Notes under the pieces: generated by a model
What the model saw: the letters and a program-made list of their open reading frames with translations, nothing else
What the model was told of the DNA's origin: nothing
Databases searched by the model: none
In this document: positions 1 through 64,000 of the stretch, piece by piece
How the letters are laid out: each line of letters opens with the position of its first letter
Numbering within the stretch: position 1 is the stretch's first letter
Source: Zygnema circumcarinatum SAG 698-1b
Lineage: Eukaryota; Plantae; Zygnematophyceae
DNA: 64,000 nucleotides
NCBI GenBank assembly: GCA_037447605.1
Contig: CM074808.1
Coordinates: 1,674,001-1,738,000 of the forward strand
Reading direction: 5' to 3'
Position numbers and translations under genes: made by a program

Positions 1-276
1 TTGAGTCGATTCACACATGAACCACAACCACTACTTCTTCTTCTGTAAGTAGCCATGGCAAGACTCCGTCTGACGTAGACATTCAAAAACTGGTACACCA
101 AAACATGGTCACCAATGCAGCAATAAGTTCGCTCTCTTATCCTAAAAACGACCAGTCAAGATTCAAATCGGAAGCCTCTCTGCAACTTGAGCTGGCACAG
201 TGGCTACAAGACTCGAAGATTGGAGCCCTAATTCTGGCAAATGAAAACACAGCCACCATAGACAATATTTCCCCAC

Positions 277-3200
277 CTATCCACAGTGTCCCCGTGGCCA
301 AGTTGGCCGCTTGTTCCCCTGCCCCATGAAAAAACATTTTGGGCTTCGCTAACCGCCACCGTGTGCCGCCATCCACAGGCCACTTGTATAATCCGCTGCG
401 GCTCCAAAAGCACAGGAAATAACCATTCAGCTGTGCTGTGAAACAAGCAGTTATAGATTGTTGAGTTTACGGATAGAGTTTGCAGAGTTCGAGGTACAAA
501 AACCTCATTGTCCAAGAGCAGTTGAAATGGGGGAGCACTAAATGAAAGCCCTTCCAACCGAAAAACAGTTTATTGAGAAAGAGGACACACCTCAGTCAGA
601 GTCTTGAGTTGCTGAGGACTGTTTTGATCTTCATTGTTACCGACACCAACTTGCCCAAACTGCACAGATCCCACAGCTTCAAATCCGCTCAAGCCACCAT
701 TCAAGCTGACGTCTACAGGTCATATGAAGTAAAATGCCCAATTGGAGCAGTCTTTCACAAAGACAGAGGGCATTAGCAAATGGACTGATCAGTCATAATA
801 AAGACCGGATGCAGACCTTGTTCCAACCCCATGCATGAAGTCGGCCTTCTGTATCGAGAGCCACTGAGTGTCTCCATCCACCAGCTATCTGCACAACCGC
901 CGTACAAAACTAACACTAAGTTACATCAGCCAACCAAACAGAAAGCTCCAACATGTCTGCCAGAATATGCCAAAGACATAGAGAATCTCGACAACGAAGA
1001 TAGCTTAATGAGATATAGCACGAATGGCTGGAAACTCAAAAGTCCCCTAGAAAAGTACTCCCAATTTGTAAGATCGTGTACCTGTGCAATAGTCTGATCC
1101 TTGAGAGCCATGACTGGGTGTGGCACAAGATGGTCCTCAAAATCGCCGTGCCCAAGTTGACCGTACTTGCTCCATCCATATGTGAACAGTGTTCCTGAAG
1201 CTGCCACGCAAAGTGTATGCCTCCAGCCACATGCCACCATGAGCATGTTCTCGCCCTGCAGAACCACAACGGGGATGGGCAACTGAAAGCCCGAAAATCG
1301 AATGCCCACTTCCGAAAGGACTGCAGAATCTGCAGCATCTACGAGCAGCACACACGTGCTCACCAGGACTGCAGACTCTCAACATCAATGAAAGGATTCT
1401 AAACTTCAGCATTCGACCGCCTGTAGATCAGCCAAGGCATCTTGTTTCGAACAAAGTAGATCGTCGTGAATGGGAAAACAAGATGCCTTCAGAGTCCAGT
1501 CCTCTGAAGCTCACCGCAACGGATGTCACTTCTTCAGGAACGAGTCTGTCCTTTCGATCGCCAAGGCCAAGATTTCCATATCGACCCCATCCCCAGCCAT
1601 AAAGCTTTCCAGAATCCGTGACAGCTGCAGTGTGCTCTGCACCGGCCGCGAGCATTTTTACCTTAATACCCTGGAAGCCGATCACCATGACAAACATGCC
1701 CATAGTCATGCATCCTGGTGTAGATAGAGACTCGAGTGGGCTGAACCAGACTGCAATGAAATCCTCAACAATCCCTGAAGCCTCCTCTATACAAAACCGG
1801 CAAATCACTTGGGAAAAAGTAGAGGACATTATCACCAGCAACTACTGCACAGCTTGAACTGAAATGCCCAGAAAAGCTAGTCAGGGTATAGAAGAATGGA
1901 GATCCAAATAAAACCTCTGCGCAGCCCACGAAGACTATAAAAAAAAAAAAAAAAAACTCTTTTGCAGATCTTCAGATTAAAAGAGCTGGAAATCAGCTGC
2001 TTCCAACACGCCACACTATTGTGCCTGACTCACCTCAAACGCCGTTACTTTTTGTGGAATCAATGCGTCCTCATTATTCCCAAGGCCCAACTGGCCATTC
2101 TGATTGCGGCCCCAACTGCAAGACAGTTCGGATCTAAATTAACACCGTTGGCAGTCTGACAAATCCACATATTTGCTCGAGAATATGGACTATTATCCCC
2201 GGTGCTGAAAGGCATTGTCCTGAACGCTCACCTATGAACCTCGCCGTCCCCTGTGATGGCGAGGCAATGACAGTCCCCGCAAGCAATCTGCTTGATTACC
2301 AAACCGTTCAGAGCTTTGATTGGCTGAGGAATGAACAAGTCACTCGAGTTGCCATGGCCAAGTCGACCAAAATCTCCCCTGCAAGAAGTTTTCGTGATCA
2401 TAAATTTTCGTGAACCAGATAACCAGCGAATGAGGAAAGCGAAAAGCTAATGCATAAAATGTTGTAAGCAGGAAGAACAAATAACTTGCACAATGTAATT
2501 TTCCTGCCTTCGAAATCCAAAGGTCTGCTATAATATCTTCACTGTACGAAAACTTTGATCACAACGAGCATCTGCCTACTTGCGCTGTGCATGATGTAAA
2601 ACACAGCCTCTAAGGCGACAGGAGGAAAGCACCCTCTGCCAAGTTCAACTCATATCGTCTGTTGCGTCTGTCTTTCTTAAAAACGGGTGAATAAGCAATA
2701 TAATGCGCAAAAAGAAATTAGCTTCAACCTGTTCCAATACGCATACAACGATAAAGAGCCCTCTGCCTTGCAGGTTCAAAGTACTAATGTAGCCAAAAGC
2801 AAACGAAGGTCTACATTTCTCTCAGTATTCCCTATGCGGATGTCTAAGGCCATCAAGTTGCTGGAACTATGCTCAAGCAACTATAATCAGAAATGATATT
2901 TTTAATTACAAGAGGCATTAAGCTAAAATAATATAAAGCAGCATCCCAACTTCGCAACAGCCCCATAACATGTCCGCTCTCCCATTGTTGATTCAGATGT
3001 TTAAAAATAAAACTAAGCGCAAGTTCATACCATCCCCAGCTCCACACAACATTCTTATCACGTGCGTAAGCAGTTGTATGATCTGCTCCACAAGTTATAG
3101 ACGTGATGTCACAATTCTCCAAGGAGTTTATAATGGTTGGCAGATGTCGTTCATTAGCATCCCCATGGCCCAATTGACCATCTTCTCCGCGACCCCATGA

Positions 3201-3529
3201 ACAGACTATGTTATCAGCTGCAAAAACGAGGGCAGCACAGAAAGGTCAGACTACTGAATATAGAGTCAGAATGATTGTGTAATCTGCATCTGCGTTTAAG
3301 ACAGAGGACAGCATTTGTCAAGGTAGTCAAGAGTGATTAAGGGCTTCAAATCTTTGTCTAATATGGGCCTGAAAGGATCAGTTGAAAAGGAAGAAAAGAA
3401 GGTCGACAAGTTCCAAAATATGTGAAACTAGTGCATACTCAGAAGAGCCACCGTGTGGCTTGCTCCCGCAGACACGAGGAGGACGTGTCGTGGAGGCTCT
3501 TTCGACATGCTTCCTTCCTGGTCCGGCAT
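277..3529 (-). CDS. UVR8: UV-B photoreceptor UVR8 (RCC1-like beta-propeller); 9 exons visible, C-terminal exon(s) lie left of the window
   Basis: GT-AG exons 3529-3439, 3217-3031, 2378-2232, 2115-2034, 1670-1515, 1255-1082, 888-817, 659-591 and 395-277 join in frame. The product reads SAGASHTVALL..SWGRGEDGQLGHG..WGWGDFGRLGHGNSSDLF..GWGWGRYGNLGLGDR..CGWRHT..GGWRHS..CGWRHT, so all three UVR8 Trp-triad motifs are present. No C27/VP segment was found in 1-276. Confidence 0.96.
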
Positions 3530-3929
3530 GGCTTCACTATTGTCAACAACTCTGTCAGGACCTGCAACAAAACGACGCCGAACTTCCTGACCGCGTTGAA
3601 GTTCCAAGTATCTCTGCAACGCCCGCTCCTTCGCTTGGAACCATCACAGGTGCAAGAAATTCCACATACGCGAGCAACCGTTCTCCGCGCCCTACTGTCG
3701 CGACCCTGCCCTCTTCCCCCTCGGAACCCCCTCACAGCACAAGGCTGTCTGCAGGCCTCGAGTCGTGCGCATGGCGAGAGCCTCGTCTTGCCTCGCCTCG
3801 CCTCACGCCCGTCCTGCCAGGCGTCTCCCCTCCCGTCCCCTCCCCTCCCCTCCCCTCACCTCCCCTCCCCTCCCTTTCCTTCCCTGCAGGAGAACTGGCA
3901 GGCAGGCCGCACCCAGCTCCGGAGAACCC

Positions 3930-4440
3930 TTAAAAACCTAAAACCCCTAAAATCCGAGAGAGCGAGCATGCACGCCTGCCCGCCCGCCCGCCAAGCAGGC
4001 CCGCGGACCTGCTCTGCCCCGCGGCCCTCTCCCTCCCTCCCTCTCTCACTGCCCGCGAGGCGGCATGCAGCCAGGCGCCCTGCGCACCTCTCTTTCCGGG
4101 GCGAGGCGCGAGAGCGCGGGCTGCCTCGCTTGCTTGCCCGCCTGCTCGCGCAGAGGGCGGGGGGGCGGGCGGCGGCCAATGGGCGCGCGGCGTGCGGGCT
4201 TCGGCCAATGCGCGCTGCGCGACGTGGCCCGCCCCTCGCTCTCCACCTCACGCCAAAAAGCGCCCCCTGCCACCGCCAGATTTTTCCAAGAGCGGGCGGC
4301 CGGACTCCGGGGGGCAGACCGGCCGTACGTACGTACGGTACGGTACGGCACGGTATGCAGCAAAGTACGGTAAGCTTGCACTCGTCGATCCATTTTGCTG
4401 TGAACGCGCCGTTCCGTTGCTGGCCACGGTACGGCTTGGA
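3930..4440. promoter_or_regulatory. GC-rich bidirectional promoter region between UVR8 and the GT8 gene
   Basis: The two genes are head-to-head. The region has two GGCCAAT boxes (~4174, ~4203), an ACGT-core GACGTGGC (~4221), degenerate telo-box-like AAAACCCCTAAA (~3940) and a GTAC cluster (4325-4435). Confidence 0.5.
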
Positions 4441-4512
4441 TAAGACAGGGATCCGTAGGGATTAGGGAGGCCTGATGATGGGGCTTGCGCTTTCCCATTC
4501 GGTAGGCTACAT

Positions 4513-4751
<239 letters not shown>

Positions 4752-4989
4752 GCATGCAGGCATGAGCGAGTGTAGGAGGCCACTCTCCTCCAGGCGCTGC
4801 TCCGTCCTCGCTGAGGGAGGCGGAGAGGGGCGGGGCGGGAGGAGGGAGATGAGAGGAGGCGAGATGAGATGAGATGAGATGAGATGACAGAGGAGGAGAC
4901 GGAGGGGACGAGGCGCGGGGGAAGCCGTAGAGCGGAACAGCTGCACTGAGCGGGGGAGTGGAAGGGGGGGGTGGGCAGTTGGCGGCATC

Positions 4990-7798
4990 ATGAAGCTGCC
5001 GCCTGGCAACCAGCTAAGATGGCTCCTGGCGACGTGCCTCTTCGTGCACTTCGTCCGCATCTTCTTCATTCCCTTCCTAATGCGCCTCGCTGGCAACGAG
5101 GAGTATGCGGAGACAGACAAAGTTCTGCGTGCTGTAGGATACCGCCTCACGGGTCCCTGCACGCTTCCCCGCCCCGTGCGAAACTGTACAGTAGATGAGC
5201 GGATTCACATAATCCTGGTCTCAGCGCAGTGGGACCGCGAGCCCTTCACACAGGATGAGACAGAAGTTGTTATCAAGTCGATTTTGTCGTCCACTCGCTG
5301 CAAACTTTTCTTCCACTTTATGGTTACAGGAGAGATGGAGGAGTGGGGCCTGGCAGCCATGATGGAGGCTTTAGGTGCGACACCGTTTGACTCTGTCGGG
5401 CCTGTTGCTCCGAAACTCGTCCGACATGATAACCATGTCCGCGCAGAGGAGCTCAGTTTTGATGCGAATGAAGAGGACGAGGTGGAACCGGATCCTGATG
5501 TCGGATACACGATCCATCCCATTCCTGTTAACTGGGTCAGGGAGCAGGTGAAGTTCTATGAGTTGGCATATGCAGCATGGGGCATTCACCCTGTTCAAGC
5601 CATGATCTGGACGCATTATAGGCCATCCAGCTGTTCGCGCGAAGTAGACATTGTATTAAAAAGTAGTATGCACTTGCTTTTTCAACAGAATGTCATAATG
5701 GTGGGATGATTTCGGATGAATGTTTGTGTGTTGTTCATCGTCGCACGTTCGGTAGGGTCAGGAGTTTCTTTTTGAAGCCAAGGTGGTGATGGTATAAATT
5801 CGTAGAAAGGAGTTGCACATTAAGTCAACACAAACGCTGAGTTATTAGCTTTTATTTCTGGCGCCGGCACTCAGAGCATGTACTCCATCGATTATTTCAG
5901 TTATTTTTAAGCTGCTCATTGCTCTGGCGTTACTAAGTTAGGGTTTTGGCCCATGTGTCTTCCTGCTGATCAGTGAATCTTCGTCTGGCTTGCAGGCAGC
6001 AGGTCTCGGTATTAACATTACACATCATTCTGGCGAGGCCGGTTTTTCGAAGCTTTTCCTGTCTCAAATTCTGTGGAACGTGCAGCGGGCAATTTACCTG
6101 GATGTGGATTTGTTGTTCGCGGATGATATTGGTTTGCTGTGGAACTTCTTTAAGGAAATGGATGAAGACGAAGAGCTCCTGCTCTTCATGGGAGATAATC
6201 ACCCGACAGCCTTTGGCCCCAGGGCGCGGTATCCATTTTGCAGCTGCCAGCTCGTCATGGACTTTGAACGAATACGACAGTCGAATTTGACCAGGGTAAG
6301 CGATTCTCAAATTCACACCCCCTCCTTCCCCCCTCCCCCTCTCCCCCTCCAAAACCACTCTGGCCTTTCCAGAAGCGTCAAGTTTCAAGGGTTGAGAAGC
6401 TGTTCTTACAATCATTATAGAGTGGGTAGAAACGCTGGTGCGTTGCATTGCATCACCAATCGATTGAGCTCAGGAGTGCACCCAGAATGCAGCAGATGGG
6501 CCCTGTGGAATGGAAGAGGCCGCAGGAGGTCCATCCCACGCTCAGCGGGTGATTTAGTTTGAGTCGACCATCGCAGCTTTATCACTTCATCCTTGGCACC
6601 TACAGACTTGCTAATGGGACCTGATTAGGAATAGTGCATTCGAAGTACGTGCTAGTCATACGTACTAGTCGTACGTCCTATGGTTGTCCGCCGGTTAATA
6701 TCATATGATATTGCAACCATTTTGATTTCTGTGGTTTTGACAAGGAGTATGGCCCGCTAATACAGTGCTTTGCTGGTTGTTTTGAAGCTGCTCGTTATCA
6801 ATTTCGTAAAGTGTCCTGAAAATGAAAACGACTATTGTTTGCGCACTCTGCTAACACCTTTCTTTATCAAAGTTGTTCACGACATCATATTTTAGCTGTC
6901 TCTGGTGGTTTTTTTTTCCTGGTTTTTTTTCTTGTTATCCCCCGAGACTGACCAAAACAACTTTTTCCAAGGGTGCATCCTGTTTTTTGTCCTCAATCTG
7001 CATGTAGGTGCCAAAGTTTCCACATGACATGGTCTATCTTCTATGTGCTATTTGCGTCACAGGAAAGCACGATATGGTTGCACTTTCCTTCAGCAAATTG
7101 CTACCGTCATTTTTGGGTAACTCAAAGGGCAGAAAATGCTTTTGGTGGGCGTGGAGGGTGACTTGATCTGCAGCTCATGCTGGAAGCTTTCGGTGATCAG
7201 AAGGCGATGGATGTATGGGGTTTTCGACCAGGGGACCAGTGGGTGTGGACGATGATGTGCATGAATAACCCGGAGAAATGCCGCACACTTCCTAAAATCT
7301 GGAATGTCTCCGGATGCGCGAAACCACGATTTCTTGGCCTGAATGCACGAGATAGAGATCAGGTAGGTGGAGAAACAGAAAAGCTATTCACCGTAATTCT
7401 GGGAAACTGTGTCGAGTGCGTGAGCGGTACAAAACTTGGAATTGTATAATAGAAGTTATGTATTGTTTATGACGGGATCGAATCTGAAGTGGGATTTGAA
7501 GCTGAAGAATTTGAAGCTGTTGTTGTTGATCATCCATGTTACAAATGAGCTTAAGGAGGACTGTCGATTGAGTGGTTGTTTGATGTTTATGTCTCGAGTT
7601 CGAAGAATTGGAAACGATGAAAGTGTGCTGGGCTTGAGAGTTTACTTTGTCGTTTTACAGAATGGCACTTGTTGGAAGGTGGTCCACTTCAACTGCATGG
7701 GTGTTCGAGACAATGAGTACTATGCGCTTGTCAACTCAGACTGGGAGGACACGCTGCAATATGTCAAGGAGCAGCCCTGGAGTAGTTTGCGGAGGTGA
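4990..7798 (+). CDS. Glycosyltransferase family 8, LARGE/GXYLT-like xylosyltransferase domain, type II membrane protein
   Basis: Exons 4990-5547, 5996-6295, 7174-7362 and 7661-7798 join in frame. N-terminal hydrophobic anchor, then IHIILVSA..KSIL..FHF, HHSG..SKLFL, DxD motif YLDVDLLFADDI..LW, GDQ, LPKIWNV and KVVHFN. The motif order matches the LARGE xylosyltransferase domain. Confidence 0.8.
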
Positions 7799-8732
7799 GC
7801 ATGGTAAGCTGTTGAGCCTCTCATGGAGCACCCTGCCTCTCGCTTACATTCACAAGATAAGGCATTCACAGCACTTTCTGTAAGTGTTTGGGAAAGAGGA
7901 TGAAGGGGCTATTGTTGTAGCGGGTGTTTGGGAACTCCGGGGGAAAAGTGGAGGGGAGAGGGAGCTTCGTAGCAATGATCTGAGATGAGAATACAGAAAA
8001 GATGCTAATGACAAGAGGTACATACAGTGAAGAAGAAAAGACAATCAATCTTTCAAGCAGATTGCAAAGTATGCCTGCAAGCACTTGCTGCTTATTTGGA
8101 GTATGGGGTCCATGCCATGTGATGGTTGCACCATGCAGGAGGTCCATGGAGAGCAGCAGCAGCAACAGCATGGAGAGCTTGCAGAAGCCTACAGATGGGT
8201 GCGGCTGCTGACCACGTGACAGCAGCGGGACATCGCGGAACTCTTCACACTTGCCATTCTATCTTTGTAATTTATGTGCTTTTTCTCACATTTGTTGGTG
8301 AAGGGGCGATGGATTTCCAAGCGAAGGCATTCATTCTTAAGTAATTGAAGTTCACAGTGCTATCGACATTCGTCACAAGCAACGGTTGCTAGTTAGAAAA
8401 TGTACTTTTTCGGGGGATAGAATTTGGCAGGGAAGGCACTGTGACGGCTGTCCCGCTGGCAGGAGAGTGAGAGCCCTCCCTCCTGTTTGGAAGGGGCTTC
8501 AGCCTTAATCTCGGCTGTCCCACGGTTGGTTATCAGGTGAGCGAGCCAAGGCTCCCCTATGTTACCTTATAGGCACCCTCTGTAAAGGTCCGCAATGTCC
8601 ACTTCTTGCAATATATAGTCTGTAGCCCCACACGATGGCAATAAGGCATCAAAGGGCTGTGGGAAAATGTCATTTTTTCTGCAATTCTATGATTGAATGT
8701 GGGCCGAGATAAATTGATGTACCTGCTGGCCA

Positions 8733-8776
8733 CTGTTCCCCTGTTCCCCTGTTCCCCTGTTCCCCTGTTCCCCTGT
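8733..8776. repeat. (CTGTTCCC)x5.5 tandem repeat
   Basis: Direct observation. Confidence 0.9.
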
Positions 8777-8839
8777 CAATGCTTGTTTCTCGCGGTACTA
8801 AGAGAAAAATTCGTGAGGGCATAACGAGAAATGCTGAAA

Positions 8840-9385
8840 CACTACCTTAAACAGTGCAAGTACAGACGGCGAACCATTGGATCGGCCAGCCATTGTTTGC
8901 CAATAGCTGGCTGCCAACGTGATTGGCTGGTGAATGATTCGCAATCATTGGAATGGTTGGCAGCCGCTTGCAACCAGTGCTTGCAACATCGGCAATGGTT
9001 GGCTTGGTCTATTGCCAATGATTGAAACAATTGCCAATGGTTGGTAAAAAAAAGGAAACCCAATGCTTCCAACCCTTTGGTAACGATTGAAAACATCGCT
9101 ACGATTCTGAGCGAAGCCTCCTGAACACAATGGTAAGCAGCTAATGGTTTGAAGCATTATATGAAATGTGCGAACTTAAAGAACAATAATTGTTTTTGGG
9201 GAGCTTCAAACTTTTATGTCACGACCCTTCAACAGAGATGACGCACCTAATCATAACACAGCTTGAAAATAATACAAATACCATAGCCAAAGGTTTTAAA
9301 TTGAGTCTTACGTGACCAAGTTCTCAACCAATGGTTTGAACCACTCCAATGGTCGGTCCAATGGTCAGACCTTTGCACAAGTGCA
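8840..9385. repeat. Intergenic block rich in CCATTG/CAATGG motifs in both orientations; possible decayed non-autonomous DNA transposon
   Basis: Repeated ACCATTGG/CCAATGGT at both ends in opposite orientation, with loosely inverted GTGCAA...TTGCAC ends. Confidence 0.35.
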
Positions 9386-9821
9386 CATTCTCGAGTGGGA
9401 TCTTAAGTGTAGTTCCTCGGGATTTTTTTCCTACTTTTACCTTAGGGTTCAAGGAAGAACTTGCACTAAGATAGTCCAAGAAAATTTGCATACGTCGCTC
9501 GCGTCTTTTGCTGAGCAAAAACAAACAAGAAGTAGCGTAGCTCAACATTAAATGGCGCATTTTGGCAGCATTCCATCGTTTCAGACAAGGAGTTGGCAGC
9601 TGCCGAAGCACAACAAACCATCCAGACATTGACACCAAGAACTTTATTTCCGTACTTGGCACAGACTTTGACCTTCCGACGTCCCCATCATGGCCCGACG
9701 AAAGAAGGGAAATAAGCAGCAGAGGAACTTGTGACCTCCGCAACTGAAGCTTCTATACACACTGAGAGGTAGCCAGCCCTGACCGCCTTGCTTGGACCAA
9801 GTTGAGGCGGCCGGGCTGTCC

Positions 9822-12800
9822 TCAGAACCAGGGCATCCACCAGATGTACATTCGCCCCAGGTTGTCGTGGGAGACTGCCTCCGCTATCAAGCGGTGCGCC
9901 TGTCCCTCCACGGACAGAGGCAAGGAGGGAGCGGCGCCCACACCCACCACCACACCTTGAAGCCGCGCACCAATGTTCATTAGAGCTCGCTGCAGGACCA
10001 TCCCAGGAGCCACCAGCAGCAGCACATTAGGAGGTGCTATGGGAATTAGCCTGTTCTGGCCAGCCATTCAAGCTGTGCAGCTAGTGGGTACATTACGCAG
10101 CAAGCAATGCTATCAAAGGAATGACGATGGACAAATTACCAGTTTCAATGCCTAAATATCCAGAAAAAAGTTATGAGAAAGGAGGCTAGAAACTACCCGA
10201 ACTCTGGTACGAGAACACACAGCTTTGTAGCCTGCAGATGTACATAAATGAGGATCTCCCGACGAACATAAGTGCAGACATTTTATCCATAGTGGTTTTG
10301 AATGCCATGATGAGATGAGAGGAAGGCAAAGACTTCAGCAACCCTACTGACGGTATACGAGAATAACTTTCGGCCGCTGATAAGTTGAAGCATGGTTCTG
10401 TGAGCACAGCATTGAGCAGCACCTGAGCATGTGGATTCTGCACTTCAACACCGCTGGACTTATGGCTTTTCGTCCATTCCACCAGGGGGTCATGAATGAA
10501 CGTCTCCAACACACTCATCAGCATTTCCCGGTTGCTGCGCAACACAGAGAGCGTCATCTCGCAGACTCGGCTGAACACTCCTTCACAACCAGTGATGCCT
10601 AGGCCGTCTACCAGGTTCTGCAGAACACAGCATTTTCCATGTCAGACTCCTGAAGGGAAAAAAAAAAATCGCATATTTGCGAAGTACATCAGCTCATGTC
10701 AAGCTTACTTCTCAGCTCAGAACGAAAAAATCCAAACGACGTAGACTCTCAAAAGAATCTCAAATACTTTAAAGACGTTGGATTTACATTCTATTTAGAC
10801 AAGAGCAGTCTCTAATGCAGCTTCAACTCTCACATGACTAGCAGATCCATTTCCAGCATCACATTTTTACTCCTCAGATCTGGAGGACTTCAGGAAAAAG
10901 GGTCTTCCTGCCGTGCCTTGGCAAGCCACCTTGCAGAGTTCAGCTCACCTGTGTGAGACGAAAAGGCACAACTTCCGGCTTCTCCAAAGCCAAACCTCTA
11001 TCAAAGAGGCAACTAAAGTCAACATGAACACAGTCCCCAGTAGACGAATCAAAAAGGATGTTTTCCCCATGGCGGTCACCCAGACCGACTATGTGGCCCA
11101 CCATCGACCATACGGCGGTCGTGTGGGCATATGAAAGGCGAGCTCGGAACCATGCAGCAGGTTCGGGGAAGGTTCCCAACAACCATTTGTGGAATATGGG
11201 AGGGAACATTGGGAGCAGCTTTGTCCGCAACATCTCCCCTTCGTTCATGCCTTGCTGTAAGCTCTGATCATGAATTTTCTTCACGGACGTATTGGTTTGT
11301 CGATCATATCGACCAATTCCGCGATAGAGCTCCTGTAGGCAGACCCCAAAGCCCTGAATAAGTTACTCACTCATCGGCAAAGTCAGGCAAACAAAAGATT
11401 GATGGACTTGCTCTGTTTCCTTTCCAGGGACAGGGCAACGCACATTCTGCTGCATCGACCACTCGGAAAAAAACCATCAAAACGTGTGTCCACGCAGCCG
11501 GTCCATTTGACCAGCCATCCCTAGTGCTGGTAGATGACCCTTTGCCAACTTAATAATGATTCTGTGACAATGTTCGAGGCAAGAGGACCACCCACCTGCA
11601 GAATGTGGCGCAGACCCCTTGTGTTGAGGACCCACTCAATCATTCCACAATCCTCAGTGAGGGGAATAACAGCAAAAGTGCGAATGTTCAGCTGACGGCG
11701 GCGGCAGGCTGCATCTTTTGAGAGCAGACGGTTGATGACTCCTGTGAACTCCATCATGCGAGCATCCTTTCGAAGGTCATCCTTAGGCTTACAGAGGAAT
11801 GGATGTGATCTTCCATCGCTTCCCAGTAGGACGACCTGCAATCAACGGATAAAGCTTCGTAATTGAGCATCTTCCGCTGAGCAGTCAGTGTGTACAAGGG
11901 AGAGTGTGGTGAAGAGGTAAACAAGCCGTGAGAGTGAGAGAGTTCCCTTAAGGGTAGATTACTGTAGTTCGGCAGAGCCTGAGAAAGAGTCATTGCCTTG
12001 CACCTTTTTAGGTCGCTGGAGAGAGGCAAGCACTTCCACTTCGTCTTGGATGCCAATGATTGTTGCGCATTCACTGGGTGGAAATGGATCGTAGCTTGAC
12101 ATAACAACTCCATCGCGCGGCAAAGTAACTGTGATAGCCTTCTGCACTGGTATGACGACAGGGACTGGCATCATCCGCTTCAGCTGCCCAAAGTCGGCCC
12201 CAATGCTCATGCTGCGAATCTTTTGCTGACCACCCTGATGGAAGCAAAGCTTGATCATCTGTTCGATGAATAAAGGGAACTGCACCAAAGTGAAGACGCC
12301 AGACCATGAGCCTCTTTGGAAAAACTGGCTTATCATCTATGGCAAACACTAGGACAAAGCCACCACTTATTAGTATTAATATAAATTAAATATTAAATAT
12401 TATTATTAATTAAATATTATCAATATTATTATTATGTTATTTGCTGCGTCCAATTAGTAGTACCAAACACCTACCTGCACAAACACCTCTCTATCCACAT
12501 CTGTTTTTGACGCATTCTTTGCCTTGTTGATGATGTCGTTAGCAACAGCCTGTCGGGCCTGCACAGCAGACTTTGAAACTGCAGCCATGGTCCAAAGCGT
12601 TTGCTGGGGATGCGCCACCAGGACGTTGGCGATGATAACCTTCAGCAGCTGCACTGCCCATGGACTCTGATGGCAGATGCGGGAGACTAGCTGCGGCAGA
12701 GCAGTCACCCACTGATAGGTGGGCAGGTTCTTTGATGAGGCGCTCATTATTTCAACCACCTGTTCCATGCAGCACGATTGGCAAGGTAAGGCGTTATCAT

Positions 12801-15800
12801 GTATAGTAACTACCGACCCCTACTAGTTTGCGGTATTATCTGGGAAACTGGACTTTGATGACATTGAAGACACTAGGTTTACACGCTACTGAAAGCTCAA
12901 AGTGGAAGCGCACCCGTGCATGATCCGGCTGCACTGCTTTGGGCTGCCGCTGCGCCTCTGCTGGAAACTTGGTGGCGAAATCAAACCACAGAGTGAGGAG
13001 CCTGGGTAGGCTTTGGAACAAGTAACGATGACCCTTCTTCAGTGCTTTTGCATAATTGAACATGGTGTCTGCCTGATAGGTCCACCACTGGATTTTATCA
13101 TCTCTATTTGCCAGTTTCGCTCGCTGTGCTGCACGTAGAGCAGCAGTCACTTCTGCAGCACTTTCCTTTATTCCTCCGCTCTCCTCCTGCCGCCGCTTAG
13201 CATCCATGTACAGGTCATCTAAGTACTTTGCCAAGTAGAAATAGCTTTTCTCCCACTGTGGTTGTAGCACACGCACTCTATCATACATTGAAAGAACTTG
13301 CTGCTTCTGTTTCTGCCCTGTCTCGTGCACCCATCGTGTGAGCAGTAAAAGAGTCTTGGCGGCATTCTGCATTTCATCTGTCTTTCGGTCAGTTTCTAAT
13401 GTGAACTCTCCTGTTATTGCTCCAATCTGTTTGCCCACTCCAGAAGCTGTAGCCAGTCCCTGAAGTTGAGGGGAAGGATGAACCATCCCAGCCAATGCAG
13501 CCTCAGTCGCAGCTCCCAGAACTTCAGGCATCCGCTGAAGAACACCTTGTAGCTCCGATATAGCTCTGTGCTTCTTTTGTGTGACCCACAACAGCTTGGC
13601 ATGCTCTATGTGTGTATCTGATGCTTTGTTCGAATAAGCCTCAAGAATTGCTCTGTTTGCTGTGTGATAATGCCCAGCTCTTCGACACATTTTGGCAAAG
13701 GCCAACCAGCATCTGCCGACCTCGGGCTGAACACCTGCCGCAGCGTATACCAATCGGCGAAGGGCCAAGATTGGCTCCCGCACCCAAAGTGAAGACTGCG
13801 TCAGCTGCATCCTCTCCTCCCAGCTGCGAAGCAGAGCGGTTAAATCTGCAGCAGGGGCCGACCCACTAAAGCTCATAGTAAAAGGAACTGATCCAACAGC
13901 GACTCTACGACCAATTTCTGTCGTCCTTGACGCGTTATCAAGGGACTTGTTCCATGGAGTTTCTACTGGTCGGAACCGAGAAGCTGCTGCTGTTTCAACA
14001 TCATTATCATGCGGAGCTTCATGCCCAAACACACCCCATGCATGGCAGTCTTCAAGTTCCCTCAACATATGTAACTTGACAATCAAAGGATAGGCTCGCA
14101 CATAAGACTCCATGCCTGCAGCAGCGAGAGGTGTCAAGAGGTCACAGCGCGATTTCTTCAAAGCATCACGAAAAGAGAGCAGCTCCTTCCTACGGAACGC
14201 TTGCAGGGCTTCCGCCAAACCCATGTCAAAACTTTGCCCTGCAGCGCCCTTTCCACTTGCCAGCTGCCTGGCCTCAACTTGGTGGAAGCTATTCACATAC
14301 TCATCCAAACTCTCCCATTGGCCAAGACGCCACGCCGCCTGTACACCCCTAACGCTCCATTCTCGTGTATCCTCTGACATACGGAACATGAGACCATCAA
14401 CATGCGCAATCATGGCCTGCAGGTGTCCCATATTGAGCAAGCAATCCAGCAAGTCTCCGTGTCGGGCAGCATTTTTAGGGTCCAGTGCAAGTGCTTGCTC
14501 ACAACAGGTGAGAGCTTCAGCCCAATTTCCCTCCTTCTGGTGAATCAAAACCTGGCCTTGCAGGCTATCTTGCAGAGAAGTAGGACCCTTCAGCCTGAGG
14601 AAGCCTGCCAAACCATCAGGCTCGTCCAGTTCGCTATAAATCTCTAACAAAAACGAAACATCTGCGTCATTAAATATTCCTGTTTGGCCAGCTGCAGGAT
14701 TCAATGTTCCACAAGTTTCTCGAAGATACATCTCAAAGTATTGGAGGGCTCGAGCATGGGCTTGGCATCGGAACGATGCCCGTGCAAGAGCTTGTTTTGG
14801 TACAGCCACCAACAAGCTTTCAATACGTTGGCCTTTTTCCATCAGACTTTCAATTCTTGACTGCACCGTACTGTCTTGCCCTTTCTTCAGAGCCATGTTC
14901 TCAACCAGCTGTGAAACTATTTGCTTGCAGTTATCAAGCCACTGTGCCAAGTTGTCCAGCAGAGTAAATACCGTTTGAGTGCTTACTTCACTGCTCACTC
15001 CCTGTACGTATACTGCGGCCGAAGTAACCGTGGCATCAGCTCCTTTTGAGCCTTCTGGGTTGCCAGGGTTGATCTTTCCTCGCGAACCGTGTAACTCTTC
15101 TAATGAGGTTGACCTAATAGCAGCTGGAGTTTCTCCAGCAAGGACTGCCAGAATCTCCTGATTCACTCCTTCCCTGGCGACATCGGAGCCTTCACAAAGA
15201 ACGTTTAGCACAAGATATGGCAACAAATAAAGCGCAGTCCCCACATCATGACTCACAATTCCTCTGCAGGCGGTGAAAATGTTTGCTCTTGTGCCGGATG
15301 CCTGAGAAATAAGTCGCCGAGTCCAAAGGGAGATCCATCGACGATATGACAAACTAGGGCTGAAGACTGGGCCGTGGGGTTGCGAATCACTGAGTTTCTT
15401 CAGTGTGAACTTGGAGGTAAGGCACGGTACAATTAGCTCTTTGACATCGTCCTTCAAGCTACTCCAGAACCTCTCTCCTTCCTCGGTTGAACTAGAAGCT
15501 CTATTGCCCTCACCTGGTAAACTACTCGGTCCCCTCGCCTCAAGACCCTTGCCACCACTGCTGCCTCCTTGACGAGACATGCCCATTCCTACTGGGCGAA
15601 GGGAAGTGTCTGCTAGGGATGGATGACAGCCTTGATGTTTAAGGAGCTCCTGGATGGCAAGGGCCGCTGCATCTTGGACGTCAGATTCACCAGCAGCTCT
15701 GAATAGCTTTGCCAAGTGGGCTGTGATCAGTTCCATCACCAGACCTTCATCGTTCCTTTCTATTTTCGCTCGTTGAGGAAGCTCCACTCGCAATCTAACA

Positions 15801-18800
15801 GGATCCACTGCTCCCAATTCCCCTAAGCATTCTGCACAAATCATCTTCAGCTGTTGGCTCTGCCAAGTCCGCGATGGTTCTGCACATCCTTTCAGCAGTG
15901 CAGCCACGAGCTGGCTTACCAGTCGGACGCCGTCAACTGACTCTCCAAGAACCAAATTTGTAATAACCTCAGATTGCGACCGAAGGATCTTCTTCAGCTC
16001 TCTTGCTGCCATGTAACGAACATTCAAGGACTCGTGATTGAGTCTATCAACAGCCCTCTGCAGCTGCTCTATTGGGCTCAGCTTTCCTCGAGCTTCCTCC
16101 AGCACTGCATTCACCTTTGCCAGTGCAGGGAGAGATGGCAGCAATGAGAGCTCCTGAAGCTGTGTCTCCAGATGTGCTCTGTTCTTCACAATAAGCTCTT
16201 CAAGCACATCCACTGTGGGAGCAAGGAAAGGCGACTTAATGGCGGCTTCAAGATCATCACCTTGAACGGGTATATCCACGCATTTATGCTTCTCATATGA
16301 CAGGTCAAGGGTCAGGCCCGCCTTTCGTGCCCCTTGGGTCTCTTCCAAGCATGACATAATGGAAACTACTATCTGTCCAGCGACTGACTTCAGGTTTGTC
16401 GGTGACACTTCTGCGAGTGCTTGTACGAAGGATAGCCAAACACGGAGGGCTTGGGCTCGCAGAGCATCCTCCTGCAGAGCGCGTGAGAGAAGCGCCATGA
16501 CTTTGGGAACAAAAGCAATCAAATGTGGGCCTATAAGCTCCAACAGTTTCTCAATGCATTGCAGGGCTTGGCTCTGTGCTGAATGGATCCCTGATCTGAG
16601 GAGGTCACGATCAATGCGGTTGAGGATGCCTGGATAATAACTCCTCAGAAAGTTGGGTATATCTCCCGAGCCTGTCGCTATTTTTGCAACTTCTTGGAGC
16701 ATAGGGACAACCCGTGCAGATCTGGATGGCAACACCCCACAAAAGCCTCCTCCAAGGCAAGATTACCAGGTCAGTTGAGGCGGTCTACGCTGACATTTCA
16801 AGTCGATCAGTGGCCCGGATCAATCACTTTTAAGCTGGTGAAATCAAATATACGTAGGAGCTACATAATTTACTTTAGAATCAACCAATGCTTTTTCAGG
16901 GATTTGTATGTCATGCCAAACAAAGTAGCTAGCCTATATCAAATTTGACTAACAGTCGATCGTGACATCTGACAAGAACCAAGCTAGAATCGTTCATGCA
17001 GGCCTAAACCTTCATAAAAACTTCCGTATGTTCATTCATGGACCGTAGCCTTTGCAGTCTACTACCATACAGCCCCTAACCAATATCTTAGCATAGACGC
17101 AGGTGCCGAAATGATCACCTTCGCATTGCTGACTGTGAGGCAGTGTCCCCAAGGAGCCTCACAAGCTCATTCAGCAAGTCGGGCATCACTGCCAAAAAGA
17201 TGCTGCGATAATCAGAGCCTGTGTGAGCCTCGTACAAGTGCAACACTGCTTCTAACTCCTTCCCATCAGCATCCAGAAGGAGAGGGCCCAAAATTTTGTG
17301 GCCCAAATCAAGCAGCATTACAGGCACCTCCTTGCCCTGTCTCCTTGCCAACTCCTGCAGAATGGCCAATGGTTGTGCCTGCAGACATACAACATAACAT
17401 TTACGAGTTATACCCACATGCAAAGATCTAAATAAATCCCGCCCAACCAGTTCATCGTACATGAGATTTGTAGCTGCAGATTGACGTCGACTTCCACTGC
17501 AAAGAACCAAAGCCAACTACGATAGCCATTCATAAAGACATCAAAATGGAATCTTCAAAGAAAACATACGGTGCAGAGCAGCAAACAAACCTGCTGATTA
17601 GGAGCACCGCTTTCTGGGCTGGAAGCAGTGGCGGCGGCAAGAACGAGCTTTGAGAGGACTGCCGGAACAATTTCATCAAGCAAAGCTTCGCTATTTGTTC
17701 CCAACACGCACTCCGCAAACTGCTCCACGAGCTGCGGCCGAGATAGCAAGCGACTGCTCAAAAACTCGTAAAGTCCACTCTTGAAGGTGTCCACAATTGC
17801 CCATTTGGTATTTGAACTGCTTGGGCTGCAATCGACTTTTCTAGCGGCAATACTCCTTATGGCAGTTGTAATTGCCACTTGCAGCGTGCCGTCAAGGCAG
17901 TCGAGTTGCTCCACCTGCCATGGCACTTAAGTTCAATGGTCTGGTGATTCATTTCTCTCCAAACAAAAAAGCTTAAAAGATCTGATAATAATTATAATAT
18001 TCTATAAAGTCGGGCAAAGCCCTCGACGACACACAACAAGAAAGCAATTTTGTTTCAAGCACAATGATCTAACTGTTCGTTAAGGGGGCAGAGCTCATCG
18101 AAATTACATACCAACATGACAAGGCACAAGAATGAAAGCTGTTGACGTTTGCCAAATGCCAGAGCCACCCCCTTAACTGCAGCGATCAGTGTTTCCCGCA
18201 CTTCCAGTTGATGTTGTGAATGCAGATGGCGCTTCAGGATTCTAACAAGTGTAAGAGCAGCTACTCCTGGATCACACTCTCCCACTATTGCATCTCGCGT
18301 TTGGTTGTCAGCAGCAAGTGTGGAAGAATCTGATTCCCCTTTGAAGAGTCCTTCCAACACATGCGGCTGCACAAAATCACCAATGACAGAACTGAAAGCC
18401 ATTCGGACATTTCTCTGCTGATTGACAGGAAGCGTCTCCAAACACCGCAGCCAAAACTGCCGTGTCTCCCTTATTTCCAGGGACGAGGCATGCCGCATGA
18501 CCGGAGATAACGCAAGGACGGCTTCCGCCTGAACTTCAGGTGACGCTTCATCTTCAAGAAGTGACTCCAACAAGGATATCCACTGAAGGAATGGAACCAA
18601 AGTGTGCTCAGGACTTCGCCTCTCCCCGTTGACGTCAGCCTTCTCATGACTCTCATCCACAAAAGCTGGAAAACGTTCGTTAAAAGCACAGAGAGGACAG
18701 TGCAGAGCTGCCATGATCATGAAAGGGCCGACCATCAGTAGCGGCTTTGCAGTAGTGGGAGCAGATGGCATGCATCGGAGGCACATGATGCGACCCACAA

Positions 18801-21800
18801 GTGCAGCGACAGCCTTGCGAACTCCTTCTGATGGATGTTCTGCTAGTGGCCTGCAATGGTCCACGAAAAGCAAACCTCAAAAGAACGTAAGAAGTTCCAT
18901 ACTGAACAAGAACTGAAGGTGATGTGAGACGTGCAGATATCAAACTCACCGAATCATCTCTATGTAGGTCGTCAACTCCCTCCTCCCCAACCGTCGTCCA
19001 AAGTGAGGCAAAGAGACCGCTGCTGCTGCCATTACACGTGGATCTGCATCCTGAAGGCCTCGTGACAACACTTCTCGAGCCAACGTGGCAGCAGGTCCCA
19101 CCAGAAGGAGGGGTGCCAGCCTCAAAGCTCGGCCCTTTATTCTTGCGAGAGCATCGCCTGCGCTTTCACTTAAAGAAATATCGAGGAGCCATGCCATGTG
19201 AAGGATTTGAGCAGCTGACATGGCATCCCATGAATCGGCAAGGAAGCTCTGCTGACTGGAAGGTAGAGTGCTGCACAGATCTGGGTCTTCACTATGCTCT
19301 TCTCTCTCAGGCGAGCGTCCTGCAGTCCCATCAAACAACCTTCCACAATAAACTCAGAAACTGAGCTCAGCACCGATCTAGTGCCTCCGTCTGGTGGGCC
19401 CACCAAGGATCGGCAGGGTTCTCTAGGGTAAGTGCCATAATTACTAGTATATGCTCAAAAGCACAGAGTTGGCCCAGAAAAGCAGGCCTCAAAAGCACGA
19501 ACCCAGCATACATAGGAAACACAGAATCAGATCACTTAGTTGTATTGAATCGCTGCAGTATAGTAATGAGGTCATTCCTTCCAAAAATGACGGTCCCTCA
19601 AATACTACACTTACCCAGCAAAACGATCTTCTCCATAGACTCCACCAGAATAGCAAGTGTGGAGAGTGAAAGTGAGACTCCTTGTGGCTGGCCCCTCAGG
19701 CACGCCCACCTCATGTACTTCAATACTATGCATTCCTTGTTCCCACTGTTGCTCTGTTGCCTTGCCGACCTGCCACTCGAGTTCCGAACACGTGAACATG
19801 ACTCAGGCAGACTTCATGAGGGCGGGGTGGGACAGAGCTCACCAATTTGCTCAGCCTGCTGATCCATTTCCCCACCCAGCTGAATACGAGTCTCCAGCAA
19901 AAACTCCCCTGCATTGTTTCAAATGTGCACGCCATCACTCTAAGCCCCGACAAAGAAGCATCTGCTTCGGGTTGCCGGTATGCATTCTGGTCCGGACGGA
20001 GCTGACAAATGACTTCCACAAATTCTTTATAAAGAACAGTTTCAGCCTCTTTATGTATACAAAGTTTGCTTGACTTCAAATTCTCAGACGCGATCATGGG
20101 GCAGCAATGAGGGTCATCTATATTCCCGAGTGATTCTCCCAAAGCAGCAGCTTCAGAGCCTGAGTTGGACACTTTAATGTCTGCCGACCATTTCCTCCTC
20201 TTTCCCCTCTGCAGACCTTCTCTCCCAACTGCCTTCCTTTTGTTGCTTCCTTCTTTCGACAGAACTGTAAGCTCCCCTTGGGACGCATCAATCTGAGGGG
20301 GAGCACCATTATTCAGCTCAACTTCCAACTGCCCTTGTCCTTGGTTTAAGTCCGAGCACAATGAGGTTTGGCCAGTCCGTTTGCCCTCAACAGATTCTGG
20401 GCTGTCCGTGAGGCCTAAGATAGGGTGCAGGCAAACTACCAACTGAAGACAGCGACCTAGAACCGAGCTAATCTCAGGAATATGGAGGATAGCAAAGAGT
20501 CGAGAGATCTGATTCGAATATGTTGGATAGTGTCTCAGAGTAAGCATAAACGCTTCACACAGAGCGACCTGCCAAAACGAATGGCCCCAGAACCCCGCAA
20601 CAAATCACAATCCCCCGTTTTAGGAAGGGCCGCGTGCTTAACTAGGATGGACAGGATAAGACTGCAAGTCAGATGATGGGATCCAGCACGCCTACATTTT
20701 CAGTGCTAGAGACCAAAGAGCTTAAAAAATAAAAACATAAGCAAGCCGCAAGAATGCAGCAATTAATGGAAAGGGAACCTGTCAAATGAAATTCATCTTC
20801 ACGGGGCCAAGGCTCAATACCTTGAGCTCGTGCGACTCTGTCATCATGACAGCTCTAGGGATAGTGTTCGCAAGGTCTTGAGCATTGTACTGTATATCAC
20901 CTGGGCTGCTTATGCTATATAGACCGGTCAGGCATGAAGCTAGAGCTGCATCATACGTAGAAGTCCTGCCAGATAATGCCAGATATGACTTCCGTATGTC
21001 AATGGTAGGAGGTGATCAGGATACTGCTATTGTTCAATAGCTCAAATCACAGGTGCAAATGTTCTTCAAAAGACGACGTGCTCTCAACAGCATGACCAAT
21101 ACATTTGCATCTAAAAAAGAAGTGATCCCAGCAATTTAGGTGCGTAAGGAATACCTGAAGGAAGGGAGGGAATTTGTGTCACTCCTTACTTGAAGGATGG
21201 AAAGCAGTGACATTAGAATGTCTTCAGTAGGAATCGTTTCAGGATCAAGCACTGAGATGGTTGTTTGAATCATGTCAAAACACGCCTGCGGAGACGGCTC
21301 GCTTCTAATGAGCGATACATCCATAGTGAACACGAAATTGACCCGACAAAATGAAACATCATACAGTACAAGATGCTCTTCAGACTATTTTTTTAGCAAC
21401 ACTGGAGTTCATCAACGGCAAGCTGGATGTGCTCTCTGTCGCATACCATTTGGCCCAAATTGTTTTGTCAACTTACTTGGTGAATGGCCGCGTTCCCATA
21501 GCAAAGCAACGAAGCCAAAGTTGGCAGAAATGATGCTGGCAAAAGGGCTGATATTCGCCAGCTTCCCAGCCTCAACATATGGCAAAGAAGACGGACCATC
21601 CACTCCGCTAATGGCTGCCACCTGGTATTCCCAGTAGCATCAATGGCTATTCCTTCAGCCTCAGCACGCCTTATGCCGCTTGCAGCGTGTCCATTCTCTG
21701 CCTCAGCTGTCGTTTTGTCGCTTCCGGCCAAGCCATCTAAGCCTTCATTAAAAAACTGAAAAGTTTCCCGAAATGCGGTTATTGTTACTGTGGTTGAGCT

Positions 21801-23463
21801 TGTGAAGGCCGTGGGGGAATCAAAGAACGAACCAACGGAAACCAAATCTGTAAAAAAAACAAAAACGACCCCAGAGTAAGATGACATCATGCGAAGCCGT
21901 GCGCTGCTTGTTTGTTTGTTTGTTTGTTTAGACTACTTCTGCTTGTAGTATTGTTCGGGAACCAATCAGTGGCAAAAAAGAATGCAATACTCCCCAGATG
22001 CACTAGCATCTTTGCACTTTACTTCTGTAGACAATCATCCAAGGTATTCCTTACCTTCTAAGAGCGATACGATTCCCCTGACGCACGAGCTGAAGGCTTT
22101 TTTGTCTCCTTGATACAGAAGGGACGTTAAGGAAGCAAGCGTTTCAAAGAGGGCGTTTCCACGGTTTCTGAGACAACAGAAATATCCGTTTAAAACAAAC
22201 AAAGGCAGGCACTCCGGATATAACAAGGTATGGTGCACTTGTAGGATGTAAAATCATGAAACATTCAAGGAGCGTACTGCTTGAAGTGGAACATTTGCAT
22301 CGCAACAAGCAAGTTCACTTTTCATCAAGACTCTTGTAAATGATATATGCACGAGTCTCGAGCACAGTAGATTCGGCTTTGCTAGTACATAAATGGCAGA
22401 GCTCAGTGGGAATGCTTTATATCAAGATTCACGGTAACTCACTGCAGCTCTGGCTCTGCGAACAAGGGAACGATTCGCCCAATAAGAGGCAGTATTGCTC
22501 CACCTTTCCCGTTATGAAATACACCGGGTAAGCAGTTTGCCACGTGAGTAAGCAGCTTCAAGATGGCCAGGAGTTCCTTTACTGCAAGAAAGAAGCTCTG
22601 TTTTACTTCAGCGCTTTGCTCTACTACAGCAGAGAAACATTTCTTGCTGCAAATCTCTTGTTATTACGGCTGCTTCCCTGTCCAACTTCCATGAGCGCTT
22701 GGTGCACTTCGAATTTTCCTTCTCATAATTATTAGTCCATCGTAACGAATTTCCAGACGAAAGTCCAGATGAAAAGTCCAGTCCAGAAGTCCAGACTTTC
22801 CAGATGAAAGTTTTTCTCTCTGTGTAATTTCCAGACTTTGCTACTGTCTATTTAACTTTTAAGCATGGATCAAGTGCTGGCTTGACAAGCGTAATTCGGA
22901 AGGCAATTGAGCAGAAAGCACTAGTACATTCTTTACACCAAACCCGCACATGTAGATCATAACCGAAATCCTCACATGTCAGGAATGTCGTGATCTAGGT
23001 TAGTATAGTGCTCGAGTCTGCTTGAGAATTAACTCTTTAAGTTTTATAACTAAATTGCATCAAAATGCATTCGTATTTCTGCAAGTTGGACAACAGCGGC
23101 GCCAAAAGGTTTCAATGGCAGAACACGTCATGATGATCATTTTGTAAGACCAGTTGTGAAGTGAAATAGACACCACCTCGCTCTTATCTTCCGTCATTCG
23201 AATAATCACCTCTGAGGTCATTAGACTCAAGAGTACAATTATTCGCTTGTCTATAGAAGTTGACGGCGCAAAACGAGCATCGTGGAAAAGAGCTTACTTT
23301 GCGAGGGAGAGAAATAATCGTGAACAAGATTGGGTAGAACAGCCCTGAACCTCACTTCCACATCGTCTCCGTCTTTAGAGGGAGCACTCTCTGGAGATCC
23401 ATGACTGCCGCTCGCTATTCGTTCACCCAAGTCCTGCAACAAGACGGAAAGCTCAGCCGCCAT
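9822..23463 (-). CDS. ATR: Serine/threonine-protein kinase ATR (PIKK family), multi-exon
   Basis: Start MAAELSVLLQDLGERIAS, then HEAT/UME region and FAT region in a ~3.8-kb exon (~12913-16720). Kinase motifs LCKPKDDLRKD, GLGDRHGENIL, VHVDF and VPFRLTQ, then FIHDPLVEW and FATC NLGRMYIWWMPWF* ending at 9822. Not all internal exon edges were resolved. Confidence 0.96.
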
Positions 23464-23892
23464 AGCTAGCTAAACTCCGATTGCGCAGTGGACCACTCTG
23501 CCTTCTTCCTTCTTCCTCCTTTCTTAATCAGTACTCTTGGCACGATGGCCCAGCCTGGGGCCAGCTTGCGCAGACATCGCCATCTTTGACGAAGCTGCAA
23601 AGCGCACACATGCCATGGGCGGGAAATGCGAGTTTCGACTTCCCGCCTTCACAGTTCATACTTCATAAAGTTGAGAAATGAGGGAAGTGGCATTGATCGC
23701 ACGATGGCGAGGCCATCAAATGTGCATGGACAAAATCATCATGGGGAACCACGAGGACCTGGTCGCAAAGGAGCTAAGGACAAAGAAAAATGCTGGAAGC
23801 TGAAAGCTACTCCTAGGCTCAACAACGCAACGGGTTCAAGCGCCCCACCGCGGCACACTACAGTGCAGGCACGCTTTTGAACATTAAGAGAA

Positions 23893-24989
23893 GGAAATGA
23901 TACAGACGCCCCATTTTTTGGATATCCGCGCCCCCTTTCGGGAAAATTTGTACTTACATTTTGGCTAATCACGTCCCCCCCCCCTTGGATCTTTCGGGAG
24001 GAGAGATCTTGTAGACAATCGGACCCCGCGCCTCGCGCGCAGGATCCGACCGTGCACCGACGTACGGCGCCACGCCGCGATTGTCTTCAGTAAGCAGTCC
24101 TCATATTTTCCACCCTGTACAATGCGTCCCCAGGGGGTCCTCGTCATATTTTCCACCTGGTTTCGGCGAATACCGGGCGAAAATATTGTTTTTGGCAAAT
24201 AGAAGGTCCGTGTTACCAATAGGCGAGCGGCATTATGTTAGTGTTCATGTAGGTTCGTGCGTATCGTATCGTATCGTTTGTTGTCATATCGTACCGCGTC
24301 GTACCGTATCGACTACTACAGCTTGTACGGCTAGTACGAATAGTACCGTATCTGGTCGTATCGTATCGTATTGAAACCAAACAGAAGGGGAAAAGAGCGA
24401 GCGCCTCTTACGGCGGCACGTGCGGGGAGATTAGGTGAGTTTTGCGTAAGCCCGTAACGGCTAGTACAGCTAGTACGGCTAGTACGGGTTTTAGGATTTT
24501 TATGGTTTTAAGGGTTTTTAGGGTACGGATAGTATGAATAGTACGGTAACACAAAGTTACCGTACAAAAAGGTGGTTTCAGCAAAATCGGTGCGAATTTA
24601 TTGGTGACGCACTGTTGAAGGTGGAAAATTTCAAATATGACGAGGACCCCCTGTAGTACAAATAGTACGAATAGTACGGCAAACACAGAGTTACCGTACA
24701 AAAAGGTGGTTTCGGCAAAATCGGGGCGAATTTCTTGGGGACGCATTGTACAGGGTGGAAAATATGAGGACTGCTTACTGAAGACAATCGCGGCGTGGCG
24801 CCGTACGTCGGTGCACGGTCGGATCCTGCGCGCGAGGCGCGGGGTCCGATTGTCTACGAGATCTCTCCTCCCGAAAGATCCAAGGGGGGCGGGGGGGGGG
24901 GCGTGATTAGCCAAAATGAAAGTACAGTACAAATTTTCCCGAAAGGGGGCGCGGATATCCAAAAAGTGGGGCGGCTTTATCATTTTCCC
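23893..24989. mobile_element. Non-autonomous foldback / MULE-like DNA element with ~240-bp terminal inverted repeats, ~430 bp upstream of the ATR start codon
   Basis: 23893-~24133 is near-identical to the reverse complement of ~24736-24989. Termini are GGAAATGATA / TATCATTTTCCC, flanked by direct repeat AAGAGAA (23886-92, 24990-96). There is an internal ~50-bp direct duplication (~24549 and ~24683). No transposase. Confidence 0.8.
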
Positions 24990-25610
24990 AAGAGAATCAT
25001 TATTTTGAAGATCTCAATTTTTTTAACTGGTTCGAGTATCGAAGTCCAGTTCCAAATGTGATTCACTTGAACGGTTCTGTTACTGAGCTGCATCGAGTTC
25101 CGCAGGGAGCGCCGTTAGGGTTGAGGGCCCCTCTCTTCTTCGATAAGAGGTCGTTCGCTTCGAAACCTTGACAACGTTACTTGATCTTATCTGAGCGTGC
25201 TCTGCCTTGGCATTGAGCGCGCGGTGACGACTACCTGCAAAGGCCAGCTCTTTGATATTTCAGAGCGATGCGGCTGTGTGCGGGTTTTTCGGATTTGGTT
25301 GTTTTCTCTGGACTTCTTGCATGCGTATCAATGGCAAGCTGTTGGTGCAGGTGGATGAATGTCTAGCAGGAAGTGGGAGCGATGATGATGAAAAATAAAA
25401 ACTTGATCTTAGATTTGAGAGTCTCATCACTGCAGCGCTTGCATCTGTTGCCCTTTTCAAAAGCTGGCAGCGGGGCGGCGTTGTTGTGGTGGGCGCATGA
25501 AATATTGCCTTACTCAACTGAGCAATTTCCACTTTCTTTCTAGCTGTTTCCGCTTTCTGGCATTGATAACTGCTGCTCTGCGTGTGTCGGATGTGCCGAG
25601 TATGTCTTGT

Positions 25611-25744
25611 AAGGGGAAATGATGATATTGTGCAGGTACTGCTTACATGGAAGCTCGGCAGGGAGAGGTGCAGTTTGGTTTTGCCATTGCACCATCTCTG
25701 TTGTGGATTCTGACTGAGGAAACTATTTATTTTCTGATTCCCTT
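25611..25744 (+). ncRNA. Candidate box C/D snoRNA
   Basis: Box C ATGATGA (25619-25) and box D CTGA (25734-37) are closed by a 7-bp terminal stem AAGGGGA/TTCCCTT in K-turn register. Internal hairpin GAGAGGTGCA..TGCACCATCTC. Telo-box TTAGGGTT plus GGGCCC lie upstream (~25115-25130). Confidence 0.4.
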
Positions 25745-27193
25745 TGTTTGGCCATATTATGTGCTTTCATCGGATGGTTCTTTTGTTTCAGACAAAGTAG
25801 CAGAGTAGTAGTCTTTGCATTCTTTGGCCTCTGCTGTTGTCAGCTTGACAAGATCCCTTTAATTTGCTGCTTTGCTCTCGAGTTTTACATGCTTCTTTTG
25901 TTAGCAGGCGACTTTTGACTGGGTTGAAATGATGGCTGTTTTTCTTGTTAGTGGAGTAGCACCCTGGGACTAGTCATTGGGTTTTCTTTCGTGTTCGTTT
26001 TATCTGTTATAAGTCAATCATCTACTGGTTTCTTGTATTGTTTATCGTATAGGTCTCATGTGTGCACACGAAGGAGAGTTGGAAAATTGAACGCTTGTGA
26101 CATATTGCCTAGGATTGAGGGCCAGGCTGAAGTTTGGACGAGGGTTAGGGTTGCTCAAATTGCTCTCGCCCTTTCTATGAGATGGAGTGTTGATGCAAAT
26201 GCATGGAATGGAATGCATCAAGATAGGCAGACTCCCAGTATAACCAACGGACCCTCACAAACATAGAGATGATTTCGATGTACTGAAACTCTTCATCCGA
26301 TATATTCTCCATTCATCTGAAGTTCTATCGAACTTACGTAGATAGGCTCTTAATCCTAACCATATCAAACAACCCACATCATACGCGGATTCTAGTCAAC
26401 AGTTGTCGGGACAAGGAGATCTTTATTGAAAGAGAAGTAAATACAAATTTTCTGAATTCTGCTGATCCACTATCTGATCTACCATACTTGCAGCCACGAG
26501 TAGTCGTCTAAGTGGCTATCTGTGCTTGTGTTCATCAAAGTTTCGTTCCGCACGCTATTCATAGACCGTCTCTCCCGCCTCTCCTGAACCCTGCTACACA
26601 AAAGCCACCATGTAAGTGCGATGTCAAAAAGCATCACCAGAAGACCGGCTAGCGACAGCAAGACGAATCCGACAATCTAGATTTCACAGCCTCATCTTAA
26701 TGACACGACGAGGTTGAGCGAGCAGTCGAGGGCCGAAAATAGTGCTTTGTGCATATTCATTGGCGTCAATCGTAGACAGTTTGGTTTTCCACTACGACAA
26801 GCAAAAACATCCGTAAATTTGACATCGAGATAATAATTCAAACTTGTGACTTTTTTCTGAGTCTGATTCCTCTGTCATTTTAGAAGCTTTGTAGACTCTG
26901 TTCCGCGCACCACCATGATAGTATCCATACTATGGTGGTAGAGTCGTGCCACTTCTCAAACATTGGAAGGCTGGTCTTGTGAGGTATGGAGAAATGGAGT
27001 GCGAAAGTTCTAGTTTCAATTTTCATACATTGGTGGGTATTTAGTTCTTTTCTCCATTTTAAGAAATAAAGAGAATTTGATAGTGTTAAGCGAGTCGATT
27101 CAGATCCCACTCATGTGCTGAAAGCGAGGTGTTGCTAGCAAGCACGTTTGAGGCAGCTGCAATCTGCGTGCAAGGTCGGGAGCAAAACGCATA

Positions 27194-27677
27194 CAGTCTA
27201 ATCACGTTATAGTGACTGTGTCGGTCCCCACACATTTGTGTCACTATATCGGTAATGACCCGTTTGTCATTTCACATTTATAGTAACAATGTTAGTACAT
27301 ATGTTTTTGCGGTATACCCGTACGACTTTGATACCGTACATTGTACTTTTTGGGCAGTCGTCACGAGGGTAGGTGTGTACGAACCCTAGTGAGCATGTGT
27401 ACGGACAAATTGATATGTACGGTCAAGGCGATATTTGACGATATTAGTCGATAATGTGTACGGTCGTAATATATTTGTAACGCATATTCAAATACGTGGG
27501 TGGATAATATCGACATTTTGAATATATAGTAACAATTAGGGTTTTTCAACGTCATTATATCCGTAATGGCGTCACTACTGGCGCTGGATATGCAGTGGTG
27601 CAATTCCGTTCCCGGAAAAAAAGTCAGTATATCCATGCTGTTCTTATAAACAGTGTCACTATAACGTGATTAGACTG
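27194..27677. mobile_element. pogo/Tc1-mariner-type MITE (484 bp)
   Basis: Perfect 23-bp TIRs CAGTCTAATCACGTTATAGTGAC (27194-216) and its reverse complement (27655-677), TA on both flanks, subterminal GTCACTAT copy at ~27240, no ORF. Confidence 0.92.
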
Positions 27678-28342
27678 TACTCTAACTTGGAGTTTCACAA
27701 AAGCTCAAACGCACTCCTGCAATCTGCGTATGATCGTTTTTTAGCTCACAGTTGAGGAAGCAGAGTTACCTATGTAGGCAAGACGCATAGGCAGAGATAA
27801 AAAACCTCTTCGCCTTGGATGACTTTACAAAAGTTTTTTTCTTTTCAAATCTACCGTGATGCAGGCACATAACATCACAAAAACCACAACATTGCCATGC
27901 TGAATTACTATTTCATCCTTCCTTCCCATGCGTTTATGCCTAGTGTAGACCGGAGAGAGAGTGGCATGCCGACAGTACCTACATTAGTTTTCAAACAAGC
28001 TCTCCGAATCCAATGCCAATGCATTCTTCAGAATGAACGGAGAGCCACTGCCCTCGCCTCATCTTTCCTGCCGTCGGTCGCTGCGAGTCTGCAGGCAGGC
28101 TGCCACCCTGCAAGGCTGCAACCCTAATTTGGCTCATTTTTTTTTTGGGGGGGGCCTGTCGGTACCTTTGTTTCATTTTCGAAGGGATGCGCGTCCTCCA
28201 CATCTCGCTTCTCTCGCTGCGGTGCGATCCTGCTCGCCATGGCATCTCTTCGTTCGCGCCCTCCTGCCGCCCATGTCTACCTCACACCTCCTCGGGAGGG
28301 AACCGCCGCTTGAAGCGCATGAACAATTTGCACGGAGTCAGT

Positions 28343-30460
28343 ATGGCGTCAGCGGAGAGTCCTGCAGAGACGAAGAAAGGTGCGAGCTTTTGCTACCTTT
28401 TCTCCATATCCCTGAAGTTGTGATGGAAGCGCCAGACTGGGAAGGCTGGCGTTCGTACACATGATTATGGATTTGTTGATGGCGAATTTATTATGAAACC
28501 ACGATTTTGATATGCTTACGAACATTATTAGTTCGCACGAGAGCATCGATGGGTGCTTATTATCCAAACTGGACTTTCCTCGCCTTATAGGACTTCTGAC
28601 GTTTTCACACAATTCAAATGACTCATTGAGTTCTAGGTACACCTGATTTGTATCACCTAAATACCTTATCCGCATTGCCATGCAAAGACTAGCCGGGTGC
28701 GCATGCTCATTTTCGACTGTTGCCGAAGGTGAAGGATGCAGGAAAGGTTGTGGTCGTTACAGGCGTCACAAAGGGCTTAGGTAGAGCTCTCGCTGTGGAA
28801 TTAGCTTCTCGAGGCCATACGGTTGCCGGCTGTGGCCGTTCTGAGGAAAAGCTGCAGTCCCTGAGTGCAACTCTTGGAGCTGGCCATTTCTTTGCGCGAG
28901 CCGATGTTGTAAGTGCTGTCAACACTACGGCCTTAAGATTTTCTTGTCTAAAATTTGAAGAAGCTGCTTATGTGCCTAAGTTGTCGCCATTTAGAGGACG
29001 CTGCAGGCTGGCTGGCGGGGCACAGGCTTCCAATTCTAGTGTCCAAGCTTTCGCAGCTTCTGTGCAAGAAATATTCGGAGCGCCCGACATTCTTGGTCGG
29101 TAGTGGCTTCCTCGGTGATGGGAGTGGACCTGTTACTTAGCCTTCACTTTTCTTGCAAATTATGTTAAAACTGCAAGCTTGCAGATGGTTTGCCCCGCAT
29201 CTTCAGTCTTTCCCGTCACGGGTTTCTTGATGGTTTGTAGTATGTCGAAATAACTCGAGGAATATGGATTAAGTTACTTGAATTGGCCTTACGGCTGAGT
29301 AATTGACGAGCTATAGTCATTCGAAAGTGAACATGAACTTCTTTTCCAGTAACAGATCCATTCTTTTTCCTGTCAGAAATTACTATCAAGTTTAGCAACC
29401 TGTTCGATTTTGTATCGGCTCCTGCATTTTGTCACCGAGAGATTCAGCACGCATTTTCTTAACGGCCAATTTGAATTCCAAATGGTTCTGATTTTCTCTT
29501 TCCATTTCTTTTTAGATTAGTCATGTAGTTAATTGCTTACGCGTACCTCCCTACAACAGTCCTCTTAGATATCAAGTTTGCCCCTTCAGAGTGATTCAGT
29601 CACAAGCAGCCTAATAACGACCTTCGCCCTAGGATGAACTTCATGGACTGAACGTTCCTATATGGTGGCTTCTGTGGCAGTTAACTGTGCGGGGCAAATA
29701 AATCCCAATGCTCGCCTTTGGGATGTTCCTCCAGAAATATTCGATACTGTGGTGGATGTGAATTTGAAGGGCAGTGCCAATGTCATTCGACACTTTGTTC
29801 CGCAAATGATTGCTCGCCACACGGGTGTTATCGTCAATTTTTCCTCTGGGTGGGGTCGATCAGCAGCAGCAGAGGTTGGTGCTACTCACAGCGGATGAGC
29901 CAAACATGTGCAGTGTGGTCACTTAGATGTTAGGAATGCCATGAAAGTATAGGACCCTCGCGGTGAATGGCTGACTGTCTGTCTGCTCTGACACTAGGAA
30001 AGGCCTTATGTAATGCAGGTGGGTCCGTACTGTGCCACAAAATGGGCCATTGAGGGCCTTACAAAATCCTTAGCGAAGGAGCTCCCTCCTGGTCTTATTG
30101 CTGTTGCCCTGAACCCTGGAGTGGTGAACACCGATATGCTCCAAAGCTGCTTTGGAGCTTCTGCAGCTATGTATGCAACACCAGAAGCGTGGTGAGTCAT
30201 CGGTAGAGCACATTTGGAAGTCCGTAGCTCCTTAGTAGAAGGGAGCTTAGAATGCTTTTTGAAGATGTGGATTCATTGTTGTTTGTTTTTTTGTTAGATG
30301 ACCCTTTGTTTCTGAAAGTACATTTGCGTCGATCGTTTAGAACATCTTCACATCCCATCGTGCTGACTTAGCGGCATGGGGTTGCAGGGCTCCGCACTGC
30401 GCATCCCTCATTCTGAGCATATCTCAAGGGGACAATGGCGCTTCTTTGACAGTCGTGTGA
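28343..30460 (+). CDS. PTAR: Short-chain dehydrogenase/reductase, NADPH-dependent pterin aldehyde reductase-like (folate salvage)
   Basis: Exons 28343-28379, 28742-28908, 29026-29095, 29681-29874, 30019-30191 and 30388-30460. Motifs TGVTKGLG, GHTVAGCGRS, NFSSGWGRS, catalytic YCATK, LNPGVVNT and C-terminal GDNGASLTV. In-frame upstream ATGs at 28187 and 28319 could extend the N-terminus. Confidence 0.85.
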
Positions 30461-32039
30461 GCTGTTTGCATTCATATCATGTGTCCAACCTTGTTATGTT
30501 CTTGCTGATGGTGTACACCAAGCAGTGGGTGTGCTCTGCTCTGAGAATAGAGTTCGTTGGAAGAGTTTAAAAAATGATCGGCACCATGGTGGTGCAAGTC
30601 TGTTCGGAGGGATCAATCGGCTATCACTGCTTCAAGAGGGTGAAGGCTGTAACTTCAAAGTTTACGTTGAAAGTAATCCTGCTATTGTCAGAGAAAGGTA
30701 GCGAAAAGTTCAGTGTCTTCCAGATCCTTAGAATGTAGGAATGCAGTTTAGCTTGCTAATTCATTTATCAGATAAACTTGCCATGTTTGGTCGTAAGGGG
30801 CACTTGTTGGCGTGAATTAGTAGAAACCACTTTTTTTTTCCTACTCTGTACAATATCTGGAGCAGCTTCGATTTAATGTGTAGTGGTGCTTATGTTGAGT
30901 GCAGCACATGAAGCGCCTTTGATGCCTTTTGATGTCAACATAGGATTCCTCTTTTGTCAACAGGAAGTATGAAAAATCAAGAAACAGGACACGTTCAGGT
31001 CACCTCTTCTCGAGCTGTCTAAAATTGCAACAGCCTGGCATTATGCTTCTTGCACAATGGCTTAAGAAAGTCGCTATTGCAATACATGGAATAACGAAAC
31101 TCTGGTTTTGAAAAGTGAAGACTACAATTAGATATTTTTGTACGTATTTCACCCAGTTGTAGTGCGAAAAAGCCACTCACAAGATTGCTTCTCACTCAAG
31201 AGAGCATGCACTCCTAATGTGCGTCACCTAATCATTCCCATCCTTACAGGCAGAAACTCTTTACAATGCAGGCTCAGAATATAAGACTGCCAGACGACGC
31301 TATACAAAGGAAAGAGAAAACTGTCACTGAGAGTACGTTGACCTTGATATTCACGCTGGGCATGCAAACAGTGCAAGAGTAGTCCCTGATCCGAATAATT
31401 CGGAAGCAGCCCGGTGAAACAATCTTGCTTCATCCATCAATCCATCTGGAGTGTGGCCTCAGTGCAGTTTGCATCTCTACAGGCAAAGTCATGGCAACTA
31501 CTGAAACTTCTTAAATCACCACCAAATTTTGGGTGCCATCAGGATGGCTAGTCGGCAGACCTCTGTGCGGCGGCGGGAGAGAAATACAGAGAGATGTCGA
31601 TCGCGTGTAGGCCTGAATTGTATGCGAGAGTACATGCGGGGAAATGAACTAGGAGTCTGGAGGCCCCGGAAGTATCACGGACAGCAGGAGAGGAGAAGAA
31701 GGGAGGGAGGGCGCAGGGAGGCGATAGACTGGAGAGGGTTGAGAGAGAAATAAAGAGAGGTAAATGTGAACCAACGGAAAAAAAATCCGGGAGAAAGGAG
31801 TGAGAAAGGAAGGGAAAAGGAAGCACGCGAAAAGGGGGGCAGAGAGAAGTGGGGGGGACAAGGGGTGACTAGCAAGACACTTGGAAAACGAAATTGAAAT
31901 TTATTGTCCTGCTCACGTTTAATTGAACCTTGTTGATGCCAAGCTGTTGTCTGTTTGAGCTCTTTATATAAAACCATGGTGATCATCATTATCAGAAAAC
32001 TGATGACAAATTACCTCCTTCCCAGGGCCGGGGAGACAA

Positions 32040-32722
32040 AGCGACCGATTGCACAACAGAGCGTTACCTGAGCCAGTTGTGACGCCAATAGCTACCACAA
32101 TTTTTTTCCCATCTTCCCCCCTCCAGCAACAGCCGAATAGCATGCGCATCCAGCTAGTCCTAGCATGAGCCATGTAAAGAGTGTAAGAACCTGCAGAAGA
32201 CTTCCGAGGCGAGGAAAGTCCAGAATTGACTAATAGGCATCTTGCGATGCCCTCAGGTGACCTAAAATGCATAATGTCGTAAAAAAATCAAAACCCTGAA
32301 TTTCACCTTCAGGGTGCCTTCACCACATCCACGATCATATTTGGTGCGAGTGCCAGCCTCCCAGTCTGGTGCTTCCTTCACAACTTCAAAGAGATAAAGA
32401 AAAAGCAGCAAAAGTTCGCACCTTCATTCATCTCTCCAGGACTGTCTGTTGACGCCGTGTTGACTGTCTCAGTGCCTGCAAGTCGTTCATGCGCTTCAAC
32501 GGCGGCTCCCTCCCGGCGAGGCGTGCAGGGGAGATAGACGGGGCGGCAGGAGGGCGCGAAAGAAGAGATGCCATGGGGCGCAGGGTCGCACCGGAGAGAG
32601 AGGAGAGAGAGGAGAGAGATGTGGAGGGCGGGCATCCTCTCGAAAGGGAAACGCACCGGCAATGGTCAAGTTAGGCTTGAAGGCTTGCAGTCTGCGGGCC
32701 TGCGCTGACGGGAGGAAACATG
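32040..32722 (-). pseudogene. Inverted, truncated, decayed duplicate of the 5' end of the PTAR gene (5' region, exon 1, intron 1, start of exon 2)
   Basis: The reverse complement aligns to ~28058-28805: HISLLSLRCDP..HGISSFAPSCRP in both, intron motif CTGGACTTTCCTCGCCT in both, and KIVVAIGVTTGSGNAL vs KVVVVTGVTKGLGRAL. Similarity ends after the start of exon 2. Confidence 0.85.
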
Positions 32723-33273
32723 GGCCAATGCCAATTCACATTGCTATTTTAACGCTGCTTCATTCGGGAAGTTAGTTTGTAAACTAGTCTACCGACTGTT
32801 GGTTGCTCTACCTGCATTTCGGTGCACATTGCAAGAAGAATGGAGCATTGTGCATAGCAATGTTTGATTTGTCTTTGATGTGAACCTTCCACATACTACA
32901 TGCACGAGTATCTTTCTACCTCTTTCACACCCCACAGGACCGATCTTCGACATTAGAATTGTAAACCGAGTAGAATGGGCAGTGCCTTTATAGAGTTGTG
33001 AGCCCCGAAAGCTCACATTCGCGCTCCCTTTATTGAACATGTGAAGGTTCCGTACGGTACGCCGCCGTCATGCAGATAGCGTTAAGTGACTGCTTGACCG
33101 GCGGCCATGCATGTCCTGCATGGCGAGCAAGAAGGCGGAGCATTGTGCAGGCCTTGCTGGATCTCTGATAAAATGACTGAAGACCGGTCATCCCAGGGCT
33201 GTGTTGCAGGCGAGCGGCAAGTGCTGGTGCTCGCAAGTCTAGAAAGAGCTCGAACCTTCTCACGCTTGCAATA

Positions 33274-34778
33274 ATGCAGAAGGAAATTAAGTGCACCGAG
33301 TGTACGAGGATTTTTAGAGGCAAGGTGGACTATCAGCAGCATCGTGCTGCTACTCACGGTGCTGTAAAGGGAAGGCAGGAACGAAAATGTTCGTTTTGTT
33401 CGAGGATTTTTAAGAGCGACGTCAGCTATAAGCAGCACTTAGATGCTAGTCACCCGCGAAAAAAATCTCCCGATCTGAAGCTGCAAACGGCGACCGTGAA
33501 TCCTCCAGCAAGGTTGCCAGCTGCCATACCAAGGGGGCAGTCTCCAGCAAATAATCAGGTGAGCACTTTCCCAGGTTTTATTCGAAGGCTTTACGCTATT
33601 GGTAAATTTACTTTGTCAAGGTTCAAGGCAGTGCCTAGTCGTTTCCTGTCTTCCGTTGCTCAAATGGCGCCATATTTTAAATCTCGAGTCTTTTAGTGGG
33701 ATTTACAAATTTGTTCGTTATCCATTGATGCCCATGCCTTTCTTTTGCACGATTAATGACATACCGGGAAACTGGCTATGTGAGACAGGCGGTAAAACTT
33801 GTTTGTAAAATATGTGGAAAGGGTGCTTTTAAGAAGGATGAAGATCGTCTTCTGCACGAGCTGATGAGCCATGCAGGTTGGAAGCACTTTCCAATTTGGA
33901 AACGCTTTGCCTTAAAACATATTGGGTCATGTGATTGGTTTGAAGCACATGGGTTGGAGCGTATGAAACAGTTTTTTTAGCTTGAGGTATGATCAGCGTT
34001 AAGCAGTTAGCTAAGTCTTGTAAGGTCGCAATTTGCAGTACGTCGTTGTTCGGTGCCTTGACTATCCCCGCGCGATAATTGCATGCCTTAGTGTTGCTGG
34101 TTTTGCTCTTGCCTCTGTTACTGCTGATCGTGTTATTTTTTTTTCCTATTGGCAGTTGCGGCAGTTGCAGATAACGATGAAATGCGGACTAAGATAGAGC
34201 TTGAGTTCAGGCTGTCTTGGCTGGAGCGAAATCTTCGACCTGAAAAAGTGGAACAAATCTTACGAGTGAACACGGCAGTAAAATCAACTGCAGCCTTCGA
34301 GCAGTATCGGAAAAGTGTCGAGGCGGAAGGCATTTCAGGAAGTGACGTGAGAGTATATCACGGCACGACGCTGACATGCGATCTCGGAATTAACGGGAAT
34401 TCAACCGTTTGTAACAGAATTTCGTGCAACCTTTGCAACATCATCAAATCGGGATTCAAGACTAAGAAGGCCAATCGCCAATCGTTTTTACGATTTGGTT
34501 ACGGAATCTACACGACTATGACCCCAAGCAAGGCGCATCATTACAGTAGAGGAAGTGAAGGTGGGCTCGGGGCAGGCAGGCGCGCCCTATTGCTTTGCAG
34601 AGTCATTGTCGGTAAGGCGTTTTACACGACAAAGAACATGCCTGAACTTACTCGACCGCCGGAGGGTTACCATTCAGTAGTGGGTACACCAGGCGAGAAT
34701 TTGCAGTTTGGTGAAGTTGTCGTGTACGATCCAAGGGCGATAGTTTTAGAATTCATCATCATATATACATACAGATAG
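33274..34778 (+). CDS. C2H2 zinc-finger (x3) plus PARP-like ADP-ribosyltransferase domain protein
   Basis: Exons 33274-33558, 33789-33876 and 34156-34778 join in frame. Fingers CTEC..H..H, CSFC..H..H and CKIC..H..H. ART motifs YHGT, a Cys-rich insert, RFGYGIY, ALLLCRVIVG, GYHSVVG and GEVVVY. Confidence 0.85.
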
Positions 34779-35179
34779 AAATCTAGGACAAGGGAATGGA
34801 TAGCTTAACTTGCGTTTGTGGAGGTGCCTGTTAGTCCGATCATTTGCACCGATTCAGATGACTAATACAAAATATTGTATTCGTTCTCTGAATCGGCAGT
34901 TTTGATAAGAATGCACATTTCAGACCTCAGCCTGAACATCGCCTCTCATCTGACGTGTTTTTTATTTTTGTTTCCTTTTGAGTGAAATGGCTTGCTGTTT
35001 TGCATATCGAGCATGTCAAATAATAGCATATTCAATTGAACGAAAGCAGGCCACTTCTAGGATATATTCACATGGCATTTTCAACATTAATTCCACAGCG
35101 TCAAGTGTGCATGGACTGGCCCTGCCCTTTTCCTGCTCCAAAATGCAATTTAAGCATTGGAATAGCTGCTGGTAGAGAC

Positions 35180-38100
35180 CTAAGCCCCTTCTCCCGGAGG
35201 AGGCCGTTGACGGCCATCCGGAATAGCAATAAGTGACATTGGCTTGGAAGGCCGAATGTACGGCACATCACATATGTAGTAGCCCTTCCTCTCTAACTGA
35301 ATGATCTCCCCCTTCTTTAAATTCCGCATGTTAGCATCTCCAATTGCCGAAATTTCCCACCGTGTTTTGGAATTCAATACCGTTGTGAAATCGTCATCCT
35401 CTTCCAGCTGCACATCCGATCACCAAACCCCATCAGTCCCCCCTCTTCTCATCCCCTTTTCTCCATAGACCTCAGCCTTCATCTCGTACCAACACTAACC
35501 GCAAACCTGAATAAAACCTGTTGAAATGGGAAACAAGGGAACCAAAGGACAAGAACAGGCCCATCCACCTAAATCCCGTTTATGTAGAAAAAAATCCAGA
35601 CACAAAAGTTGAGCTTTCACCATCCTCTTCTCACCTTCTTCTTCGTAATCAGATGATCAAGCTCCACCAGAGTAAGTGGCACCAACTCCTCAATCTCTGG
35701 CAACCACGTGAGCTTCAGCTTCGTAGTCTTCACCGAACCTTCAAGATGCAGTTGTCCCTCCAACCCCACCACTCTCCCCATATCATCCTTCACAACCTTC
35801 TCCACAAATGCATTCCCCCAGTCCATCAGAGTCACCTCCTCCCCTTCACTAACGGCTGCTGCGTCGGCTTGGTCAAGCCAAATCCTTCGAGTGAACGATG
35901 TTGCCTTTTTTCCCGCCGGCTCGTACTTTTTGTGGCGAGGAATGATGCGAACAAAAGGCTCCGCCGGTCCGTCCTTAAGGAAGAAGAGGACTCGCCCTTG
36001 GGAGAGAACAGCGGTGTGGCGAGGGCAGATGGGGTCGATCACTTTCTTGTTCATGGTCCACAGCTTGTCCCATTCCATCAGGTTCAGGTTCTTAGAGGCG
36101 CCCTGCAGCCCATGGGCAGTCCCAAAAGATTGCTCTAAGGGTGGGCAACATCAATGGAATAGTGTGGAGGAACAGTGAACTAAGGACTGCAAAAAACAAA
36201 GTATGCACTCAAGAATCCAGCTGTGGCACATGAGACTAACAAGGTGAAGACAAAAGGTCTAAGGAGACGAAGAGAGAGAGGAACAGTGGGCCGAACCTAC
36301 ACACTGTCTGGCAACGAACTAACTGCTGGCAAGAGTCTTGTTTGCACGTCACAAGTAAACTTTTATAGAATATAAAAGGATCATTCAAGAAACCAACCGA
36401 GCGTTCTTCTCCAACTTCTTCTCTCGTTTGCAAAAATCGCATATTACACTCTCCGGAAAAGCGCGTACACCGTCACAAAACGTTTCAATAGCTCTAAAAG
36501 CATTTGCACGAAAAACAGACCCTTGGCAACCAGCAGATTGCTCAAACTTCTCCATATCTCCCACCTGAGACAGAATAAACTGCTTCAGGGCTTCCACAGT
36601 GAGCCCCCTCCGCAAGATGCCCTGCACCGTTGGGAAGCGCGGATCGTTCCATCCCTCCACTTTGCCGGTATCGACAAACCATGCGAGCTTGCGTTTAGAA
36701 AGGAGAGTGTATTGGAAATTGAGTCGGCTGAAATCATAAATGTGAACCTTTCGCAGACCCATGTCCTGTTGCCCCACCCAGAGTACATTCAAAGCAGCAT
36801 TGGCAGGTGCCCATATTTACTCTCAAAAAACATAACGGTACAAATTCATTAACGGATGCTTCCAAAAGTCCAAGGAAATCACACGCTCCTGCCATGTAAA
36901 AAGCAGAAGTTAGGCAAATGGTGCAAGCTCCGTCCTTTCCTTGAGAAGCAAAAGTTTCTCTATAATTTGCGTATTTCATTCCATCACAATTCCCACAGTT
37001 TTTGTAAAGGTCCGTGCCTTAGGGACACTCTTCTAATTGGATCGTTAGGAGTAGGATAGAACTTGAGTCTTGCTTGTCAAGAAAAGTAAGCATGGATGCA
37101 CAACTCGCCACGGAAGTCAGCAAAGCCATCAGTGAGGAAATAGTTTGATTCTGAACACTCACACACCTCCATTATGCGCATGTATTGCTCGTTTCGGTCA
37201 TGATATTCGCTTGATCGCAATGCATGGGTAACCCCTTCTATAGAGTCCACATATGGGCAGGCAAAGTCGTAAGTAGGATAAGCTTTATACTTATTTCCGA
37301 CACGGTGATGAGGAGTAGGATTGCAGCGATAGTATACAGGATCCCTCATGGTGCCGTTCACACTCTGCATATCCAGTTTGCCTCTCAGGCAGCATTCTAT
37401 CCCCCTCGCACTCCCTGCAAGCATTTCACGCCACAGGCTAAGGTTCTGTTCCACTGTATTGGTCCGGTTCTTGGATTCAATGCACTTCATCCTCTCATTG
37501 CGCATTTGCTCCAATGGAGTGTCATCAACGTAAGCTTTTCCTTCCTTGATCAGCTTTTCTGCCATAACCTGCAGGGGAAAAACTCTCTCAACAGGGGAAG
37601 AGTTAGTACAAGAACGGCCAGTGGGCAGCAAAGTGGGACAGTCTTCTCAGATTTTTTAACCAGGGGGAAACAATTTTTACTTGAGAAGTGAAGACTACAG
37701 TAAGAAAAGTAGTTACAGAAGGTCCTTGGCCACTTCAGCTATAGTACGGTACCGTTGATTTCACAAAAGCTCACGGCGATATCATGTTTCGATAACGCAT
37801 GCTTTCAAAGAAACGTTCTCTCAGAAGGTAAACCGTCTCACTCACCTGAAGTTCATCAAAATAATCTGACGTGTAAGTGATCTTCTCTCCCTTCACCCCC
37901 AGTGTTTCAAGGTCTGCCAAGATGCTTTCCACAAACTCATCCTTCTCCTTTGATGGGTTTGTGTCGTCAAACCGAATCAATAATTTTCCTTTGTATTTCT
38001 CTGCAAAAAATTGGTTCATCAGTGCCGCCTTTGCGTGTCCGATGTGCAGATACCCACTTGGCTCTGGTGGAAATCGTGTGCACACCTGCCCCTCTACTGC

Positions 38101-39884
38101 TTCTGGGAGGTCGATTTCAGCAGGCCCTTCGACCCTTTCATTGCCCTTCTTCTCTCCCCCCTTCCCTCCGCCCGCTCCCTTTTCCTGGGTTTTCCCTCCT
38201 CCCGGCTTTGCCCCAGCATCGTTCACCTTTGCGCTTCTTTCTCCTCTCGCCGCGCCTTTCTTAACCTTGCCAAACTCATCGACAACGACTCTTAAAGTAG
38301 GAGCTGTTGCGAAGGTGGTGTTGTACCAGCGAATAAGATTGGGAAACTTGGGAGTGGGAGACTTGCGCAAGTCGTCCCACCTTTGGCCTGTGGCTGCTCA
38401 TTGATGACATTAAAGGATGCACCATAAGACACATGCGAGGAATGTGAGATAGTCAGGCATGTGGACACAGGGAAGCTGAGAATGAAACATCGCATGCTGG
38501 GCTGCTGGATCAGATAAGGTTAGATGGCAAATGAGGGCATAATTTCACCAGCTACAAGTATTTGAGGAAGTGTTTTTCCGTTCCAAAGGCTCCTACGAGA
38601 TAATTTTGTACGGTCTAGTATGCATTTGTGAAGAAGTACAGGTAAATTATAGTGGGTTCAGAACCAACGCAACCTTACTTTAAGCATAACGATGAAGGTA
38701 AGTGCATGTGGATCACTCTTTTAAGTTTATTACTTGACCGTGAAGAGAGATTAGCAATTTGTTAGAGTACCTAGGAAAAGCCCGCCGGGAAAACTCGAAG
38801 CTAATCACACTTGCACGGCTCCGCCATGCTTCATTCTTAATTTACTCCCATGGTCTCTTCTCTTCGACAATGTTTTTCCTGTTGGTTGGGAAAGCTTTAC
38901 ACATCACGACGCTATGCAATTCATTCCCATGCCTTACGTGATGATGGTTGCTTTCCCGACGTCTAGTGGTTAAACAATCTTCTATAAGCCTCTAAAGTAA
39001 GCTTTAAACGCTTTATAAAATCAGGAAAAAAATCTTTATTCTGAAGAAAGTTAATACCTGTCAAACTGGTCCACACGGCCACATCGGCAATGCTCAAGTC
39101 GTAGCCAACTAGAAACGTCCTCAACAGAAGGTATGAATCAATGTATGAACACGCTTGGTCGAACTCCGCACCGTTTGCCAAAATGGGGGCATATTCAATC
39201 CACTCATCAATCTACTTCCCACCCATCATCTTGAAAAAAAATCAAAATGTATTTTTTGCTATAATCAACGATTCAAGCTTCACTAACCCTTTTTTCTGGT
39301 GAGGCATGTGAATTACCTGATTTAAAGCATGGGTGGTTGCAAACAAAAATCATTTACGTGAGCTTGAATCGACTTGAGCCTAGCCCGGCTGCGTGGACCA
39401 GCCTGACAGGAAAAGCATCTCTTTAACTCGAGTTTGCAATCACAAAAACTGGATTACTCCGGTAGTTCAGTTCTCTATATCAAACCCTCCGTACCCTCAC
39501 CTGCCCTGCCAGGAGCGGCGTAGAGTCATAAAACCCCTCCAGTTTGCTAATTCTTCCAAAGTACCGAAGCAAAGTCGCTGCGCCCAGAAGCTCTTCCCTG
39601 CACGCCGCTCCAATTTTGAAACTCAAGCCCTAAAAAAATTACTACACATAACACTTTCCCAGTGAATTAGGCCGATACATGAGCATATAGCCAAATGCAA
39701 CAAGACACCTCCAAAATCAACATCCCCTCCCTCATACTTACTTGTCCGCTAGTGTCAGCACAGGCGGTGCCTCTGCGTTGAGCTGCTCGTCTGGCCTCGC
39801 CACGCATTCTACTCCAGAGATCCTCGCTGCAGCCAGGGCCGCTAGCGGAGGGTTAGCAGGCGCATAGCGCAGCTGCAGCGCCAT
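35180..39884 (-). CDS. GluRS: Glutamate--tRNA ligase, cytoplasmic (N-terminal GST-like domain)
   Basis: Start [17 protein letters not shown] at 39884. Motifs [66 protein letters not shown] and IPDG; stop at 35180. Confidence 0.96.
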
Positions 39885-40422
39885 GGCGGCCGGCGTCCGT
39901 CAAGCTCAGCGAGCTAGAAACCCGCCAGAAATGATCCTGCAGCCTTGCGAGCCGCAAGGAGGGAGGAGAGGAGAGGAGAGGGAGGGAGAGGCGCGGGAGA
40001 GAGCACAGCTGGCGAGTAAAAGTGCTGGCTTGAGTGAAGCCCTCCCCGACCAGCGTGGCTGCTACATGCACAAAATTAGCCCGTTCAGATAATCTCACAT
40101 AGATTCCCTGTTCTATTAACGTTAAACTCTCAAAACTGTGACAGGAAAAATCGGAAAAAGGTGAGCATAGAAACAGGTGCGCAGTCCGTACGGACAGGGG
40201 CCTGCCTGCCGAGCTCGTTCAAAATTTCCGAATGGCAGGCGCCGCCAAATCCGGAAGCCAACGGTCACATTTGGTGAATGGGAAGGAGCAGGGCTGCCCT
40301 CTGCTGCTGCTGCTGCTGCTGCTGCTGCAGAGGAGCTGCGGCCTGCAGGTCGGCTTGTTAGGGCTAGAGATTAAAATTTGGGCCAGTGAGGAGGGTTAGT
40401 TCCACAGGGAGGGAAGGAATCC

Positions 40423-42976
40423 ATGGCGAGTGGACGAGTAAGGAGGTCGAGGCGCTTGAAAGATGACCCGCTTCCGCAGGCTCTGCAGGCTGAGGGAGCA
40501 GGCGAGGTTGAGGAGAATAAGGTCTGCAAGGTGACACTGGGGGGGAAAGAGGCTGGGGGTATGAGGAGAGGAAGAAGGTCGAGAATAGGGCAAAGGGAAA
40601 TCACCTGAAGATGCTGCGAATAGGCACTTAGGTCACGAAAAATTGCTTGTTGATTTTTTTTGCTGAAGCTCTGGGTATGTGCGTACAGATGAATATCGTG
40701 CATACGAAAAACCTGGAGCAACTTCAATTTCAACTGGAGAGGGAACGTTGCGAAAGCGGAAGTTTGAGGCAGCAGTTGCTGGTAGAATCGAACGCAAAAG
40801 GTGAATACATGACCTGTAAAAGCCTATCTTATTCTGTTAAAATGAAATTTATTTGCTATGCCACTGTGGATGAAGAAAATACCTAAGTCGGGTAAAATCT
40901 TTCCTCTTGTCGCTCTTACTCGTTTATTTTGCCGTATGCTCCGTTCTCCCGATTTCATGATTGGTATTTTCCTTGAAAGCATGATGCTAACCATGATTTT
41001 GAGTCAACATGCTGCCCACAATTGCCCGTCTCTGTTGTAAGGATATGGACTGATTAAATGCTGCTGTTTGGCCATCGGCGATCGGCGTTAATCGCATTGG
41101 TACAGAAAATTCTCGAAGAATGGTGGAGGGAATGGCTTCGTTGCTCAAATGTGAGAGTATCAGAGAAGAACCGAACGTTGATGTTAAGATTGCTGCAATC
41201 CCAGCGAAAAATGGACAAAAAATGGCTTCAACAGAAGCTTTGAAAGCGGACTATGAACAGAAGCTGGCTACTTTGAATACAGAATTGCTGAAGGTTCAAG
41301 CAGAGAATACACAGCTGAAAGAGACCGAAAGAACACTTAAAGGTGAGACGCACCACTTATCTTCAAAGTCAGCTTGAACATAATATGCTACTTCAAGCAC
41401 AATTGAGTGAGCGTTGACGTTAATGTGCTTTCGGATAGCCAACAAGAGTTAACGGGCAGATTCGCAAGTAAATCAAAGTGGAGGCTTTTCATTTTTTCTC
41501 TCGTCGTTGTCGGTTATCTGAATTAGTAGCTTTCTTGTTTGTGAGGTTTCGACAGTTGAGCAGCAGAGAAGTAACGAGATTAATTTATCACTCGTTCAAC
41601 AAAACGACACACTCAAACGAATATGCAAGGAACTGGATGAGCTTTATCAAGCAGCTGTGAATAAGGTGGAGAAAACGTCAAGAGATGTTCAAGAAAGGGA
41701 TGCGAGAAAAATGGAAAGCATTGATACAATTATGCCCGCCAGTAACAACAGACCAATCACATGCAGAGAGGTAAGTGCAAAGCAAGAAGGAAGATATTAA
41801 TTTTGTAACGTTAATCAGCATTCCGTTCTGGGATGTTCAGAACCATCTCATTGATTTGTATAAAGTATGAGTTCCTTGCGCTTTTTCAGCTTCCAGCGTA
41901 CATGGTCTCCTCAACTTTTTCTGATTGAGTAGAAGATGTTGATGGTTGCTTCACGGAAGGTCATTCAACTTGCATCGGTTGCTATGTTTATTGGAGAGAC
42001 TGTATGATTGATCCCTTTGACTAGGTCCCCTATTCTAGGCTTGGCTGGTCTATTTGTTAACAAGACTTTTTGGTCTTCAAAGTCGTGATCAAGCGGATGC
42101 ATTCAGTGCTTCTCTGTCATCACATGAATTCTTATCAAGTGTGTACTGAATATATCGACGACATGTCCCTTCGATTAATAAATCTGTGCACTCCTTGTAG
42201 ACGGGGATACAGTCTTTTTTAGGTGATTGGGTGCCTTAATTCTGTTTTGCTTGTCCCATTTTTGCTTGTTTGCAGGAGCAGCGGAAATTAGATCCACCGA
42301 CTATGCAGCAGGCAGCTATGATGCAATCACCTGAGCTAAATGGCCAATCACAATCATCGTCGGTTATTGATGAAGGAATGGACAAAAGAAAGTCGAAGGA
42401 TGTTGCTAAACAACGCAGCAAGGCAAACCCAAAAGAGAAGACAAACGAAAACATTGACATGCTACAAGGTCAGCTGCGGAGATCCAAGCGAGTCGCAACT
42501 GTGAAGGTGGCGGTTGACGAAGATAAGGTACGGAAAACCTCTTGCAGAGGTCAACTTGGTTAGCAATTGGCGGGCATTTCTTCTTCACTCCTGAGCCTTG
42601 CATCTGTATGAATCACTGACGTGAAGCAAACTAGGTCAAGGATTGGACATGAACATACAGTGGATGAAACAGCATCATCACCGTGTGACGCATGTCACAT
42701 GTGCAGGAAAACAGAACGCCCCTTCAGCCCCGGGATAACCTGAAGCCTCCATCGGAAGAGAGGCAGAAGCCCTCACTTTCAAAGACCAAGTCATCAAAAG
42801 CCGCAAGCAATGCTTCTAGGAGAGGGGTGAAGAGGACCCTGCCGCCCTCTCAGACTCTTGAGGAAGACTTGTTGGTGGAATCACCCCCTCTTAAGCAGGC
42901 TAAGGGGATTGCGGGCTTATTCGCTAATGCGTTTCGAGTGCCAAAAACAAAGAGCACCCCTACGAGCGTGGAGTGA
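40423..42976 (+). CDS. Uncharacterised ~394-aa coiled-coil protein with KEN boxes and a D-box (candidate APC/C substrate)
   Basis: Exons 40423-40521, 40689-40800, 41106-41342, 41556-41770, 42276-42527 and 42707-42976 form one open frame with canonical GT-AG sites. Heptad-rich N-terminal half and basic disordered tail. Divergent from GluRS. Confidence 0.7.
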
Positions 42977-43493
42977 GGTCCTAGGGACGATTCAATACGA
43001 CAAAGCGCAAAGCTATTTAAGGTTTATTTATTTATTTATGGTTAATGCCGTGCTCCAGCCGAGGAAGGATTGTACTCAAATAATCAGCTTACTAGCTTTT
43101 CGACATTTTTTGTTTCTGAAGTCCCCTAATTTCATACAGTTAGGATGTCGATTGACACAGGAGGATGTTGACTTTACATTCATCTTGTATCCAATAAACA
43201 AGATTAGAGTCCCCAATGCTATCCTTTACAAACCTATTTATCTCGTATTCCGAAGTCCCTCATTTCAATCGTAATCACAGCCTTTGTTTTCATGAGTTCA
43301 GCGAGGGGAGTGAGCTTCCATGGAAACCCTAATCGTAGCTTAAGCTGCTTAGAGCAGTGCATTCCGCGGAGGCAGACTGAAAGGAAGAACTGACAAAAGG
43401 AGCCAATCTCCTTGAGGCCGGCACTGGGTTGCTGACAAGCCAGATTATTTTATGAATTGCATTGATTTTCTAATGCATTTGTTGGGTTCTACG

Positions 43494-43920
43494 GCTAGGG
43501 TTTTGGGCGGAAGGGTTTAGGGTTTATGCTTGAAGGTTCGGAAGTTAAGGGTTTTAAGGTTTATGATTTAGGGTTCGGGTTCAGGGTGTTAAGGGTTTGT
43601 GGTCGAGGCTTATAAGGTTTAGTCTTAGGGTCCGGGTTTAGGGTTCAGGATTTTGACTAAGGAGTTAAGGTTCTAGGGTTAGGGATTAGGGTTTAGGTTC
43701 AGGGTTTAAGGTTTGTGTTTTGGGCATTGCGGTTAGTGTTTATTTCTAGGTTTAAGGTTCAAGGGGGTTGGGTTGAGGGTTTAACGGTTTAGGATTAGGA
43801 TTTGTAGGGGGGCTTAGGGTTTAGAATTTTAGGGTTAGAACTTTCGAATTTTGCAATGAGGGTTTAAGGTTTTCGCCAGTTTTTAAGGTTCAGGGTTTAA
43901 GGTTGTAGGGAGGGGTTAGA
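43494..43920. repeat. Degenerate interstitial telomere-like (TTTAGGG)n array
   Basis: Dozens of TTTAGGG/TTAAGG/TTCAGGG variants. Confidence 0.85.
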
Positions 43921-44351
43921 GAACCCAATGCGCACCGCCGGAGCTAGCCAACAAGACAAAAACCGTACAATTTGGTGTCGTATGCGGGGCGGTCTCCTGC
44001 AAGTGGCGAAACGAAAAGGGCGGTTGTCGCGATGTTTTGGCCAAACAAAAAGTGAGAAAAAAAAAAAAAAAAAAAAAAGGGGGATCTGTGTAAGTGCGTT
44101 CGTTTGACACGACCGTAACTGGAAGCATAGAAACGGCCTTTCCCGCGTGCCCAACTGTACGGCAGCAAGGAACGGTCACAGACTAACAGTACAGTACTGT
44201 ACTGTACAGTACTGTTCTGTACAGTACGAACATGTACAACTGCGTACTGTATGAAAGTGTACGAAAGTGTACGGAAGGTCGCCCTCTTTTGCCGCGATCA
44301 CATGGAAGCAGGTGGGTGGGCGGGTGGGTTTTAGGGTTTGAGGGCGCAGCC

Positions 44352-46774
44352 ATGGCCATGGCGGAAGAAGGTGCGGGCCTGCGCGCGCATCCCAAGTGCG
44401 TGAACGCCTCCAACCCCTATCACGAGTGCTCAGACTATTGTTTTCGCAAAATTGCGCAGCTGGAGGGGGAGGGCGCGGATGCTGGAGTCGCAGAACAGGC
44501 CGAAGGTGTGCTTGGCGATTCTGTTATCACGTGCAACTGTATTTGCGAAGGGAGTGAAGTAGTCTAAAAGAACTATCTTTTTGATTTTATTTTTCATTCA
44601 GCAAAGGATTTTGCAGTTCAGGTGGTCGGAAACACCGGTAAGAAGCCTGGCATGAGAGTTGAATTGCTTTTCATTGCAGGTACAGTGAAGATATTGGTAA
44701 TAAAAATTTCCTTATGCTTTTGTGGTTTCGGCGCAATTTTCTCTCGCAGATGCTTCTACTCTGGAACTCGCATCCCTTCCAACTGCCTTCGGTCGTCAGC
44801 CATCTGGCAATCGGAAGAAGGATGCTGCAGATGAAGCCGTTACCCAGGCAACGTTTATTACTGTGGGTAATATTGAAGAGAATCCTCCGGAGGAAGTGAC
44901 TCTAAATGAAACTGTAGAGGAAGTGGCGGCAGAGGAGGAAATTCCAGCTGATTACACGGGTTTAAGCGACAGGCAGAAGAAGCTCTTCGATCTGAGGCTG
45001 AAGCTGGTGAGATTAGGTCCTCGACTGTATGCTTTGACTTTGCTTTCTTGTGTGAAACATAATGTAAACATAACAGCAGAGATTTGTGCATGGGCGTGGG
45101 CGTGCTGTCGTGCCATTTCTTAATCTCTGTCCAATACTCTTTAAACTGGAAGTGGATGCTTACAGGTGATGGTTTATATTCATTCAGTGTCAATTTGGAT
45201 CTTAGAAGTCAATTTTGCCTGAGTACGTGGATCCAACGTGTGGATTTTGCGCATAGGAAACCTGGCTGTGCAATCTGCAGTGTTGCGGCCGTCCTGTCTA
45301 TTGGAGGCCATGCAGTCATACGATTCTCAGCCTTAGTTGTTTAATGATAATAAATTACCCGGCGTACCTTGTTTTCTTAAGACCGTTCTGTTTGACAACG
45401 CATTGAATGAAGATGTACTTAGCATAAACGTCCTTGTCTGAAACTGTTTTGTGCTGGATCAGAATCAAGCTCGGAAAGCCAACCAGGGCGCTGTTGTTGC
45501 TGAAAGGAAGCGTGAAAACGAACCTGACGAACCACGAGGAATGTCGAAACAGAAGTGGTTTGAGGAAAAGAAAAGGCGGATAGGAAGGCAACTTGAAGCA
45601 AGTAATTTGGACATGACTCAAGCCTTCATGCTGGACACTCAAGAAGAAGCTGAGGCCAAGTACAAAAAGTGGGAGGAGAAGGACGCTCCTTTTGGTTGGG
45701 ATGGTAAGTTCCTTGCAAAGATAAGCTATTGCATTTGAAGCTTGGTTCCCACCTTGAGTGTTTAGCAACATATTTGGCATGCGTTGCAGTTTTGTCTCCA
45801 GAAGTTTGTAAAGAATTATGCTGTCTTCGTCCCACTCCACTCACAAGGAAGAGTTTAGTTCTTGCCAAGCCTTGTGTAGTCAATAGTCAAGGTGGAGTGC
45901 TACAGATGTATTGCCTGTCTGAATGTCTGGTAGTAAAAGTGCTGTCAGCTCTTCATTTAACTGCCAGGAAATGTTGGTGGCTTACATTTTTTCTCAGAGC
46001 TGCTCCATGGTATTTTTAGACAACTGCTCCATTGTTGTAGCGATGGAGCGTGTGTTGTTTTTATCACGAAAGTGATTCGATGCACTATTTGCAACCCATG
46101 CATTTGTTTGGCAGTCAGGCTGAATGGCTGGGTGTGAATTTATCTTCGCCTTTTGCAGCCATCCTTGTATTGCAGAAGTTGACATAACACATGAGTATGA
46201 AATTTGACCTTGCAGTGTTCAACCAAAAATCGCTTTACAAAGCCTATGAGAAGCGGACAAAGAACATTCCAACCACGATGGAGGAGTACAGCAAGGCAAA
46301 AGCGGCTGATCCTGAGTTTTACAGGGACAGCGCAAGCTTGGCTTATGGAAAAGTAAACACTTTTTTCTTCTACCTGCACTCCATATTATCAGAAAGTATT
46401 TGTTCGGAGAGTCTGCATTTTTTCTGAAGGGAGTCGTCTTTCATCAGACATGTTAAGCTTTTAGAAGCCCAACTATGATGAAGTTCTTTCTCGGCTCATG
46501 GGAAAATCTTTTGACACCCCCCCCTCACCCCCCCCTTTTTACGCAGCCTGTAAATGATACTCCAGAGAATGTTGATCGAATGGTTCGGGAGTTAGAGGAA
46601 CGGTCGTTGAAGCGCAAAGACTTTAGCCGCCGAAGACGTTATCACGAAGAAAAAGACATCGATTCCATCAATGACCGTAATGAGCACTTCAACAGGAAAA
46701 TTGAGCGGGCTTTTGGCAAATATACTGTCGAGATTAAAAACAATTTGGAGCGAGGAACTGCGCTTCCTGATTAG
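44352..46774 (+). CDS. SYF2: Pre-mRNA splicing factor SYF2 (plant type)
   Basis: Exons 44352-44505, 44750-45006, 45463-45703, 46216-46352 and 46547-46774. Plant N-terminal [19 protein letters not shown], then [15 protein letters not shown] and [39 protein letters not shown]. Confidence 0.95.
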
Positions 46775-49127
46775 GTATGAGAGATGGGAAGACCCGTTCA
46801 GTGTCAGCAGCTTATGAGCCTCCCGCACTGCAGAAGAATAACAGTTAGCTGAGAAAGCACATAGGGCACTTGAACTGCAGACAAGTTGAATCGCGTTCAG
46901 ACATGAAGGGCTGCTGCTCTGAAGTGGCTGCTTTAACGTAGAACCGTGTCTATGGATATTTTTTTTTGGTGATTGAGTCTGCTGCAATTTGGAATAGCTC
47001 GACTTCGTGTAGCAGGGCAAGGGCCAAGCTAGATAAAGCGACAGGATTGAAGAGGTTGAAATTCACTGAACGGGTTCGAACTGGTTCAGACTCGCCTTGT
47101 CTCCACGGGGGCAAATAGGGCAACATGTGTATAGAGATTTGGGAGCTTGATGGTTGACGACACAGAATGCTATCAGCTCATGATTTTGGATGGATTAGGC
47201 GGAGAGAGTTGCTGTGAGAAGTTCAGTTTTTAGGTAGCAATTAAGCATCCGAAGCAGCTAAGAGGTTCACAGTACTGCTCGCACAAGTCTTCTTTGGAGG
47301 CGATGGTCTGCGAATGGAGACCATTTTCTGTTGTTTTCTTACGGTGAGTCTAAATCTGAACACTCTTTATGCGTGGAGGTTTTCATTTTGCACATTGTGA
47401 CATCTCATATGTTGTTGAAGTCAACGAGTGGTGTCTACGGTCAGTCGTCCTTAGTGGTTTGTATGCGCCAGCTGGCCGAGCGTTCGCTTTCTGAGCAGTG
47501 AAGCAGCGTGGTATTCCGCGGGAAAAGGTATTGCGGCACACCTCTGGTGTGATTGGCGCAGAGTGCCGGGCAGCCATGGCTACTCCACAGTTGGTTTTTT
47601 GCTGTGGGGTGAATGGTGTCCTACATGTAGCAAGGTCTATAAGTTCCTTGTCAGTTGTGCCTCGTGAGCTCGACTAGGTTGTCAATGGATTTGGGAGAGT
47701 GTTGCGACATGCTGTGCGAAGATCAATTGGCGATCATTTTAAGGGTTTTTTTGTTTTCGTTTGTGTAACGGCTTTGGAAGTATCTTATTGCACACTGCAT
47801 GCCATTCGTCAGTGTTTCTGTGGATTCGTACTGTTGGGTGGAACTTTGTTTCAAGGCAGGTTGTGTTTCAGAAGTGGTTTGGGCAGAGGAAAAACCTGAA
47901 AGAAGGATCTGAAGGAGCTGCTAGACATCTGCAGGTGCAGTCTCTATTGGGGCGGCCATGGATGGTTCTACAACATGTTTCAGTGCTTCTCTGTCCGGGC
48001 CAGCTGTGAGTTTGGCCAGCGGAACAGCATTGAGGCTGAGCGGGAGTTGAGGAGTACAGCGTAGTCAGCTTCCTGCAAGAGGTCTTGATGTACGGTTTGC
48101 TTGAGCCATGTGAGTTAAAAATGACGCCGAGAATGTGTACAGGAGTCGTACGTGGAATAGCGTTTTTTCGAGGTCTCGTTTTAGGATTTTATACAAGTCG
48201 TTTGGTTGTTCTTTTATGGCTTTTTTTGAAAGCCATGCATGCGCTCTTGCGTAGTGCTGTGCTCAGCGGATTTTCAGTGAGATATGAGTGCCAACATTTG
48301 CTCATGCGCATGGCCTCATTTGTCTGAGTGAATGTTCTCCTGTTCCGAGAAAGAATAGACATTTTTTGCTTTGCAGGTGCATGCTCTTGGCACTGTTGGA
48401 TTCGGTCTGCATAGACTGAAAATATGGCCGAGAACGGCTGTCAAGTGCCACACTGTTTGGAGCACAGCCATTGTGCAGCGCAGGAGGCTGTGTGGTTCAT
48501 GCACAACGCTAATGCAGGTTCTTGAGAGATCCTACTCTCTGCACGCTCTTGCTGGACCGTAGAGAAAATGGTTGGATATATCTGCAGGTCTGCCTTCCCG
48601 ATAAGAGCACGTGAGACGAAACCATGGCAACTTCGGGAATCTGTCCATCTCAAAAGGCAGGTCGGCAGTTTCCGCTGCGGTGTAATTTGGTTAAGGTTGT
48701 TTTCCTATTCCTCTATCGTGCTTTCTCCATTTTTTAACTTGATTCAAAGTGAAATACCCTGTAAACAGTGCCCGTGTTACAGGTTCACAACCCTTGGTAG
48801 CTCAAACGATAAGCATAAAAGTTTGTGCAACGTAGAAGTGTGGCAGGTGAGGTCACACCTCGATCACACTCGACAGTACTCGGACTTACGATATTTAACA
48901 ATATAATTTACAAAACGATATTTTACCATATATCGCCCACCCACTTGTATCGATGACACTTACAAGTCGACCGAGCCAGATCATCGTCAAGTATCGCCAC
49001 GCGATACATCTCCAAATGTCGCATCGAAAAATATCCCGGAAATTCGATATACCGCATGCCATGTGGCAGAAGCCAGGCCTGCCGGTTGGCACTGCAACGA
49101 CCCATGTTGTAACTGGAGGATGAGGGT

Positions 49128-49220
49128 CTAAGCCCTAAACCCTAAAACCCGAATCCCTAAACCGCCACCCCTGAACCCTGACCCCCCAACCCTAAACCCT
49201 ACCCCCTGCACCCTAACCCG
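49128..49220. repeat. Degenerate (CCCTAAA)n telomere-like array next to a GC-rich, CGTAC-repeat island
   Basis: CCCTAAACCCTAAAACCC.. repeats; CGTACGTCCGTACGTACG at ~49306-49332. Confidence 0.75.
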
Positions 49221-50319
49221 CACCTGCAAGTCCAGCACGGAGTGCGCGGGGCGGGTGCTCCACAGTTTGAAGGCGCGCAGGAGCCCCCCCCGCCCACGCG
49301 CACGCCGTACGTCCGTACGTACGTCCGTACGCGAGCGAGCGAGCAGGAAGGTCTCAGAGGCTGCCCCGGGCGGGAGCCGCGCAGTAGTCGCCGCGGGGGC
49401 AGAGGGGGGTTGACACGTGTCAAAATTGCGAGAGAGGGAGAGCGAGAAAGAGAGAGGGCACTCGCTGTTCGTCCATGACGGAATCGATCCTCTTCCGCCG
49501 CATCTCCCTCTCACTCTCTCTCATTTCCTCACTCTCACTCTCTCAATTTGAAGCATATATCTCTTCGACCTTTCTCTCGCTCTCTCCCTCGCTTTCTGTC
49601 TCCTGCTCCTTCCCTTCCCACTCTCACGACCTCTCCCATTTTCTGCCACTGTACTTCCCCTCCTTCGAGTTCCTTCATGCATTCAGTTTGCGGGGCGCAA
49701 AGCTCAAAATATTTACAATTTGGGCGGCGGTGATAGTAGCGGAACTTCTTAGCTTCTTAACTTTTTAACTTCGTAGCTCGCTACGAGTAGCAAAATTCTG
49801 CTTTTTTTTAGCTCGAGGCTTGTCCTTGCTTCGTCAAACAGTAGAGTATAATTTGAAGTAGAGTAGAGTAAGACAACAAAATGGCATTTTTCTTTAAATA
49901 AGTAGAAATCAAGTTTATTTCGGTTCAATCCTTAGAATGGCAATTCTATCGTTTAGGTAATTCAATCATAAATGAATCTTACTCAGATACTAAAAAACTT
50001 GAAAAATTTAACGCTGAATGATCGTTTGCCTCTAAAAAATCAACAAGGAGATTGAAGGGAGAGGTAAATGACGAGAAAGGGAGACAAGACAAGAAAAAAA
50101 AAGAAGAAAAAAAAAATGAAATGAAATAAAGATAGATGAGAAAGAGGAGGAGATATGTGGACGTTTTCTATAGTGTCAAATGTAATTAACATGGCGTCAT
50201 ATATATTGCCCCTTTATAAGAAAACAAATTCGAAATACAAAAAGATGACAAAAAAGAAGAAGGTAAAGATACTTAGTGACTTTTGATTTTTTAAGAAAAA
50301 CAACTTGCATGATAGCGTA

Positions 50320-52379
50320 CATTTCGGAACCTCAAAGCTATGGAGAAGCTTTGAAAGGTGAGGCTCTAAAAAGTGGAGGGTGGCCATTAATAGTGAACTA
50401 AGCAGCCTGGAGAAGAATGGAAAGAGGAGATTAGAGGAACTTCCTAAGAGTAGGAAGACTATTGGTTGCAAATGGGTGTTCAAGGTGAAGCGTAAGGCTG
50501 ACGGGAGTGTGGATCGCTTAGAGGCTAAGTTAGTAGCAAAGAGGTATAGCCAAAAAAAGGGGATAGATTACTCTGAGACTTTTGCACTAGTGTGGTAAAG
50601 TTTAACTCCCTTTGTTCACTCATTTTAATTGTAGTAGTTGAGAAGATGCATGTCCATCAACTTGATATTAAGACTGCATTCCTTTATAGGGATCTTAGTA
50701 AAGAGATCTATATGGAGTAACCGAAGGGTACAATAGTAGTAGGAAAGGAGCACCTCGTATGCAAATTGGTAAAGAGCCTTTACGGGCTTAAGCAGACACC
50801 CCGGATTTAATACCAAAAGATTGATGATCATTTGTAAAGGAGAGAATACAAGCGCTTTCAATCAGACTACTCTGCCTACAACAAAGGTACTTGGAAAGAG
50901 CTATTGTATGTGGGCATTTATGTCAATGATTTGATCATTATAAGTTCTTCAATGCAAAGCATTCAAAGTCTGAAAGACTTGATGAAGAAGAACTTTCAAA
51001 TGTTAGACTTAAATGAGGCCCAATATTTATTAGGAATTAGTCTTCAAGTTCTTGAGGGGGACTGTTGGCTATGGGATCAAGTTTGAAGCAAGGAGTAAAA
51101 GTGAGGTATATTGTTATACGAATGCAAATTAGGGAGGCGACGTAGATACAACAAGATCTACCTTTGGATATGCATTCATGAACAACAAAAGAGTGGTGAC
51201 TTGGAGCTCTAAGCTCTAAGATTCAATAGCATTGTCAAAAATTGAAGCGGAGTACATGGCAGCGTGCCATACAGCCAAGGAAGTAGCTTGGTTGCAACAG
51301 TTCTTTGAAAAGTGTGAGTGGCCTCAAACTCCTTCGCAACTGTTGACAAATAACCAGTCCTCAATGACTTTGATGCAAAATCTAGTCTTTTACAAGAGGT
51401 CTAAGCACATCAGGATTGAGTATCATTTTGTCTGTGAGCTTGTGGTTGAAGGAAGAATGGTTGTAGTTTATGTTGGCACAAACAACCAAGTAGTAGACAT
51501 GCTTACAAAAGGGGTCAATGGAGAGACGTTGTGGAAAAACAACATGCTTGTAGGATTGGGGCCTCAAAAGAACTAAGTACCAAGAGGGGGAATGTTAGTG
51601 TATATTAGTTAGTGGTACATAGTTAGTTAGTGTATGTGTTTGTTTAGGAGTCTAAAAAGGCTAGGCAGTAGAACTAGGGTCGAGCTAAGATCTGGCCAGA
51701 GTCCAAAGGTGTGTTGGAGACACTTAAGGCACGAGTCACGGGAGGCCATCAGAACAAGGGTCCGCAACGGATACGAATGGCCGGCTATGTTGAGACAAAG
51801 TACAAAATGGTGCGCAGCCAACAATGTGTGATGTGATAAGCATGGCATGCATCTAAAGATGCATGATGTGACTAATGTGCAACTAAAGACATGTGACGTG
51901 ATAGGCGTGTAGGCATAGGCGTGTGGCAAGACCAACGCTTAGTGTTTGCTAGCAGGGTTGGTAGCCGCCCATGGCTGTTGCTTTGGGTGAAATATAAATT
52001 GAGTGGGAGAACATTGAGACTTAACTTTGGGTGTAGACTGCAAGAAGCAGTAGGTGAAGCTTCTTGAAATGTGGTGGAGCTTCACAGCTTGAGGGTGGTA
52101 GTCATTAAGTGGAGTAGAGGTGCAGGGGGTGACTCTTGCTACGTGCTTGTATTTCCATTTGAATGTTAAGAGTTTTAGGTCATTGTGCTTTTTCTTAATT
52201 TTTTGTTTTTGTGTTTTATTTTTATTCTTTGCCTGGGGTTGTTTTAAACTTTGTGAGTGAGGTCTTGTTCTTCCGCAAAGGTGGCGTCTCCCAGTCTTAG
52301 GCGTAAAGAGAGTCCTAGGCGTAAAGAAATGTCCTCCTCAGAGGCATCCTCTAACAGGTTTAGGGGCTCCGTTTCAACA
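50320..52379 (+). mobile_element. Decayed Ty1/copia retrotransposon (RT-RNase H remnant, PPT, 3' LTR)
   Basis: IGCKWVFKVK, GIDYSETFA, IYVNDL, EAEYMA and KRSKHIRIEYHFV, with stops and frameshifts. PPT AAGAGGGGGAA at 51582-92. LTR from TGTTAG (51593) to TCAACA (52379). Confidence 0.9.
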
Positions 52380-52766
52380 TGGTCTGCCTGCTTTAGTCCT
52401 GCTCAAGTCTTGCTAAGCCTTGCTCAAGCCTACCAAAAGGGGCCGGCGGCTGCAATTCATTTTTAAAAATTTGGCGGGAAAATTTGGTTTTCTGAGCGCG
52501 CCAGTTGGAAACGCCGGCGCCTCTTAGGGTGGGGTTCCATCAGCGTTTTTTCGCCGACGTGGAGGTACATGCATAGTTCCCCAAAAGCAAAATTTCACTA
52601 ACTTGCTGCAACGCGCCGTTTGCCGTCGATTTCGCTTCGCACGCTCAATGTGCGGTCACGATGCAATGACTTAATCAGTTGTCCGATATGGTGCCAATGT
52701 GGCGCCTGCGTGGCGCCTACGTGGCATGCTCGCAAGTTTGGGCTCTGTGCGTCTGTACACCGTAGC

Positions 52767-53460
52767 TGTCACGTCTGAAAAGCTAGCTTTCTCAGCCGTG
52801 CGCGGAATAGCACTAAGTTCTGCACTCAGAGTCCAGCAAGGAGAGTCAGAGAGAGAGAGAGAGAGAGAGAAGGAGAGCTTCAGAGGATGGCGCAGCCCGG
52901 GGCAAGGGTGCAACCGAATGCCGGTACGTTGGTTGGTTGGCGACGGCCAACCTCGCCCCTATACGCTTCCCCCGTTGAACCTCCTACCAGCATGGAGGAT
53001 TGGAAGCAGGGCTGTCCAGTGGCAACCCGCCACGCGTCCATCTCTGACCCGGATGGGTCAGAGGAGTACAACNNNNNNNNNNCCCGTGGTGTCACGAGAA
53101 AATCCGTAATCAAGTCCATACCCACACTATCCCATTTCCGGAAAGGAGGGGTAAGAGGTTGCAGCTGGCCAGGGATCCTGCCAGTGCGTGGTTTGTTTCG
53201 TTGACAAGTTGGACAAGCGAGTACATACGCTTTCACGTCCCTCGTGAGTCCAGGCCACCAAACTCTCGGAGCAGTGCCTCACGGGTTTTGGCATCTCCCA
53301 TGTGACNNNNNNNNNNTTCGCAAGGTTCGATCCCAGGACCCTTCCTGGTCCTAGGTGGTACCCGACGCCTTGACCACTCGGCCCGCGCCCGGGGTGAGAG
53401 TACTAGGACGGAGTGCGCCCTAAGTACACCTCCCGTGGGTGACTGTAGCGTTTCGCTACA
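52767..53460 (-). mobile_element. Ty3/gypsy LTR retrotransposon with both ends present and the interior collapsed into two N gaps; LTR carries a tRNA-like module
   Basis: TG...CA ends with 5-bp TSD GTAGC (52762-66 and 53461-65). Integrase zinc-binding/core piece CPTCQRNK..GQLQPL..WDSVGMDLIT lies between the gaps. The LTR 3' part matches 60360-60660. Confidence 0.85.
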
Positions 53461-54601
53461 GTAGCCCCCGCATGCTATAGCCCTCGCCGTAACCGCAACA
53501 TGTAACTTGTAACTCGAGCGTACACGTAGCCGTAGCCGTAGCTGGTAGCCGCCGCGCTTCGGGCTGTACCAGAGCGGCCCGCGGCCAAGGGAAGCCTCGC
53601 ACGCAACGGCCCATGTTCCACCCTTGCACATAGCCATGTGGTTATCAGGAAACTCATACCAAACGCGTAAGCGTAGGCATTGTTGTGCCTCGGCGTAGCT
53701 TTCCACCTCCTTGCTTTTTTCTTATGTCCTCTGATCCTTTGCGACAGGTTCATCGTAGTTCAATAGCAAAAGTAGCTGAAATAAGAGCAGCAGCAGCAGA
53801 AGCAGAGTAAGGAGCACTAAAAACAGCAGGTGCAAAAAGGGCAGCAGCAGAAAAAGTAGTAACAACCCTGAAAGCAGCAGCAACCCTAAAAGGAAGACCA
53901 TCCCCATTGCTCACCGTTGGACAAATGGATGATTCGCGAACAGTGGAATTTGTGGAGCGAATGTTGCATCTTGCAATAAAACACATACAAAATAACGCAG
54001 CATGTCCACAAAGCCTCTTGCTGAAAGATTCCGGGACTTCAAAGGCACTCCACGAGTAATCTACACAGAAAAACACATAACGTTAACCCTTTCCCCTCCT
54101 CTCAATCTCTTTCACACCCTTTCTTTGACTTCCAGCCAAAAGATCCATGCAGTATGACATATTACCTGCTGTACAATAGCTTCAAGGTCGGGAAGAAATG
54201 GGAAAACCATATTCACAAGCGCTTCATTTGGTTTAAGACAAGAACGCTCCAAAAAATAATCATCGCTTTCCTTTTTGAATCCTGCAAGCACCCTACAGAC
54301 GGGAGGGACAATCAAAGAAAGGTAATTGATTGCAAGGGCTTTATTTGAAGCTTGGCCCCACCTCCTTGCCACCTAGATTTCATCAAACCCACAAGAGTGC
54401 GTGAAGCATTCCCTTGCTGCCGCACCACGGAATATGTGCAAGGTGCCTGAACAACGGAGATCTAAGTGCTCAATGACTTTTTTCATGAACTTTGATTGTG
54501 CTTCACGATACATTTCAACCTTAGTGGAGTCTTTGGACGGAAACAATAAGGTTTTGTACCTGCAAAACAACAAACAAATGTATCAATAAAAACAGTACAT
54601 T

Positions 54602-55071
54602 TGTAGCGAAACGCTATACATGTGTTGTACGGCCTAACATTTATATCCGCGGTTGCCTTTTAATGGTAAAGCACTTAGGTGAGTACCAGGAGGTCCAGAG
54701 TTTGAACCTTGCTGTTGGCAGGTTTGTTACATTGGTATCAGAGCCTAAGGACTGGTATTTGTAATCCACCCCAAAAACACCGTGATCTCTGAGCATGATA
54801 CGGCTTGGCTGACTGGTCCCCAGCCAAACAATGGCCAGAGGGTCTGAACCGTGGCGGGCATGTGTTGAAGGAGCTTGAATGCAGCTCGTGAAAAACCTTG
54901 AGGGTGTGCTCGAGGACGAGCCCGGTTTAGGTGGGGAGGAATATAGCAAAACGCTATAAATGTGTTGTACGGCCTAGTACTTACATCCGCAGTTGCCTTT
55001 TAATGGTAAAGCACTTAGGTGGGTACCAGGAGGTCTTGAGTTTGAACCTTGCTATTGGTAGGTTTGTTACA
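54602..55071 (+). mobile_element. TRIM (470 bp) with tRNA-like LTRs
   Basis: 130-bp LTRs at 54602-54731 and 54942-55071 (~13 differences by eye). PBS TGGTATCAGAGC at 54733, PPT AGGTGGGGAGGAA at 54929-41, 5-bp TSD ACATT on both flanks, no coding capacity. Inserted in an intron of the Crypton-like gene. Confidence 0.95.
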
Positions 55072-55380
55072 ACATTTGTGCAAAAATATAAAACAAAATA
55101 CACAAATAATAGTTGATTGGATAAGTTTAGACTCACCAAAGGTAGTTGCTCCAAAAATCTGGAGGAGGTTCTTCTGATACAATGAACCTGTGGAAGAAAT
55201 ATCGTGATATCCATCCATGACTGCAAAGTTCCGGATCTGAATGTCTAAATGAAGCCCCATATTGGACTGCTCCTCCCGAGTTCTTTTTCCCCCCATGTGA
55301 CACCACACCTAGGACAGTACATTCAGATGGGCCAATAGTTGTTGTAGCCATATCATCAATAAATAGATAAATAAATAAAA

Positions 55381-56902
55381 ACGCCTTCAACAAAGGTTGA
55401 AACATAGCTGGAACAGTGGGCATGGCCTCACCCGCAGTGGGTTGCCACTCCTGATCTTCATCATGAGCATCCTCGGTTGCCGCCATGACTTGCACCATAA
55501 ACAAGATGCTATTCGTTTTCAAGGCCTAGCCAATTTGCATGGCAGAGCATAGAAACGACAAAGACAACTGCGAAGAGGCCAGTCAGGAAGGACTGCCTGG
55601 TTGTAGCGTTATGCGTCTACCCTCACTGCGGAGGACGCAATTAGGGACAACAAAATCCAGCTGGGCACCCATATGCGTCAGCCATTTGCTCCCCAAGATA
55701 AAGTCTGTGCCTGGGGCTAACAACGTCAACAAGCAGTTGACGACCCCGGAGTAAGACTGAATCTTCAATTTCACGCTGACGCTGCCAGAAATTTGGCCCG
55801 TGCGTCCATCCTCGAAAGTTACACTATCGGAATGAGGTTGGACTGCAAACCTTGCAGTCCGGACAAAGGCTGCGCTAACAAAGTTAGCGTCCGCGCCAGT
55901 GTCCTGTAGAATCACTGCTGAGTGCCTGTCGGCTGACCCTTGAAAGGTCATCGAACGATGGGCCAAGTGGAAAATGGACCGTAGCACATTTGGTGCGTGG
56001 GGACGCGCAGTCCGCCACACAAGGGAATGAGGAGACTTCACCAGCGCACTGGTGGGAGCTCCAGACATCCACCTAAGAAGGGAGAAGCCTTTCTTCCACA
56101 ACTTTACCACTTTCCACTCAGTCTGTGGAGAAGCCCTCACTACCACATGTTGTGGGAGCAGGACTCGCAGACTGAGTACATGGTCCTTCGACCGCAGCAA
56201 GCGCAAGGCATCAAATGCACATTGCACTAAGGCATCATTGCCCATGGCATTCAAGATAACAACATGCCATTCGTTTCCAAAGACAACATTCGAAAACGTT
56301 GTTGGAGTCACAGACGTAGAAGGTAGCAATGAATAATCAGCAGGGAATGCATTGCACACAAATAACATGTTCCCACCGAAAATTCCCCCAATCACATTGA
56401 GAATGTCATGTCTCCGTGGAATACAACATTCTACCCTAGTGACGGCAGCCAACGTGCTGCCCCCTCCACTAACAAGCCCACCGGCAGGGACTCCTAAGCT
56501 GCTGGTGGGGAGCCGTTTTCGGCCGTCCCCTTCCCCTTTCTATCCTTCTTGAAAGATGGCCAGTCGTAAGACCTATGCCCCACCTTCCTGCAGCGGAAAC
56601 ACTTGTTTTCCGCTCTCAAAGCCTCCATCTCCNNNNNNNNNNNNNNNNNNNNNNNNNNNNNNNNNNNNNNNNNNNNNNNNNNNNNNNNNNNNNNNNNNNN
56701 NNNNNNNNNNNNNNNNNNNNNNNNNNNNNNNNNNNNNNNCCGTACGGCTATCGAACCTTTGGCGGTTCGATCCGTGGACCTCCTTTTGGTCAACATAGTA
56801 TCCCGGCGACCTTACCCTCTAGGTAGGCGCCAGGACGAGAAGGTATACATAGTATGTACTATGTATGTGCCCCCCAGGGTCTTGCTGTAGCGTTACGCTA
56901 CA
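55381..56902 (-). mobile_element. 3'-truncated Ty3/gypsy element: 5' LTR start, gag zinc knuckle, protease
   Basis: LTR start TGTAGCGTAACGCTACA at 56902, then a gap, knuckle CFRCRKVGH, protease LQDTGADANFVS..DFILGSKWL and pre-RT linker FQPLLKAF, where it breaks off. Confidence 0.85.
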
Positions 56903-57269
56903 CAGTCCCTCGTTTAGGATCAATGAACATCTTGTAGACACAAAAAACTAAAAGACATTTACTTTCAAATTACATTATGTTACAAGGAAGATAAAGCGGG
57001 TGAGACAAAGGTAAGGAGTGGGTGAGGGAGAGCGAGAGAGAGGGAGAGACCGGCAAACAAAAGGAGAAAGAGAGAGAGGGGAAAGAGGGAGGGGAGGGGA
57101 GAGGAAAAGAGGGATAAAAGGAAGAGAGAGGGAGGGAGAGAGGGAGAGAGGGAGGAGGGAGGGGGAGAGGGGGGAGAGAGGGAGGAGGGAGGGGGAGAGC
57201 AAGTAAGGAGGGAGAGAGGGAGAGATCGGGAAGCAAAGGGGGAAAGAGAGAAAGCAGTAAGCAACAAGC

Positions 57270-58028
57270 AAAATGTAGAATGCAAAATGCAGAATGCAGA
57301 ATGTTGAATGCTGAATGCAGAATGCAGAATGCAGAATGTAGAATGGAGAATTCAAAATGCAAAATGCAGAATGCGGAATGGAGAATGCAGAATGCAGAAA
57401 GCAGAATGCAGAAAGCAGAAAGTAGAAAGCAAAAAGATAACTTGCCTAAGTCATCTTTCATCGGTAGAGCGGGCCATCATCTCCACCATATACTTGACTT
57501 GCAAGTTTTCACTCACTTTTACACCCAAAGATACATGATCATGTGTTTATAAAATCAATAGTTTTTTGGGCATGTTGCAATGCAAAAATACTATTAGACA
57601 AAGTGCTTGGGGTTAAAGGACTTGCATTCATAGTGCCATTGTCTAATCTCCAAAATAAAAATACTGCACTCTTTCTGAATGTGGAACTGGCCTCCAACCC
57701 TCTGATTCACACTTAGCAACAAATTGCTTTATTACGGGGCGGTATGATGCCTTCGTAGATTTTGGGCGTAATCTCTCTACCCCAGAAACTAATAAGTGGC
57801 TTTGAGCTGTAGTTGCCCTGCACAAAAACAGAAGGAAAACCCTTAATTCCATAATTCTTCAAAAAGAGTGACATAAAATGTACATACTTTGAAAGAAAAG
57901 TAGAAAGCAGAAAGCCAAAAGCAAAAAGCAGAAAGAAGAAAGTAGAAAGCAGAAAGTAGAAAGCAGAAAGCAGAAAGCAAAAAGCAAAAAGCAAAAAGCA
58001 AAAAGCAGAAAGCAAAAAGCAAAAAGCA
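57270..58028. repeat. Two heptamer arrays, (AATGCAG)n at ~57270-57432 and (AAAGCAG/AAAAGCA)n at ~57893-58028, in putative introns of the Crypton-like gene
   Basis: Direct observation; a GA-rich tract precedes them at 57020-57250. Confidence 0.85.
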
Positions 58029-58394
58029 TACCTTGGCTTTATAGGCATGTTGCGTCTTTGTTCCTCTTCATTTTCAATTGTCGTTTCTGCTGCAAATATT
58101 GTCCTTTTAAGCTCTTCATCTCCTATAATACATCCATTCTTCATCACTAGATAAGAGGGATCATCAAATACGCTCCACTCTTCGACTTCTGGACTCAACC
58201 CTAGATGATGAGGATAGAGATGAGGAATTCTTGGATCCATTTCGGCAATAGAAGAAAGAGGTAAGTAAACCACGCTGCATAAATGGATGGATAGAAAAAA
58301 AGATGGATAAAGGCGTACCTGCAGCACATGCGGTGGTAATGCGTAAGGGGGGGGGGGGGGGGGGGGGGGNNNNNNNNNNGAATATGGTACACGG

Positions 58395-59093
58395 CAATTC
58401 AGTGTAGGCAAAAGTGGAATAACTCATTACAAGCATTCAAGAAGATTCTGGCGTATGAAAATCATATCCCCAGTGGGAAGTTAGATTACTGGAACCAAAG
58501 TGGAGAGGACAGGAGAATACGATTTACCGGCACGTTTTTCCAAAAACATTTACAATAAGTTTCACGAAGCAACAGCAGGCAATCAGAGTGTGTGCCCAAC
58601 GATTGTTGCTAATGCATTTGAAGAAACGATGGAGCGTTAGCGTGCTTTAGCCAATGTGCCAGTATCACCACCACCAGTGACTCGGCGTGCTTCAGCCAAT
58701 GTGTCGATATCACCACCACCAGTGACTCAGCGTGCTTCAGCCAATGTGCCGGTATCACCACCACCAGTGACTCAGCGTGCTTCAGCCAATGTGCCGGTAT
58801 CACCACTACCAGTGACTCAACGTGCTTCAGCCAATGTGCCATTATCGCCACCACCAATGACTGCGATGCACTCCACAGCTAAGTTGAAGCGACGAGCGGA
58901 AGCAGTGGCCGATGGAATATCAAAAAAGTGGAAAGAGGAGTCATGCGAGTGGAGGGAAAGTTTGGCAAAAGATGACGAGAAATTCATGGGATACATGTCA
59001 GGCTTAATGGAAGAAAACTGGCGTAGGCAAGATGCGGGAAGAAAAGAAATTCTAGGTGCAATGAATATGTTTTTTGAAAAGTTTCAAAAGTAA
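58395..59093 (+). pseudogene. Myb/SANT (trihelix-like) DNA-binding protein of a PIF/Harbinger element, frameshifted, with an internal 45-bp tandem repeat
   Basis: IQCRQKWNNSLQAFKKI..DYW..(frameshift)..LPARF; PVSPPPVTQRASANV repeated ~5 times (58643-58860); convergent with the transposase. Confidence 0.7.
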
Positions 59094-59465
59094 CTTGATT
59101 GTTAGCAGTTTGGAAATAAGCCAGTGAGAAAAGGGTCAAACAAAAGGGTAAAGGTAAAGGTGGAGGGAAAAGGAGAGGAAAAGGTTGGGTCTAGGGGATG
59201 GGGAAAAAGCAAGGGATGGGGAAGAGGCAGAGAGGGAGAGGGTCGTAGATGGAACCCTGTCGCTTTGTGTGTGTGTGTGGTTTTGTTTTTTTAATTGAAT
59301 TTGTTTCCTTTTTCTCAATGCCCTTCTTCTGCCTTCCTTCCCTCCTCAAGCAGTTTTGAATGTTTGTGGATTTTGGAGATCTTTTTTTGCGGCATATTGG
59401 TGCTTGCTGGTGCCGTAAGGGATGCTGCTCCCATTTGAACAAAAATATTGCTGTATTAATAGTAG

Positions 59466-60359
59466 TCAACGCTCTAGAGCGGGGCCGTACAATCTAAACA
59501 AATATGCAGCATGTTTCCTCCGTAATACTACCCCATCTACATCCTCATCATCATCATCCATAAGTACACCCCCTCTATCATTTCCTTTATCAATGTTTCC
59601 ACCATCCTCATCTTCATCAAATTCTTCCACACTTTCATGATGAAGCATGAAGTTATGTAAAATACATACTGTAAGTGTTTGAGGGTTAACCATCTGAACT
59701 TCACTGTCTAAAATACGCCATCTTCTTTTCAAAATTCCATACAACCTTTCTACACACATTCGAGCTCTACCATGATAGAAGTTGAATGATTGTTCCGGTT
59801 CTCCAATGAGACTGGCGGCAAAAGGCCTTATGAGACTCTTTCGTAGTGGATAACCTGCATCAGCAATGATGTATGGTGTGAAGTTGAAGCCATCCACTTC
59901 CTTAGGGCTCCCTTGCAAGCATCCTCCATAAGTGATCCTTCTGCCAATGGCTGAGTTTGCAAAGACTCGAGCATCATGGACAGAACCTAGCCATCCAATG
60001 TTGGCATCTAAGATCCTTGTGTCAGGACCCACCACTGTCAGCATAATCATACTATTATCTATGGTTTCTATCATACCAGTCTTTATTACGTAATCCTGGC
60101 CCTAACTTAATGTTCATATGGGTTGCATCAATAGCTCTGTAACAATTTACAAACCCCCATCGCTCCTCAAATTCTCTTGCCACGGTACTAAGGACTTCAT
60201 CACTTTGGCCAAGCCACAAATGTAGGAGTCAAAATAGACCTTACAGCTTTACAAAAGCATTTTGTCTTACGCCATACAATCAATGCACTCACTCCAAATA
60301 GTGTCCCTGTGACATGTGAAGAGCCCCTGTGGGCTAACCTATGTAGACACATCTCTACC
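59466..60359 (-). mobile_element. PIF/Harbinger (HARBI1-like) transposase, decayed, 5' part cut off by a gypsy insertion
   Basis: LHRLAH..FGVS, GWLGSVHDARVF, IIADAGYP, FNFYHGRARMCVERLYGILKRRWRIL and CILHNF. Confidence 0.9.
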
Positions 60360-61419
60360 TGTAACGGCTGAAATCTAACTCCTTCAGCCTGCGCGGAATA
60401 ACACACCAGCACTCAGAGTTCAGCGAGAGGGCGAGAGCAAGAGCGAGAGAGAGAGCTTCAGAGAGTGGCGCAGCCCTGGTCAGGGGTGCAACCGAATGCC
60501 GGTACGTTGGTTGGGTGACGACAGTCACCCACGCCCCTTTACGCTTCCCCCGTCGAACCTCCTACCAGCATGGAGGATTGGAAGCAGGGCCGTCCAATGG
60601 CAGACTGCCACGTGTCCCTCTCTGACCCGAATGGGTCAGAGGTGTACAACGTACGAACGCTCACCANNNNNNNNNNAAAGGTCCGATGAAGCGGGGCCAC
60701 AGCTTACGTGTTCCGCCATAAGCTTTGAGTCTCAAGTTCGCCGTACTTAGCAACACCTCATCGCCTTCGTTGAAGGTGAGTTGGGTACGGTGACGGTCAG
60801 CATAGGCCTTTTGTCGCGACTGGGCCGCTAGCAGGGTCTGTCGTGCCCTCTGCAGCGCCTCAGACATTAGTTGGACAAAAGATCTGACTGCGGGAGGTTG
60901 AGTCCCATCAGTCCCTCTCAGCTTCCAAGGATCGGGGTTTCTGTGGACGCCCATGTTCCACGGATCAGGGGACTGATCCCTTGGTTGCAGGGGATTTAGG
61001 GGATGCTGACCAAAATTCAGGAAGAAAGGGGTGGTACCAATGGACTCCTGGAAAGCATTATTGATGGCATACTCAGCCACTGGGAGCAGTTCGTCCCACC
61101 CATCCGGGTAGGTCCCATAATGCCGAGGTAATCCTCCAGATCCCGCTCACCCGCTCCGCCTCCCCGCCATCAGTTTGGCGGGTGGAAAGTCGTACTCAAC
61201 GCTTCCTCGCTTTTCTTGGTCCCAACGATTTGAGCACTCGGCCCAAAAATGGCCGTGAATCGCGGGATCACTTCGCCGCATACTTGGATCAAGACCATGC
61301 TGGCTCCACACTTTGTCAACATACAACCGTGCAATCTCGTCGGCCCCAGCGGTCTTAGTAGTTGGTGCAAAATGCACCATCTTGCTGAGTCGATCGACAA
61401 AGACGAGGATGGAGTCATG
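60360..61419 (-). mobile_element. Ty3/gypsy integrase and 3' LTR end, same family as 52767-53460
   Basis: HDSILVFVDRLSKMVHF, AEYAINNA..TPFFLNFGQHP, RQKAYAD, GDEVLL and KLWPRFIGP. The LTR end CGTTACA at 60360 sits inside the Harbinger transposase. Confidence 0.88.
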
Positions 61420-64000
61420 TGTTGAAGCAGGGGTCTGCTCCCCACTTCCGGCGCCACCTCGGGTGTCGCCCTCCATTGGAACTTGAGTTCCCACGGATGA
61501 AGACATTCAAACACTCAAAGCTCTATCTTACTTCACTCATCGCCCATAACAACAGAATGAAGCTACAAGACAAGCACAGCGGAAATCACAATGAGAGAGT
61601 GTTAGGAGAAAGCTCACGGCTCTAAAACTCCTTATAATAAAACTGTCTTCCCACAATGAAGTTCTCCCACTACTTCAAGGTCCCTCTTACTCACCACCTC
61701 ACCTACAAGTGTAGGCAAAATTTAGCAAAGACGAAAGGTGTCTCCGGTAAGACCCGGTGACTATGACAGAGTAGTGTAGGTGGATTACTTCCATAAGTAA
61801 AACTACGACTATAATATGGCTATCCTCGCGACGCGGACATTGACATGTCACGCCGTCCGCCATTGCAAAAACTACGTGACCGAAGTCCGGAGTGGGCGCA
61901 TCAAATAGCGCATCAGCTAGCTGCCTCAGAAAACCTACGGCGGCGCCGCACCTAGTTCTACGGATCGCATATCCGTCTGCATGCTGCTGCTTCGCCAGCC
62001 GCCTTCGCCACACATCTCGCCGACATCAACTCGCTGACCTACATCGCGAAGTGGTCCACGTATGCATTCCTAAGCCACACCAAATACCTTATGTCAAGCT
62101 CACGCCAGAACTTTATGCCTCACAAGCTACTGTCATGCATTAATCGAGTCGCCAAGGTCTCAGATGCTAATCATGTCACACACTAATCAAAGTTGCGTGA
62201 TTCAGACTCCACTTACTTGTGTCACCGCCACACTAATCAGCTACCAGACTCCTCACAAGACTACAAGACTCACCAAAGTCAGAGCAATCGGCTATCACTA
62301 AATCTAAGAGCACTACGCTTCTTAGCAGATTCATGTTCTACAAACTGAGTACTACAACAAGTTAGTGTGTGCCATACAATGTCTAACTATCATACACTAA
62401 CACTAAATAACTCTTGGGACTCGCCTCATGGGCCCCAGCCCAATCAACCTGCCGCTCACTAGTAGTGTCTCCCCCTCACACCTTTAGTCAACATGTTCGC
62501 GAGCCTGCTCTTTTGTTCCTACAAACTTCACCACTATCATCCCTTCCTCTACCAACTCTCGCACATAATGATATTGCACCCTAATGTGTTTGGTTCTTTT
62601 ATGGAACACAGGGTTTTCCATAAGAGCTATAGATGACTGGTTGTCCGTGAAAAGAGTCAATGGTAAGCCAGGGTCGTGCTTTACATTCTACCTCAAAGAA
62701 ATGTTGGAACCACATCCCTCCTTCACAAGGCGGGCACGCCCCATGTATTCTCCTTCGGTGGCTCTACGCTTACCGTAATCTTGTAACTGAAAGCCCATGA
62801 GATCGCCCGCTCAGAACACAAATCCTGACGCCGCATCGCGTGACGCGTCCACGCCACCTCCTCAATCTCGGAAGTCGGTGTATCCCATCGACTCAGTCGC
62901 CCCTCTCAAACCCGAGGTCAGAATCCGTCCCTTTCATCAATCTCAAGATCCGCCACCGCCTCCCAGCCGTCAAGACCGATTCTCCATGAACCGACTTGCT
63001 GAGCTCACGGCTTTCGCCAAGTCAGGACGAGTACCTATCATCAGATACATTAAACTCCCGGATGTCGATTCAGACGCACTGCACATTCTCTCGTATCTCC
63101 GCGATCTCTGCCGCAGTATCATATTTCCGACAATCGCTGCTCCGACATCTCCATCAACTCGAGCAAGGACGCACTCTCCATTTTTGAACCTGGCAGTACA
63201 TCTGCGGCGCATTTCTTCCTCGAATATTAAAGAAAGAAGCTGCCGCCCTCGCCTCTTCAACTGCATTCCTAGGAGATACTGTGCCTCCCCTAGATCCGAC
63301 ATTTTGAAGTTAGCTTCCAAAAGCTGCTTCAAATCATTGATTCTCTCCAATGAGAGGCTCACCATTATGAGGTCGTCCACGTAGATCCCAACGTACATGA
63401 GATCTGCCTCTTCCCCTTGTCGGTAGACGGAATGATCCGTCTCAAATCGCGCAAATCCGTTACTCCTCAGGAGGTCATCAATTTTCGTACCAAATCCTGG
63501 GCACCTGTTTCAGTCCATACAATTTTTTTACAAGACGACAAACGATGTTTCTTCGCCTCGACAATCCTTTCCTTCTGCCGTACTTACGATCTCTCGAGAT
63601 CTCCGCATAAAACGCTGTCTTGATATCGAAGTTGATGTAATGGGTATCCCTCGCCGCCGCAATCGCATATTAGGGGCACCTGAGGAGTTGAACTACTCAC
63701 GGGGCGAAGGTCTCCGTAGCTCCATTCCACGCTTCTGGTTGAAGCCCTTCACACTGTGACGCTGCTTTGTAACGGTCGTGACGCTTTCCCGCCCGCCGCC
63801 GCCTTGAACACCCACTTGCATCCAATGGCCCGCTTTCCCCTCGCCGCAGCTCCTCAAGTCGCCACGCGGCCGCTTCTCCAGCAACTGTCCCACTCGCTGC
63901 CGATCGCCGCCGCTTTTCTTACTTTCTCCATCACCCCGCTGCAGGCCTCCTCAAAGGCTTGCGTTCCTGATCATAAACAGGCAGCCTCCCTTCACAGGTC
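61420..64000 (-). mobile_element. Ty1/copia retrotransposon (RT-RNase H remnant and ~980-bp 3' LTR) inserted in the gypsy integrase; continues off-window
   Basis: YVGIYVDDL, KMSDLGEAQYLLG, GSLMYLMIGTRPDL and HKRTKHI. LTR from TGTTAGTGTAT (62402) to TTCAACA (61420), with ends resembling the 51593-52379 LTR. Confidence 0.88.

Follow-up and report, generated by a model that had tools for sequence, protein, structure and literature searches.

The most probable reading of the 64-kb stretch of DNA analysed here (the window), to which we give a probability of about 0.6, is that a Helenus-type TRIM and a chromovirus-like Ty3/gypsy clade carry LTRs of common descent, that the TRIM was likely moved in trans by a member of this clade, and that the block common to both is, in the gypsy LTRs, most likely a vestige or a sequence with another cis role. 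At the locus itself homology can be seen; gaps break the locus too much for more, and the link to the gypsy elements is a partial one. The features discussed below are the following.

52762-52766 and 53461-53465: TSD of gypsy element A, GTAGC
52767..53072, minus strand: element A LTR, 3' part, ending ...GACGTGACA at 52767
53083..53306, minus strand: element A integrase fragment (zinc-binding H2C2 and start of the catalytic core), with a 10-N gap on each side
53317..53460, minus strand: element A LTR, 5' part (terminal hairpin 53444-53460, D-arm-like stretch 53367-53384, B-block 53320-53340)
54597-54601 and 55072-55076: TRIM TSD, ACATT
54602..55071, plus strand: Helenus-type TRIM with paired LTRs, PBS, PPT and TSD, no ORF, under 1 kb
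54602-54731, plus strand: TRIM 5' LTR, 130 nt
54733-54745, plus strand: TRIM PBS, TGGTATCAGAGCC
54929-54941, plus strand: TRIM PPT, AGGTGGGGAGGAA
54942-55071, plus strand: TRIM 3' LTR, 130 nt
55583..56632, minus strand: element B gag C-terminus (CCHC) and aspartic protease (Pfam zf-CCHC, RVP_2)
56740..56902, minus strand: element B LTR head (hairpin 56886-56902, D-arm-like stretch 56809-56824, B-block 56764-56780)
60360..61425, minus strand: element C, a decayed second A-type copy, integrase then A-type LTR tail
60666-60360, minus strand: element C LTR, 3' part
60667-60676: 10-N gap in element C
61425-60679, minus strand: element C integrase core and C-terminal region

The hairpin TGTAGCG-NNN-CGCTA(C/T)A opens four LTR copies from three elements. 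With up to two mismatches allowed, the motif TGTAGCGNNNCGCTAYA occurs in the 64-kb window only at 53444-53460, 54602-54618, 54942-54958 and 56886-56902; chance would give 0.27 window matches, and the eight strand-matches are reached in none of 100 shuffles. The B-block GGTCCNGRGWTYGAACC is likewise confined to 53324-53340 and 56764-56780 on the minus strand and to 54692-54708 and 55032-55048 on the plus strand (0.10 expected in the window), and its local alignment yields a z of about 8. Alignment of the TRIM with both gypsy LTR heads reveals a common collinear block, ACCAGGA-GGTCC-G-G-T-GAACC, and the invariant columns of the LTR alignments cluster in the hairpin, in GGT-A-G and in the GGTCC...GAACC..GC block. 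Using nhmmer, the two-LTR profile of the TRIM matches the element A LTR at E=0.005 (positions 1-111), and the LTR heads of A and B match one another at E=2.7e-5 (reciprocal 9.5e-4); the TRIM and the B LTR alone show no significant similarity by the same method. Both the hairpin common to gypsy and TRIM LTR starts and the collinearity of these LTRs, as proposed in the sequence-only reading, are therefore upheld.

We conclude from these alignments that the TRIM LTR and the gypsy-type LTR heads are homologous by descent, with a similarity that is real but distant. Identity between TRIM and gypsy LTRs is about 55-60% over 110-140 nt, and the likeness between the TRIM and element A is restricted to the first ~140 nt of a far longer LTR (130 nt in the TRIM vs about 450-730 nt in A). 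TRIM and gypsy-type LTRs have the same 5' terminus and end similarly, in GT(T/G)ACA; the B-block lies collinear in them, and a 5-bp TSD is found with both kinds of element. The internal sequence of the TRIM has no similar stretch elsewhere in the window. Its two LTRs are 91% identical, and the element sits inside a minus-strand host intron (54558-55134) whose splice joint, 54557 to 55135, is seen in public contigs of the RNA-like runs X5 and X21.

Element A, at 52767-53460 on the minus strand, represents a single genuine insertion. Its empty-site paralog, contig 23 of X9, joins 52761 to 53461 with five letters in common; exactly 52767-53460 is missing from the paralogous contig, which retains one GTAGC. 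This contig confirms the TSD GTAGC, by which the earlier proposal tied the LTR starting at 53460 to an integrase-bearing element. The integrase itself is recognised by Pfam as Integrase_H2C2 (53083-53278, minus strand, E=4e-11), and RNA-like contigs were found for both the LTR and the integrase of A. The LTR head is interrupted by the gap at 53307-53316. X5 contig 16 connects 53072 with 53320-53340 over at most 280 letters, and this placement of the module-bearing head and the tail on one contig gives an LTR of about 450-730 nt. The A-LTR tail is 82-88% identical to 60360-60650 in element C; both end in ...ACA, after which the flanks diverge. The A-type LTR is thus associated with integrase-bearing elements at two loci.

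In element B, an RVP_2 protease lies within 55586-56452 (minus strand, Pfam E=8e-7) and a CCHC knuckle at about 56600 on the same strand, with a frameshift between gag CCHC and protease; RT is absent after the protease. The loose end at 56632 runs on as coding sequence in other copies (public contigs). CAGTC at 55581 and 56903 was considered as the TSD of element B and rejected, since the left end does not start with TG. The element C integrase matches chromovirus-type C-termini (SH3_Tf2-1 plus Chromo) at up to 1e-28 with 38-51% identity; in the window, neither a chromodomain nor RT/RNase H is visible, as gaps or truncation conceal these regions, and the place of a chromodomain falls in the gap at 60667-60676. 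The nearest public protein to the B gag/PR, among 1.8 billion representatives searched, is 35% identical, and the gag/PR query found no match among proteins of similar length. Six loci of these 38-51% integrase or 35% gag/PR relatives were fetched, and neither hairpin nor block is present in them.

Likeness to tRNA is found at the level of motifs only. The sequence-only reading described the gypsy LTR as tRNA-like, a description that failed every model-based test. Rfam gives no tRNA match in the region or in single LTRs, with an E-value multiplied by 4227 families such that weak tRNA likeness would be missed. ARAGORN at default settings calls no tRNA, and its 'tRNA-His' call in the TRIM at the 70% threshold was discarded as noise because, once thresholds are relaxed, 20-58% of shuffled sequences and of random pieces of the window are called too. 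A custom tRNA covariance model and a sequence-only HMM, both built from one alignment of 27 bacterial tRNAs, place no LTR among their window matches at E<=10 or E<=100. The covariance model aligns TRIM 54646-54720 end to end, with only 5.3 bits, and in the gypsy LTRs the tRNA models recover short fragments only. At the motif level, the TRIM module has a G19-to-T54 spacing of 35, canonical for tRNA, and the TRIM core matches the block pattern of Helenus-1_SMo with 1-2 mismatches and identical spacing (0 expected). The modules of A and B contain 8-9 extra nucleotides and decayed arms, and D-arm-like stretches lie upstream of the B-block in both, in the right order and on the right strand. A class II (Ser/Leu) reading of the D-arm-like stretch in A fits by spacing and was set aside, as a 10-nt duplication in the alignment with the TRIM explains it equally well.

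The fold of the block bears on its origin. In element B the B-block pairs with a downstream inverted copy to form a stem-loop (56744-56775, fold z=-3.8); the hairpin is present in A on the loose-end contig and more weakly in the TRIM, and GGTTCGAACC is self-complementary. These observations, and the short fragments that are all the tRNA models find, could mean that the gypsy block, rather than deriving from a tRNA, is a cis-element folding into a stem-loop (ATCGAACC...GGTTCGAT), with a palindromic core, TTCGAA, that only happens to look like a B box. We regard this as possible though unlikely, given the ordered, same-strand D-arm-like stretches upstream in A and B, the full-length alignment of the TRIM to a tRNA model, and the presence of AGGAGGTCC just before the T-loop-like motif in the clearly tRNA-like Helenus-1_SMo as well.

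In the reading of common descent, TRIM and gypsy LTRs have one 17-nt palindromic terminus, a GT(T/G)ACA end and 5-bp target duplications in common, and a decayed, presumably tRNA-derived block lies, collinear, inside the first ~145 nt of both. Integrase and RT of a member of the gypsy clade would recognise the shared termini, such that the TRIM is likely integrated, and probably reverse-transcribed, in trans; the high-copy family A would be a distant relative of the TRIM's helper. The TRIM preserves the tRNA-like block better, with canonical spacing and in register with the Selaginella Helenus core. For the gypsy block, the 8-9 extra nucleotides and the position far upstream in a long U3 make a vestige or another cis role most likely, and this other role may be that of a conserved stem-loop including the B-box-like arm. 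Of the earlier proposal that the gypsy family mobilises the TRIM or is its ancestor, the homologous LTRs speak in favour; element A, with an identity of only about 55-60% and an LTR of different size, is a relative of the TRIM's LTR and not a demonstrated partner.

Descent may also have run in the opposite direction, with template switching between co-packaged RNAs transferring the LTR head (terminus and module) from a Helenus-type TRIM to the gypsy lineages. The TRIM module is nearer to tRNA in its spacing, its end-to-end covariance alignment and its Helenus-1_SMo register, the gypsy modules have the extra nucleotides and decayed arms, and the similarity between TRIM and A ends after ~140 nt of a much longer LTR, all in favour of such a capture. 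However, the A and B heads have diverged from one another as well (E=2.7e-5 only), so that the capture would have to be old or repeated, and equal decay from a common ancestor, with the TRIM under stronger constraint, accounts for these data too. We consider this direction less likely still than an origin outside tRNA.

The gaps allow a further explanation, in which the LTR pieces with the module belong to solo LTRs or to non-autonomous elements with long LTRs, beside which integrase and gag/PR were placed by mis-scaffolding. Public-run contigs continue past the gap edges into other sequence at 53072, 53306, 53317 and 56632 (at least 145-169 letters of it beyond 53317), from which it follows that each of the three N gaps conceals sequence. 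A reading frame that spans a gap is consequently meaningless, the upstream coding sequence is missing from the assembly at the loose contig end at 53306, and the gypsy PBS and PPT lie hidden in gaps. A gap hiding sequence also separates the 56902 LTR from gag/PR, to which its link is putative. None of the reads or public contigs here runs unbroken from an LTR head with the module into gag-pol; each link either spans an N gap or depends on a short contig. That every link contains an N gap is in keeping with mis-scaffolding, as are the 244 positions between the LTR parts of A (N10, 224 nt, N10), which come near the at most 280 nt of the contig, and the depth in element B, where the LTR head is at base depth and gag/PR is about 10x deeper. 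Nevertheless, we find an artefact improbable: a coding piece has the right strand and order to an LTR piece at three places (A, B and C), element C independently shows integrase followed by an A-type LTR tail, and the two ends of A bound one insertion. With respect to the LTR pieces, CCHC, RVP_2 and Integrase_H2C2 all lie on the right strand and in the right order, every junction being broken by N gaps.

The sequence-only reading had further proposed that the LTR may contain an internal Pol III promoter recruiting TFIIIC, for which our results give no support. The A-box-like pattern gives 29 one-mismatch matches in the window against 25.5 expected, which is chance level. The sole perfect B box GGTTCGANNCC of the 64-kb window does fall in the A LTR, but on the antisense strand, and one or more perfect matches of this kind arise in 19 of 100 shuffles. 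The type-2 arrangement of Pol III promoters, with A and B box on the same strand, 30-60 nt apart and no earlier T4+ run, was not found. In the TRIM, LTR positions 57-60 read TTTT within the A-box-like stretch, downstream of any possible Pol III start. This TRIM copy has GTTTG in box B and most copies have GTTCG (public contigs); C at 54703 in most genomic copies restores TTCGAA, which would favour a functional box. No other internal stretch is as well conserved as the B-block in the three diverged LTR lineages, but as one arm of a hairpin the block has an alternative cause of conservation. The TRIM RNA contigs have varied flanks that fit read-through transcripts (assembled contigs from poly(A)-type runs, in which transcript starts are not visible).

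Two forms of the Pol III idea remain to be weighed. A Pol III promoter in Helenus has been inferred from conservation (Kojima 2024, PMC10886601). In one form of the idea, an autonomous chromovirus-like clade could keep a tRNA-derived TFIIIC-binding module at its LTR head, inherited by the Helenus TRIM as a Pol III promoter. This is about as improbable as the artefact; if true, it would be the first autonomous/non-autonomous pair with a common small-RNA-gene module, against the stated TRIMp3 expectation. A working promoter or TFIIIC site in both TRIM and gypsy LTRs, driving TRIM genomic RNA and insulating the gypsy LTR or letting it escape silencing, is the least probable of the readings: the gypsy modules have non-canonical spacing and a sense-strand A in place of T54, no tRNA model scores them, and a 5-8 kb gypsy RNA is impossible as a Pol III product (PMC10886601). 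As a working Pol III promoter, the gypsy block is thus unlikely.

Compared with known systems, the TRIM falls closest to Helenus (TRIMp3), TRIMs 311-1263 bp long that have a pair of short LTRs, PBS, PPT, a decayed tRNA-like LTR core and, in plants and fungi, a 5-bp TSD (Kojima 2024, PMC10886601); the Helenus LTR is tRNA-derived, with box A (TRGCY...YGG) and box B (GGTTC) (PMC10886601). The element described here has this architecture (short LTR pair, PBS, PPT, <1 kb, no ORF) and the 5-bp TSD, and shares with Helenus-1_SMo of Selaginella moellendorffii GGTA(G/A)AGCAC, 13 nt and then AGGAGGTCC, in register. Outside this core, in contrast, there is no similarity to Helenus-1_SMo, the termini differ, and the A box of the copy here is degenerate with TTTT. 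Kojima 2024 expects autonomous partners without LTR sequence in common with TRIMp3 (PMC10886601), whereas the gypsy-type LTRs here carry the terminus and block of the TRIM.

Putative autonomous partners of TRIMs, such as OsajLTRA10 for OsajRetroS10 or the Ty3-gypsy SmoLTRA4 of Selaginella, match their TRIMs at 79-98% LTR identity, resemble them in LTR size and often have internal sequence in common with them, and an origin of TRIMs as deletion derivatives has been proposed (Gao et al., 10.1101/010850). Similarly, LTR sequence is common here to a miniature element and a coding LTR retrotransposon; identity and LTR sizes, however, fall outside these ranges, no internal similarity is visible, and the gypsy PBS and PPT are concealed. 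Cassandra carries a 5S-derived Pol III promoter in its TRIM LTRs, with conserved promoter and terminator, demonstrated transcripts and no known autonomous partner (PMC10886601). The TRIM here resembles it in having a small-RNA-gene-derived segment within its LTRs, which is tRNA-like instead of 5S, and is known from sequence alone. The gypsy elements resemble chromoviruses in their RVP_2 protease, H2C2 integrase and integrase C-terminal relatives with SH3_Tf2-1 plus Chromo; they differ in that their nearest public proteins are only 35-51% identical, from loci without hairpin and block. Two metagenome pattern scans returned no match or chance bacterial matches.

[quoted passage not shown] With a coding gypsy clade that has an LTR head homologous to that of Helenus, the origin and the mobiliser of Helenus-like TRIMs could be approached concretely, and it could be asked as well if the tRNA-like block acts as a promoter or is a relic.

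The window carries three kinds of LTR element, a complete TRIM and the gypsy-type elements A and B, together with a fourth piece, element C.

Features of the LTR elements and the host intron
52767-53460, minus: element A, whole; three pieces with two 10-N gaps between
53460 to 53317, minus: element A LTR head, with hairpin and module (D-arm/A-box-like stretch plus T-arm/B-box-like B-block)
53306 to 53083, minus: element A integrase fragment (Integrase_H2C2, E=4e-11)
53072 to 52767, minus: element A LTR tail, ending ...GTGACA
53317-53340, minus, plus letters past the gap: element A B-block stem-loop
54602-55071, plus: TRIM, complete, 470 bp; LTRs, PBS, PPT and TSD
54701-54727, plus: TRIM B-block stem-loop
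54558-55134, minus: host intron containing the TRIM; spliced joint 54557->55135 in two RNA-like public runs
56902 to 56740, minus: element B LTR head, then 107 N
56744-56775, minus: element B B-block stem-loop; 5' arm the B-box-like motif, 3' arm its inverted copy
56632 to 55583, minus: element B gag CCHC knuckle and RVP_2 protease, located after the 107-N gap
61425 to 60360, minus: element C, decayed; integrase core and C-terminus, 10-N gap, LTR tail

In a 532-nt contig from a public sequencing run (X9), which matches the flanks of element A at ~91% identity, position 52761 is followed at once by 53461, and five letters at the joint could belong to either flank. This contig is an empty-site paralog; 52767-53460 is therefore one insertion with the TSD GTAGC, bounded by the hairpin at one terminus and by ...GTGACA at the other. 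A 526-nt contig from another run (X5) covers 52881-53072 with zero mismatches and also contains 53320-53340, no more than 280 letters away, which places head and tail in a single LTR of ~450-730 nt. Between them lies the integrase fragment, on the correct strand and in the correct place. Contigs of both the LTR and the integrase are present in RNA-like runs, and the family therefore appears to be transcribed.

At the gap edges 53072, 53306, 53317 and 56632, matching contigs run on into other sequence: past 53317 the element A LTR extends for at least 145-169 more letters, and past 56632 other copies continue with an open gag frame. No gap of the three joins its two edges continuously, the assembly collapses each element, and frames across the gaps are consequently meaningless. 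Against mis-scaffolding, which the sequence-only reading had named as an outcome that would refute it, speaks that the ends of element A bound one insertion. The tie that this reading made between the 53460 LTR and an integrase through GTAGC stands as one insertion, but the junctions to the integrase are interrupted by N, and no single uninterrupted sequence, in contigs or assembly, contains gypsy-type coding and a module-bearing LTR together. We consider it likely (roughly 0.8) that element A is of gypsy type and that its LTR bears the module. Single contigs from a third run (X1) join the LTR start of A to that of B (53460/56884, one letter between) and the LTR of A to the TRIM start (53409/54602); these may come from other genomic copies that are nested or lie head to head.

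The 56902 LTR had been read as preceding gag and protease. Order and strand fit one element, but the gap conceals sequence, and depth is at base level over the LTR head but ~tenfold higher over gag/PR, which makes the link to coding weaker than in element A. Element B breaks off after the protease, with no RT following. Near this break point, inside the protease ORF, the 10-mer TGTAGCGTTA (55603-55612, plus) is identical to the B LTR hairpin start read on the plus strand, possibly by chance (~0.1 expected per window). Element C, absent from the earlier finding, is an independent locus with integrase followed by an A-type LTR tail: the tails of A and C are 82-88% identical and both end ...GT(G/T)ACA, after which the flanks diverge. 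One of two copia-type pol fragments (62490-64000, minus; 50380-51576, plus; RT/RNase H motifs, e.g. YVDDL) adjoins the 5'-truncated element C, at 62490-64000. An ORF at 59469-60074 (minus) with a DDE_Tnp_4/Plant_tran domain (E=4e-20) is a PIF/Harbinger-type transposase fragment. Six tandem 45-bp units at 58594-58908 (plus) encode, without interruption, the proline-rich peptide repeat PPPVTQRASANVPVS in a 145-aa ORF with zero matches in a Pfam search, and a G run immediately precedes the gap at 58370.

The TRIM has 130-nt LTRs, 91% identical to one another, the PBS TGGTATCAGAGCC one spacer base after the 5' LTR, the PPT AGGTGGGGAGGAA, and ACATT on both flanks as TSD. The joint across its intron has GT..AG ends on the minus strand, and the gene hosting it is expressed; TRIM-bearing RNA contigs have varying flanks, the pattern of read-through transcripts. 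This spliced, expressed gene surrounds both the TRIM and element B (53911-58240, minus), with further joints in RNA-like runs (54058->54164; 56931 to ~57446) and a weak NDC10_II match (E=1e-4) in exon 55136-55522. Paralogous contigs are ~8x deeper, so the flanks of the gene are multi-copy. One intron holds 7-bp microsatellites, (AGAATGC)n and (AGAAAGC)n, at 57240-57440 and 57890-58030, and purine-rich GA/GGGA tracts at 57010-57240.

The shared hairpin and collinear LTRs held up. The 17-nt palindromic start occurs in the window only at the four LTR starts (0.27 expected by chance) and the B-block only in the four LTRs (0.10 expected); in the four-way alignment, where the blocks are collinear, almost all invariant columns fall in the hairpin, a GGT-A-G stretch and the GGTCC...GAACC..GC block. 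In nhmmer searches of the entire window, the A query detects B at E=2.7e-5 and the B query detects A at 9.5e-4; a profile of the two TRIM LTRs detects A at E=0.005 (positions 1-111), and TRIM and B give no significant match. Judged from these alignments, homology between the TRIM and gypsy LTRs is real but old, at ~55-60% identity.

The LTRs had also been called tRNA-like, which suits the TRIM better than the gypsy elements. Rfam returned zero tRNA matches, single LTRs included; ARAGORN made no call on the LTRs at default settings, and its relaxed-threshold calls were noise. A covariance model that we built from 27 bacterial tRNAs and ran without filters had no LTR among its 13 window hits at E<=10, and a sequence-only HMM of the same alignment found none. 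Given the TRIM LTR alone, the model aligned 54646-54720 to a whole tRNA, acceptor stem to 3' end, with canonical G19-to-T54 spacing, at only 5.3 bits. Independently, a pattern taken from the published LTR of Helenus-1_SMo, from Selaginella (D-arm half GGTAGAGCAC and, after 13 free positions, AGGAGGTCC; supplement of PMC10886601), supports a tRNA-like core: allowing 1-2 mismatches, its only matches in the window are the two TRIM LTRs (0 expected), which makes the TRIM a Helenus-type element. In the gypsy LTRs the model recovers no more than a fragment resembling a D-arm (1.2 and 3.1 bits) and one of a T-loop. Their module spacing is 8-9 nt longer than the TRIM's, which in A a 10-nt duplication compared with the TRIM explains; they carry A at the tRNA T54 position on the sense strand, and the canonical GGTTCGATCC on the antisense strand.

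The internal Pol III promoter proposed for these LTRs fared poorly. Conservation of the B-block is the sole point that would favour it, against several others. One-mismatch A-box consensus matches are equally common in the window (29) and in shuffles (25.5); the one perfect B-box consensus of the window is antisense, in the LTR of A, and 19/100 shuffles also give one. The read-through-like RNA flanks likewise argue against it. TTTT occupies positions 57-60 of both TRIM LTRs, within the A-box-like stretch, so that a Pol III transcript begun upstream would run into a terminator at once. Pairing offers another reason for B-block conservation: in B an inverted copy lies immediately downstream and forms a stem with the block (ATCGAACC / GGTTCGAT; fold z=-3.8), in A the same copy is supplied by letters past the gap, and the TRIM has a weaker version ending at the LTR 3' terminus. 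The outer stem is identical in A and B; the inner part differs.

The reading that fits best is an LTR head inherited from a common ancestor by the Helenus-type TRIM and the gypsy clade, and the TRIM would use the clade's integrase and RT in trans; shared termini and a 5-bp TSD support both. Because the TRIM's block is more tRNA-like than that of the gypsy elements, its history has two options: it may be under tighter constraint in the TRIM and a vestige within the long U3 of the gypsy LTRs, or gypsy lineages may have gained the LTR head from a TRIM via template switching. This gypsy family had been proposed as mobiliser or ancestor of the TRIM; the LTRs are homologous, but published TRIM/partner pairs have LTRs of similar size that are 79-98% identical (10.1101/010850), which the TRIM and family A do not. 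Family A is consequently related to the TRIM through its LTR and a candidate helper at most. A literature search found no report of such a TRIM/gypsy pair. The origin read here differs from the SINE insertion proposed for Helenus, whose partners are expected to share no LTR sequence with it, and the LTR head common to TRIM and gypsy runs counter to that expectation (PMC10886601).
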